NCBI RefSeq assembly: GCF_021869535.1
Contig: NW_026262676.1
Span: 1,798,001-1,862,000, forward strand
Direction: 5' to 3'
DNA: 64,000 nt
Source of the DNA: Mytilus californianus
Taxonomy: Eukaryota
Positions 1 through 64,000 of this stretch are shown piece by piece (position 1 is the first letter of the stretch; every line of letters begins with the position of its first letter). A program made the translations under genes and the position numbers. Below the pieces are notes generated by a model. It was not told the origin of the DNA and did no database searches. It worked only from the letters and a program-made list of their open reading frames with translations.

Positions 1-591
1 AGCTCTCATAAATACTACAAACAAGTAAATAGTCTTAAACAGCTCATTAAAAAAACAAATTAATAGATATATGGAGGGAAATAAATCCAAACAAAATTCA
101 ATTTACATGGAGAAGGAAAAACAATACGAATATAACAAGTAGAATAGACTTCTTTTTGATCAGTCCAGACATAAGGCCACACGTAATCAATTCTGATATA
201 AGACCTGCTATGATATCACATACTGATCACCAAGCCATTTCGTTAAAAATAAGACAAAATCCCCATGGCAGAGGAAGAGGTTTCTTTAAAATAAATAATA
301 GTATTTTAATAGATGATAATTATAAAAACCATATAAACAACCTTATTTTAAAATATAAAGAAAAGGCACTTACCAGAGATTCTAGAGAGATTTGGGATAT
401 CTTCAAATCTGAAGTAAGGGACATAACTGTAATGTATTGTAAATACAAGTCATCTGAAAAGAAAAATAAAATAAAAGATTTAGAAATGAACTTACAAAGA
501 CTAAATAATAAAATTAATCCTTCAAAAGAAACTAAAGATGAAATAGAAAAAATTGAAAAAAATCTAGAAAATCTTTATAAAAATGAAGTTA
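1..591 (+). mobile_element. L1/Tx1-clade LINE ORF2, 5' segment (end of the APE endonuclease and linker)
   Basis: Translation reads ...SRIDFFLISPDI...TDHQAI...GRGRGFFKINNSIL..., typical APE C-terminal motifs. Reading continues in frame at 6044 once the insertion is removed (LYKNEV|KGAQVRSR). Confidence 0.9.
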
Positions 592-625
592 CAGCCCTTG
601 GATGGTGTAAACTTCCCAAAATAAC

Positions 626-770
626 GTGTATGGTGTAATGGTGTATGGCATATGGTGCAATGGTAGAAGGTGTATGGTGCTATGGTGTATGGTGTAAGGG
701 GAATGGTGTATGAGGAATGGTGTGATTGTGTAACGTGCGATCGGGAATGGTGTGAATGAATGGTGTACGA
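626..770 (+). repeat. Degenerate (ATGGTGT)n subterminal microsatellite, left
   Basis: Repeated atggtgt/atggtgta units directly inside the left TIR. Confidence 0.85.
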
Positions 771-1687
771 CATTTCATTGGTTGAAACCGAAGTTCATTT
801 TATTTTAATTTTTCGGATTGTAAACATGAACAATAATAATAATCCTATTGTTCTTTTTTCCCAGTAAAGCAAATTACTTTACTCGTTAGACTCTATGTCA
901 TATATATTTAATATACACATATTCTTATTTACATTAAACAATGGCTTTAAAATTACACACTTGTGATCACATGCAGTTATCATAAAAGAAAGGATTTTAT
1001 TTAAACTAGAAGGCGGATAGAAAGGTTATCCACGCATCGGAACAGTATTTTTATATCACGGGTTATCAACATCATTTTTAAAGTTGCTTCGTTCCCCACT
1101 TTTGACAGTCTCTTTATAAATATCTTATCGTCATTCACCTATGTTTGCCTTGGGTTTACGATTCTGTTTTCCAAAAAATGTTCAAAGGAAAATTGTACAG
1201 TGTTATTGCACATAAGGTGTTGTATAATTATGAACAATCTCGTCAATTTCGTTAGATTTGTCTTTACGGATTATAAATGATATCTTGAACGTCCGAAAAA
1301 ATATACTTATGTGAAACGGAATGAAATATTTGCCACTTGATATTTAGCCACCAACAATATCAATCAACCGACATAATATACTAACAGTATACTTTTCCTA
1401 GAAGAGAACTTCTCATACTTTTCATTATAAAGTACAAATGAAATCTGTCATGTCAGTCACACTGTTGGATGATGAGGTGGAATAGTTTTATTATACAAAC
1501 CATCCTGAACTACTGAGTTTAAATCATCACACCGCAGCAAGCACGACTAATTTATGCGCAGACCAACCCATCACACAATAGCCCAAAAGGAATCTGTGAT
1601 GTACCCGTCCATATTCAGAAGTCATGGAAGTGGGAAATACAGATACTGATACTGACTTTAGTGACAGTTTTATATAACGAATACAGA

Positions 1688-4600
1688 GATGAAATGCTGG
1701 CACTCTAAATTAAAGCGGACAAGATTTTGTTATCATTGTATTGCAATGTTGCTGTCATTTGTATTATACAATCCATCCTGACATCAAAATATTGCTGATT
1801 TACTATGCAGCTGCCGCTATATAGATTTACATAATAAAGTGCAAATATGGTCAGTTTTGTTTGATACTTTAAAATAGTTTTGTTATGAGAGTCAGCCTGA
1901 GGTATCAAAACTACTGAAATTTTCTTGCAAGACAATATTTTTAATAAAAAGAGGACATGCTGGCTATCTAGATTGATGGGGACAAATTTTTGTTGTCATT
2001 GTATTGCAATGTTGCTGTCATTTGTATTATACAATCCATCCTCACATCAAAATATTGCTGATTTACTTTGCAGCTATATGCTGATTTACTATGCGGCTAT
2101 ATAGATTTACATACATGACATAATAAAGTGCTAATATGATCAGTTTTGGCGGATGCTTTAAAATAATTTTGTTATACAAGTCAGCCTGAGGTATCAAAAC
2201 TACTAAAATTTTCATGCGAGACAATATTTTGAATAAAAAGAGGACATGCTGGCTATCTACATGTAGATTGATGGGGACAAATTTTTGTTGTCATTGTGTT
2301 GCAATGTTGCTGTCATTTAATTTGTATAATGCAATCCATTCTGACATCAAAATATTGTTGTTTACTATGCGGCTATATAGATTTACATAATTAAGTGCAA
2401 ATATGGTCAGTTTTGGTTGATTCGTTTAAATAATTTTGTTATAAGAGTCAGCCTGAGGTATCAAAACTACTGAAATTTTGTTGCGAGACAATATTTTGAA
2501 TAAAAAGAGGACATGCTGGCTATCTAGATTGATGGGAACAAATTGTTGTTGTCATTGTATTGCAATGTTGCTGTCATTTGTATTATACAATCCATCCTGA
2601 CATCAAAATATTGCTGATTTACTATGCGGCTATATAGATTTACATAATAAAATGCAAATATGGTCAGTTTTGGTTGATGCTGTAAAATAATTTTGTTATA
2701 CAAGTCAGCCTGAGGTATCAAAACTACTGAAATTTTCTTAAGAGACAATATTTTGAATAAAAAGAGGACATGCTGGCTATCTAGATTGATGGGGACAATT
2801 TTTTGTTGCCATTGTATTGCAATGTTGCTGTCATTTGTATTATACAATCCATCCTGACATCAAAATATTGCTGATTTACTATGTGGCTATATAGATATAC
2901 ATAATAATGTGCAAATATGGTCAGTTTTTGTTGATGCGTTTAAATAATTTTGTTATACTAGTCAGCCTTAGGTATTAAAATTACTGAAATTTTGTTGCGA
3001 GACAATATTTTGAATAAAAAGAGGACATGCTGGCAATCTAAATTGATGGGGATCATTTTTGTTGTCATTGTGTTGCAATGTTGCTGTCATTTGTATTATA
3101 CAATCCATTCTGACAATAAAATATAGCTGCTTTACTATGTGGCTATATAGATATACATAATATTAAAAGTGCAAATATGGTCAGTTTTGGTTGATGCTGT
3201 AAAATAATTTTGTTATACAAGTTAGCCTGAGGTATCAAAACTACTGAAATTTTCTTAAGAGACAATATTTTGAATAAAAAGAGGACATGCTAGCTATCTA
3301 GATTGATGGGGACAAATTTTTGTTGTCATTGTATTGCAATGTTGCTGTCATTTGTATTATACAATCCATCCTGACATCAAAATATTGCTGATTTACTATG
3401 CGGCTATATAGATTTACATAATAAAGTGCAAATATGGTCAGTTTTGGTTGATACTTTAAAATAGTTTTGTTATATGAGTCAGCCTGAGGTATCAAAACTA
3501 TTGAAATTTTCTAGTGACACAATATTTTGAATAAAAAGAGGACATGCTGGCAATCTAGATTGATGGGGACAAATTTTTGTTGTCATTGTGTTGCAATGTT
3601 GCTGTCATTTGTATAATGCAATCCATTCTGACAACATAATATTGCTGATTTACTATGCGGCTATATAGATTTACATAATAATAAAATGCAAATATGGTCA
3701 GTTTTGGTTGATTCGTTTAAATAATTTTGTTATACGAGTCAGCCTGAGGTATCAAAACTACTGAAATTTTGTTGCGTGACAATATTTTGAATAAAAAGAG
3801 GACATGCTGGCTATCTAGATTGATGGGAATAAATTGTTGTTGTCATTGTATTGCAATGTTGCTGTCATTTGTATTATACAATCCATCCTGACATCAAAAT
3901 ATTGCTGATTTACTATGTGGCTATATAGATATACATAATAATGTGCAAATATGGTCAGTTTTTGTTGATGCGTTTAAATAATTTTGTTATACTAGTCAGC
4001 CTTAGGTATCAAAATTACGGAAATTTTGTTGCGAGACAATATTTTGAATAAAAAGAGGACATGCTGGCAATCTTAATTGATGGGGATAATTTTTGTTGTC
4101 ATTGTGTTGCAATGTTGCTGTCATTTGTATAATGCAACCCATTCTGACAATAAAATATAGCTGCTTTACTATGTGGCTATATAGATATACATAATATTAA
4201 AAGTGCAAATATGGTCAGTATTGGTTGATGCTTTAAAATAATTTTGTTATACAAGTCAGCCTGAAGTATCAAAACTACTGAAATTTTCTTACGAGACAAT
4301 ATTTTGAATGAAAAGAGGACATGCTGGCTATCTAGATTGATGGGGACAAATTTTTGTTGCCATTGTATTGCAATGTTGCTGTCATTTGTATTATACAATC
4401 CATCCTGACATCAAAATATTGCTGATTTACTATGCGGCTATATAGATATACATAATAAAGTGCAAATATGGTCAGTTTTTGTTGATGCGTTTAAATAATT
4501 TTGTTATACTAGTCAGCCTTAGGTATCAAAATTACTGAAAAATTGTTGCGAGACCATATTTTAATTAAAAAGAGGACATGCTGGCTATCTTAATTGATGG

Positions 4601-5520
4601 GTATATTTTTTGTCGTCATTGTGTTGCAATGTTGCTGTCATTTGTATTATACAATCCATTCTGACATCAAAATATTGCTGATTTACTATGCGGCTATATA
4701 GATTTACATGATAAAGTGCAAATATGGTCAGTTTTGGTTGATGCTTTAAAATAATTTTGTTATACGAGTCAGCCTGAGGTATCAAAACTACTGAAATTTT
4801 CTTGCGAGACAATATTTTGAATAAAAGAGGTCATGCTGGCTATCTAGATTGATCAGGACAAATTTTTGTTGTCATTGTATGGCACTGTTGCTGTCATTTG
4901 TGTTATACAATCCATCCTGACAACAAGATATTGCTGATTTACTATGTGGCTTTATAGATATACATAATAAAGTGCAAATATGGTCAGTTTTTGTTGATGC
5001 GTTAAAATAATTTTGTTATACGAGTCAACCTGAGGTATCAAAACTACTGAAATTTTGTTGCGAGACAATATATTGAATTAAAAAGAGGACATGCTGGCAA
5101 TCTAGATTGATGGGGACAAATTTTTGTCATTGTACATGTTGTTTTGCAATGTTGCTGTCATTTGTATTATACAATCCACCCTGACATCAAAATATTGCTG
5201 ATTTACTATGCGGCTATATAGATCTATATAATAAAGTGAAAATATTATGGTCAGTTTTGGTTGATGAGTTAAATAATTTTGTTATATGAGTCAGCCTGAG
5301 GTATCAAAATTACTGAAATTTTGTAACGAGACAATATTTTTAATAAAAGGAGGGCAAAAATATTTCCAAATTTTTTAACCCTATATAAATTAACAGATTG
5401 ACACACTCCCCATTTCCATTCTCAATTTTATAATTATAAGTGCAAATATGGTCAGTTTTGGTTGATGCTTAAAATAATTTTGTTGTACATGTTGTACATG
5501 TACCAGTCATCCTGAAGTAT
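1688..5520. repeat. Tandem satellite, ~257-260 bp unit, ~14 copies plus a partial copy
   Basis: Anchor GAGGACATGC recurs at about 1951, 2240, 2507, 2764, 3021, 3281, 3538, 3798, 4055, 4315, 4572, 4827 (variant) and 5085. Confidence 0.95.
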
Positions 5521-5886
5521 TCATTTTTGGCATTGTTTGTCGATTTTATCTGAAAACCAAGTTTATAAGATTTACGATACATGTTAACACCGATAATAAT
5601 AGCATTGTAACCAATATCGTTTTTAATTTATAGATAGGCAGATCGCGGATAAATTTGCATTACAAGCAAAGTTTTATGCGTACTTTATTTACAAATACAT
5701 GTATATATATTTAATCTGTATTGTTTATATAACCATCATAGGCATGACCACGGAGATTTTAATTTTATACACTAATTTACAATATTGTGATCAAAATTCG
5801 TTTTTTAAATCAAATAAATAATTTTGTAGTCGTACGCTTTCTTTGAAATTTAATTGCATTATGGGTAATTTCGGATTGTGTAGATA

Positions 5887-6012
5887 GAATGGGGAATGGT
5901 GTATGGTGTAATGTGTAAGGTGTATGGTGCAAAGGTGTAACGTGTATGGTGTAATGGCACAAGGTGTATGGTGTAATGGTGTATGGTGAATGGTGTAATG
6001 GTGTATGGTGTG
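5887..6012 (+). repeat. Degenerate (ATGGTGT)n subterminal microsatellite, right
   Basis: Same units as 626-770, in the same (direct) orientation. Confidence 0.85.
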
Positions 6013-6043
6013 AGTGGGAAGTTTACACCATCCAAGGACTGTA

Positions 6044-8760
6044 AAGGTGCACAAGTAAGATCCAGAGTCAAATGGTTAGAAGAAGGGGAAAAAAACACAA
6101 AATTCTTTTTAGGTTTAGAAAAATCAAGACAAACAAAAAAAAATATTTCGGCATTTAAAGATAAGCAAGACAAAATCATAACAGAGCCATCAGAAATCTT
6201 AAATTTATAAAAATGTTACTATGAAAATTTATATAATAGTACAAATCCAGATGTTAATAATATTCAGCAATATGTTGAAGAAACAAAAATAGATCATAAA
6301 TTAACTGATAACGAGAAAAGCTCTCTAGGCGGCAACATCTCAACAGAAGAATGCACAGAAGCCATTTTTAATATGAAGCTAAACAAATCACCAGGTATAG
6401 ATGGTCTAAGTGTTGAATTCTATCGCGCATTCTGGGATAGTATAAAAGAACTAGCTGTAGAAGTTTTCAATAAGTGTTATGAGAAAGAAGAATTAACAAC
6501 ATTACTAGGAATAGTATCTTTATTGTACAAAAAAAAGGACCCACTATCCCTAGACAATTATAGACCTATAACTTTACTAAATGTAGACACCAAATTAATA
6601 GCCTATACTTTAGCCCAACAATTAAAACCTGTTTTATCGAAAATAATAAATAGTGATCAGAATGGATATGTAAAAAATAGGTACATTGGTTTCAATATCC
6701 GACAAATTCAAGATATCATAGATTACTCTGAAACTTTTAATATAGATGGTGCTTTATTATTTATAGATTTTTCAAAAGCTTTTGATTCGTTAGAATGGTC
6801 ATTTATGTATGAAGCTCTTTTAAAATTTGGTCTCCTGCATTCCTTTATTTAAATGGGTAAAAACTTTATATAATGGTGTCAAAGGTTGTATGCTCAATAA
6901 TGGGTGGATTTCTGAAACCTATAGCATCTTTCGTGGTATTTGACAAGGGTGTCCCTTGAGTTCGATTTTTTTTGTTATAGCTGTAGAGATTCTGGCATGT
7001 AGAATAAGACAAGATACAGGTATTAAAGGATTTCAAATGAAACTTGATTCTAAAACACATAGTCTTAAAATCTCACAACTTGCAGATGGTACTACACTTT
7101 TTCTTAAATCAAAACAAGAAATAAGCCTGGCATTAAATTTAATTGAAGAATTTGGAACTCTTTCTGAGAAAGTCTTAAACTTAATAAATCAAAAACTGAA
7201 GGAATATGGCTAGGTAAATTAAAACATTCTAAAGATAAATATGAAAACATTAGTTGGAATAAAAGCCCCATTAAAAGTTTAGGTGTATATTTAGGAACTT
7301 ATTAAGTTGAATGCAATAAATTAAACACAGAAAATATTTCGAGGAAGTCAGAAAAAGCAATTTCAAATTGGAAGAAAATAAAGCTTACAATGATTGGGCG
7401 AAAAACAGTAATAAAAACATTAATTATACCAAACATAACCTTTTTAGCATCAGTAACCAATTTATCGAGAGACTTTCTAACACAATTTAAAAAACTAATA
7501 TTTAACTATATATGGCAAAACAAAAATGAGAATAGAGATCTACTATATGTAATGATTATCAGGAAGGAGGTTTAAAAGTGATTGATATAGATAGTTATAT
7601 AACATCAATTCATATTTCTTGGGTTAAAAGGTTAACAACAGAAGAATTTTCAAATTGGAAGGTTATACCTTTATATTACTTTAACAAATTTGGAGCTAAC
7701 TTCGCTCTATTTAACATGAACCCTGAAAATATATATGACATACCAAATTTAAAAAAATCTATGCCAGAATTTTATTTAGAAATATTAAAAAGTTGGTATA
7801 AAGTACATAATAGTTCCAAGATAAGCAAGGGGTTAAATTTCAAAAGTGTAAGACAGCAATTCATTTGGGGTAATCAATTGATTAAATTAAATGGTAAAAG
7901 TCTTGTTTTTCCAAACTGGATAGAAAGTGACATTTTTTTTATTAATGATATCATAGATAAACAATGTAATATCTCCCAAAAAGTAATCTTAAATAAATTG
8001 AAAGAAAAATCAAACTGGATAGCAGAACTTTCTAAACTAAAATCTGCAATCAAAAAGGAATGGAAAATCATGTTAAAATCAAATCAATCAATTTCAACTA
8101 AAGTTCAAATAGACAGAAATCTTAACTTAGAAGCAATAAACAAAGCCAAATCAATTTGCATTAAAAAATTAAAAGCTAAAGATATATATAATTATATCAA
8201 AGGTATAGAAAGTGACACACCTATTGGCTTCATAAAATGGAAATAAATATTCAATCTAAATTCTTCAAATCATACACATGATATATTAAACTTTACATTT
8301 CACCAGTTACATGATAACAAACTAAAAATGTTTAGGTGGAAATAGATCAATTATATATTACCATGTAAGCAACTGCTTTATCAATGGAAAATAATGAAGG
8401 ATAATCAATGTCATATATGTCACCAAGTAGAAAATTATGATAATTTTTTTAAAAAGTGTGAATTTTTACAAGAATTTTGGATTAAAGTTGGGTTACTACT
8501 TGATAAAATAAAAATAGGTACACATATTTTATCAATACTAACTTAATACTTGGATACAAAATTCATGACAGTTCATATTTTGATATTAATGTGTTGTTAA
8601 CAATTGTTGTATTTGCTGTTTACAAAAGTAATTATTCATCAGAGTTAAAACACAAGTACATAGATGTATATAGTGTTTTTAAATTAGAATTCTTAGAATG
8701 GTATGAAAATAGTATACTCTTAGAAAGAAGATGTAAATTTTTTGAAAGATACATTTAAAT
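6044..8760 (+). mobile_element. L1/Tx1-clade LINE ORF2, 3' segment (RT and C-terminal Cys-rich region), degenerate
   Basis: KSPGIDGLSVEFY, NYRPITLLNVDTK, IDFSKAFDSLEW, RQGCPLS, ISQLADG (degenerate YADD) and C-x2-C near 8410. Several stops and frameshifts. Confidence 0.92.
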
Positions 8761-9577
8761 ATATCTAATTAACCGCAATGTAATTCAATAAGAGAGGTGT
8801 GAAAGTACTCATGGTTGAGTAGTTGTGTGACAGGGAGTGTGAGTGTGCAAGTTTTGTGACCATGTTTTTGTGTAAGTATATGTGTGTGTCTCTGTTTATG
8901 TGAAAGTTAAGACATTATACTCGTAGAGCAACACTATGTGTCTCATTTATGTTTTATGTATACTGTTTCTCTGTTTACACGAAACGATTGGCAATACTTT
9001 ATACAAAGTATCAACAAAAACTCATTCTTTATCCATGTTTTTGATCATGTAAACTTACCATCAGAATGTCATCAATGATTGATATATACTCATAATGCTT
9101 CAAGTTTTCAGTATTCTGTAGCTTGTACAAGTTATCGTTAAAGAAAACAAAACAGTTATTTCGTTAAATTTAAAACTTACCAAATTAAGTTAAGAATATT
9201 CCAACACACAAGAATGAATAAAATACACGTGTTCGAGATACATAATAAACATCTATACCACGTGATATACAATTAAAATAAGTAGAAAAACGTAAACAGA
9301 GAGAACGTATGTTTTCCGGATTTGTGGCTATGCAGATTTTGTAAACTATATCGATTGTAATATTCTATTAACCACTTTTGAAACTTATAATAAGTTTATC
9401 TTGTGAATCCCCTGGTTCATTTGATAACTCACACACAGGGATAAACCTATTGGGATAGTTGTACCTTTTAGGGTATTTGTTAACAACCAATTGTGCAATA
9501 AACTGAATAATTACTAAAAAAAAAAAAACCAGGTTTAATCTACCATTTTCTACATAAGGAAATACTTGTACCAAATC

Positions 9578-9637
9578 GTCCTGAACATGCATGAAATATT
9601 TGCCACTGGACGTTAAGCAACCAACAATCAATCAATC
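9578..9637 (+). mobile_element. SINE 3' tail fragment with 13 bp TSD
   Basis: GTCCTGAACATGCATGAAATATTTGCCACTGGACGTTAAGCAACCAA(CAAT)n flanked by CTTGTACCAAATC at 9565-9577 and 9642-9654. Confidence 0.85.
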
Positions 9638-12073
9638 AAAGCTTGTACCAAATCAAGAATATGACAGTTGTTATCAATTCGTTTGGTGTGTTTGAGATTA
9701 AGATTTTTTCATTTGCTTAAGGACTGTCCGATCTCAATTTTACTTATATATTTCATCTGTAATAAGCTACATGTACCAAATCTCCGTCCTCTACCTCGCT
9801 ATGCATGCTGCTGACTATATAGAAATACAGAATTGGTAGCCTGATCATTTTTTTCACATAATAATTTTAAGACTTCGAAGACCAATTCTGATTCATATGT
9901 ATTACACTTTTAATAACCGGAGACATTTATTTCATTACAAACATGATTGAATTGTTTAGAAATAAAATCGGTTACGGATATCAATTTTTCCAGTTACGTA
10001 TTTCATTGACAATTTATTTACTTCAGGTACCCATATCATCACGATATTTTAGATGGCTGTTTTCTCCCTTTAGCGTTTGAATTATGAAAAAAACTCTTTC
10101 TATTTCAGTTTCAAATTTAGTTATACGTTAAAAAAGACACGAAATACTAAAGAATAATACATTGTCATTACAAAATTGACAAAAGAAAATTTAATATTGA
10201 CCAGAAACATCGTCCGCCATCTTTGGATATGCGTAACTGCAGTTACGGAGATCACATTTACCGCAGTGAAAGTCATTCAAAAAATAATTCACAAATGGCG
10301 ACCTTGATTGACATGGTAATATATCCTGGGGCATATGACAAGTCTTCTTAACAAATGTTCCGAACGTATTCAAATTCCATAGGTGGAATGCCCAAATAAG
10401 GTGAATATGGGCGTTAACAATCATAAGATACACCCTGATTAAAAGCAACGTGAAGTGGAAATTTTATAGAAAAAATAAATTTTAAATTATAAACGGTAAA
10501 TCGTCGAGCATACAAGACAAGAACAGACAGATCCGGTATAAATGATTATGAGGATTACGATTTTTCTTTATCCTGAAGTTGTAATGTCATTCCTTAAAAC
10601 AAACTAAGAGGACTAGTATAAAAAATTGTAAAATCTAGTACTGTCTTAACGACATACGACAAGTCTGAAATAAGCCGCTTGGAAAGACAACATTGAAATA
10701 AGTAATTGCTAAGAATGGCAAAATTTACGACGAGATGTTTATTGTTGTACAGGAAACATATCGGTCTTTTGATGTTGTCCCATCAACATAAAATTTTATA
10801 AATTACAATGAATCTATAAAGTTTGCTTTGAGATCAGAATATTGTCGTAAAAATAGCTAAAAATAATGCGTTACAGAGTAAGAAAGAATCGGGGAAACGC
10901 TAAGAATGCACGATTTTGCGTCATTTTTTCAGACCTTCAGCGGCTCTCAGACCCCTCGCCGAAAATTCGTCGAAGATTTCAATAATTAAAAAAGAATGTT
11001 TTTTTTTACTTGAGCATGTTATGTTATGGTTATTATTTTTATTTATTTATCATCATTTGTTTTTATTTAGAAAAATGTGGTATGAAAAAAGGTGCCATAT
11101 AAAGCTATGTCTTTGATTCAAATAAATTTCTGTGTGAGTGGTTTGCCACAGGGAATAACATTTAAAGAACCAGGCAGCTACTCAACTTTTGTAATGGAAA
11201 ATATAAGCAAAAAAGACCATTATATACATGTTGCAAAAATGTAATTTGTTTGTTGTTTTTTTCTCGAAAAGATGGCTTGCAAACATAAATTGAATGACAA
11301 AATACAGGCCAAATTGGAATTTTCTTATTAACTATACAAGTCATTCGAGAAATATTTTGAGAGATTATACTTCTATAACGTTAAATTCTTTCATAAACTG
11401 CTTTTGCTTTTATTTTGTGTAATTTAATCCTAACCAGGATATATCATATACCATATCCATAGCTGAAAATATTCCTTAAATGACTTGCATAGTTAGATAA
11501 AGCTTCCAGGCATTTAACACTGCATGGTTTCATAGTTTGCCACCCTCCAAACAAAATATCATCGCAACAGAGAAATATAGCTCCCATGGCCCCTTGAAAA
11601 CTTTATGCAGGAACAGGCAGTTCTATAAGCCAAGTGATTCTATGGTTTCTGTGATAGACAACTTAGTTCCTGCTGGAACAGAAAGGGGAAAGTTGTGGTT
11701 CCCAGCAGAAGGTCCAAGAGGAAAAGGTGGAGGAGGTTGTTTCACAACAACCGACAAAAACAGTTGCTCCGCAACAGGAGAATGAAGTGGTTGTCTCGAC
11801 ATTATTCTATTAGTTGCAAATAAAAACGTGATGCAATGGAGACACAAGTTGAACTACAAGTCATAGACAAAGAATTCAACACAGAATCAAATTAAATTCA
11901 AAGCAATCATGGATCCTCAATATATAGAAATTATATCTCAATAATTAAACTTCTGAATATTGACACAGAAAAGATGAATTAAATTGAACATAAATTATTT
12001 GTTTACAAAATATAAAAAAAAAATGTTTTATTTTTTATATGTTACAGATACAAAAACATATATATATTTTCAG

Positions 12074-12239
12074 TACAAAATTAAAAATGGAAATTTACAA
12101 TACCAAGTCTGGAAAGAGCAGATTCAGGGAAATAAGAATCCCAAGTCTCGAGAGATCTGATGAAGGGAAATTCACCCGTGTAATAGAGAAAGCACATGGT
12201 AAATTGAATTTTACCTTCAAATTTGAGGTGCTACGATGT
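12074..12239 (+). pseudogene. Degenerate Ig I-set (FGFR D2-like) exon remnant
   Basis: Frames give YKIK-WKFTIPSLERADSGK* followed by IRIPSLERSDEGKFT(C>R)VIEKAHGKLNFTFKFEVLR, ending at a phase-1 donor T|GTAAGG. Confidence 0.45.
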
Positions 12240-13489
12240 AAGGATGTGAAATTTGAATGAATACATTTTAATCAGAAGTAAAATAGCAGTATTTTCTGGA
12301 ATCTAGGTAATCCTATTTTTTTTTTAATTGATGTTTGACACTTGATTACTACTGATGTTGATGTTGTCAATTAAATAACACATTCCATCAATGTTGTACT
12401 AGTATTTAATTACTGCTTGGTTTTGGTTATTATTTATTTATTTATGAATGGAATGCACATTTATACCCTTAGGGGTTTCAGGCATATAAACAATACAATA
12501 CAAATATGTACACAATGATCTGGAAGCATCATCTTGACCAGTTTATATAGTAGTGATCCTAGTAGAATAGTCAACTTGTTAAATCGGTGTTGGTGGGATT
12601 GGACCAAAGGTTATCTTTTTTGGGTCATATGCTATTATCCCAGGTACCTAATCCTCTCTATTTCCAAATTGTTGTAATTGTGTATCATTAATTCCGTAAA
12701 GGCGTTCAGAAATCGCGATTGTTGCCGTATTTCAGGCAATAACCACGCCTCTGATAAACTTCATCGGCTATTTTACCGCCACTGCGAAACTGGACCTTTC
12801 AATAATAATTAAGCTCGTCAAATTCTAAGATTTTAAGATTTGGTAGAATCGACCTTACCATGCACGACCACATGTATATGAAAATAATTTTGTTGTCATC
12901 GGTACATTCAAATTAACGACTTTCGATAAATAAAATACCATATAGATACCAGGGACACTTTATGTACCAGGGCTTACAGGCTCCAAAACCTAAAGGGTCC
13001 CAATTCACCATGTAAAACTCTGCTTCCTTTTTTGTCCCTCCGTTTTCTCATCTTGGGAAACAGCTTTTGCCTTTTCCCTCTTTCTCTTTCTATTCAAACG
13101 TTCCCGTTGTTGAGATGTAAATTTACCCGGTGATAAGCTTTGAGGTTTTTTACCTGTTGTAACATAACAACATAATAGATAAAAGATAATTTATGAATGA
13201 AGCCAAGTTACTGAGTCACATAAATCTAATAAGTACCACAGAGCAGAGCGAGTCGAAACAAGTTGTTGGAATATTTTATTTCAAAAAATTCATATGAATC
13301 GTGAGAAACATGTGATTTAATATATATTATATATATCTTTACTTGAACTACATTGTTATCTATTATCAACCAGAAATTCAATTTTTTGGGGTATGACATA
13401 AGTGTATTGTATAATGTACCGAGACTGATAGACAATTTTGAGTAATAATCAACATTTATTTATTTTTGTTCTTATTTCATATTGAACAA

Positions 13490-13660
13490 GATTTGGACTG
13501 CCACTGAATAAAGGGTATATTGGATATGACCACAAAATTTGCCTTGCAACAGGCCACCTATGGACCCCTCAAAGAGTTGTTGCAAGGGTTCTTAACGTGC
13601 AAAGAGCGTGATACTCTCTGGCATCGGATTTAACGTCCCCATTCTGACAGGACGTGACCA
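13490..13660 (-). mobile_element. SINE internal fragment
   Basis: Reverse-strand match to the body of other copies (GGACCCCTCAAAGAGTTGTTGCAAGGGTTCTTAACGTGC). Confidence 0.85.
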
Positions 13661-13830
13661 CGAGGAAGATCGCCACTCATGCTGACTGTTAGTAGAAGGC
13701 GTTTGTTGTCTAAGCCTGAAATGCTGAACTGTTGAGTACCCTCTTTTTCCATGGTCCAGTCGCCGCCTGATACAAGCTGACAATCTGTCTGGTTCCAGTT
13801 CATGATCAGCGTGTGAGGGTATGTTTTTCT
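13661..13830 (-). mobile_element. pogo/Tigger-like DDE_1 transposase fragment
   Basis: LIMNWNQTDCQLVSGGDWTMEKEGTQQFSISGLDNKR-LLLTVSMSGDLP resembles the N-x-D-Q-T-G...G-x-D-D-K-R-Q region of DDE_1 transposases; cut by the adjacent SINE. Confidence 0.7.
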
Positions 13831-14733
13831 CTTATGAACCTTCATTTTCTTGTGTCTGGTTTTCTGATGCAGATTTAAGCTTTTTTAGAAAGCTTAAAAA
13901 TTGAACTTTCAAAATTGATGCCAATGAAAAATAAATTTTATGATTTTTTACTGACAGGTAATCAAAATTTAAGATTTCCTTACACAATCTATAGTAAATT
14001 TATCGATATCCATTATGGTCAAATTTGACGCATGCGCAAAGCGGGTACTGATAATAGTTGCGTATTGGCAAGAAAACCTATTGTTTTTACCAAGATTACT
14101 TATTCCAAATAAATATTAAAAAAATATGCATTTGATTATTCCTGAGATATTCATTTATTAGGACAGTGGGTTCTAATAAAATTTTAATCCTGGTATCTAT
14201 AATGAGTTTATTTCCCCTGTATCCAAATGAACTAAATATAAAAATAAAATGTAAACGACTCGTCTTTAGAGATTTCCGGCGATTAAATATTTCATACAAT
14301 ATTTGACATCTTAGCCAACAGCACAGGTGATAATAAACTACAGAAGAATTTCTATGGAGCACTACTTCCTATGTGCAACTTCTAAATCTTTTGGGTGATT
14401 CGACGATCATTTAAGGTTTTTATGGTCATATTTTTTGTATTCCAGAATAAAAAGTATGAAAAAAGTGTTAAATTAGTTATGAATAACATAACAGCCAGCC
14501 AGATAACAACAGTGGCACATATTTCAGCATTTATTGGGTAGAACACAAATTTAGGGTGCTTGCATAAAGCAGCTTAACTGCTTAAAAATAAAACTGTTGT
14601 ATAATATGACAAAGGAAGCTTAAATGAAATGAATAATTCAAAACAAATAAAATTAATGTATATCGCTGTGCTGTGTAAATTAAAATTCTACTCATATTGA
14701 ATATTTAAAGCACATTTTGATTTTTTCATTTTA

Positions 14734-15060
14734 TCAATAGACTGAACCTTCCTTAGGTCTATTCAATGTAACACCGTAATGATTATCATCTGTTTGACTG
14801 CTGTTCACTTTCCAATGGTTGGTAAAACTTGTACCCAGCTGAACAGCCAATAGCATCCTTTCTTTGAAAACAACGTAAGACGACACTACGGAAATCTGTA
14901 AAATATAAGAAAAACAATATTTGCATAAGACACTGCATTTCACTGTCGTCATTATCCGTATGTTTGAAACTCAGTTGTATTGGAGGGTCGAATCCTACTG
15001 GAGGGACTTTACCAAAGCTCGTGATAAATATCAACAGTTTCTGCAGACCTTGTGGTTCAT
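14734..15060 (-). pseudogene. HECT E3 ligase C-lobe exon remnant (G2E3-like), frameshifted
   Basis: After acceptor ttttccag: LQKLLIFITSFGKVPPVGFDPPIQLSFKH...YAN(fs)C..ILQISVVSSYVVFKERMLLAVQLGTSF. The frameshift lies at the catalytic T-C motif. Confidence 0.7.
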
Positions 15061-15469
15061 CTGGAAAAATATTGTATACGATAAAATTATTTCACATCAA
15101 TCCAATGGCGAAGCATACGGTAGAATATTGAGGTAGTTGCCTCGGTGAAGAAAAATTATAATCCAATTATTTTAAACAGTTTCGACATGAGGCAGCAAAC
15201 CCGCCTCTTAATAGACTTATTGTCGGAATTGACTCGTATACGGATAGATGGTATCCTTAACAAATTCAAGACTTATTGAAACAATTATCTCCTCTAATTG
15301 AAAATTCACATTACGGTAGTTATAAGTAATCTAAAACATGAAATACATCGTGTCAAAATCGTGAATTCTCCAAGAAACCATGTTCCCTGTTCAAGCAAAA
15401 CTCCTCAAAGTGACATGAAATATCATAAAATACCTCTTCTGGAGAATATTCTAAGTATGAATATAGGCC

Positions 15470-15680
15470 GAAAATAAACTCATCATAGATACCGGGATGG
15501 AAATTTCATATATACGCCAGACGCGCGTTTCGTCTACAAAAGACTCATCAGTGACGCTCACATCAAAAAATGTTAAAATGGCCAAATAAAGTACGAAGTT
15601 AAAGAGCATTGAGGACTAAAAATTCCTAATAGTTTTGCCAAATACAGCTAAGGTAATCTATTCCTGAGGTAGGAAAGAAG
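15470..15680 (-). mobile_element. Retrozyme/Penelope-type non-autonomous repeat fragment
   Basis: Contains the hammerhead motif below; the flanking sequence is one I recall as a common Mytilus repeat (unverified). Confidence 0.55.
15514..15557 (-). ncRNA. Minimal type I hammerhead ribozyme
   Basis: GCGUCA-CUGAUGA-GUCU(UUUGU)AGAC-GAAA-CGCGCG-U-C-UGGCGU: full core, 6 bp stem I, 4 bp stem II, palindromic stem III ACGCGCGU. Confidence 0.85.
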
Positions 15681-17922
15681 AGAAAGGGTCTTTTCTCCCT
15701 TCAGATCCTGGATTGATAAAAAAAGCCACAACAGTGACACAATAGTGCTTATGGTCAAACCAAAGAAATAAATAGGTAGACCTCAGGGTATATCTTATTA
15801 CACTACTCATCAGACCTAGTAGGTAGGTAATCATAATTCCTCCGTTAGGTATACGTTTAAAACCACATTTAGCTACTTTTGATTTAAAATCTGTTGCTCA
15901 AGTTGAAACTTGCAAATGTCCTCCATGGGAACTTCCCAAACCAAAAATTATATTTGATCTCCGTGAACACAATAAAAATGAAACAAATCCTCTTTAAATG
16001 GTTGAGTTCCGCAATATCCGTTCCGGGTTTTTTTCCGTTTACGTTCCGATCATTAGAATTTACAGATTTTCACTTCCGGGACGTTCCATTTTACGCAGGA
16101 AAATTCATAACAAGCCATTCATCACAGTATAACAGAAAGGAGAGCGACCATGTATTAATTCTATTCAACAAGTTACGTTAATTTATGGTAAGGTTAAGAT
16201 TTATTAGTATGCTTCTTGTCATAAATGTGATAGTAAAGCGTAAAAAGCACGAAATTGGAATCAATACATGTGAAAACAAGATGTTGTTTTTCTTCAACCA
16301 ACATGATTTAAAGACAAATTCTTACACATATATCCGTGTTTGTTTGTTTGAAATCCACATTTTGAACATCTGTGCCTCATAATCATCAGATTTTTTTCGA
16401 AAAACATAAGAAAGCTTTAAAATGGTTAAGGAGAATCCTCATAAAATGATAAATACTATAAATTAATAGGATATATTATATCCAAAATTGGGTACATGTA
16501 TCATTACTATCAGATTACCAACTATTTAGTGTTAAAAAAAATTGTATATCTTCATAATACCTGTCATAATGCAAATATTCATTTACATGGCAAAGTTTTT
16601 CCCTTTAAGTTTAAGACCATAGTTCAAATGAGAACTTTTAAATACAAATCCTACTTTTTTCTTTTATTTGGATATACATGTACATTTTTTAATTTGCATT
16701 TATTGTTTAAAAGAAACGCACTACAAAATAACTATGTTCTTGGGCCAGCTGTTAACTTTGTTCCTGATGATCATATTCAGCATGTTCAGTTATGTTGTCT
16801 TTAGGCAAAATGAAGTCCCTTACCCGAATGCGTGCACCACAACAGAAAATATCTTTGAATCCAAAGCTTATATTTTTATCAATGAAAATTTGTTGGGTAT
16901 AACATGTATAATACCCATTAATGAGGATAGAACCCATTTATAAGGATCCAGATCCTCCCAAACCTTTATAATATTATGGATTAACTCATGTGCATGTAAC
17001 ATGATTAATTCCCTGATAAACATGTTAATATTTAACATGTACAAAGTCTTTAAAATAAGTGAAAATTTTGTGAATTCAAATTTTCTCGCTCATAACAGGA
17101 TATAAATGTTTGGCAAAGCCATGTTTTCTACCTGTTTGTAAGCCTTGTACAAATAAAATTTACATTTCGAGTCAGTTAATGGTTATTTTATTGATATCTA
17201 CACATATAAAAATAAAGAGATGTGTAATCAACATGATCAATGCCAATGAGGCAAAAATCCACCAAAGTTCAAATGACGTGGATTTAAGCAATTATAGGCA
17301 ACCGTACAGCCTTCAACATATATTGACAAAACCCATACTCTCTAGTCACTTATAAAAAGCCATGACAGTAAAGTTATGAAACAATTCAATTGAGAAAAGT
17401 TACCAACCTAATTTTTAACAAATTTTGTCAAAACAAATTACCATATGAAATGTGACAATTATCAACCAATGACAACTACTGAACTACAAGCTCCTGACAA
17501 GCACAAGCTGCAATTGAAAAAGGGCTCAACTCATAGGGTTGATTTAAAGCAGAAAATACATCATACAAAATCAGACAGGAGGTGGCCGTTTATTTATACA
17601 TCACTCCCGTCTTCCCACTTACAAATATGTAACTACAGGCCTGTAAAACTCATTTGAACATGCCAATGGAATCTTTATAAAATTTTCATAAAGTTCAGAA
17701 GTTTATCGTCAAGGCTGTGACATTCACAAGAAAAAAAGACACAAAGTTTAGTAATGAGTTGTACATCTTTATGACTGTCTTCAGGCTTGACCACAAGTCA
17801 TACGGCCCAGGCTTGTAAAAATGCTTTCAGGCTTGTAAAATTCTTCTGTACAACTAAAATTTTCAAAAAATTGAGCTTCAAGCTTGTGGCCTCAAAAGTG
17901 TACCGTGAAGACTGTTATGATA

Positions 17923-18396
17923 ATTAGGGCCACGCCGAATGGCGGACGCCCTATAGTGATCAGTCTGTCCGTCCGTCCGTAACAAATTGTGTCCGCTCTA
18001 TATCTGGAGAACCGTTATGACTTCAAAGTTTATACTTGACATGTATATTAACCAACACCAGAGGGTGTGTCATCATTTATGTACAACTTCCTAGGTCAAA
18101 GGTCAAGGTCAAAAACTTTGGTATTAGTTGACAACCCCATGTCCTATGGTAAAGATTTTGTCCGCTCTATATCTTGAGAACCGTTATGATTTCAAAGTTT
18201 ATACTTGACATGTATATAAACCAACACCAGAGGGTGTGTCATAATTTATGTACAGCTTCCTAGGTCAAAGGTCAAGGTCATAAACTTCGGTTTCAGTTGA
18301 CAACCCCATGTCCAATGATAAAGATACAAATTTTTTACCACACATTATTCACAGCGGGGCCTACAGAGATGGCTCCCATCTCAATGATATATAGTT
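17923..18396 (+). mobile_element. Helentron-type non-autonomous element (HINE/pearl-like)
   Basis: 5' hairpin TAGGGC..GCCCTA, (GTCC)n microsatellite, two ~170 bp central repeats (anchors 17991 and 18161), 3' palindrome GAGATGG-CTC-CCATCTC. Confidence 0.8.
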
Positions 18397-18517
18397 ATTT
18401 TAATTGTACTGTGTAAAATCTTGATATTTTAAATTATTTGAGAAAAATATTATGCTTTGAAAAATTTGAAAATTTCTAGTGAGCGATAAGAGTTTAATAA
18501 TTTTTTTTTTCAGAGTT

Positions 18518-20247
18518 ATGTCATCAGATTCAGAGTCAGAATGTCAAGAAGAACAGCTGTCATTGGCAGAACTGTCAAAATGGAAAGATCCGGAATTAAA
18601 GGATTGGTTGGAAAAGCGAAATTTAAAGAAATCAGGTTTAAAGGATACATTAGTCAAACGTGTATATAGGGCAATGTCAAATGGGGACTCAGACTTTTCA
18701 GAAGAAGAAAGTTTTCCAGTTATTCCAATTGATTTAGTTTCAAATCCATGGAAACCACTAGACTTTACTGATATTCCAGAAATATCCATTAAAGATGTTG
18801 ACAGCTATTTCATGTACCACAAAAATCCCACAACTGGGGAGAGTACCAATTTTGAAAGGCAAATGAAAAAGGCAAAAAGATTGTGCAACGAAGGATTCAT
18901 AAGAGACATTGAATATAATCCTATTAATCAAGGATCAGAACATAATTATTTTAGGAGTAAATGTATGCCTTCTATGAGACAAATTGTACAAGTCGGAGAC
19001 ACTGGAAATACTGCAAAGTACTATTCACTGCATATAAGTACCATCAAAGTCACTGGCCTAATTGTTAGTGCTTTTTGTAACTGTAAAGCAGGGGGAGCAG
19101 GGCTATGTGCACACGTAGGTGCACTTCTGTACACACTTGTTAAGACAAAAGATGCATGTACATCTAATGCATGTGGATGGGATAGACCTAGGCCACTACA
19201 AAGAAAACCAAGTCCAAAACGAGTGTGTGACATTAAATTTGTTAAAACTGAAAAAGAACAAAAAGCTGAAAAAATAAAACCATACCCTGGAGTATATCAA
19301 GCTGGACCTTGTAGAGAAGAAGGCAATTTATTCTTGCATGATATATTAGATGGACTAAAGGATGTGTACCCCGAGTGTGTACTTTATCAGACTTTGCGGC
19401 CAGAACATGCAAACATTGATACATTTTTAGATCTATTTCAAACCAATTTAACTTATATGGATAATGTTATTATCAAATCAGCAGAATGTTTAAACGTATT
19501 TGAAGCGTTTGTTAACAGCTTGATGGTCACTTCCAAGATTAGTGAGAATTTAGAGAAAGCTACAAGGGGTCAGCATTTTAATGTAAATTGGAAGAAGGCC
19601 AGAAGTGTATTAATTACAGCTTCAGTAATGGGGGAAGTTGTCAAGCGAAAAAAATTTGAGCCTGATAACTTGGTGAAAAAATTGTGTGAGTACATTACGA
19701 TACCAGATGCAGTGAAAAGTCTTCAATATGGGCGCAAAAATGAAGCTGTTGCAATTGGGGATTATACAGGTCACACTTGAAAACTTGTGATGATGTCCGT
19801 ATCGAATCATGTGGACTGTTAGTAAATCCCACCTATCCCTATCTTGGTGCAAGTATTGATGGTCTAGTGGTATGTTCTAAGTGTGGAACTGGCATTGTTG
19901 AAGTGAAGTGTCGTTATGGCTCTGATGTTAATGACAAACCTTGGAGAAATATGCTTCCCATTGAATGTGGCAAGGACAAAAAATTCTTTTGTACAGAGAG
20001 AGACTCTAAGCTTTATCTTGATGAAAATCACAATTATATGTATCAAGTACAAGGTCAGCTAGCACTGTATGAACTAGATTGGGCAGATTTTGTTGTTTGG
20101 ACAAAGAAAGGGATAAATGTTCAAAGAATAAACTTTTCACAAACTCTTTGGGATGAAATGTTACCCAAGTTAAAGAACTTCTATGTAAGTGGAATTGTTA
20201 CAGAACTTTTTACAAGAAGAGTAAGGAGAGGAAAGTCTCTTTATTAG
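18518..20247 (+). pseudogene. SAP-SWIM-YqaJ (lambda exonuclease-like) protein, accessory gene of ISL2EU/Kolobok-type DNA transposons; one frameshift
   Basis: SAP (LKDWLEKRNLKKSGLKDTLVKRV), SWIM (CNCKAGGAGLCAHV), YqaJ (TRGQ..W..AR..ITAS, YGRKNE, GASIDG, EVKC, YQVQGQ). Frameshift at about 19775 (extra AC). Acceptor ttttcag just before ATG 18518. Confidence 0.85.
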
Positions 20248-20337
20248 AATATTAAGTCAGATTTTTACTTTAAATGTTTGATTGAACCTTCATGACTTAT
20301 TCATGTTATTTATGACATTCTTTTTTCTTCATTATAT

Positions 20338-20810
20338 AAAAAAGAAGATGTGGTATGATTGCCAATGAGACAACTCTCCACAACAGACCAAAATGACACA
20401 GAAATTAACAACTATAGGTCACCGTACGGCCTTCAACAATGAGCAAAGCCCATACCGCATAGTCAGCTATAAAAGGCCCCGAAATGACAATGTAAAAACA
20501 ATTCAAACGAGAAAACTAACAGCCTTTTTTAAGTACAAAAAATTAACGAAAAACAAATATGTAACACATAAACAAACGACAACCACTGAATTACAGGCTC
20601 CTGACTTGGGACAGGCACATACATACATAATGTGGCGGGGTTAAAAATGTAAGCGGGATCCCAACCCTCCCCCCAACCTGGGACAGTGGTATAACAGTAC
20701 AACATAAAAATCAGTTGAAAAAGGCTTAACTCATCAGATGGACAAAAATACAAGTGGACGTGGCCAGGTACTTGTACATTCCAACAAGAAAAAGACACTA
20801 GGTACAGATC
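20338..20810 (+). repeat. Unclassified interspersed repeat (long copy)
   Basis: The first ~190 bp are near-identical to 37870-38060 (AAAGAAGATGTGGTATGATTG...CGAGAAAACTAA). Confidence 0.8.
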
Positions 20811-21194
20811 TGAGAGTACTTTTCAAAATTAATATTACTATTTTCTACATAAAAATCTAGAATGTTTATGATGACTTCTACTGGTATGTACATGTATAAG
20901 TAAAATATATATAGAATCATCTGTGTTGAAATATAACCAACGTGTATAGTTCGTACATGTATGTGTAAAAGAAAACAGTTTTATTGTCTTTTACTTCTGT
21001 CCCAGAAAGCAAAACATAGTGATAGTGACGCCATGAAACAATATTACAGAAGGTAGATGATTTAAAATACTTTGTATTAGATACCTTATGTTACAAAATT
21101 TACATCTGTCATATGTCAAACGTCCTTGACCATACATGTATATGCATGTTGACCTCATTTTCATGGTTAGGTGATTGTTTAGAAAAAAGCTAAG

Positions 21195-21265
21195 AACTTG
21201 TTCTCGTCCTGAATATGCATTAACTATTTGCCACTGGACGTTAAGCAACCAACAATCAATCAATC
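21195..21265 (+). mobile_element. SINE 3' tail fragment
   Basis: AACTTGTTCTCGTCCTGAATATGC...GGACGTTAAGCAACCAA(CAAT)n. Confidence 0.85.
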
Positions 21266-21489
21266 TGTCTGCCACGACTACTATACTTTGGAGAAGCTGG
21301 TTCCGTTTCAACCTTGTGAACATTTTCATCTGTATATCAGTGAAATCAAACCGTGTAATCAATCCAAATTGATTGATCTAATGTTTGTTCTGTTAATTGT
21401 TCTTCTTGAACTGGAGCATCAAATGTATCATCACGGGTGTTAAGTGATTTTAAATGGTCCACATGGACCACTTTAAGTTTTGAATTTTG

Positions 21490-22130
21490 ACAATCCTCAA
21501 TTTCGTAGGTTAAATCAGACAATTTTCTACTAATTTTGTAAGGACCAATCTAACCCAAACCAAGTTTTTGTTTGCTTTTGGTGGATACCATCTGAGAACT
21601 GTATTCCCAATTTCAAATTGTCTGTGTTTTAGTCTACAATCATAGTATTTTTTCTGTCTATGAAAATTTGACTGCAAATTTTCATGAACTTTATCGAAAG
21701 CTCTTTGCATGGCGTCGCGCATCCATTCAATGTATAAATTTGGACAGAAACTAAAATTTTCATCTTGGTTTAACCCGGTTAAGATATCAATTGGTAAAGA
21801 TATTTCGCGTCCGAGCATTGGAAATTTGGACTGCATTTCGTACTTTCGTGGGTACATGCTCTGTATGCCATTGTAACATAAGGGAGGTGGCTATCCCAAT
21901 CATCTTTATTTTCATTAACAAACATTGATAAAATTTGTTGTAGGGTCCCATTGTAGCGCTTTACCATACCGTCTGACTGTGGGTGATAGGGAGTGCTTCT
22001 AGTTTTCTCGATTTACTTGCGAAAAGTTTGGACTCGAACTCACGTCCCTGATCAGTATGTATACGGCATGGCGCCCCGAACCGAGAAATAAATTATGTTA
22101 CGAGCTTGTCGGCCACTGTCTGAGCACAAT
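21490..22130 (-). mobile_element. Gypsy LTR retrotransposon integrase remnant
   Basis: FISRFGAPCRIHTDQGREFES, PYHPQSDGMVKRYNGTL, WDSHLPYVTMAYR, MLGREISLP, RQKKYYD. Stops and frameshifts; cut by a SINE at 22137. Confidence 0.9.
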
Positions 22131-22136
22131 AATTAA

Positions 22137-22390
22137 CCCAAGGGTGACTTGGGAATAGAAGTATGGTCACCATTGGTCTTCCTCCGACTTGCTAAAGTGG
22201 GGCGTCCGTTTGGCTGTGCGGGATGTACAAATTTGCAGCCACGTCCGGTCAGAATGGGGACGTTAAATCCGATGCCTCGTGTAAAGAGAGTGCCACGCCC
22301 TTTGCACGTTAAGAACCCTTGCAACAACTCTTTGAGGGGTCCGTAGGTGACATGTTGCAAGGCTAAATTTCTGTCCTTATCCAATATACC
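22137..22390 (+). mobile_element. SINE, 3'-truncated, with internal deletion
   Basis: Starts CCCAAGGGTGAC; lacks the tail and the CGGCAGTAAAACC segment. Confidence 0.9.
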
Positions 22391-24641
22391 AATAAACTTT
22401 TCCATCTTTAGAGAATAATTGTTCCCAGCACATGAATTACTTTCCTATGACATACTGGATTTGTGTAAAAGTGGAGACTAGAAGGATTTCAGGGAAAGAT
22501 GTCTAATTTAGTTTTGACATTTAACTTTGCATCCTTCTTATACAGGATTCTTGTTGACTGGAAGTTCTAATCTTAATAAGTCAAAAACAAGAAATTCATT
22601 TTAATATCAATATATATATTATTTTTTTTAAATATTTCATAATAAAATAAACGAGTTATCATGTTACCAGACATTATCCTACTGTAATAGTTGACATATA
22701 TAACGGAGTATTTGCCTCATCAAAGAACATTTATGGCCCCTTCAATCCTGGTCACGTGGCCGAAATAACTAGTAGCCTTGATGCTGGTATAATTTGAGAG
22801 GATAAAAAAATGTATAGAAGCTCAACAAATAGCGAAACGTGATCGCAACTATACCTTAAAATGTCCACATGCTAGATAAAGTCATTATGCGATTAAGTAA
22901 TGTAAAGAAATTTTAACTCCGTTTCATTAAAACAAATGGTGGAAGAAAAAAACTCACACAAGATCAAAGTCATATGTGCAACAACTACAAGCACAATCTG
23001 TATTAGAATATGCCGCTTTCTTAGTCTTTTAAAGGATTCCACATTCAGTTTCTTATAGTTTATTTTTTTCTGTACATGCCGAAAGAAGGGGATAATGGTC
23101 AAAATCAAAGAGAACAAATATAACATTTGATACCGTAAAAAGACTTCGGGAAAGAGAACATATCATAACAAAACAGCTATCACTTTTAACAAGAGCACAA
23201 GGACATGTTAGCATCGGAAATAAAGGATCTAAATGACAGTGAGGAAAACGGAAGTGAGAATGTTATACTTACACACGAAGACCCACAAAATGAAAGAAGA
23301 AAACTCATTTATTTATCTTTGCGTTACATATAATATTCATTTGTTTCTTGGTTTTCAGAAAATTCATTTGTGGATGGTTCTGGATTTGGCACAGGATTAG
23401 ATTTTGGACTCCTTCCTAATCCTGTTTAGACATAGCGTTACTCGTGATACTAAAGGTAATGATGACACTAATGAGTACTACTGAAACAAAAATCGTATTT
23501 TTTTGTGAAGGCTCTTAAATGGATATTCTAAAAATATTAACGAAACAATATGTTTCATGTTAATTTTGTTACTCTAATGAACGTAATTTGGCATTAAAAC
23601 ACTAATTTTTGTTTAACCAATGTTCATTAACTTTATAAGGAATGTGTACTTCACGGTCATGTGATGTAAACCGTGTAGGTGGAATTAAGTCACTGCCCGT
23701 ACACATTTAAAGATTTCTGTTTAATCCACGTATTAATTCATAGAGTTAATCTAGTCTTTTTTTCACATAAATATGAGCATGCCTACTTGTTAGGTTAGCT
23801 TTGAATTGTGCATATGAGCGGTTTGCATTTGACCGTGTTGATTATAAAAATGGATTCTACATATAAAAACAACGATAACACTATATTGGGCATCAAAATA
23901 TCGTCCGATCGTATTTTACATACAAAATACATCATATTCTTGAAATACTTTTTTTTGGAAAACCGTAGATACTGCCTCTTAGTTGAAAAACAACTAAAAA
24001 ATTTGAAATTATGGTTGTTTTTTTTTGCAATGAATACTCTTATTATAATAATCTTAGGCATATCGGGGGGGGGGGGGGGGCGCCTTTGTGGGAAAAATTT
24101 TGGTTGGTTATATAGAAAATCACTGGAATGGGCCCCCCTCTCCCCTCTTATAAAAAGTTCTGCATCAGCCAATGATAATAACTTTACATTTTCATTCTGA
24201 ACAGCTAACTAAAGCATCACATGAATTAGAAAAGATTCCCCCAGAAAAGGATTTATAAACACATGAACAACAAATTCATTCTTCAATGACCATTTCATTT
24301 TAATGCCCTTTTCCGCATATATAATACTAGTAACTGCTATTGGAATGGATGGGACAGAGGTTGTTAAACCTATGAACAGCGAGATAGGGACAAAGTGCCG
24401 AGCTATAAAAGAAAATAGACAGTCAAAATAATTTGTTAAATGGATATACGTTGAATATTTAAGTTTCTTGTGAGATATATATGTGAAATTAGTATCATTA
24501 AAATGGATAATAATACATATCATGCTTTTTGACCAACATGCCCAACAGGATGTTAGTTTGTGTACTTGTATATATATAGGACATTGCTTTTGCTAAGATT
24601 TGCTGCAACTAAATATAAAAGTTAAATAAACCATAAACTTA

Positions 24642-25080
24642 ATATGGCTATCAGAGGTTTACGAGAAATTCATTGCAAATAATATGTGGCTATCAGGGGT
24701 TCGCCAGAAGTTCGCCACAAACTATATATGGCTATCACAGGTTCGCCAGAAGTTCACCGCAAACTGCATATGGCTATCAGAGGTTCGCCAGAAGTTAACC
24801 GCAAACTATATATTGCAATCCAATGTTCGCCAGAAGTTCACCAAAAACTAAACATGGTTATCAGAGGTTCGCCGCAAGGTTCCCGCAAACGTATTTGCAT
24901 ATTATAGAAACCTGTTGATTGGTTGTAAAATTATGCCAGAAGTTCGCTGCAAAATATATATGGTAAAAAGAAGTCGCCGCAGATCTGCCGAAAACCTCAT
25001 TTGCATGGTAAAAAGTCGCGGCGAGGTTGCCGCAAACTGTTTGCGGCAAATCTGCCGCAGACGTTCGCCAGAAGCCAGAT
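24642..25080. repeat. 42 bp minisatellite (6 units) followed by degenerate GCCGCAAAC units and a palindrome
   Basis: The TGGCTATC-like anchor recurs at 24645, 24687, 24729, 24771, 24813 and 24855; TTGCCGCAAAC-T-GTTTGCGGCAA near 25027-25049. Confidence 0.85.
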
Positions 25081-26299
25081 TTTTAGGTAAGGGAATGTTT
25101 GAACACCCGATTATTGCTGATATTTTAAGATGCTAGCCTCACGGTTTCCCTTGAGTGTATAATAAGTTAGTTAGACAAGACATTGCAAATGGCCTACGCA
25201 ACAGATCGTGGTTTCACATTGTCAATGAAAGGGTACAGAAATTACAGGAAACATACCAGTTCTATTTGGGTAAGTTTCATTAAGTTAGGAACACTTTGAT
25301 TATTTTAGGATTTTTGCTGTTTCCATGAAAACGGCAGCCATCTTGTGCATTCAAATGTCAGGTGCACAACCTCACATGCTGGTCCACATTATGGTATAGT
25401 TCCATTTAATTCCAAGAAATGTGTGGAATAAGAATTAGAAGAAGAAAAAGAAACGAAGAATAAATAACTCCGTGGGGTGCCATAATTATAACAACAGTAC
25501 AAATTAACAGAAAAGTACGGTTTGAAAGTAAACGCTACTGTAAAGTTACTGAAAGTAATTCCTTGTGGGGTTGAATCTTTACGGGTACGTCTAAACACTG
25601 CTCATGACCTCCTGAGTGCACTCAGGACATACAAAGTGCACTCAGGACCCTTTATAGGCATCGTATTTGCACACAGGATGGCTGTATATATTCGTTACAT
25701 GCTCACTTTTTTAAGAGTTAAATTTTGGTAGAATTTGAAATCGAACTTAGATAGATATGTCAATTCTTATAAAATAATGAGGGCACGTGTCACTGATTAC
25801 ACAACTACTGAGCCGTGAATTATTCAATCAACAAAATTGATTGGATTATCTTTATTGTTGTTTATGAATTGTGTTGTTAGTACCGTGATACGTTTAAAAT
25901 TAATAACACGATGTTTTAAGTTTTTAGTGATTGTTTAATGTAGTTAAATTTAAATTATGCATAGTAAATTTTACGTTTATGGAGAAAAAAATTTAAAAAA
26001 AAATTTCTATGGATACCTATGGGTCTTCAGAACGCTGGCACTGTTGTACCATATTATAGTCTGCTCTACTTCATCATTGTTGTATTCAGTTGTATTTAAA
26101 TTATCATATTTGGGTATTATTTCGGTGTTCTTTTTCAGTTTATTTTTCACATGATGACGGCTAAATTTATTTTGTTGTGGTCTGCAGTTCATGCATAAAG
26201 AAAATAAAAAAATCGTGTTATTTTATAGTTGCCGTTTTTCTGTAACAAGTTCGATTTTTTGTTTTTCTTTGGGATTTTTTTTTCTCTCTCCAAATCTTC

Positions 26300-26556
26300 G
26301 CCACGCTCTTTGCACGTTAAGAACCCTTGCAACAACTCTTTGAGGGGTCCGTAGGTGACCTGTTGCAAGGCTAAATTTCTGTCCCTATCCAATATACCCT
26401 CATTTCCCGCGGCACTCTAAATTTCTCCGACCTTAATCCCGGACGCCACTCTTACAGAACCTACCTATTGTATTTATTGTTAATTTGTTCTCGTCCTGAA
26501 TATGCATGAAATATTTGCCACTGGACGTTAAGCAACCAACAATCAATCAATCAATC
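26300..26556 (+). mobile_element. SINE, 5'-truncated
   Basis: Body from GCCACGCTCTTTGCACG through the (CAAT)n tail. Confidence 0.9.
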
Positions 26557-27353
26557 CCCACCTGACCACCATATCTAATACGTTAATGGTATGTGCTTAG
26601 CAAAGAAACAGCAATACCAATGTTCAAGTCTTTGGTTTGCCATCACGCTAACCATTACATCACTGTGACTTGTTTTTAGGTAGAATATACACACATCAGA
26701 TGTTTACCTTTGCATGGCTTTATTTATGTGCTCTTTATAGTCCTTCCCACCAATCTGCATGAAGTATTTCTTCTGAAGAAAAAAAAATGCCAGTACATTA
26801 AACCTTCCTTTGCAATGAAATTATTTACAAGTATATATAAACTTACTCTGAAATTCATAGTATTACTTAGTAAACATAACTTATAAGCATCGTTAATTTT
26901 CATACCTCATTGGTTATAATTTAGACCAACAACTTTTCATAAAATTTTAGATTGAGGAAGTTACTATTGTTGTTATAACTGGAATCCATTCCCTTTTGCT
27001 ACATTTGCAAATAAGATCGATTTTAACAATCAGGATTTTCCCTGCTGTTAAGGCCATTTTATCAAATAACAACATTTGACTTCACAAGTTTCATAACATA
27101 CAATTTTAAATGCCTTACTTACGCATAAAGCATACTCTTTTTCTTCACCCAATTGTATGTCCTTTTCTTTAAGTATGTCGATCTCATCTATCTGTTAGAA
27201 TCTATATTCCTTCCTTTTTTATGACATGTTTTGACTATTTAACAACCTCGGTATTGACTGGTTAGAGATACAGTACTTTTCTGTAGTATGACTACTTAGA
27301 CCACTCTGCCACAGAAAAAAGCTATTATAGACAACGGAAGATCATTGACCAAT

Positions 27354-27921
27354 AAACAGCTGCGCCATGAGCGCATGATACGCTTGTTACATTTTCAAAG
27401 AATAAAGTTCTATAACTTCTCAATGTCATATTAGAAATTTATGAAAATCAAAAAGGAGCTTATATCAATAGATATAAACAATTCACCAAACTTTCATTAT
27501 AATTGCTGAAAGAATTTTTGAGTTACATGTATTGTCCCAAAACTGGAAAATTCCCCCTTTTTTAATGCAAAAATCCCGTAACTAGGATATCTATAATCTA
27601 AATATTATAAAATTCTAAAAGAAGCTTACATCAATAGATATAAACAATTCACCAAAGTTTCTTGAGATCTGCTGAGATTTTTGAGATATTGTCCCAAAAC
27701 TAGAAAATCCCCCTTTTTTAATGAATAAAACCCCATAACTCAGAAACGTAAAATCTAAAATTGAAAAAAAAACGAAAGAGAAATCATGTCAATAGATATA
27801 AACAATTCACCAAAGTTTTATGATTGGTTAAAGCGTTATTGAGTTAATGTCCGACATGTTGAAGACGGACTGACGGACGGTCAACGGTATACTTTAATAC
27901 GTCAGTAAACGGGCGTATAAA
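27354..27921 (-). mobile_element. Helentron-type non-autonomous element (HINE)
   Basis: On the minus strand: TTTATACGCCCG start, (GTCC)-like microsatellite, three ~160-165 bp central repeats (ATCAATAGATATAAACAATTCACCA-type anchor near 27464, 27630, 27789), 3' hairpin TGCGC-CATGA-GCGCA. Confidence 0.8.
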
Positions 27922-28296
27922 ATGATAGAAACTCTATAATGAATTTTCATAGAACAGAATTAAGTGAAGTTTTGGTTGTTTGTTTACTACAATTGTCTTT
28001 ACAAAGCTAGGCACCTTAAAAGTAATAAAATGTTGATCTAATAAATCTGTTCACATATTAAATAGCAAAATTCACTTTTTACTGTGGATTCATTTATTTT
28101 TGTGGATACCAATTTTCGTTATTAACGAAAACTTACATGTTTTTGTGGATATTTAATTTCGTGGTTGTTCCAAAGTCTGCATACAAGCCTATGGAAAATT
28201 TGTCATTCGTTGAACATTTAATTTCGTGGTTTACCTGTAACCACGAAAATTGGTATCCAATGAATAATAATGAATTAAGTATTATCCAAAACTTAC

Positions 28297-28875
28297 TTTC
28301 TTCTGATAGCGGAAAAGACTGAGCAACATTTCTTTCTTGTCTTTCGGAATTAGTATTCTTCTTTTGTTGAGATGAATGTTTACCACCTCTTGATTGCTGC
28401 TGAGGAGACCTTGACCTGTATCTCTGTCTATTACTTGAAGTAGACCTTGAATAGGTACACCTTGAAAACAATTGTGACCCCAGATGTCTTGAGGATCTGG
28501 ATCTTGACCTCTGAAAATGATGTCTAGAGGATCTAGATCTTGACCCGTTGTGCCTGGAGGATCTCGAGCTCTGGCGCCTTGATCTCTTATGTCCCGAGGA
28601 TCTGGATCTCTGGCGCCGTGTAGATGATCTAGACCTTTGGCCCCTTACAGATTGACTAGACCTGTCGCTCCTGAATGACTGAGATCTAGATCTGGAATAA
28701 CATGGAGATGGAGACAAGCTTCTAATGCTACAACTTCTACTACTTCCTGTCAGTAAAGACGGAGATGGTAATTTAGTGTCTCTTCTTTTTCTTGTTGTAT
28801 TATCATGCAATGTGTTTCCTATTGCAGATGTTGATGGCGTCTGGGAGTCCATTATGAATGACTGGTTTCTTTTCT
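28297..28875 (-). CDS. Arg/Ser-rich internal exon of an unidentified gene
   Basis: Acceptor tttattttag and donor GTAAGT bound a 579 nt open, phase 1-1 exon rich in RSRS repeats. No partner exons identified. Confidence 0.55.
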
Positions 28876-31202
28876 CTAAAATAAACCAGAACATTTTGCT
28901 ATAATCTTTAAACAAAACTAAATAAATAGGAAACTTTTACACTGATGCCCCGATTGAACTTTTTCAGTAGACCATTAAATTTGGGTAAAAACCTTAACTC
29001 TCATTTGTCATACAATAACAAAAGATCATATCATTAAAATACATTATCCCAGAAAAAAATAACCAGTTAATGGCAATTTGCTTGATAAATATAAATTCTG
29101 ATTAATACTAAGTTGTAAAATTGTAACAGACCTGTACTTTTTTACGCAAAGCCAGTCAGTATTTGCTTTTACCCCTAAATGCTGCTTAATTTCATATCAA
29201 AGGCTGTAAGTACAAATCTAAATTCAATTGGTCTTACCCTCTGAGTTGATATTAGAAGTAGAAAAGGAAAAACTAGAATAGAAAAAAAGAGAAGATTGTC
29301 CTTAAACAAGAAAAACAAGAAATGATGAGAAAACAAAAGGAAGAAAAGCTGGAGCTGCTGATACAAGACATTGAAAAAAAGAACAGGCCCTTGAGTTATT
29401 TCAAGATTATGTTAATTCCATACTAGACAGCGTATCTGTGGTGATCAAGGACTAGCACACTCGGATGGTGAGATTCGTTTTCATGTGGAGTTTGCACAGC
29501 TCGTGCAACACCTATATTTATTGATTTATGAGCGGGACCGACACCACCAGGTTACTTTGGCATCCATCCGTCCCTTAAATATTTTTTGTCGCATATTTCT
29601 TAGGAAATTTATCATATGGAATTCTGAAATTTCTCTTGTCAGTGTTTGTACAAGTTCGCTTTACCGTGTGTTACGTTTTCAGATCCATCACTCAGCAGAA
29701 CAGAGGCATATTAAACTATAAAAATTATTCAGTAGTTGCAAGGACATTACATCTGTCTGACTTATGAGACAACTCTCCACACAAATGAAGTTAATGTATA
29801 TTGTATAAATTTTGGAGAAACTATGTTGGACATGGATAAACATTAAATGGCAAAGATCTTCAGTAAAATAAGACCTAAAAATAAGTTATCATGACCGAAA
29901 TTGCCAATCGAGCTCTCAAAGGAGGTATTGCCCTTATTTGACATATCCTTGCCATTTTATTTTTCAGATATAGGAGCTAGATTAAAAGTTTGATTTGGGA
30001 AATTGATCAACATGATGACATGTATCGACCCTGAAAATTATCGAAAAATCTAACGACTTGTTTTTGAGTTATTGCCCCTGAAATGTCTATTTTTATAATT
30101 TTTAGCAGTTGTTGGCTGTTATCATGAAAACTATATGAGCTAGACTAAAAGTGTAAATAAAAAATATAATAGTCAGCATAACAAGACCTAATTACTATGA
30201 ATTTTTTGGCAACAAGTTTTAGAAGTATTCCCCCTGAAATGTTGATTTTAACTGTTTTTGAAGTTTTGGCTTTTGGTTTCTAAAAACCTATAGGAGCTAG
30301 GTTAAACATGTAAATTGCAAAAATGATCAGCAACAGAAAGAGTAACTAAATTATGTGCATATCAAAGTCCTCATTAGCAAACTGGCGATTTTTTTTTTCA
30401 TCAAGTGAGCAATAAAGACAGATTTGTGCCTCTCATTTATATGTCAAATAAATAATTAATTTTTCTCTGTGAAAAAGCCCACATCCTTACAACAATGCAT
30501 ACTACATGTATTTACGAATGTTGTATACAAAAATGGGTTTGGGAATGAATTAATGATTTTTTGGGATATTTCAAAATAGTTTTAGGGATACGGGATATTT
30601 GTAAAATATATTTATTGGGATATTAAGGGTAAACATTATAGGGATATGGGATATTTGGACAAAAACTTAATGGGATATGGGATATTGATATCCCCCCTAA
30701 ACAAGCCTCACAAGTATAACAGTGACACAGGGAAGAAATATAACAGCAGATCCACAAGAGGGCACACATGATGTTACACTTTAACAAACGGTAATCAATT
30801 CTTTAACTTTTCCAAAAGTATACGTTGCGCAGAAAATTTCTCCTATTGCCTCGAAACCATGCACTGCAAAGTTGAATTGACCATAAATTGAGTGATGACA
30901 AAATGTCTATAAAAAATGTTTAATTCTCGATATGTTACAGTGTTTGTGTTTCTGTTGTGTCGTTGTTCTCCTCTTATATATGATGCGTATCCCTCAGTGT
31001 AGTTTGTAACCCGGATTTGTTTTTTTCTCAATCGATTTATGAGTTTCGAACAGCGGTATACTACTGTTGCCTTTATTGAAAGAATTATGTATATTTTCAG
31101 TACAAAGTTAAAAACTTGAAGATTACAATCCCAAATCCCCATGTGTGATGAAGGGAAATATACCTGTTTTATAGAGAACACACGTGGTAAATTGTCAAGG
31201 TC

Positions 31203-31269
31203 AAGCGTTTTACAGCCGGTTGGGAGAAGACCAAGTGACCATATTTCGTTTCCCTAGTCGCACTTTGGG
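31203..31269 (-). mobile_element. SINE head-only fragment (divergent subfamily)
   Basis: Reverse complement matches the head variant at 44876 (GGAA(A)CGAAATATGGTCAC-TGGTCTTCTCCC). Confidence 0.7.
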
Positions 31270-31281
31270 ATATAAAAATAG

Positions 31282-31684
31282 TGTATTGTATTGTATTGTA
31301 CTTTATTCACAAATATAATAGAAATATTTTCTGAAACTAGGTAATCATATTTATTTGAATTGGTGTTTGAAATTTATGATAACTACAGATGTTGTTAATT
31401 AAATAACAAATTCCATAAATCTTGTATGAGAATTTTATTACTGTTTGGTTTAGGTGAGTATAATGATATTGAAGTGTTTGTGTGGGCTTGCTAATAACTT
31501 ACCAACAATTACTGTCAGATTAGCGTGGTTTTTATATATTATCTAGACTTCTTGTAGGAGCTGTGTAACACACATCCGACATAGACCATGGGTTAGAACA
31601 GGAAGCCCCGAATTGAGAGATATCACTTCCGGCTAAGGATATATACTTCTCCTGAGAGTAGGAGCACCTCTAAGATTCACTACA
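31282..31684 (-). mobile_element. Putative 3' LTR (~400 bp)
   Basis: Minus strand begins TGTAGTG immediately after the purine tract AGGGAGGAG; contains TATATAAAAA and AATAAA; ends ...TACA. The left boundary is uncertain within a TATTG repeat. Confidence 0.6.
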
Positions 31685-31693
31685 CTCCTCCCT
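31685..31693 (-). promoter_or_regulatory. Polypurine tract (PPT)
   Basis: AGGGAGGAG abutting the TG start of the putative LTR. Confidence 0.6.
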
Positions 31694-31912
31694 GTCATCT
31701 TCTTTTTGTTGACAATTCTCATGGTTGTGAAGACAGTTTCACTAAAGTTCCTATCCGCAGAATTTCCATTTGTATCCATGTTTTAATAGACGTAACATAT
31801 TATTGCAAATATCCATATTATTAAAAATCCAATCCAATGTAATAAAATGTTAACAACTCGTCGGAATAACATAGAGTGACTTTGAACGTTCCTTCACCAT
31901 TCAGATCTCCTT

Positions 31913-32090
31913 CCTTACACAAAACTCTAAGTGAACAGCACAGATGTCGCACACTAGAATTCCGCATAACATAAATTACTCTGATTCTTCATCATCTTAT
32001 CCTTACACAAAACTCTAAGTGAACAGCACAGCTGTCGCACACTAGAATTCCACATAACATAAATTATTCTGATTCTTCATCATCCTATCT
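31913..32090. repeat. 88 bp tandem duplication in the 3' UTR region
   Basis: CCTTACACAAAACTCTAAGTGAACAGCACAG at 31913 and 32001. Confidence 0.9.
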
Positions 32091-32242
32091 CATTCCTTCC
32101 ACCAATATAGTTATTAACATATATAGATATAAATGTCCATCAATCACATACTCTTTAAATCCTTTTAAAGAGGAAACATTATTATTAAACCACATAAAAA
32201 AATATGTACATATATATATATAAAGTCACAATTATTTGTATC

Positions 32243-33749
32243 TCACTGTAATTTGTAGATTCTTTTAAAATTTTCAGTAGTAATCCTGAAGACATCTTCA
32301 ATTGGTTGCTGTAAAAGTTCAGATATTTTTAGTGCCACTCCATGTACTGAGTAGGGATTTCCAATAGTGTGAGAATGAAGAGGAATATACGGAGCATCTG
32401 ATTCCAAAACTACACGTGTAATGCCAAAGGTTTTCACAATTTCTACAATATTTGAATACCGGTCTTTCAAAATAAATGGAGTAATGCCAAAAACAATGTT
32501 AGAAAACTGGCTGACCGCTGCTGAATAAAGTTGAGTGGTACAGGTAAAACAATGCCAATGAATTAGTTGATCTGGTTTACATATTTCACTTAATGTGGCC
32601 AAAACGTGTTCATGCAGTGATGGTTTTCCTCTTGAGTGAAAAACTACAGTTAAATTCAGTTCTGTGGCCAAATAAAGTTGTTTTCTGAAATATTTTACCT
32701 GTCGTTCGAAATCTCTTCTTGAAGGATTAGTAGGGTCATCTAAACCAATCTCTCCAACTGCCACTGTTGTTGTTGATTTTAGTAAATTTTGAAGGTCAGT
32801 CCAATTATGTTCAAGAGATGAAGTTGAAGATGAGCTTATAATTTTAGGATGAATGCCAAAGGTGAATCTTAACCGGTTATCTTTTCTAAATTCGCTGCGC
32901 TGTGCTGAGTTTGGCCAAGCTGAAGGAAAAACAAAGTTAGCAATGGCATATTTCAATTCTGTTTTATATGTGCTTTGGGAGCCAAGGTCTTCCAGATCCT
33001 GGAAAGCTCCACTACCCATCTGCCTGCATAGTTGGTCTAGATGAAAATGAGAGTCTATAACGTGTAGTGGTCCGGATAACTTTATACTCAGCTGTCCAAT
33101 TTGAAGTCCTTCTTTGTGTTTTTCTTTCTTCGAATTTTAACAGCCAAAGTTGTTCATCTGAATTTAAATAACCAATTAGATTTTTAAGAATTTTCCAATG
33201 TAAAATATGATGAATTTTCAATAATGGGGTTGCTGGAATTTTGTAGTTAGAGGCAGGTTACAAACAATTTAATTTCAAGAAAGCATCCACGAGTTTAACT
33301 TCTGAAATATGGAATTCTGTAGGCGGCAACTGTGTCCTTATTCTCATTATGGCATTCAGTTTCTCTTCAAGGCCTACAGGGAAGGAGGTACCTATTGCAC
33401 GAGCTAACTCTCGTAGAAGACCGTTCATTAGCTCGGCGTACATCACTTCCCTGTTCTTAAAGGTAGCATCAATATAATTTGTTGGATGACAGCGAGTTAT
33501 GTGCTTACTCAGGAAATTGGCTGTCTGTTCCTGAGTACCACAAATCCAACAGGCAGTCTCTGGCGCCACATACCATGGTAGATGGGTTTGAATGGTGTGT
33601 CTCCTTGGGTTGGTAAATGTGTGGAAGCAAATATCACACTCCCTGTGCAGCAAGCGGACATTCTTGGCCTCGCCTCTGATAGCTACCTGTCTTTTAGGTT
33701 CATTTAAGTGATCCTGGTCCTCCTCGTAATCCAATTCTTCCTCGCTCAT
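32243..33749 (-). pseudogene. tatD: Intronless Zn-finger-like + TatD nuclease ORF (~500 aa; one in-frame stop, one frameshift)
   Basis: TatD motifs: DSHFHLD (33055 onward, in frame with ORF 32243-33019), GIHP, VAVGEIGLD, VFHSR, HWHCF, LESDAPY. N-terminal C-x2-C...H-x4-H and C-x2-C...H motifs. Stop at 33258-33260; frameshift near 33060. Confidence 0.88.
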
Positions 33750-33948
33750 TTTACCTGGAAAATACTGAATGACCCTACTCATTAAAACTTTTATTTTTTT
33801 TAAATAAAGCTATGAAAATGAGCAAACACTATTACCTTTACGTGTATTCGTGAAATAAAAATAGAAAAAATAAAATAATTTTTTACATAATTTAACATAA
33901 TACTAGTATACAAAAATATTTAAAAGCATTTGTGATTAACATCATCAC

Positions 33949-34190
33949 TCAAGTCTCTTCGCTAACTACATCCACAACATAATCTGACAAATAGCTTGGC
34001 AGAACCCTCTTTCTTTTTTCTCTGCCTGATGTTTCAGTTTTATCAGGCACTTTTAAAGTATTCTTATCCGGGGACAAGAGAACAGCACTGCTGTCTCAGT
34101 CTGATGTTTCAGTTTTATCAGGCACTTTTAAAGTATTCTTATCATGGGACAAGAGAACAGCACTGCTGTCACTATTGCCACTACTCATTT
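33949..34190 (-). mobile_element. LTR-retrotransposon pol C-terminal tail with an in-frame 75 bp duplication
   Basis: ...SGREKRKRVLPSYLSDYVVDVVSEET*, matching the R-x-R-K-x-P-x-Y-L-x-D-Y-V motif common at pol C-termini. Duplicated unit at 34026 and 34101. Confidence 0.6.
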
Positions 34191-34194
34191 TAGC

Positions 34195-34360
34195 CAAATC
34201 GAAAAGTTTGGTGACAATTATTGCTACATTCTACTTTATATTTGTTCTCATCTGTTTGTGGCATACCATATTTTGTCAATCCATGCTTAATCATGTATGC
34301 CAGTCTATGTGCAGCTTCCCTTTTTCTTCATCCCCTGGCCATTTCACAACCTACTGCCAA
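34195..34360 (-). pseudogene. His-Me finger (HNH-type) endonuclease fragment
   Basis: VVKWPGDEEK(fs)REAAHRLAYMIKHG...VECSNNCH resembles AHRLAY...SHLCH of zf-His_Me endonucleases; the downstream half is missing. Confidence 0.45.
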
Positions 34361-35424
34361 AGTTTTGCGGATTGAATGTAAAGAAATAATTGCGCTCTTA
34401 TAACCGTATGTATGATATGCAAGTTCCTTCAATTAAATTTAAAATACATACGAAAATACATTGATGACATAAATTAGAATATGGATAGAACAAAAGCACA
34501 TCACAACAAAACAGCTAATCTATGTCTGAAATAACTGAAGAACGATTAATGCCTTGGTTGTATTAATGTCTTCTTATTTGGAAATGTCTCGTTGGTTGTT
34601 GTTGTTGAACCTGTTGGACTTGCTGTTGTTGGTGTGCAGGTTGTTGTGGTTGGACTGGTTGCTGATGATGTACTGCTTGCTTTTGAATCAATGGTGGTTG
34701 AATTTGCTCTTAATGGAGTTATTGTTCAATGAGGTAATTTTTGTGCAGTTTTTAATACTTCAGGAATGTATCTGTTACGTATATCTTTATTCTTGAACGT
34801 GTAGTTATATCTGACGAAAGAATGTACGACAGCAAGTCACAATGTTTTTTTTACGTCAGACAGGTAATAAAAAAATAAATTTGTGGTTTATAGTATGAAG
34901 AGGTGCAGTTAACGATTTTTATGGGAATAAATGAGGTATCGTCGGAAGTTGTTTTCACCAGCTAAGTTTGCGGTTGACTTATTATTAAACAATGTGGATA
35001 GATTATTGTTATATGATGTAATGTTTTGTTAGGATTTGTGTATCATTTATTGCAACTAGGCTATTGTCCACTGATTTGATCTTTTCCATGGCTTCTAGTA
35101 TTGCTGGAAGGATATCCTAAAAAATCTCAAAGGCATCATGTCTTTCCACCCATCTTGTTCTACATAACTCCTTCAATTTCATTCATTTTGTTTCATTTCT
35201 GTAATGTTGAAGCTGATCCTCTAGGAATGATTGCCTTTTATGAAATGAGATATTTTTGAGAATTTTGGACTGAATCGGTCTTTGGAGTATAGGTGTTGTC
35301 TGTTCTATGGTCGGGTTGTTGTCTCTTTGACACATTCCCCATTTCCATTCTCAATTTTTATTGTATATCTCACATAACTAACAATCATCAGCATTGTTCT
35401 GGGTGGAAAATAGTTGGTTTGAAA

Positions 35425-36178
35425 CAATAATATAAAAATATTGAAGAGCAAAATGAAATACCAAGACGACTGCCGTGTAAAGCCAATAATCAAGATATGG
35501 TAGATTCTTACAGATGTAGCACTTTTTTTTACTCATTGAATTTTCCTATAAAATTGCATAGATGTACTTTGCATTGACCTCTATCAACATTTGAGCAGAA
35601 AATATGAAATATTCTGGTTCGTTTCCATGGTAACTGTACCCAAAGTTAGCATTTGCATTGTACGTATAAATTATTACTGAAGTAACTTTAATATATATTT
35701 TTCAACCTTTAATATTAAAATGGAAGATTTGTTCTGTATATATCACACACAATTATTGTATAAGTAAAAAAAAAAACACAAACAATGGCAGTAGTATGTA
35801 TATTAAGTCATACTGACAAAGAAACAATCACCATAGCAACACACCAAAAAACAAAGATTTTTGTTAAAGTTTTTTATTTCTTGGATTAGAAAAAAAATAT
35901 TCATTGAATTCTTCTATAAATTTTGTTATAGCCAAAACAATGTGCTTTCAAATAATTAACAGAAAAATATGAATATTCTGACTATTTTAAGAATTATGTG
36001 GATGTTTGTACACCCTCATAACAAAAAAAAATAATTATTATGTACAGAATATGGCACATATGGTAAGTTTTCTCATATACTAATAGGATATAATGTTATG
36101 TGAGGATAAAACGACAAACGAATAGACGAACAGGGGCAATTAATATGCCCCTCGACATTTTGTCACTGGTGTAACAAC
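35425..36178 (-). mobile_element. Degenerate Helentron-type non-autonomous element
   Basis: The minus-strand start GACAAAATGTCGAGGGGCATATTAATTGCCCCTGTTCGTC resembles HINE 5' ends; the 3' boundary is approximate. Confidence 0.45.
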
Positions 36179-36290
36179 CAAGAACAGTGCTCTAGGCCCT
36201 CTGCCACTTACACCATATCTAACATATCCATGCAAATCAAATTTTACCAACAAAGTATTGGCAAACAGGAAGTTGGCTTCGTAGGTTGTG

Positions 36291-36777
36291 ACCCCCAAGG
36301 GTGACTGGGGAATAGAAGTATGGTCACCATTGGTCTTCCTCCGACCGGCAGTCCCCCCAAGGGTGACTGGGGAATAGAAGTATGGTCACCATTGGTCTTC
36401 CTCCGACCGGCAGTAAAACCCTTGCTAAAGTGGGGCGTCCGTTTGGCTGTGCGGGATGTACAAATTTGCAGCCACGTCCGGTCAGAATGGGGACGTTAAA
36501 TCCGATGCCTCGTGTGAAGAGAGTGCCACGCTCTTTGCACGTTAAGAACCCTTGCAACAACTCTTTGAGGGGTCCGTAGGTGACCTGTTGCAAGGCTAAA
36601 TTTCTGTCCCTATCCAATATATCCTCATTTCCCGTGGCAGTCTAAATTTCTCCGACCTTAATCCCGGACACCCCTATAACAGAACCTACCTATTGTATTT
36701 ATTGTTAATTTGTTCTCGTCCTGAATATGCATGAAATATTTGCCACTGGACGTTAAGCAACCAACAATCAATCAATC
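36291..36777 (+). mobile_element. Full-length SINE preceded by a duplicated 62 bp head
   Basis: Head 36291-36352 is repeated at 36353; complete body and (CAAT)n tail; no TSD seen. Confidence 0.95.
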
Positions 36778-37504
36778 GATCTACAAAAAAAAATTAAAAT
36801 AAGTTCTTGATTGTTGGTGTACTGTATTATTGGTGTCTTGTTGAAGAATATTCAAAATCTTCTTTGGTTCATACATGAAGTGAATAAAATAATAAAATTA
36901 AATGACTATTTCAGATCAGTTAATTACTAAGATTCTGTCAAAACATTGGATCAGAGAAGGATGTGAAAAAGTAATGAGATAAGCTTGCATCAGTGAATGA
37001 CATTGGATCACTGGAAATCTGTATAACTAATGGAAGTTTATAGGAGAAAGACTTGATTTAAGAGGCTGTCATTTAGCATTAACAATCATTCTATGTTACA
37101 GTTAATTTGTAAAACCATGGAACTGATTTTATAAAATCCCTGATTTTGACTAGAGATTTTTACAAAATCACCGAAATAAGTAATATCTTTATAACAGATT
37201 TCCTAAATAAATTTCAGAGAATTTGAAATACAAAATCGGTTTGATTAAAAATTCTTCAAAAAACCAATGTGAGGTTAATTTAGCCTTTTATGTTAATACA
37301 AAGTGAGTGTTCTTCTAGTAAAAAAAAAATGTACATGATTAAATCGAAAATTAGTCTCAATTAACGATTCCGTCTTAAGTAATGATACGGAAACATATTC
37401 CCCATTCGCATTCTCAATTTTATTTGTCATAAATATATTTAATGCACAACTGTTTCAACTTTTTAAATTGTTTGTCATAAATAGATTCATTCAATAAACA
37501 ACTG

Positions 37505-37830
37505 TTACCATTCGGTAAAACTTTTTGGGTTGCATTCCGAACACCGCAAGAACTCTTATTGGTTTTGATGATCGGAACTTAAGGGACATGACACAACGGT
37601 GCTCACTTCTGGAACAAAGTCACCAAATACACTGGCTGCATCTTTTAATTTAGTGTACTAGTATTCCAGTCTCAGTGTTATCCCTTTCTTGTCTGGACGA
37701 CATCTGGCTTGTGTGATGGAAGCCACTTCTGTCTTAAATCCACGCACACACTGGTCGAACCTATTGTGAGATAGAAGTTACCTTTCGGGTGTGATTTGTA
37801 CACTTGGAGAGTCTCCTTCATTCTGTCAGG
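37505..37830 (-). pseudogene. PC4-like ssDNA-binding protein remnant with C-terminal Cys/His motif
   Basis: VCVDLRQKWLP...(fs)KKGITL...LKDA...VSCPLSSDHQNQ*EFLRCSECNP...W*, an architecture I associate with Maverick/Polinton-type genes. Confidence 0.55.
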
Positions 37831-37869
37831 TGAGTTTTTTTTTTTCGCTTAAGTATTTTGCAATATAAA

Positions 37870-38060
37870 TAAAGAAGATGTGGTATGATTGTCAATGAGA
37901 TAACTTTCCACAAGAGACCAAAATGACACAGAAATTAACAACTATAGGTCACCGTACGGCCTTCAACAATAAACAAAGCCCATACCGCATAGTCAGCTAT
38001 AAAAGGCCCCGAAATGACAATGTAAAACAATTCAAACGAGAAAACTAAAGGCCTAATTTA
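37870..38060 (+). repeat. Unclassified interspersed repeat (short copy)
   Basis: Near-identical to 20338-20525. Confidence 0.85.
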
Positions 38061-38064
38061 TGTA

Positions 38065-38380
38065 TTATGTAGACTGGTGGAAATTTTTTCATACCATTTT
38101 TCTCATGTAACCAGTTAGCATAAATCTGTATTAGATTAAGTAAAGCTTGACCGTTTATTTTCAGTTCTCATAGTCTTAATTGATTGTTTTTGATAATCTC
38201 AAAAGAAGATGAAATTACTGCAATTTTCAAAAGAGACGCCAAAGCGCTGCCAATTCATTTTTTGTACCGCCCTTCGTCATACTTCTGTTTGTCAAGTAGT
38301 CGCATAAAGCACTTACTTTCCAGGTTGAAGAAATCATCTAAAAACGTGTTTTGGTTAGTAGTATCCATTATATGTTGCTT
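38065..38380 (-). pseudogene. SAP-domain N-terminal remnant of a SAP-SWIM-YqaJ-type gene
   Basis: MISSTWKVSALCDYLTNRSMTKGGTKNELAA..., then LKING...NWLHEKNGMKKFPPVY; multiple frameshifts. Confidence 0.55.
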
Positions 38381-38949
38381 CTCTTCAGAATCTCGGAGAA
38401 CAATTTAGTTTACCACTCTCCGTCATGTTAAAGTGTTCTGTTTATAGTTAAGTCAGCAGTCTACATTCTGACGTTTATTTTACATCGATCTATACTGCAG
38501 TTTTACATACAATTCCAACTGTACAACTGATCTATAATCAATGCATGTTCCGAGTCGGCCATCTCCAACACTTCTTGCTAACCAATTTCGGAATTATGGT
38601 CCTCTTGCTCATACGAAGTAACCTTATATCTATAATGTCATTAAAGTAGAATTATCAACGGCATCAGCATATTCTAATTGATAAGCTTTTCTAACTCACT
38701 AATGACATATACTGTCATTCAGAATTGAAACTGTTTTGAATTTATAAAGTCAAGTAAAAAATTGTTATCTTATTCAATTTGTACACCTTCTTTACCAGTT
38801 ACATATCACAATAAATATAAATGGCACATACTTGGTCATTCAACTTGATGGAAACTCTGTGGATGTCTAGAATAAAAATATTGTTCCCAGCAATGATGCC
38901 CAAAACCCCTGAAGCAACAACTTCTGTAGTTTTTTTTTTGGAGGGGGGA

Positions 38950-40640
38950 CCATAGGTTACTTTGTAAATACATGGAATATATCCATGGATCATATAAATT
39001 AATTAGACGAGATTTAGATATTTTATGATATGTGATATTTGAGGTCAACAATATAAAAGCTGTGATCAAAACACCATTTGTTCATTTTTTTACAATTTGA
39101 TAATCTTCAGGATTTCAGCTTTAAGATTAAGTTGACAATTTTCCTGTATCCGGGCGGAAGTACATTGTATAAAATAAGTCAATAGTCAACATTATTCGGT
39201 TCAGAAAACATCGATTTACACTACATATTTATAAACAATTCAACATTACAACTGAGTAGTGACGAGCAGTGAATTTATTTAGGGGACACAATTAAAATCA
39301 CAATCTGTCAAAGTTAATTACAAATGGAATGTTTCTTTCAAGTTTGACATTAAATAATTCAAGCCGACTGAAATGTCAATTAAGACGGTAGAATTTAAAA
39401 ACGTTTAATTTCGTAAAATTGCAATGCTTGTCTGTTCAGCATTCAATTTTGTATCACTATTTGATCTATTTCTAGTTTAAAAAAATGCTTTGCCGTATCG
39501 TAGAGTTCACGACTTAAAAATAATCATGATATTAATATATTTCAGTTGTTATTTGTTTGTAGGGAAACGCATAAGTTACAATGTTAATACATGGAATAAA
39601 TCGATGGATCGCATCAATCAATTAGAGAATTTCTTTTATTGTGAAATTTGAGGTCTTCAATTTTAAATCCTTTTTTTTTCAAATCTATTTGTTCATTTTG
39701 TGAAAATTTGATACTCTTCAGGATTTCAGCTTTAATATTAAGTTGACAATGTATCCGGATGTACTTTGTTTATAGTTTAGTCAATAGTCAACATTATTCG
39801 GTTCAGATAACATCGAGTTATCACTACGATATATTAATTTTAATTACAAATAAAATGTGATTTTCGTCGAGTTTAACATTTTATAATTAAAACTCACTTA
39901 AATATCGATTTAGACTGATATTATACGATCAATTCCAACAGTTGATAACTATTTAATTCCGTAAAATTTCAATGCATTGTCTGCTCAGCATTCAGTTTTG
40001 TACAACTATTAGATCCATTTCAAACTTTCCTAAATGTTTAGCCGTATCAAGGCGTTTACGATTTAAACATAAAACATATTTCAGTTATTATGTTTTCAGT
40101 GGGAGAAACATAAGTTACTAGGAAAATACATGGAATATATCCATGGCTACCATTAATCAATAAGACGAGATTTAGATATTTATGTTTTGTGACTTTTGCT
40201 GTCAACAATTTAAAATCCTTTTAAAAATCTATTTCATCTTCGAGAAAATTTGATACTCTTCAGGATTTTAGCTTTCAGATTAAGTTGGACGGAAGTACAT
40301 TGTTTAAAATTAATTCAATAGTCAACATCATTACGTTCAGAGAACATCGAGTTACACTACAAATTTATTAGTTATTTAATTTCACAAGTGAGACCGGCAG
40401 TAAATATATATTTAGGGAACACAATTAAAATCAAAATATATCTAACTTTTTTACAAATGAATTGTGATTTTCAAGTTTAACATTAAATAATTAAAATGCA
40501 CTTAAATATAAATGTTTGGCTGTAGTTTTACGAACAGTTAAATCTGTAGAATTAATATGTAATTCATTAAAATGACAATGCAATGTTTGTTGGGTATTTT
40601 ATTTTGTATCACTTTAAGATATATCTCTAGTTTTACATTT
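38950..40640. repeat. Degenerate tandem triplication, ~540-620 bp unit
   Basis: ATACATGGAATA at 38968, 39587 and 40126, each followed by TCTTCAGGATTT...AATAGTCAACAT...TTCAGA..ACATCGA. Confidence 0.85.
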
Positions 40641-40837
40641 TACGACATGCTCGGTCGATTGGTTGCTTTCTCGGCAATAAAATAATAGATATTTCTGTAT
40701 CATTCATAATCATTTCCTTTTTTTAGTATATAAAAACGTTATATATATATGATGAACGATAAAACATATGACCCGCGTTATATATACACACACACAAGTC
40801 CATCTTCATACACGGAAAAACTGTTCAATTAACGCTA

Positions 40838-41090
40838 CTAGCAGTTGCATACATGTGATATAAGCATGGCCTCCAGGTGGGATATTCTTTCTCTGAGGTT
40901 TTTCACTTCTTGTAAACTAATGTGATACTTAATTAATTCCATTCTATGTACAGGCGTTTGCGGTGACGGGACGTTGGAATAGATATTAGATATTCCTTCT
41001 CTGAGGTTTTTCACTGCTTCTCGTAGGCTAGTTTGACTTCCATCACTTGTATCCCACTCAATACTGACATCTACTATTTCCCACTCAATG
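40838..41090 (-). pseudogene. Rearranged paralog of the leucine-zipper-like terminal exon at 46580-46702
   Basis: Acceptor ttctgtacag; IEWDTSDGSQTSLREAVKNLREGIS...SLQEVKNLRERISHLEAMLISHVCNC*, with an internal duplication. Confidence 0.5.
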
Positions 41091-42911
41091 CTGTACAGAA
41101 AGCAAAAAAAGGTTAAAGAAGTACCATAATTACTTAAAAGAAATAAAATATCACATCTAAACTTTTTGTATTTACAAAAAAACATTAACTTTGAAAAATC
41201 AAATCTTAATGTAAATGAGATTCAAATCTTCAAACCAAATAATTACATCGTCAACGTACACTAAACAATGTTGCTATGTTAAACCTCTCAAAACTTGTGT
41301 CATTAAAGACTGAAAACTTTGACAAGCATAAGGCATTCTCTTAAATTGATGTAATTTATCACGAGAAATAAAGGCTGTTTAATGCTTTGAGTGTTCGTCA
41401 ATTGGCATTTGATAATAAGCCAATGTCAAATCAAGTTGTGAATAAATTTTGGCATGTGATTGTCCTATAGCATCAAAAACATCATCTAAACAAGGCAGCG
41501 GATGTTGATGAAGAATTGATTGTTTGTTAATCCGCATTTACGTTATGCAGTTCATTGCGTCGTATTTTATCCAATGAGATAAAAGAACAACATTATATAT
41601 CGTTAAACCCCCCTGCATACATCTCCTTTTAGAATATGTTATTTTAATTAATCGGATTATGTTGTATTCATTTGCAATGCAGATATATTCAGTTATTATT
41701 TCGTCAGCGAAAGGACTGAGAGCCATAAAATCACCGAGAAGGGTGAGTACCATATTATGACTTATCGTGTTGTCATAGAGCGAAAACAATTCCATACATA
41801 TATATCCTCTTTAAATGATTACAAAACAATTATCTATTCCCAATAATTTTTATTTCACACAATAAAAAACACATTTCAAAGTATATTTCATCTTGATGTC
41901 TCTCACTTTAAACCTTACAAAATAAAACTATCAAACAATACGTTTATTTTAATGGGCCATCATCATTACTAGATAAGTAATTGAAATAAACATCTTTTTT
42001 TTTTTATCGAAAAAAATGTTTTATTTATCTGTAGACGCTTTCTTATTTTTCCCCATTAGGTCCGAGACCACAATTATTTCGTAGTGCATTTCTTTTAGAC
42101 AATAAATGAAAATTTAAAAAATCCCACCTGCGCTTTCTCAATAAAATTTTTACAGTGTTGTACTACTTTTGGGACAAATTATATCAAAATTATAGAAAAT
42201 TTCATCGGCTCTATCTCAAAATATGGACAATTTTATGTTTAGGGGGTCTTGAAATCTTTTGACAGCTTCCGAAGTGCTAATTTTTAACCTTTTTCAGCTT
42301 GGTAAATCACTACTTACCTTTACAATTCTGGACCCAAATTTTTTTACAGTGTAATTTCACCCCCCTACTTGCAATTTGAGGCATGAAACATGGAGAAATA
42401 AATTTGGAAGGGGTATAAAAAAAATTGGCAAGTAACCCACTGTCAACACTAGGGACTATATTCGGGGACAACGTAAATCAAGGGACGACAATTGTGGTAT
42501 CGGACCATTAAGGATGTGCGACAGTTATGTTTTGGTATTTTCATCAGATTTTCGAACTCCTCAATATTTATCCATCTCATAACGTAGAAAATACTTACTT
42601 CTAAAAAAAAATATCCTTATTTTCTAATTTCAATTGTCAGTTCCCTGACTAAATTTTCCAACACTTGGAACTCTTTTCTTTAAGTCTTCTATTTCCTCAC
42701 TACATGATTTCTCCCATCTAATGCTCTAAAAAGAAAAACAAAATCAAACTTTTACACATAACTGCAGTAGAGATCAAAGATTTGGTGATTTTTTATTATT
42801 CTTACGCGCGTTAGTCAAAAAGTCATTGCCTGAAACTTTATTTCAATTTGTCAGTTAAATCGCTATATTTCTTTACTAACACAGACACAAAAGTAGATAG
42901 GTAGAAATTTA

Positions 42912-43490
42912 TCGAGATCTTGTACTTACCAATGAAATAAATTTGAGTTCCTGAGCGCGAAAAGAAAGGTTGATAAGCAAAAACTAAGTCCTGGATAATT
43001 GTCTGATTTAAAAATGAACTTTATAAATTGTAAAAATATTTGATGATTATTGGTTCATTTTCCTTATCTGAGTCTCGGACTTTCTGTATACTCAAAGAGT
43101 CTCTTCCTACATGTACTGAAATGTAGATTTGTTTGAATTCATTTTAAAAGATAGAAATCAAGATACTAGGATGTGTTTTGTGTAGCTAACTATCGTAGTA
43201 TAATAACCAGATGATTTATAATTTTGGGATAAATATCGATAGGAGTAGATGTAGAGTTGTTTGAAGCCATTTTGAAAGATGGAATTCAAGATAATAAGAT
43301 GAGTTTTGTGTAGCTGTGTACCAAAGTATAATAACCAAAGATACCAAGATGCATTATTTATCGAGATATTGTACTTACCAATGAAATAAATTCGAGTTTC
43401 TGAGCGCAAAAAGAAAGGATAATAAGCAAAACTTAAGTCCTGGATAATTGTCTGATTTTAAAAATGAACTTTTAATTTGTAAAAATATTT
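42912..43490. repeat. Pair of ~130 bp direct repeats about 450 bp apart
   Basis: TATCGAGAT.TTGTACTTACCAATGAAATAAATT.GAGTT.CTGAGCGC...GTAAAAATATTTGA at ~42912-43042 and ~43360-43492. Confidence 0.85.
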
Positions 43491-43493
43491 GAA

Positions 43494-43552
43494 TCGCCGC
43501 GAAAAAGCCTTATTGCTGTAATGCGGCGTAAAGCAAACACCAATCATCAATC
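43494..43552 (+). mobile_element. 3' tail fragment of the I/Nimb-type LINE
   Basis: TCGCCGCGAAAAAGCCTTATTGCTGTAATGCGGCGTAAAGCAAACACCAATC matches the reverse complement of 62926-62990. Confidence 0.8.
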
Positions 43553-43809
43553 ATTTGGATAGCAAAATGTACATCGTACCATTTTGTCTACCCTTTGATG
43601 TGTCAATACACATTAGAACGTTGTTAACAATTCTAGAACTAGTTGTTCTTACGCCATTCGGAAATGTTCGAATTCCTTGGGACGTAATGTAAAACCTGGT
43701 TTATTGGGAACAACATCACTTTGGGAAGTTCTCCAGTACTGTGTAATTTTCACACAAATGCCGTCTTGCTCAGCAATGCAGTACATGATTTTTCCTAAAT
43801 ATGCTTTGA

Positions 43810-44238
43810 TTGATTGATTGATTGTTTGTTGCTTAACGTCCAGTGGCAAATATTTCATGCATGTTCAGGACGAGAACAAGTTAACAATAAATACAATAGG
43901 TAGGTCCTGTAATAGAGGCCGTCCGGGATGAAGGTCGGGGAAATATGGACTACCACGGGAAAATGAGGGTATATTGGATAAGGACAGAAATTTAGCCTTG
44001 CAACAGGTCACCTACGGACCCCTCAAAGAGTTGTTGCAAGGGTTCTTAACGTGCGAAGAACGTGGCACTCTCTTTACACAAGGCATCGGATTTAACGTCC
44101 CCATTCTGACCGGACGTGACTGCGAACTTGTACATCCCGCACAGCCAAACGGACGCCCCACTTTAGCGAGGGTTTTACCGCCGGTCGGAGGAAGACCAAT
44201 GGTGACCATATTTCTATACCCCAGTCACCCTTTAGGTC
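43810..44238 (-). mobile_element. Full-length SINE with 13 bp TSD
   Basis: TSD AAATATGCTTTGA at 43797-43809 and 44239-44251. Confidence 0.95.
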
Positions 44239-44875
44239 AAATATGCTTTGAAGTCCCCATTGTTCTTCAGGGGATTGGTAATATTTTTAATTTCCATCAA
44301 TAACGTTTTTATTGAAAATAATGTCAGACCTTGTTTAACCTTGAAGGCCACAAGCGTTCAATTCTTAGTATTGACGTAAACTAAATCGCGTTTCTGAACG
44401 TCATTCAAATGTTGTGTTTCCAATATCCATCTCTAACTAACATTAAGTTGCAGTCACAGTCACCATTCCGTATATTTGACATGTATGCACTCCGGACATC
44501 TTGAGATACTGAGTTGGTTCATACGATCAGACCTGTAGGGACAGGGTACAACGGAACTGAGTTCGGGTACAAAATCTCCAATTACGGTGGTATAGTCCTT
44601 TAATTTAACGTTTTCCGATGGCCTATGACATATTCGCTTTTTTGTTGGAACGACCTCTGTCTGTTTAGGTGGTAATTAATGTTGCCTGACGCAAGGACTG
44701 TCAGTTAGTACGGAAGCGAACACATTTCAAACCATGCACGTGGAATAATCCTTTTTTACCTGAGGGCCTAGTCCAGAAAATCAAAGCTGTCCACCCAGCT
44801 TCTGTTTGTAAATTTGCAGGCGAATTTCCTATTTTCCTGTGAACACTTTTTATCGTATTTCTTCTCCCACTCTTT

Positions 44876-45886
44876 CCCCCAAGGGTGACTGGGGAACGAA
44901 ATATGGTCACCTGGTCTTCTCCCGACCGGCAGTAAAACGGTTGCCAAAGTGGGGCGTCCGTTTAGCTGTGCGGGATGTATAAAGTTTGTAGCCACTTCCG
45001 GTCAGAATGGGGACGTTAAATCCGATGCCTCGTGTAAAGAGAGTGCCACGCTCTTTGCACGTTAAGAACCCTTGCAACAACTCTTTGAGGGGTCCGTAGG
45101 TGACCTCTGCAAGGCTAAATTTCTGTCCCTATCCAATATACCCTCTTTTTTCCGTGGCAGTCTAAATTTCTCCGACCTTAATCCCGGAAGCCCCTATTAC
45201 AGAACCTACCTATTGTATTTATTGTTAACTTGTTCTCGTCCTGAATATGCATGAAATATTTGCCACTGGACGTTAAGCAACCAACAATCAATCAATCAAT
45301 CCGGTCAGAATGGGGACGTTAAATCCGATGCCTCGTGTAAAGAGAGTGCCACGCTCTTTACACGTTAAGAACCCTTGCAACAACTCTTTGAGGGGTCCGT
45401 AGGTGACCTGTTGCAAGGCTAAATTTCTGTCCCTATCCAATATACCCTCATTTCCCGTGGCAGTCTAAATTTCTCCGACCTTAATCCCGGACGTCTTATT
45501 ACAGAACCTACCTATTGTATTTATTGTTAACTTGTTCTCGTCCTGAATATGCATGAAATATTTGCCACTGGACGTTTAGCAACCAACAATCAATCAACAA
45601 TCAATTAAATCCGATGCCTCGTGTAAAGAAAGTGCCACGCTCTTTGAACGTTGAGAACCCTTGCAAAACCTCTTTGAGGGGTCCGTAGGTGGCCTGTTGC
45701 AAGGCAAAATTTCTGTCCCTATCCAATATACCCAAGTGGCAGTCCAAATTTCCCCGACCATCATTCCGGATGACCTCTATTACAAGACCTACCTATTGTA
45801 TTGATTGCTAACTTGTTCTCGTCCTGAACATGCATTAAATATTTGCCACTCGACGTTAAGCAACCAACAATCAATCAATCAATCAA
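44876..45886 (+). mobile_element. Three head-to-tail SINE units within one 14 bp TSD
   Basis: Units 44876-45300, 45301-45604 and 45605-45886; TSD TCTTCTCCCACTCT at 44860-44873 and 45887-45900. Confidence 0.92.
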
Positions 45887-46590
45887 TCTTCTCCCACTCT
45901 CTAATATATATACGAATATGTCTTTCCACTCAATGGCCTGAACGAATCTATTGTGTCCAAGCTTGATATTGCAACGTGCTGTCATCTGGACTTATTTGGT
46001 CAAAATGAGAAGAAAAAGGGTGTGACAGTTTGTTTTTAAAAATTGACGTAACGAACATTTCATGCACTTCGGTTTCTCCGGAACGATGATCGGACGTAAG
46101 ACCAGCGATCGTTCTTTGAAATGCACGGCGTCTCGGGGAACGACACGACACCTTTACATAGGATTTCATTACGGCCGTGTCTGCACCCCACTGACGGTCG
46201 TTGAATGGACCGATCACTTTTCGTCCTTGAAATGTTTAGTAGATCTTTCTGTGTAGACCAAAATTATCTTACGTTTCCAACCATTTTCTGATCTTGGATT
46301 TTCCAAACCGTTTTTTCATTCTTTCAGTACGGCTTTGTACAATTAATCCACGCCACTGAACGAACCCGGATGTCCTGGGTCGTTATATATCCTTTCGAGG
46401 TAGTCTTGATAGGTGATTGTATGGGTCTCATTCCAGAAAAGCTGCAATCATGTAGAAAATACTTACTTCTAAAATATCCGGACATACTAATGCTGTTGCC
46501 AGGTAAGGACAGTGTGAAATGTTCCGCGTTATATTTACACACAACAAGTCCCTCTTCATACACGAAAAAACTTCTACTATCACTTGCAGT
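45678..46590 (+). repeat. Local segmental duplication, copy A
   Basis: Collinear and near-identical to 47727-49078 apart from the SINE at 48229-48652; both share the private variant CCACTCGACG. Confidence 0.92.
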
Positions 46591-47033
46591 TGCATACAGT
46601 TGATACAAGTATAGCCTCCACGTGTGATATTCCTTCTCTGAGGTTTTCACTTCTTCTTGTTAAGCTAATTTGACTTTCATCACATGTATTCCACTCAATG
46701 ATCTACAGAAAGAAAAATAAAGTTTAACAAATACCCTTATGACAAAAAACATATATTACAGCCTTTTTGTCAAAACATTAATTAAACTTATAGTATAAAA
46801 AGCATTCAAAATGCATATATAATTGATATATTTTCCCATGTTTTCTTTAAGTTATGAATCATATTTAATATTTTAGGTTTCCTTATTTCTATTTTTTCCA
46901 CCAATCTCTATTAGATTAATTTCTAAAATTATACTTACAATTCTTTCTTGTTTATCCAGGCGGGCAACTTTTTGTCTATTTTCAGTATCGAAGACAGGGC
47001 TCAAGCTGTCTGAAAAGAGCAGCCTTTTCCTTG
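46580..47033 (-). CDS. Two in-phase exons (46939-47033, 46580-46702) encoding a bZIP-like leucine-zipper C-terminus
   Basis: GT-AG intron of 236 nt; spliced frame xRKRLLFSDSLSPVFDTENRQKVARLDKQERI|IIEWNTCDESQISLTRRSENLREGISHVEAILVSTVCNCK*. First exon not found. Confidence 0.45.
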
Positions 47034-47726
47034 CTGGAGTTTTGAATTGAAAGAGAGTAAAAATGATTTTACATTTCGATAATAAAAGTGCAGATATTTC
47101 GATGATGAAATGTGGAGATATGACGTATTAAATTCGAGGTCATCTTCGCTAGCCAAGGGTTACGATCCACTTCCCTCCTCTCCACCCTTGGCGGATTGAG
47201 ATAGAATTTCTGAGACACAAGGTAATGATTTTCATTGGTTGCAGTCGAAACTCGCTGCATCCAATCAAAAAGCGCTTATAACATGATCACGTGTAAATGT
47301 AGATTGTCACTATATTAAGTGACAATTTGAATGTTTTTAATCAACTAATAGAAGTTCCTGTGTATGTTTCTTGCACAAATGCATGAATGTCAACGTTTAT
47401 TTTCGTTTCCGGCTTTACCAAGTGTGTAGAATCTAGACGGAAAGCACCAGATGTTCCAAGAATAGTTTACTCAAGCAGAGCGTATCCATCAAGCGAAATA
47501 GAAAGCGTACCACTTGATTGACCCATGAGCCATCGCCTTCTTCAGTTATCCGAAATATAAATAGCTTAAATAGCTTAATTTTAATACATGTGTATATAAT
47601 GAAAATTGTTACAAGAAAGCTTATTGTTGAGGATTAACCGAAGGGCTCAACATGACCAGCCGATTGATCGGACCGGGCCAACGGGTTGGAGAGCCTATTT
47701 TATTCAAAACATCGGGCAACTCGTAC

Positions 47727-49078
47727 GAGGGGTCCGTAGGTGGCCTGTTGCAAGGCAAAATTTCTGTCCCTATCCAATATACCCAAGTGGCAGTCCAAAT
47801 TTCCCCGACCATCATTCCGGATGACCTCTATTACAAGACCTACCTATTGTATTTATTGCTAACTTGTTCTCGTCCTGAACATGCATTAAATATTTGCCAC
47901 TCGACGTTAAGCAACCAACCATCAATCAATCAATCAATCTTCTCCATCTCTCTAATATATATACGAATATGTCTTTCCACTCAATGGCCTGAACGAATCT
48001 ATTATGTCCAAGCTTGATATTGCAACGTGCTGTCATCTGGACTTATTTGGTCAAAATGAGAAGAAGAAAGGTGTGACAGTTTGTTTTTAAAAATTGACGT
48101 AACGAACATTTCATGCACTTCGGTTTCTCCGGAACGATGATCGGACGTAAGACCAGCGATCGTTCTTTGAAATGCACGGCGTCTCGGGGAACGACACGAC
48201 ACCTTTACATAGGATTTCATTACGGCCGCCCCCCAAGGGTGACTGGGGAATAGAAGTATGGTCACCATTGGTCTTCCTCCGACCGGCAGTAAAACCCGTG
48301 CTAAAGTGGGGCGTCCGTTTGGCTGTGCGGGATGTACAAATTTGCAGCCACGTCCGGTCAGAATGGGGACGTTAAATCCGATGCCTCGTGTAAAGAAAGT
48401 GCCACGTTCTTTGCACGTTAAGAACCCTTGCAACAACTCTTTGAGGGGTCCGTAGGTGACCTGTTGCAAGGCTAAATTTCTGTCCCTATCCAATATACCC
48501 TCATTTCCCGTGGCAGTCTAAATTTCTCCGACCTTAATCCCTTAATCTATTACAGAACCTACATATTGTATTTATTGTGAACTTGTTCTCGTCCTGAATA
48601 TGCATGAAATATTTGCCACTGGACGTTAAGCAACCAACAATCAATCAATCAATCATTACGGCCGTGTCTGCACCCCACTGACGGTCGTTGAATGGACCGA
48701 TCACTTTTCGTCCTTGAAATGTTTAGTAGATCTTTCTGTGTAGACCAAAATTATCTTGCGTTTCCAACCATTTTCTGATCTTGGATTTTCCAAACCGTAT
48801 TTTCATTCTTTCAGTACGGCTTTGTACAATTAATCCACGCCACTGAACGAACCCGGATGTCCTGGGTCGTTATATATCCTTTCGAGGTAGTCTTGATAGG
48901 TGATTGTATCGGTCTCATTCCAGAAAAGCTGCAATCATGTAGAAAATACTTACTTCTAAAATATCCGGACATACTAATGCTGTTGCCAGGTAAGGACAGT
49001 GTGAAATGTTCCGCGCTATATTTACACACAACAAGTCCCTCTTCATACACGAAAAAACTGTTCTACTATCACTTGCAG
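47727..49078 (+). repeat. Local segmental duplication, copy B
   Basis: See copy A; additionally contains a SINE insertion. Confidence 0.92.
48229..48652 (+). mobile_element. Full-length SINE with 12 bp TSD
   Basis: TSD TCATTACGGCCG at 48217-48228 and 48653-48664; the empty site is present once in copy A (46167-46178). Confidence 0.97.
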
Positions 49079-49375
49079 TCTCGTCGGTCCGGGTATTTTC
49101 TGACCGTAAGGAGTCTGACTACAGCCCTCATCCGCAAGGATCTCGTCAACCACCGACACGGGTAACAACCCACGGCCAACGGGTTGGAGAGCCTATTTTA
49201 TTCAAAACATCGGGCAACTCGTACGATGTTCGGATCACTTTAGTCTGGTCTCTACCCTTCGACCTGTCCAGCATGGGTAACCCTACCAGGAGACGAAGCT
49301 CCAGCTGGCATAGCTTTTGGGGTCACTGAGACATGCAAGCCCCCCGACCACGGCAAGGATAGTGATCCACCCGGG
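49079..49375 (+). mobile_element. RTE-like retroelement 5' UTR fragment
   Basis: CCCTTCGACCTGTCCAGCATGGG...CCCTACCAG...GGCATAGC...GCAAGCCCCCCGACCACGGCAAGG resembles RTE-clade 5' regions (recalled, unverified). Confidence 0.45.
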
Positions 49376-49378
49376 GGT

Positions 49379-49915
49379 ATGAATTTGGAGAAGGTGATAC
49401 TTAACAGAGGTGGAGGAGGAATGGAAGCGCACTCACGACTTACTAATACAATTAAATACAAGTCAGTAACTAACAGAACCAGAATGTCTGATGCCAGGGA
49501 AACTGTTTTAGCTGCAGGACCACCAGATTTTAATATATCTTTATCAACTTGCTATAACTATACCCAAAATTACAGGAATGGAACGTACCAGGCAAAACAA
49601 CATCATGAAGGCAAAGATGTCAATAAAATGATTTCACTCCACAGTGCACCAAAAACTGCTGTAGTCAAGGACACAGTTGTCAATGCACATTATTGTTCTG
49701 CAAATATCAATTATTCAGCAGATATTGCAGCAGAAAACACAGATGATACATGTATAGATTCCAAGGATGCAAAGGCAGCTGTCCGCTGTAACAATTCCTT
49801 AGGTGGGAAGACCTGGGCTGTATGTGAAGCATCAGATCATGACTGGGACCAAAGCCGTACAAATGCAATTACACCAATGGGTCATCTCTTCCTGGAAACA
49901 AAAAAATGTGAAGAC
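49379..49915 (+). mobile_element. Zator/TP36-like transposase fragment
   Basis: ISLSTCYNYTQNYR...SKDAKAAV...SDHDW...ITPMGHLF resembles the S-x-D-x-K-A...D-H-D-[FW] signature. Confidence 0.5.
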
Positions 49916-52263
49916 ACTTCAGATAATTTATACAGTGAGAAATACGTAAATGAGAATGTAAATGACTATAACAGTGCGTCAATTATGAAATTTTTTAAAT
50001 TAAAAATGTGATGAGAACATCTAAAAATGAGAATATCGCATCTTTATTTTAATATTTGTATTATACCATCGAAATGAGCGCGACGTCTTTTTTTGGTTAA
50101 TAATTTATTTTAAAATGTACAAGATGAAAAAAAATATCATCTTTTTTAATTACTTGTACATCAAATTCATATTATAGTTTTGTGTTTTACATGTGTTACA
50201 ATTGATGATATAAAGTGCTATGTGTTATTTTTAAATTTCAGAATGGATGTAAAAAAACAGAAAAATGAATAACAATGCCAGTGTCGAGCTCGAGATGATA
50301 TTTTACAGAACATCCGACATGTACTGCTTTAATATGTTTCTGGTACCAACACTTGCTTCTATATATATGACGCATTCGTGATGTTTAAATAATGCACAAG
50401 AATTAGATTTTGCTGTGAAATAAGATTAGCTGAATTCGTTGCTCTATTACATATTGCCATTTGATGAAAATATACAATGTTTGAATATGTTTATTAAAAA
50501 TGATAACATTCTATCATATATTGTTTTGATAACAAGTAACACGTTAACAACGAAAATGCACTTATTCAATTAAAACGAAGAGGCAGTATACATCAAGGAG
50601 ACAAAACGAACACCACCAACTCACTATACAGAACTAAACTAAACTTAGAAACGCAAAACTCGCTCAAATTGGTGACTCTATATGCTTCGGAAAGTCCACC
50701 AATTCGTATGAACTATATCGGGTATATTTTAAATTTGGCATCCAATTAAGTTTTAAAATCTGTTTTTAAGAACAACCAAACTAAAAACTGCACCATACGT
50801 AAAAGCTTGGTTAAGCTCATGTAAATATCATGTACTGTCTACCTTGTCATTAATTGGGAAATACACACCATAACACATTATATCGGGTAGCTTATGAAGA
50901 AAAGACATACATAATAAAGATTACTCACTTTCTACTGTTTGTACAATGAAACAATGATGATGTTCTGGAAATTTTTTCATGCTTTGTCCATCTTACTGAC
51001 TTTTACTACAAGTGTTTTTAACAAAACAGGTCTTTAAATAAATAAAGAAGAGAAGTGTTGTTGAATTGTTGGATCTGTTTTTAATTGTAGAGTTTTTGAA
51101 TCGGTTAATTTCTGAAGTCAACCAAATTTGGTATCTTTTGTTATCTTGTCACAGAATAATTTTTCTTTTAATCAGTCTTAAATTTCATCAGCAACCAAGT
51201 TCTTGGTAATCTTGGTAATGAATTCTAATCTTAATACATAAAACAAAGAATATACAGTTGTAATGCACAGTATGGTGACTTATTGGCATGGAAATCATCT
51301 ACCCACAATGACCTTCAAAGAATTGAAGAGTATTCCATTTTTCAATGGTTTAGAATTGAATCAGTAAACTGGACTATTTTGGTACAATATCTGATTTTAC
51401 ATGTTCTACAGGCTCAAAAAGCAAAACACCTTCATGAAAACTAAAACAATAATTGCAGTCAGTCTAAGCAATAAACAAACCAAAACGAAAGCAGGTGATA
51501 TGGAGGTTATAAACTTTCTGCAGGAAATGTAGCAGCAGGAAATGAAAGAACAAACTATTGCAGGAACTAAAATGTAAACATAACGATAAGATAGAGGAGG
51601 AGGGAAAAAAAACTTGAATCAATGGCAAAACTTGCAGAGAAATACCTGACAAAATCAGTGAGGGAATACATACAGTCAAATGTGTGTTTTGAGTATAATA
51701 TCCAGTATTACATTTTTTGATTCGCAAATAGCCAGAACAAGTGAACCGATTCTTTTTATTTTTGTTTGTGTGGTTTTTTATTATTATTTCAATTTTATTG
51801 ATTAGATGTTGATAAAATACATTGCATTTCTCATTTTAACACTTTTTTACCTACTATATATTTTTTACAAATTAGATAAAGACTTTTGTTATATTAATTG
51901 ATAAATCAGTACCAAAAGAAGATGCTAATGCCATATTGTTGATATTCAGACTGGTTGGTTACCTTCTAATACTATGAAAGTATTTAAAACAAGCTGCCAT
52001 GCATCTTTACTAAAGTATGTCTTTGCTGAAGCTTGTGTATCAGGACATATAATACATCAATAAAACTCATCAACTTATCAGGTTTTGTCTCGACCTTTTC
52101 TTCTTCAATCAAGAAAATTCTGCCATGTGATGTAAAAAACCTAAAAAAATATCATTCAACGTTGTGAGTGAACTTTTATAACTGTCGTTTCAAATTATTC
52201 GTTTACAATGTAGAAGATAGTGTCCTTCTATAGTATGTTTTACTTCTAGTCATATATACAGAA

Positions 52264-52686
52264 ACCCCCAAGGGTGACTGGGGAATAGAAGTATGGTCAC
52301 CATTGGTCTTCCTCCGACCGGCAGTAAAACCCGTGCTAAAGTGGGGCGTCCGTTTGGCTGTGCGGGATGTACAAATTTGCAGCCACGTCCGGTCAGAATG
52401 GGGACGTTAAATCCGATGCCTCGTGTACAGAGAGTGCCACGCTCTTTGCACGTTAAGAACCCTTGCAACAACTCTTCGAGGGGTCCGTAGGTGACCTGTT
52501 GCAAGGCTAAATTTCTGTCCCTATCCAATATACCCTCATTTTCCGTGGCAGTCTAAATTTCTCCGACCTTAATCCTTTAATCAATTACAGAACCTACCTA
52601 TTGTATTTATTGTGAACTTGTTCTCGTCCTGAATATGCATGAAATATTTGCCACTGGACGTTAAGCAACCAACAATCAATCAATCA
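52264..52686 (+). mobile_element. Full-length SINE with 12 bp TSD
   Basis: TSD ATATATACAGAA at 52252-52263 and 52687-52698. Confidence 0.96.
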
Positions 52687-54084
52687 ATATATACAGAACA
52701 CTGACTTAATCAAGAGCTTAGTGTGGTATAACAACATTTTCCAAAAAACAACGACCAAACAATGTGTTTATGACATTAGAAATAATGTTCATTTTGAAAT
52801 CAAGAGAGTGTTGAAATCAAGATAGAAATACTTAATATTAAATCTATGCTAAATATTTAAAGTCAATGAACCATGACTGAAAGTGCCATGCCATTTCATG
52901 TAAGTGGAAATGAGATAATCCAAAGTTAAAACAAGTAAAACTGTGAGCTACTGGATATTGTAGAGAGTGTAAAAATATATAAGTGTTCGGTAAACAGGAA
53001 GTTGTCGAGTGATTAATTTAAAAAACAAAGCAAATGGTATAGTTTACTCATATAAACCAAATATCAAAAATCTTCGTTATGTAGTTTCATACATTTGCTT
53101 GAAATCCAATGGGAGATAACTCCTGTACTATTGCTTTCCTTATTTACATTTCATTTCATGCTGTTTGTATAATATATAGCGTTACTTGTTCCGGTGCAAT
53201 GCTCAGTTTTATTCATATCTTCAAATGAAAGTTTGTTTTGCTTTGCTTTATAATAATCAATTTTGTTCAATAGATGGAGGTATTATATATATATATATAT
53301 AGTTGAAAAATACATCTGATCTGTACACATACTACTTTTTATATTTAGAATTACTTCATCATATACCAATATAGCACATTCTTATTATATACGCATTTAC
53401 TATGACTGAGATTCTGGAGGATGCGGAGAGTCCAAACATTCCTTTCACTGTTCTCCATACTAGATTGTATACTGGTAACTATTGTCTACTTATATTTAAT
53501 GACATTTACTAGATTTTTTACACTATTTAAAAGATTATCATGGCTTAGATTTACTGATCGTGCAATTTATTACAAGGCCGTGTATGTACATATGTGTATA
53601 TGGATCTGTCGCAGAAGCTCTTAGATTAATGACAAACATTAATACTTTTAAAGCAAGTTTTTGGCTGGAACATCAAGAAATATTCAATGAGTGTATACAA
53701 TTATGAGTTTATTCTTCTCTATAATTTATGTTATCTTGTGATGTAGATTATGGAATAGAGTGTGATAATAGTGTTTAAACTAATGAGCACACCTCTTGAA
53801 TTAAAGATTATTATAATGTTCATCCATAGAGCATTCCAATTCTCCTAAACAGAAAAGAAAGAAGGGCGATACTCAAAAGAAAATACAGGCTTCAAAACCT
53901 AAATTGATCCATGGGAATTTTTTTTCAAATACATTAGCTGTAGTTTGTTTTCTATTATACATGATACATGCCTCATTTATAATAGAATTTTTAAGGCAAA
54001 TTCATTAAGCAGTACATTTGTATGCAGCATTTTCTCCATTTCCTCTTTTCATCTAGTAAACATGGATATGTATAATGGCTTATT

Positions 54085-54450
54085 TGGGGGGGAAATTGAA
54101 AACAACACCTTTAATAATTTCATGCGTCCGAAGCGCTTTTCTGGATTTACCTTCATCAGGAGCGCTCAATGCAAAACATTTGAAATCCGAGGGATGTATA
54201 AGTACCGAAACAGTTGAAGAGCTATATGACAAAAATACCTAAAACAAATAGCAAAATTCATCTAAGGTCAACTTTGCCTGAGGGAGTTGAAACCTCAGTT
54301 TCTTCATAATTACAAAATTTATTAACAGACAATTTTAGAAAAGTTTGTTATAAATCATGTCAGTACCGAAGTACTGACTACTGAGCTAATGATACCCTCG
54401 GGGACTGATAGTCCACCAGCAGAGGTATCGACTCAGTGATGTAAAAAATT
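54085..54450 (-). mobile_element. Penelope/retrozyme-type non-autonomous repeat fragment
   Basis: Contains a hammerhead-like core and a long stem-loop; family recalled as common in Mytilus (unverified). Confidence 0.5.
54124..54165 (-). ncRNA. Minimal type I hammerhead ribozyme-like motif (atypical stem II)
   Basis: GCGCUC-CUGAUGA-AGGUAAAUCCA-GAAA-AGCGCU-U-C-GGACGC; palindromic stem III AAGCGCUU; stem I 5 of 6 paired; stem II only 2 G-C pairs. Confidence 0.6.
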
Positions 54451-55162
54451 GCAAACCGAAACAGATGATAATTGGAAGTTAATACTTTTTTATGCGAATG
54501 ATGTGATTAAATTGTTTTGGCTTAGTAAGACTAAGTGTGATTATTTTTTTTTATAGTATACCAAACAGCAACCTACAAAAGAAGGGAACAAACTTTTTTT
54601 TTACTTATATTTATTTGGAAATTCAGTCCTTTGCAAACAAAAAGCAAACTGTTCATATCATTCAAATTTATGTTTCTCATCATCAGGTGCATATTACGGA
54701 TATTGACCCACCTTATTTCAAGAATAATATTTTACATTTCATTCTGTAATATTTCATTGTTTTTCCAATTCAGAAGAAAGGGATGAAACAGAGAAGGATG
54801 TCACTGAGGAAGTGATTATTGAAGTTAGTAAATCTGTGGTCAGTTTACAATTACTTTTAAGAGCAAGTCATACTTATTTTAGCATGATTAATGTTTTATT
54901 TTATATTCATTATAATCAGTTGTTAAGTAGATTTTTTGTAACCAAGACCAATGAAGTACCGTTGGATGGCGTGCCAGTGTCAACAGAAAGTAATGCCTTA
55001 TTTACTACAGAAGTAATCAAACAGTTAAAAACTTTGATACTAGTACTTCACACAGCAAAAGCAACCATTATCAACAAACTCGCATTCTAACAAGACCTTA
55101 TTCTAAGGCACAATTAAGTGTCGATATTCATCTATATGGACGATCCAAGCTATTTCACAAAG

Positions 55163-55587
55163 ATTGATTGATTGATTGTTGGTTGCTTAACGTCCAGTGG
55201 CAAATATTTCATGCATATTCAGGACGAGAACAAGTTCACAATAAATACAATAGGTAGGTTCTGTAATAGATTAAGGGATTAAGGTCAGAGAAATTTAGAC
55301 TGCCACGGGAAATGAGGGTATATTGGATAGGGACAGAAATTTAGCCTTGCAACAGGTCACCTACGGACCCCTCAAAGAGTTGTTGCAAGGGTTCTTAACG
55401 TGCAAAGAACGTGGCACTTTCTTTACACGAGGCATCGGATTTAACGTCCCCATTCTGAACGGACGTGGCTGCAAATTTATACATCCCGCACAGCCAAACG
55501 GACGCCCCACTTTAGCACGGGTTTTACTGCCGGTCGGAGGAAGACCAATGGTGACCATACTTCTATTCCCCAGTCACCCTTGGGGGT
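55163..55587 (-). mobile_element. Full-length SINE with 12 bp TSD
   Basis: TSD TATTTCACAAAG at 55151-55162 and 55588-55599. Confidence 0.96.
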
Positions 55588-55628
55588 TATTTCACAAAGG
55601 GAAAGAAATCTGCTCGCTGGTAATTGTT

Positions 55629-55630
<2 letters not shown>

Positions 55631-55673
<43 letters not shown>

Positions 55674-55770
55674 ACGTGCCGCTGTTCCTGTTGTATTAAT
55701 TGCATATGTTAAGTAAGACACTAACCGCCATTGTTATAGAAACATATAAAATACTTCTATTATTTATAGA

Positions 55771-55808
<38 letters not shown>
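55631..55808 (+). repeat. Two poly(A) tracts (40 nt and 35 nt)
   Basis: A-runs at 55631-55670 and 55774-55808. Confidence 0.95.
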
Positions 55809-55812
<4 letters not shown>

Positions 55813-56164
55813 TAGCTGCCGGTTAAGCAGACCATATTTATTTCAGCGTCGGTGGTGGTAGATGGTACGAACTAAATATGAGTCCGTAAAAAATGAAACC
55901 ACTGCTGAGAAAAGTAAAAACCATGTTTTAAAGCTGCACACAATTTCCTATCAATCCAATGCCACACAACTACGGTCATATATACAATTACCTTCTAGAA
56001 CGTGTTGTCCTGTTAACAAAGATTGGGGAACAGAGGACACAGATTTGTGACATATGATTTTAAAACCTTTAACTAAATGAGCAGTACGTTAAGAGTGGCA
56101 GTGTCGCCAATATCATTGACAGTTAAAAGAGGCACATGTTATTATTATTTATGAATATAAAGTT

Positions 56165-56350
56165 GATGCCTCAAAGAAAAATGAACAAAAAACTATATAT
56201 GTGACTTTGTCAAATGTCTGTGAAGCTGTTCTTGATGCAAGCTGCACTTGTCCCGCTCAGCGTTAGGGCGTTGCAACCATGTTGCAGCAGTATTTTATTC
56301 ATAAATGAACATATTAAAGAAAATTGGTATGATCTCCTAGCATGTACAGC
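56165..56350 (+). pseudogene. SWIM zinc-finger remnant of a SAP-SWIM-YqaJ-type gene
   Basis: VLDASCTCPA(fs)GRCNHVAAV, then INEHIKENWYDLLACT. Confidence 0.55.
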
Positions 56351-56910
56351 ACACAGGGGGGGGGGGGGGGTAAAACTTAGCGGTAACGACGAACTGTTAC
56401 GGATCTGTTCAGCTATTCCTTGCTTCTTTGGACAATATAGTAAATCATTACAAGAACAGCCATGAGAGATGCAATCGAACCTCCAGGTGCAAAACTGAAC
56501 CGTACTATACTTAAACACGAACTATGATTCGAATTGATGAGGCAGCAGTACTCCAAGAGAAGGCAAGACAATCCACAGAAATATATTCAGAAACTTCATA
56601 AACAGACACGCAATCGAGCACTTGATATGAGATAATACATCTAAGTATGCATACAATGTATGGTGAACGTCAATCAGATAATATACATATTTAACCATAC
56701 GTAGATTCATAAGTGTTACATATGTAGCAACCTATCTTTTATCTTAAAATTCGTAATTCTTTGTATTTTCATTTCAGGATTGCACAATACGCTGAATACT
56801 GCAGCAAAGCATGGTGGTGGCCCCTTCTATACCCTAGTTCTAGACCTGATGAAAGAAGCAGATGTATTTGAAGTAGGCATGTATTGTATCAAAAGAATGA
56901 ACCACCATTT

Positions 56911-58108
56911 ATTAGGTCTTTCCACTTTTCTGTGGAAAGACCTATTGTATTTGTTCTGATTATTATTATTATTATTTTTTTTTTTTTCTTCCGCCAAATT
57001 TTGTTCTTGCGATAAATGTTTGTTTCGCAATATGTCGCTTAGATATTTCTCATATTGTAGCGTATAGTTTATGCGCTTTTAAATTTTACCCTGCTAAGCC
57101 GAACCATTTCTTTGTAAGAGTTATCTCCCTATTCACTGTTTATCATCTGTGTGCATCTCCTTCGTAACAAAAAAAGATATCGACAAAATTCTTTTTACAA
57201 ATTGTTCGTTACATCCTCAGGAATTTTTGGCTAATTTGGATCGAAGCGATTCGATGAAATTTTATAGGAGTTATCTACTTTTATCAAATAAATTTGTCGT
57301 TATGTTTTTGTTACTCATAAACTGTGAGCCGTATAAACTTATAGTCTTTTTATTTAAGGTCCTTGGATCCTAACTTCGAAAATGAGGTCAAGGTCAAAGG
57401 TCAAGGTCATGTTCTGAATTTTGTCTTTTGCTTGTTTTTGCATTTTCTCCGATATTTTTAATGTTATATATTAAAGAACAAGTGCAAAATGTTTGTTATA
57501 TTGTGATGAAGATATGATACATTTGGTCTGACACAATCCAGCGATATCTTATTGGAGTTATTGCCCCTTAAATGTTTTATTTTAAATTGATTACTACTTC
57601 ATATTGGTACATGATAAAGCCATAAGATCTTTTGCAAAATGTTGGGCGACATATAACCTTGAAAAATGTCAACCGGAAGTGACCTTGAGTAAACCGGAAG
57701 TAATCATTTTTGCACTTATTTCATGTAGAAGTACATAGAAACCATATATTTTTTGAATGGTCATACATTAATCTATCATTTGAGACCGGAAGTGACATTT
57801 TCTAAACCGGAAGTAGCCAATTATCTCCCTTTTTACAGGCAAAAGTATATATAAACCATATATTTTTGGAATCAGTGTAAATAAAGCTATCACATGAGAC
57901 CGAAAGTGACATTTTCTAAACCGGATGTTGACAATTATCTCCCTTATTTCAGGCAAAAGTCTATAGAAACCATGTTTATTGAATCAGTATGAAGAAACCT
58001 ATGATTGGACGCCAATAGTAGCTTTGAGTAAACCAGAATTATCTTCTCATCAATTATTTAGAAAATTGATGTGGAAAGACCTTCAATTGTTCTTTGAACA
58101 ATTGGTTT
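56911..58108 (+). mobile_element. Helentron-type non-autonomous element (HINE/DINE-1 architecture)
   Basis: Subterminal IR AGGTCTTTCCAC (56914-56925) with partners GTGGAAAGACCT (56932-56943 and 58071-58082); (ATT)n microsatellite; internal ACCGGAAGT repeats; 3' palindrome CAATTGTTC-TTT-GAACAATTG. Confidence 0.82.
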
Positions 58109-61100
58109 TTAATTGTAATAAGAAGTTGGTTGATATTTGCGTAATGTAATATGGCCTGCTTACTGTTCCTTTCCCTAAGACTCTCAACAGACGAACTACA
58201 TCTGTGAGAGCTGGTTCTGATTTTTACATGTTCGGGGGAAACTAGCTTATAACAATGCCTATGATGGTGTATGGCATTGCTGCCGATGTAAAGGCAGGCC
58301 GGGCGTTGTTGCCGATATAGAGGCAGGCCGGGATCGACTGACACCTAGAATATCAAGAAACTCGCTATTAATTTAATAAAGAAATAATTACAATATAATT
58401 TCAAAGTACAAAGTTTGAATGTCACAATAAATTGAAAACAATAATAAAATACTAAAAACAATTCAAATTAAATATCAAATAATAACAATAATAATTACTG
58501 TTAAATTCAACCTTTGAATCAAAATATTAGTTACTTACACAATGTATAAACTTTATTTTTTTTTTCCAAAATAAAATTAAAAGAAAAATAATTTAAAATC
58601 TAAATTGTTTTCAAAATTAAGAGACTCACCTAGAATATCAAGAAACTCGCTATTAATATTATAGCGGCTTGATCAGTTTATATATTAATTTCTGAATGTC
58701 CTAGGAACCCCTAACTGACTGCAACAAACACAAGAATTTATGCTTTATGAGTTATAAATAAATTTGCTGACGTAGGTTGACCGTTGTCTAAACTTCTAAG
58801 ACCTTATGTTAAACTCTGCCAGACAAACAACCGGAGGTCAGTCTGGCCTCAGCCGAAGTTTTATTGAACAGAAAAGTTTAATAGTTAATTAGAGTACTTA
58901 TCTGACACATTTGAAACATCCTACACCTCTCAAAGTATAGAACAGTTAAACAATAATTTAATATAAAATATTTTACTTTAAATCTTTATGATTTTAAAAT
59001 CATGTCTTACCTATAAGTTTCAAAATTCAAACTTTGACGTCTGAAAGCAGAATTTTTACTTATATAGCAATCCTTTATTTGAAGATGTGCCAACATCACT
59101 TTCTTTGTCAGCATAAAATTAGAAATTATCAAATATTGTTATTGTCCGAAATAGGATCGACATGTTGTATAAGTAAAATTAATGTCCCGTATACAATAGA
59201 GAGAGAGGTCACTTTAACAATGGTGATGATAAATAAACTTTACTTGACCGGAGAACAAATGGTATAAAACGTGATAAACATAAAATCGAAGGAATAATTG
59301 TAACGTCATCTATATCCAAAATTTATGTCAAATATCTGCCACAATACATGCGTGCTAGCGACATAAAGAGATGGTCATATCCTTTAGATCAGAATTTACG
59401 GTCTTCATGGGAAGCGTACATGGATGGTGTACTGACAACTACCCACTTCCTAAAGGTGATCATAAGACTGTTTTGTCATATAACAAACCAGTTGACGATG
59501 TTCCGCATCGTGATTATAATTATGATCGTTATTTAAGTTAAATACATAATTTCTTAAATAAACTGTTTATATTAGTTTATATAAGTTATTATTGATGTAT
59601 GATGTGATGTTAAAGCTTTCTCTTTAAATTGTTTTAAATGAAATATTTCATGGTTTGAATGATTGTGTACAGTGCATTAAGTAGCATGATTGTTTTGAAT
59701 AATTGTTGAAATGATGAATAAAAAATAATTCTATATATAACGAAAGTTACTCTGTACCTTCAAGCTTCTATACATATGGACCTAAATGCTCTTTATCGTA
59801 ACTGATAGCTGTAATAAAACACCAGTTAAGTAAAGATAAATGTAGATATAAATAGTGGTACCTTCAATCTTCTTTACAAATATTTATTTATTTAACAACT
59901 TTACTTACATATGAAAAAGATAAATGTCAAAAATGTAAGTCAGACCAACAAATAACTTTCAACACATCCAAGCCAAAAAAGGTAGTCAAAATACAAAACC
60001 AATATTGAGGTAATGGACTCTCGTTCTTATAAGAAAAACAATGTCTCTACAAGGCGATACATGTGTATCTGATATTCATGTAAATATTAAGTATTCAATA
60101 TCAATATTTCATTTTATGAGGTATATATTTTTAATAAGTGTGGTTAATATTTCTTTCTAATATTAAATAGAAAAAGATTACAAGGGTAATGTTGAAGTCC
60201 ATCTATTCATCACAACAGAACTTTTCTAAAAAAAAAACCAACAGAAATTATCACAACCACATTGAATAACAAACGTTGGTCATTGTTAGTTTACAAATGG
60301 TGAAATTCTGAAGAAAAAAAATATATATGAATAAACTGAATTAAATCATAGTGGGGATAATGTGACCCCCAAAAAATCTGATTGTTGTAAACATGTTTCA
60401 GTTTATTTTTGAAAAACACTGTCACTGATTAAGTAACCCTACACAATCCACAAACACTGCACTTATGCAACCATTGAATTTATTTTTTTCTTACTAGGGA
60501 CTTTCCGTTTTGAATTTTCCTCGGACTTCAGTATTTTTGTGATTTTACTTTTTACTGAATTTGTGTTTTCCTTTTTTTCCTGTGTTCTTCATGAGAAATA
60601 ATAAAAGTCTCTATTTTTCAGAAGCAAATATAAAAGAAAAGAAAAGGTTGAAATTTAAAGACAGGACACGGTCGCACAGAATGCTAAAGAAATATTTCAG
60701 AAATGCATGCAGGAAAATGCAAGTGTGGGTACTTGTACTATTAGAAAAACAATATCAGCATTGTCGATTCTTCTCAACCGACTAACATTGTCCCCTGCAC
60801 TCTCACTTTTCCTTATCCAGCAATGACTAATATCCCATCAGTTAACATGAATGTCCATTCACCAGCACTTGTTTCTAACACTTATGTTCCTTCCTCAACA
60901 CCTTTGCCTCGCCCAGTGAATGTCTGTGTGTAAAATACTTTTCTACCTTGATATTAATAAGAAGATGTGGTGGAAGACTGAATCGTTCCACTTTGAATCG
61001 TTCAACTTATGACACGATCCTAACGGCGGACAGCAATATCGTTGAAGACAGAGAGGTTATAAACGTTTTGAAAAGGGACCAAAATGTCGTCTTCCATCTT

Positions 61101-61245
61101 AAATAGATTGTTGTCAGATCTGAAAAGGACAGACACCCTTTCATGATATTGGAAAAATGGTATTAATGGAAACAATCTAAACTTAAAATATATTGATTCT
61201 TGTTTAAATAGATGTACGATTTGTGGATATGCGGATATCACGCTT

Positions 61246-61636
61246 TGATTGATTGATTGTTGGTTGCTTAACGTCCAGTGGCAAATATTTTATGCATATT
61301 CAGGAAGAGAACAAATTAACAAAAAACACAATAGGCAGTTCTGTAACAGGGGCTTCCGGGATTAAGGTCGGAGAAATTTAGACTGCCACGGGAAATGAGG
61401 ATATATTTGATAGGGACAGAAATTTAGTCTTGCAACAGGTCACCTACGGACCCCTCAAAGAGTTGTTGCAAGGGTTCTTAACGTACAAAGAGCGTGGCAC
61501 TCTCTTTACACGAGGCATCGGATTTAACGTCCCCATTCTGACCGGACGTGGCTCCATATTTGTACATCCCGTACAGCCAAACGGACACCCCACTTTAGCA
61601 AGGGTTTTACTGCCGGTCGGAGGAAGACCAATGGTG
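61246..61636 (-). mobile_element. SINE, slightly 5'-truncated
   Basis: Tail (GATT)n at 61246; the head is cut at CACCATTGG; no TSD found. Confidence 0.93.
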
Positions 61637-62491
61637 CAAAAATTTGTGAAACAAGCTTTCTGAGAGTATTGCATGGCAATACAGTCCCCAACCGGTAAAA
61701 ACTGTTTTTGATTAATTCATTACAAAATGTGAAAATACATTAAGGATAGAAGGTCAGAAGAAAGAACATTTGAAGTAAACAGACAGCAAGAGGCGGCAAG
61801 AAGAGGATAGACTTCAACAGGTAAATAAATTGCTCAAACATTTGGTGCATTGAACTATATTTTATGATAGCGTTTTTGACGTCAGAATGTAGTCGTCACA
61901 TGGAAAAGATATAAAATAATTTTGTCGTTCAAAGTATGTTCAAAATCATAATAGAACAAATATCACAATTTTGAAATAGGCCTTGAATATTTAAACCCAA
62001 TAGACACGTTTTTTCAATTATCACCCTTAGTAATAATCTTTGCCGCTTGGCGCGCTATAATTACGTCCGCCATTTCAGTAATAATAAAAGCGTAAACAAA
62101 GCATTCAATCGTAACGAGAAACTGCTTGTCGGTTGTAACAATTTCACCCCATTACATCAGTCAAAGAGTAAAAGATCTTAAAAGGGTTATCATGAAACCA
62201 TTTATTGATATAAAAAGGTGCCCAAGTTTAATGTTTTCATTTAAATACCTCCAATGATGTTTTTACTCTTTGATTGATGTATTGCGATGAAAGTTTTATT
62301 ATGAATTATGAATAAGAGGAGATGAGTGGGACAATGCATATATATCAATGCGACAAACACCCATTTACAAAATAAATTTGACCCTAAACAATACAAACAC
62401 TAAGGTAAATTCAAAAAGGGAGAGTTCATAAAATAACCAAAAGACGTCTAGAGGGAAACAAACAGATTTCTATTCAATTCATGTATATGTC

Positions 62492-62546
62492 ATCCTGAAT
62501 ATGCATAAACTATTTTCCACTGGACGCTAAACAAACAACAATCAAT
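62492..62546 (+). mobile_element. Degenerate SINE 3' tail fragment
   Basis: ATCCTGAATATGCATAAACTATTTTCCACTGGACGCTAAACAAACAACAATCAAT. Confidence 0.75.
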
Positions 62547-62689
62547 GGATCTATAATATAATACAATCATAATGCAATGTACGTATATAGCAATTACATT
62601 ATTCAACGACTTAAATATACATGTACATGTACAGTGTATACCTGACCTGTTCAATAAAAAAAGAGAAAAAAAAAATAACAAAACTAATT

Positions 62690-62925
62690 TCACTCATTAC
62701 TGTAATTAGTATCTATGATCATATCTGACCGTAAGTTAACCAAAGCAGAGCATACAAGTAAAATGTCATCAAACAGTTTTAAGGATGATACAGGCACAGT
62801 CCCACCTAGAATTTTGAAGACCTTCAATTGTCGAATTACCCTTTCAACATGTATCCGTACTCTGGCAATCCTTCTTGTGGTTGTCACATCCTCTGCACCT
62901 AACTGAGGTTTGTTTTTGTGAACAC
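62690..62925 (-). mobile_element. ISL2EU/Harbinger-type DDE_Tnp_4 transposase C-terminus
   Basis: KPQLGAEDVTTTRRIARVRIHVERVIRQLKVFKILGGTVP...VCSALVNL; interrupted at 62926 by a LINE tail. Confidence 0.78.
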
Positions 62926-64000
62926 TGATTGATTGATTGATTGTTGTTTGCTTTACGCCGCATTAGCACAGAAAGGCTTTATCGCGGCGAGAGCTAATTC
63001 GAATATTATAACAATTTAAGGTATATTTTTAAAATCAGACAAAAAGTCTTTCAATAAACTAAAATTCTAGACTAAAGCAAATTGATTATTTACAAATAAA
63101 AATCAACACTAAGATAACGTGATAAAAATTAAAATCATTTTAAATATAACAACATTTTTTATATTTTATAATATATTCCAATTTCTTTTAAGAATGAAAC
63201 AATATTTGTAAATGGAATATTATTAAATAAATCATACATATTATTGACATTGAAATGCTTCTTCCGAATATCAGCAAAGTCAATACAATAAATTAAAACA
63301 TGTTTAATAGTATACTTGCAGTTGCAAGGTACACATTGTAGTTCATCTTCATTTTTTAAAAGATACTCGTGTGTCACTCTAGTATGACCAATTCGGCATC
63401 TAGAAATAACACACTGATTTTTTCTGCACATTAAATTATTAAAAGGTTTACCTAAATTAGGTTTAATTTCATGTTATTTGTTACTATCTCTCTTACTCCA
63501 TTCATTTTTCAAAATATTAAAAACATATTCTCTAATATTAGATTTAAAATCGGTATATGGTATATCACAGTTAGATAAAGTGTCACCCAGGGCATTCTTT
63601 GCCTCAAGGTCTACAGCTGTGTTTCCATGGATTCCAACATGACTCGGCACCCATAGAAATATTATTTCTTTAAGAAGAATTTTTAAATTCCTCATTACAT
63701 ATAAAATTTTGAGAATTGTTGGGTTTTTAATTTTAGTATTTTGTATAGCTTGTAAGCATGAAAGTGAATCAGAACATATAATAAATTTGGATTTATCTGA
63801 AGAAGCAATAAATTTCAAAGCCAAAATTATTGCTTCTACTTCAGCAGTAAAGATGGATGCAGCAGATGGCAAACGGAGAGTTGCAGCTCTGTCCCTGAAG
63901 ACAGCAGCAGATGCAACTCTGTCACCATCTTTTGATCCATCAGTATAGACAGTTGAAAAATCTGAATAATTGGCTTCAATTTCAGCATAGTGTTGCTTAA
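62926..64000 (-). mobile_element. I/Nimb-type LINE 3' end (RNase H, CCHC-like finger, 3' UTR, (CAAT)n tail)
   Basis: YTDGSK, SIFTAE, SDSLS, WVPSHVGIHGN, RCRIGHTR, C-x2-C...H-x4-C; a single in-frame stop at 63474-63476; continues beyond the window. Confidence 0.92.

Follow-up and report, generated by a model that had tools for sequence, protein, structure and literature searches.

Does the TatD nuclease frame of this locus belong to an LTR retrotransposon, and if so, what might it do there? The window analysed here is a stretch of 64,000 nucleotides of Mytilus californianus DNA (contig NW_026262676.1, positions 1,798,001 to 1,862,000). As listed in Table 1, window positions 34203-31470 on the minus strand are the decayed, 5′-truncated 3′ end of a Ty3/gypsy LTR retrotransposon. 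The order read in the original prediction (pol tail, spacer, TatD ORF, 3′ untranslated region, polypurine tract and TG start on the minus strand) is seen in the window, and so is the TatD domain with its metal-ligand motifs: the Pfam profile PF01026 matches over its positions 1-253 (E 7.6e-42), and HxH, GEIGLD, HxR, HCF and ESD are all there. The element ends abruptly at 34203 and no further part of it lies within the 64-kb window, where, as predicted, neither a reverse transcriptase (RT), an integrase core nor a 5′ LTR was found; no tRNA genes were found in the window either.

The pol tail of the window copy has a 75-bp tandem duplication, is broken by an in-frame stop near 34098, and ends with the stop codon at 33951-33949. 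Its peptide, guessed at first to be pol-like, closes the integrase reading frame in a full-length copy, and the guess was thus right. The expected intronless ORF of about 500 residues has that length in relatives, but in the window copy a stop at 33260-33258 interrupts it, and the reading frame shifts between 33130 and 33114. A candidate splice acceptor AG is located at 33756-33755, 5 nt ahead of the ORF3 start. An LTR of about 400 bp (31282-31684) had been proposed and was rejected: the real LTR is 31684-31470, and 31469-31282 lies outside it, because genome matches break at base 215 and this stretch belongs to a separate repeat, which runs from 31469 to 30710 and occurs with 96% identity at a locus without the LTR. 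The LTR carries two TATATA motifs, in line with the TATA that had been noted, but the AATAAA is absent from it. Over 2.74 kb, the fragment shares 96-97% identity with two full-length copies in the same genome and 87% with a third copy, and its LTR diverges from those of the two full-length copies by 1.9-3.3% (K2P). The copy in the window is dead, a remnant of one family of an old Ty3/gypsy clade. There is hardly any doubt that the element and its TatD cargo are as described. Elsewhere in the window, positions 21591-22143 and 41220-41549 hold old integrase and RT remnants from other LTR elements, which are 27-57% identical to the queries, 2118-5353 is a tandem array of a 257-bp unit in 12.5 copies, and 36354-36781 is a dispersed 430-bp SINE-like repeat with many copies across the window.

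Table 1. Parts of the retrotransposon fragment and the adjoining repeat, in window coordinates
Feature	Position	Strand	Remark
pol 3′ end (integrase C-terminal tail, ..RKRVLPSYLSDYV..*)	33949..34203	-	5′-truncated at 34203
AT-rich spacer, ~200 bp	33750..33948	-	ends in pyrimidine-rich stretch and AG
ORF3	32243..33749	-	ATG 33749 to TGA 32243; ~500 codons in relatives
TatD nuclease domain, HxH (class II) type	32252..33058	-	every metal-ligand motif present in window copy
3′ untranslated region	31694..32242	-	contains 88-bp tandem repeat at 31908-32089
Polypurine tract AGGGAGGAG	31685..31693	-	immediately precedes 3′ LTR
3′ LTR, 215 bp, TG...CA	31470..31684	-	genome-wide matches split at base 215
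Separate repeat, outside element	31282..31469	.	continues to 30710

Is the TatD frame a regular part of a mobile element? Elsewhere in the mussel genome, the full-length layout is LTR-gag-PR-RT-RH-IN-ORF3-PPT-LTR with 4-bp target duplications. One full-length copy encodes gag (Retrotrans_gag, CCHC), protease, RT, RNase H and integrase, followed by a 510-codon frame with TatD; it has LTRs of 211-215 bp, a TCAT duplication and a primer site starting with TGG. The pol of this copy is itself broken, and its TatD has substitutions in two ligand motifs. The window TatD has at least 136 matches in the genome and the Pfam model at least 152. A first sample of 27 loci was picked for long matches or open frames, and gypsy RT lies upstream of TatD in all of them. 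The fetched span includes an LTR pair at 20 of the 27 loci; the pairs are 0-5.8% diverged (four without any mismatch), and an exact 4-bp target duplication was readable at 12 of the 20 by reading of the ends. At these LTR-paired loci, a TGG start lies 0-1 nt past the 5′ LTR and a purine tract precedes the 3′ LTR. The primer site, TGGTGTCAGA, is presumably that of tRNA-Leu. The loci sort into at least eight families. By the pol order after gag, the paired TG...CA LTRs, the duplications, the primer site and the polypurine tract, the element is a member of Ty3/gypsy. The linkage that had been predicted was found, as homologous TatD ORFs lie between a gypsy integrase and a 3′ LTR instead of being unlinked from them, and the window-type LTR occurs in pairs with 4-bp target duplications. 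The clade is old yet recently mobile. In one contig, the copies at G000:C115:415445-429323 and 1030369-1040649 have identical flanks, so they are one insertion duplicated along with its surroundings; one of the two has a 3.6-kb internal tandem duplication.

A second sample comprised 20 further Pfam loci. Half of them have gag/pol remains upstream (two of these partial), four are element-type TatD pieces with no pol in the 8 kb upstream, and the other six are a TATDN3-like exon, a host TATDN2 exon, two PIF1-linked loci and two other TATDN2-like loci. Therefore, some TatDs of this genome are not gypsy genes. A motif scan of metagenome contigs found 40 loci, and the ORF3 profile matches 28 of these. 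Pol lies upstream on the same strand in 15 of the 28 (nine with a whole TatD), which come from seven record prefixes; as for the remainder, 11 have fewer than 750 bases upstream and two have room yet no pol. In the 24 loci from a scan of IMG/VR, only the TatD barrel matched (22-29% identity) and no element-type ORF3 was found. The closest proteins in public records are labelled Mytilus, and one labelled Saccostrea, an oyster, also carries the N-terminal domain (N-domain) of ORF3.

Where did the TatD domain come from? A comparison with host and bacterial TatDs, which the original prediction had called for, places the element TatDs in a clade of their own beside TATDN2. In a quick tree of 109 rows, the element TatDs and one unnamed row with a weak N-domain match are on one side of a branch with an SH-aLRT of 97. 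A careful tree of 45 rows supports the elements (100/98), the TATDN2-like proteins (99/94) and the two together against bacterial, TATDN3-like and plant rows (96/92), with the proviso that this tree has no TATDN1 rows and no AU test and that the element branches are long, so that the exclusion from TATDN2 could be wrong. In both trees the element TatDs are not nested in the animal TATDN2 clade and form a separate branch beside the TATDN2-like group. Profile scores are 193-230 bits for TATDN2 versus 72-167 bits for bacterial TatD. If the root lies among the bacterial, TATDN3-like and plant rows, the element TatD would be sister to all sampled TATDN2-like proteins, and such a position implies an old capture. 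These trees point to a single origin of the element TatDs beside TATDN2. The predicted retrotransposon family with a captured nuclease is thus borne out by a layout that recurs in at least eight families; the capture is older and wider than had been supposed, as it concerns a whole clade.

Did the nuclease travel with pol? In a pol tree of 39 rows, all 25 ORF3-linked rows (three scored by the N-domain alone and two by fragments) form one clade (98) with three rows that have no detected TatD. No TatD was found in the 6.5 kb fetched for each of the 11 rows outside the clade. Two of the three TatD-less rows are near TatD families and look decayed. The third (L196:3429-4910) has a PHD finger at the pol end and keeps the N-domain of ORF3, while a short unrelated domain replaces TatD in the stretch fetched, so that the nuclease can be dispensed with. 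Gypsy elements outside the TatD clade (L197-L203 and L211) also have an ORF after pol, and six of the eight scanned match C2H2 zinc-finger families (E<=0.01, some weakly), which suggests that TatD joined a zinc-finger ORF3 that was already present. When the TatD and pol trees of 19 elements were compared, 10 of 16 splits were common, against a mean of 0.22 and a maximum of 3 after shuffling, with one well-supported conflict; TatD has largely co-diverged with pol. It is likely that an ancestor with a zinc-finger ORF3 would have acquired a TATDN2-lineage nuclease domain once, and that the domain would then have been mostly inherited along with pol and lost in at least one family. One pair of copies, L173 and that at G000:C132:111.42 Mb, has pol DNA 95% identical over 3.9 kb and ORF3 just 71% identical, through either a module swap or very rapid ORF3 change.

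It was also assessed how selection has acted on ORF3, as had been suggested at the outset. Between diverged subfamilies, the dN/dS of TatD is 0.09-0.27 in eight of nine pairs with dS of 0.19-1.9, and 0.67 in the ninth (L062). The corresponding values are 0.11-0.25 for the N-domain and 0.17 for RT; in ten pairwise TatD or N-domain comparisons dS is saturated, so that no ratio is obtained. For young copies, most dN/dS intervals include 1. Since the ratio is low between subfamilies and indistinguishable from 1 among most young copies, the elements are selected while transposing and decay neutrally once inserted, which is selection at the level of the element.

What kind of protein is ORF3? It consists of an acidic N-terminus, two Cys/His zinc-finger-like motifs (CxxC...RH...HLPW and CxxC...H), a helical domain and the TatD barrel. 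The structure model has a pLDDT of 83.5 with a low-confidence acidic start, and the modelled barrel aligns with solved TatDs at Z 31.8 and an rmsd of 2.2 Å over 251 residues; Foldseek also matches TatD. Because of the barrel fold and the HxH, Glu, His, His and Asp ligands, the domain is assigned to the class II TatD family (PF01026), with a predicted nuclease activity. Among 161 homologues, HxH is retained in 145, GxHP in 155, GExGxD in 143, HC[FY] in 152 and E[ST]DxP in 150. The N-domain is present in 134 of 142 new representatives at 50% identity, among the matches listed. Fold searches with the whole model were filled by barrel matches and hardly sampled the N-domain, which gave a pLDDT of 39 when modelled alone without an alignment. 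In the ESM Atlas, no usable match was found for the whole ORF3, and the N-domain gave generic C2H2-type leads only (0.89-0.91). The frame does lie in the env-like position noted in the prediction, between pol and the 3′ LTR, but the protein has no env character. In eight ORF3 proteins of this genome, no signal peptide, membrane segment or hydrophobic N-terminus was found (top 19-residue hydropathy 0.84-1.79), there is no match to fusion proteins, and both Pfam and the fold indicate TatD; an env role was therefore rejected. Among the 30 longest homologues scanned, four (P0031, P0130, P0143 and P0170) have a NADAR domain fused ahead of an ORF3-type TatD protein.

The ORF3 frame is separate from pol in every copy examined but one. 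The exception is L083 (G000:C165:31.69 Mb), in which pol with a PHD-like finger reads into ORF3 in a single 1814-codon frame; this fusion is seen in one copy, whose two relatives are too broken for comparison. A start codon was found in 18 of 23 copies, and in 15 of the 18 an AG lies within 10 nt of it, mostly after a pyrimidine run (a count without a shuffled control). ORF3s of LTR elements are described as typically made from a spliced message (PMC5408684, in the part available). Since the frame is separate and an AG is so often near the start, a spliced message is likely for ORF3 here as well. In about 6% of each of four raw RNA runs, 26 reads fall on the element, on the LTR/leader, the pol tail and ORF3, with none between 669 and 7348. 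No splice joint was found among the 26 reads, which are too few to show splicing, and an oligo-dT bias or 3′ fragments would fit the same pattern.

What could such an enzyme do for the element? As the best explanation I propose, tentatively and with somewhat more doubt than belief, an accessory enzyme whose nuclease activity disposes of RNA:DNA hybrids or of single-stranded by-products that arise as the element replicates. ORF3 would come from its own, probably spliced, message and not as part of Gag-Pol, and its zinc-finger-guided nuclease would act on the element's own nucleic-acid intermediates. Its targets, like those of TATDN2, would be the RNA in RNA:DNA hybrids or R-loops and any single strands left over, which it would degrade; copies would thereby be helped to finish or to be transcribed in germ cells, with less damage or signal left. 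This role is favoured because TATDN2, the nearest cellular enzyme, is reported to degrade the RNA strand of R-loops and hairpin RNA while sparing R-loop DNA (PMC10711561, available part), and because fish tatdn2 is reported to work, and to be needed, in germ cells (PMC12709183, available part). Because the element has a conserved RNase H of its own (68-82% identity at 18 of 20 loci) and one family has no TatD, the role would be accessory and no replacement of RNase H. Since the element TatDs are long-branched and lie beside TATDN2, not inside it, their choice of substrate may differ.

Alternatively, although I regard this as rather unlikely, ORF3 might be directed against host defence, by destroying host small RNAs or their precursors or by removing cytoplasmic element cDNA before innate sensing. 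ORF3 changes much faster than pol (25-47% identity for TatD vs 43-76% for RT, in the best segments), the L173 pair fits an accessory module that is exchanged or evolves fast, NADAR-TatD fusions are found as described above, and TatD is reported in host-parasite conflict elsewhere (PMC10085689; QatD, PMC13434339; available parts of both). However, dN/dS between subfamilies, taken pairwise and not site-wise, is well under 1, and this genome's copies lack a signal peptide or membrane segment. An improbable third role is DNA repair, with an AP-endonuclease or 3′ exonuclease mending cDNA or trimming ends or integration gaps. Such activities are reported for TATDN1, TATDN3 and three E. coli paralogues (PMC10085689, available part), and the active-site motifs are common to element TatDs, but the reported sparing of R-loop DNA by TATDN2 argues against it, and the LTR ends and 4-bp duplications are ordinary, with no trace of unusual end processing. 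It is very unlikely that the nuclease degrades the intermediates of other retroelements or curbs the element's own bursts: many TatD families do share one genome at modest copy number, yet self-limiting elements are expected to lose out, as was argued for DEDDy ORF3s (PMC5408684, available part). That the TatD ORFs are host genes or retrocopies lying in LTR debris, as the labels tatD or TATDN2 in public records and the four second-sample loci without pol could suggest, is highly improbable and already largely refuted by the constant position between integrase and polypurine tract, the congruence of the TatD and pol trees, the element-level pattern of dN/dS (about 0.2 between subfamilies) and the separate, intron-bearing host TATDN2, one exon of which matches a protein labelled M. 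californianus at 100% identity.

Few LTR retrotransposons of animals are known to carry an enzyme as fixed cargo. Searching the literature by title or abstract start, I found no description of a TatD-carrying LTR retrotransposon; Repbase, Dfam and GyDB may already hold such families without comment on ORF3. TatD is not mentioned in the available text of PMC5408684 or PMC10294476, and in that of PMC6962438 it is a gene label. The closest likeness is to the Juno and Vesta elements of bdelloid rotifers, as far as they are described in the available part of PMC5408684. There too the third ORF, which follows pol and precedes the 3′ LTR, encodes an enzyme, in the rotifers a DEDDy 3′-5′ exonuclease with intact catalytic residues and a proposed activity on RNA or ssDNA 3′ ends, and the ORF type is common to different element classes. 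In contrast to the TIM-barrel TatD of the mussel, the fold is DEDDy, and the rotifer ORF3s are family-specific and were gained repeatedly, whereas in the mussel one gain marks a deep clade of many families, fused to a zinc-finger/helical domain. Errantiviruses and other env-bearing gypsy elements have a third ORF at the same position, probably expressed via a splice acceptor (PMC13524379, available part); unlike env, ORF3 is a predicted soluble enzyme. An AlkB m6A demethylase domain in orchid Ty3/gypsy elements is another case of a gypsy lineage fixing a captured nucleic-acid enzyme, although in a plant, described as recent and with a different enzyme (PMC9289625, available part). The MolGy Ty3/gypsy elements (Metaviridae) of molluscs share the order gag-PR-RT-RH-IN, TG...CA LTRs, a PBS, a PPT and 4-bp duplications; their clades are defined by RT/RNase H, the words "ORF" and "envelope" are absent from the available text (PMC6238403), and they are compared here by layout only. 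Animal TATDN2 (class II) has the HxH motif and TatD barrel in common with the element enzyme (PMC10711561, PMC12709183 and PMC10085689, available parts) and is the nearest cellular group by tree and profile score. As a clade of their own, the element TatDs fall outside the sampled TATDN2 set, which spans cnidarians to vertebrates; they are intronless and evolve faster, and the ORF3 N-domain is in none of the named host TATDN2 proteins. Enzymatic ORF3s as such have precedent (DEDDy, AlkB); TatD is not a known cargo of retrotransposons.

Are there other mobile carriers of TatD? Two similar loci without gypsy pol, L138 (G000:C97:1318000-1327999) and L153 (G000:C143:95654000-95663999), have a PIF1 helicase (Pfam E 9.6e-21) followed closely by a TATDN2-like TatD. 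In the trees, the PIF1-linked TatD groups with the TATDN2-like set and not with the gypsy clade, and a Helitron-like element may have captured TatD separately; no literature on TatD with Helitrons was found. Sister to the PIF1-linked group is another TATDN2-like group (L137 and L144); it is multi-copy, apparently lacks introns and has no gypsy pol upstream. I give nearly an even chance to the wider proposal that an undescribed, ancient branch of marine-invertebrate Ty3/gypsy elements is defined by a TATDN2-lineage nuclease on a zinc-finger/helical domain, which would serve in the germline, independently of RNase H, as a second means of attacking RNA:DNA hybrids or host small RNAs, and that TATDN2-like nucleases were also recruited separately by a PIF1-helicase (Helitron-like) element, TatD being perhaps a recurrent transposon weapon. 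If so, many invertebrate gene models named tatD or TATDN2 would be transposon genes. Mussel proteins with these labels are largely element genes, a mislabelling that would distort claims of gene-family expansion. Selection that maintains a gene throughout a deep clade means that it has a task which the core gag-pol cannot perform. ORF3 offers a direct way to test what limits retrotransposition in the germlines of invertebrates, be it hybrid clearance, silencing or sensing. The elements also hold a natural library of more than 100 divergent TatD enzymes and an unnamed zinc-finger domain. That domain also occurs elsewhere: P0117, P0179 and P0194 are very long proteins in which the N-domain is repeated three to five times and TatD is absent. 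Ankyrin repeats occur in one of them and a B-box-like start in another, and for two of the three the longest contig is 186.7 kb.
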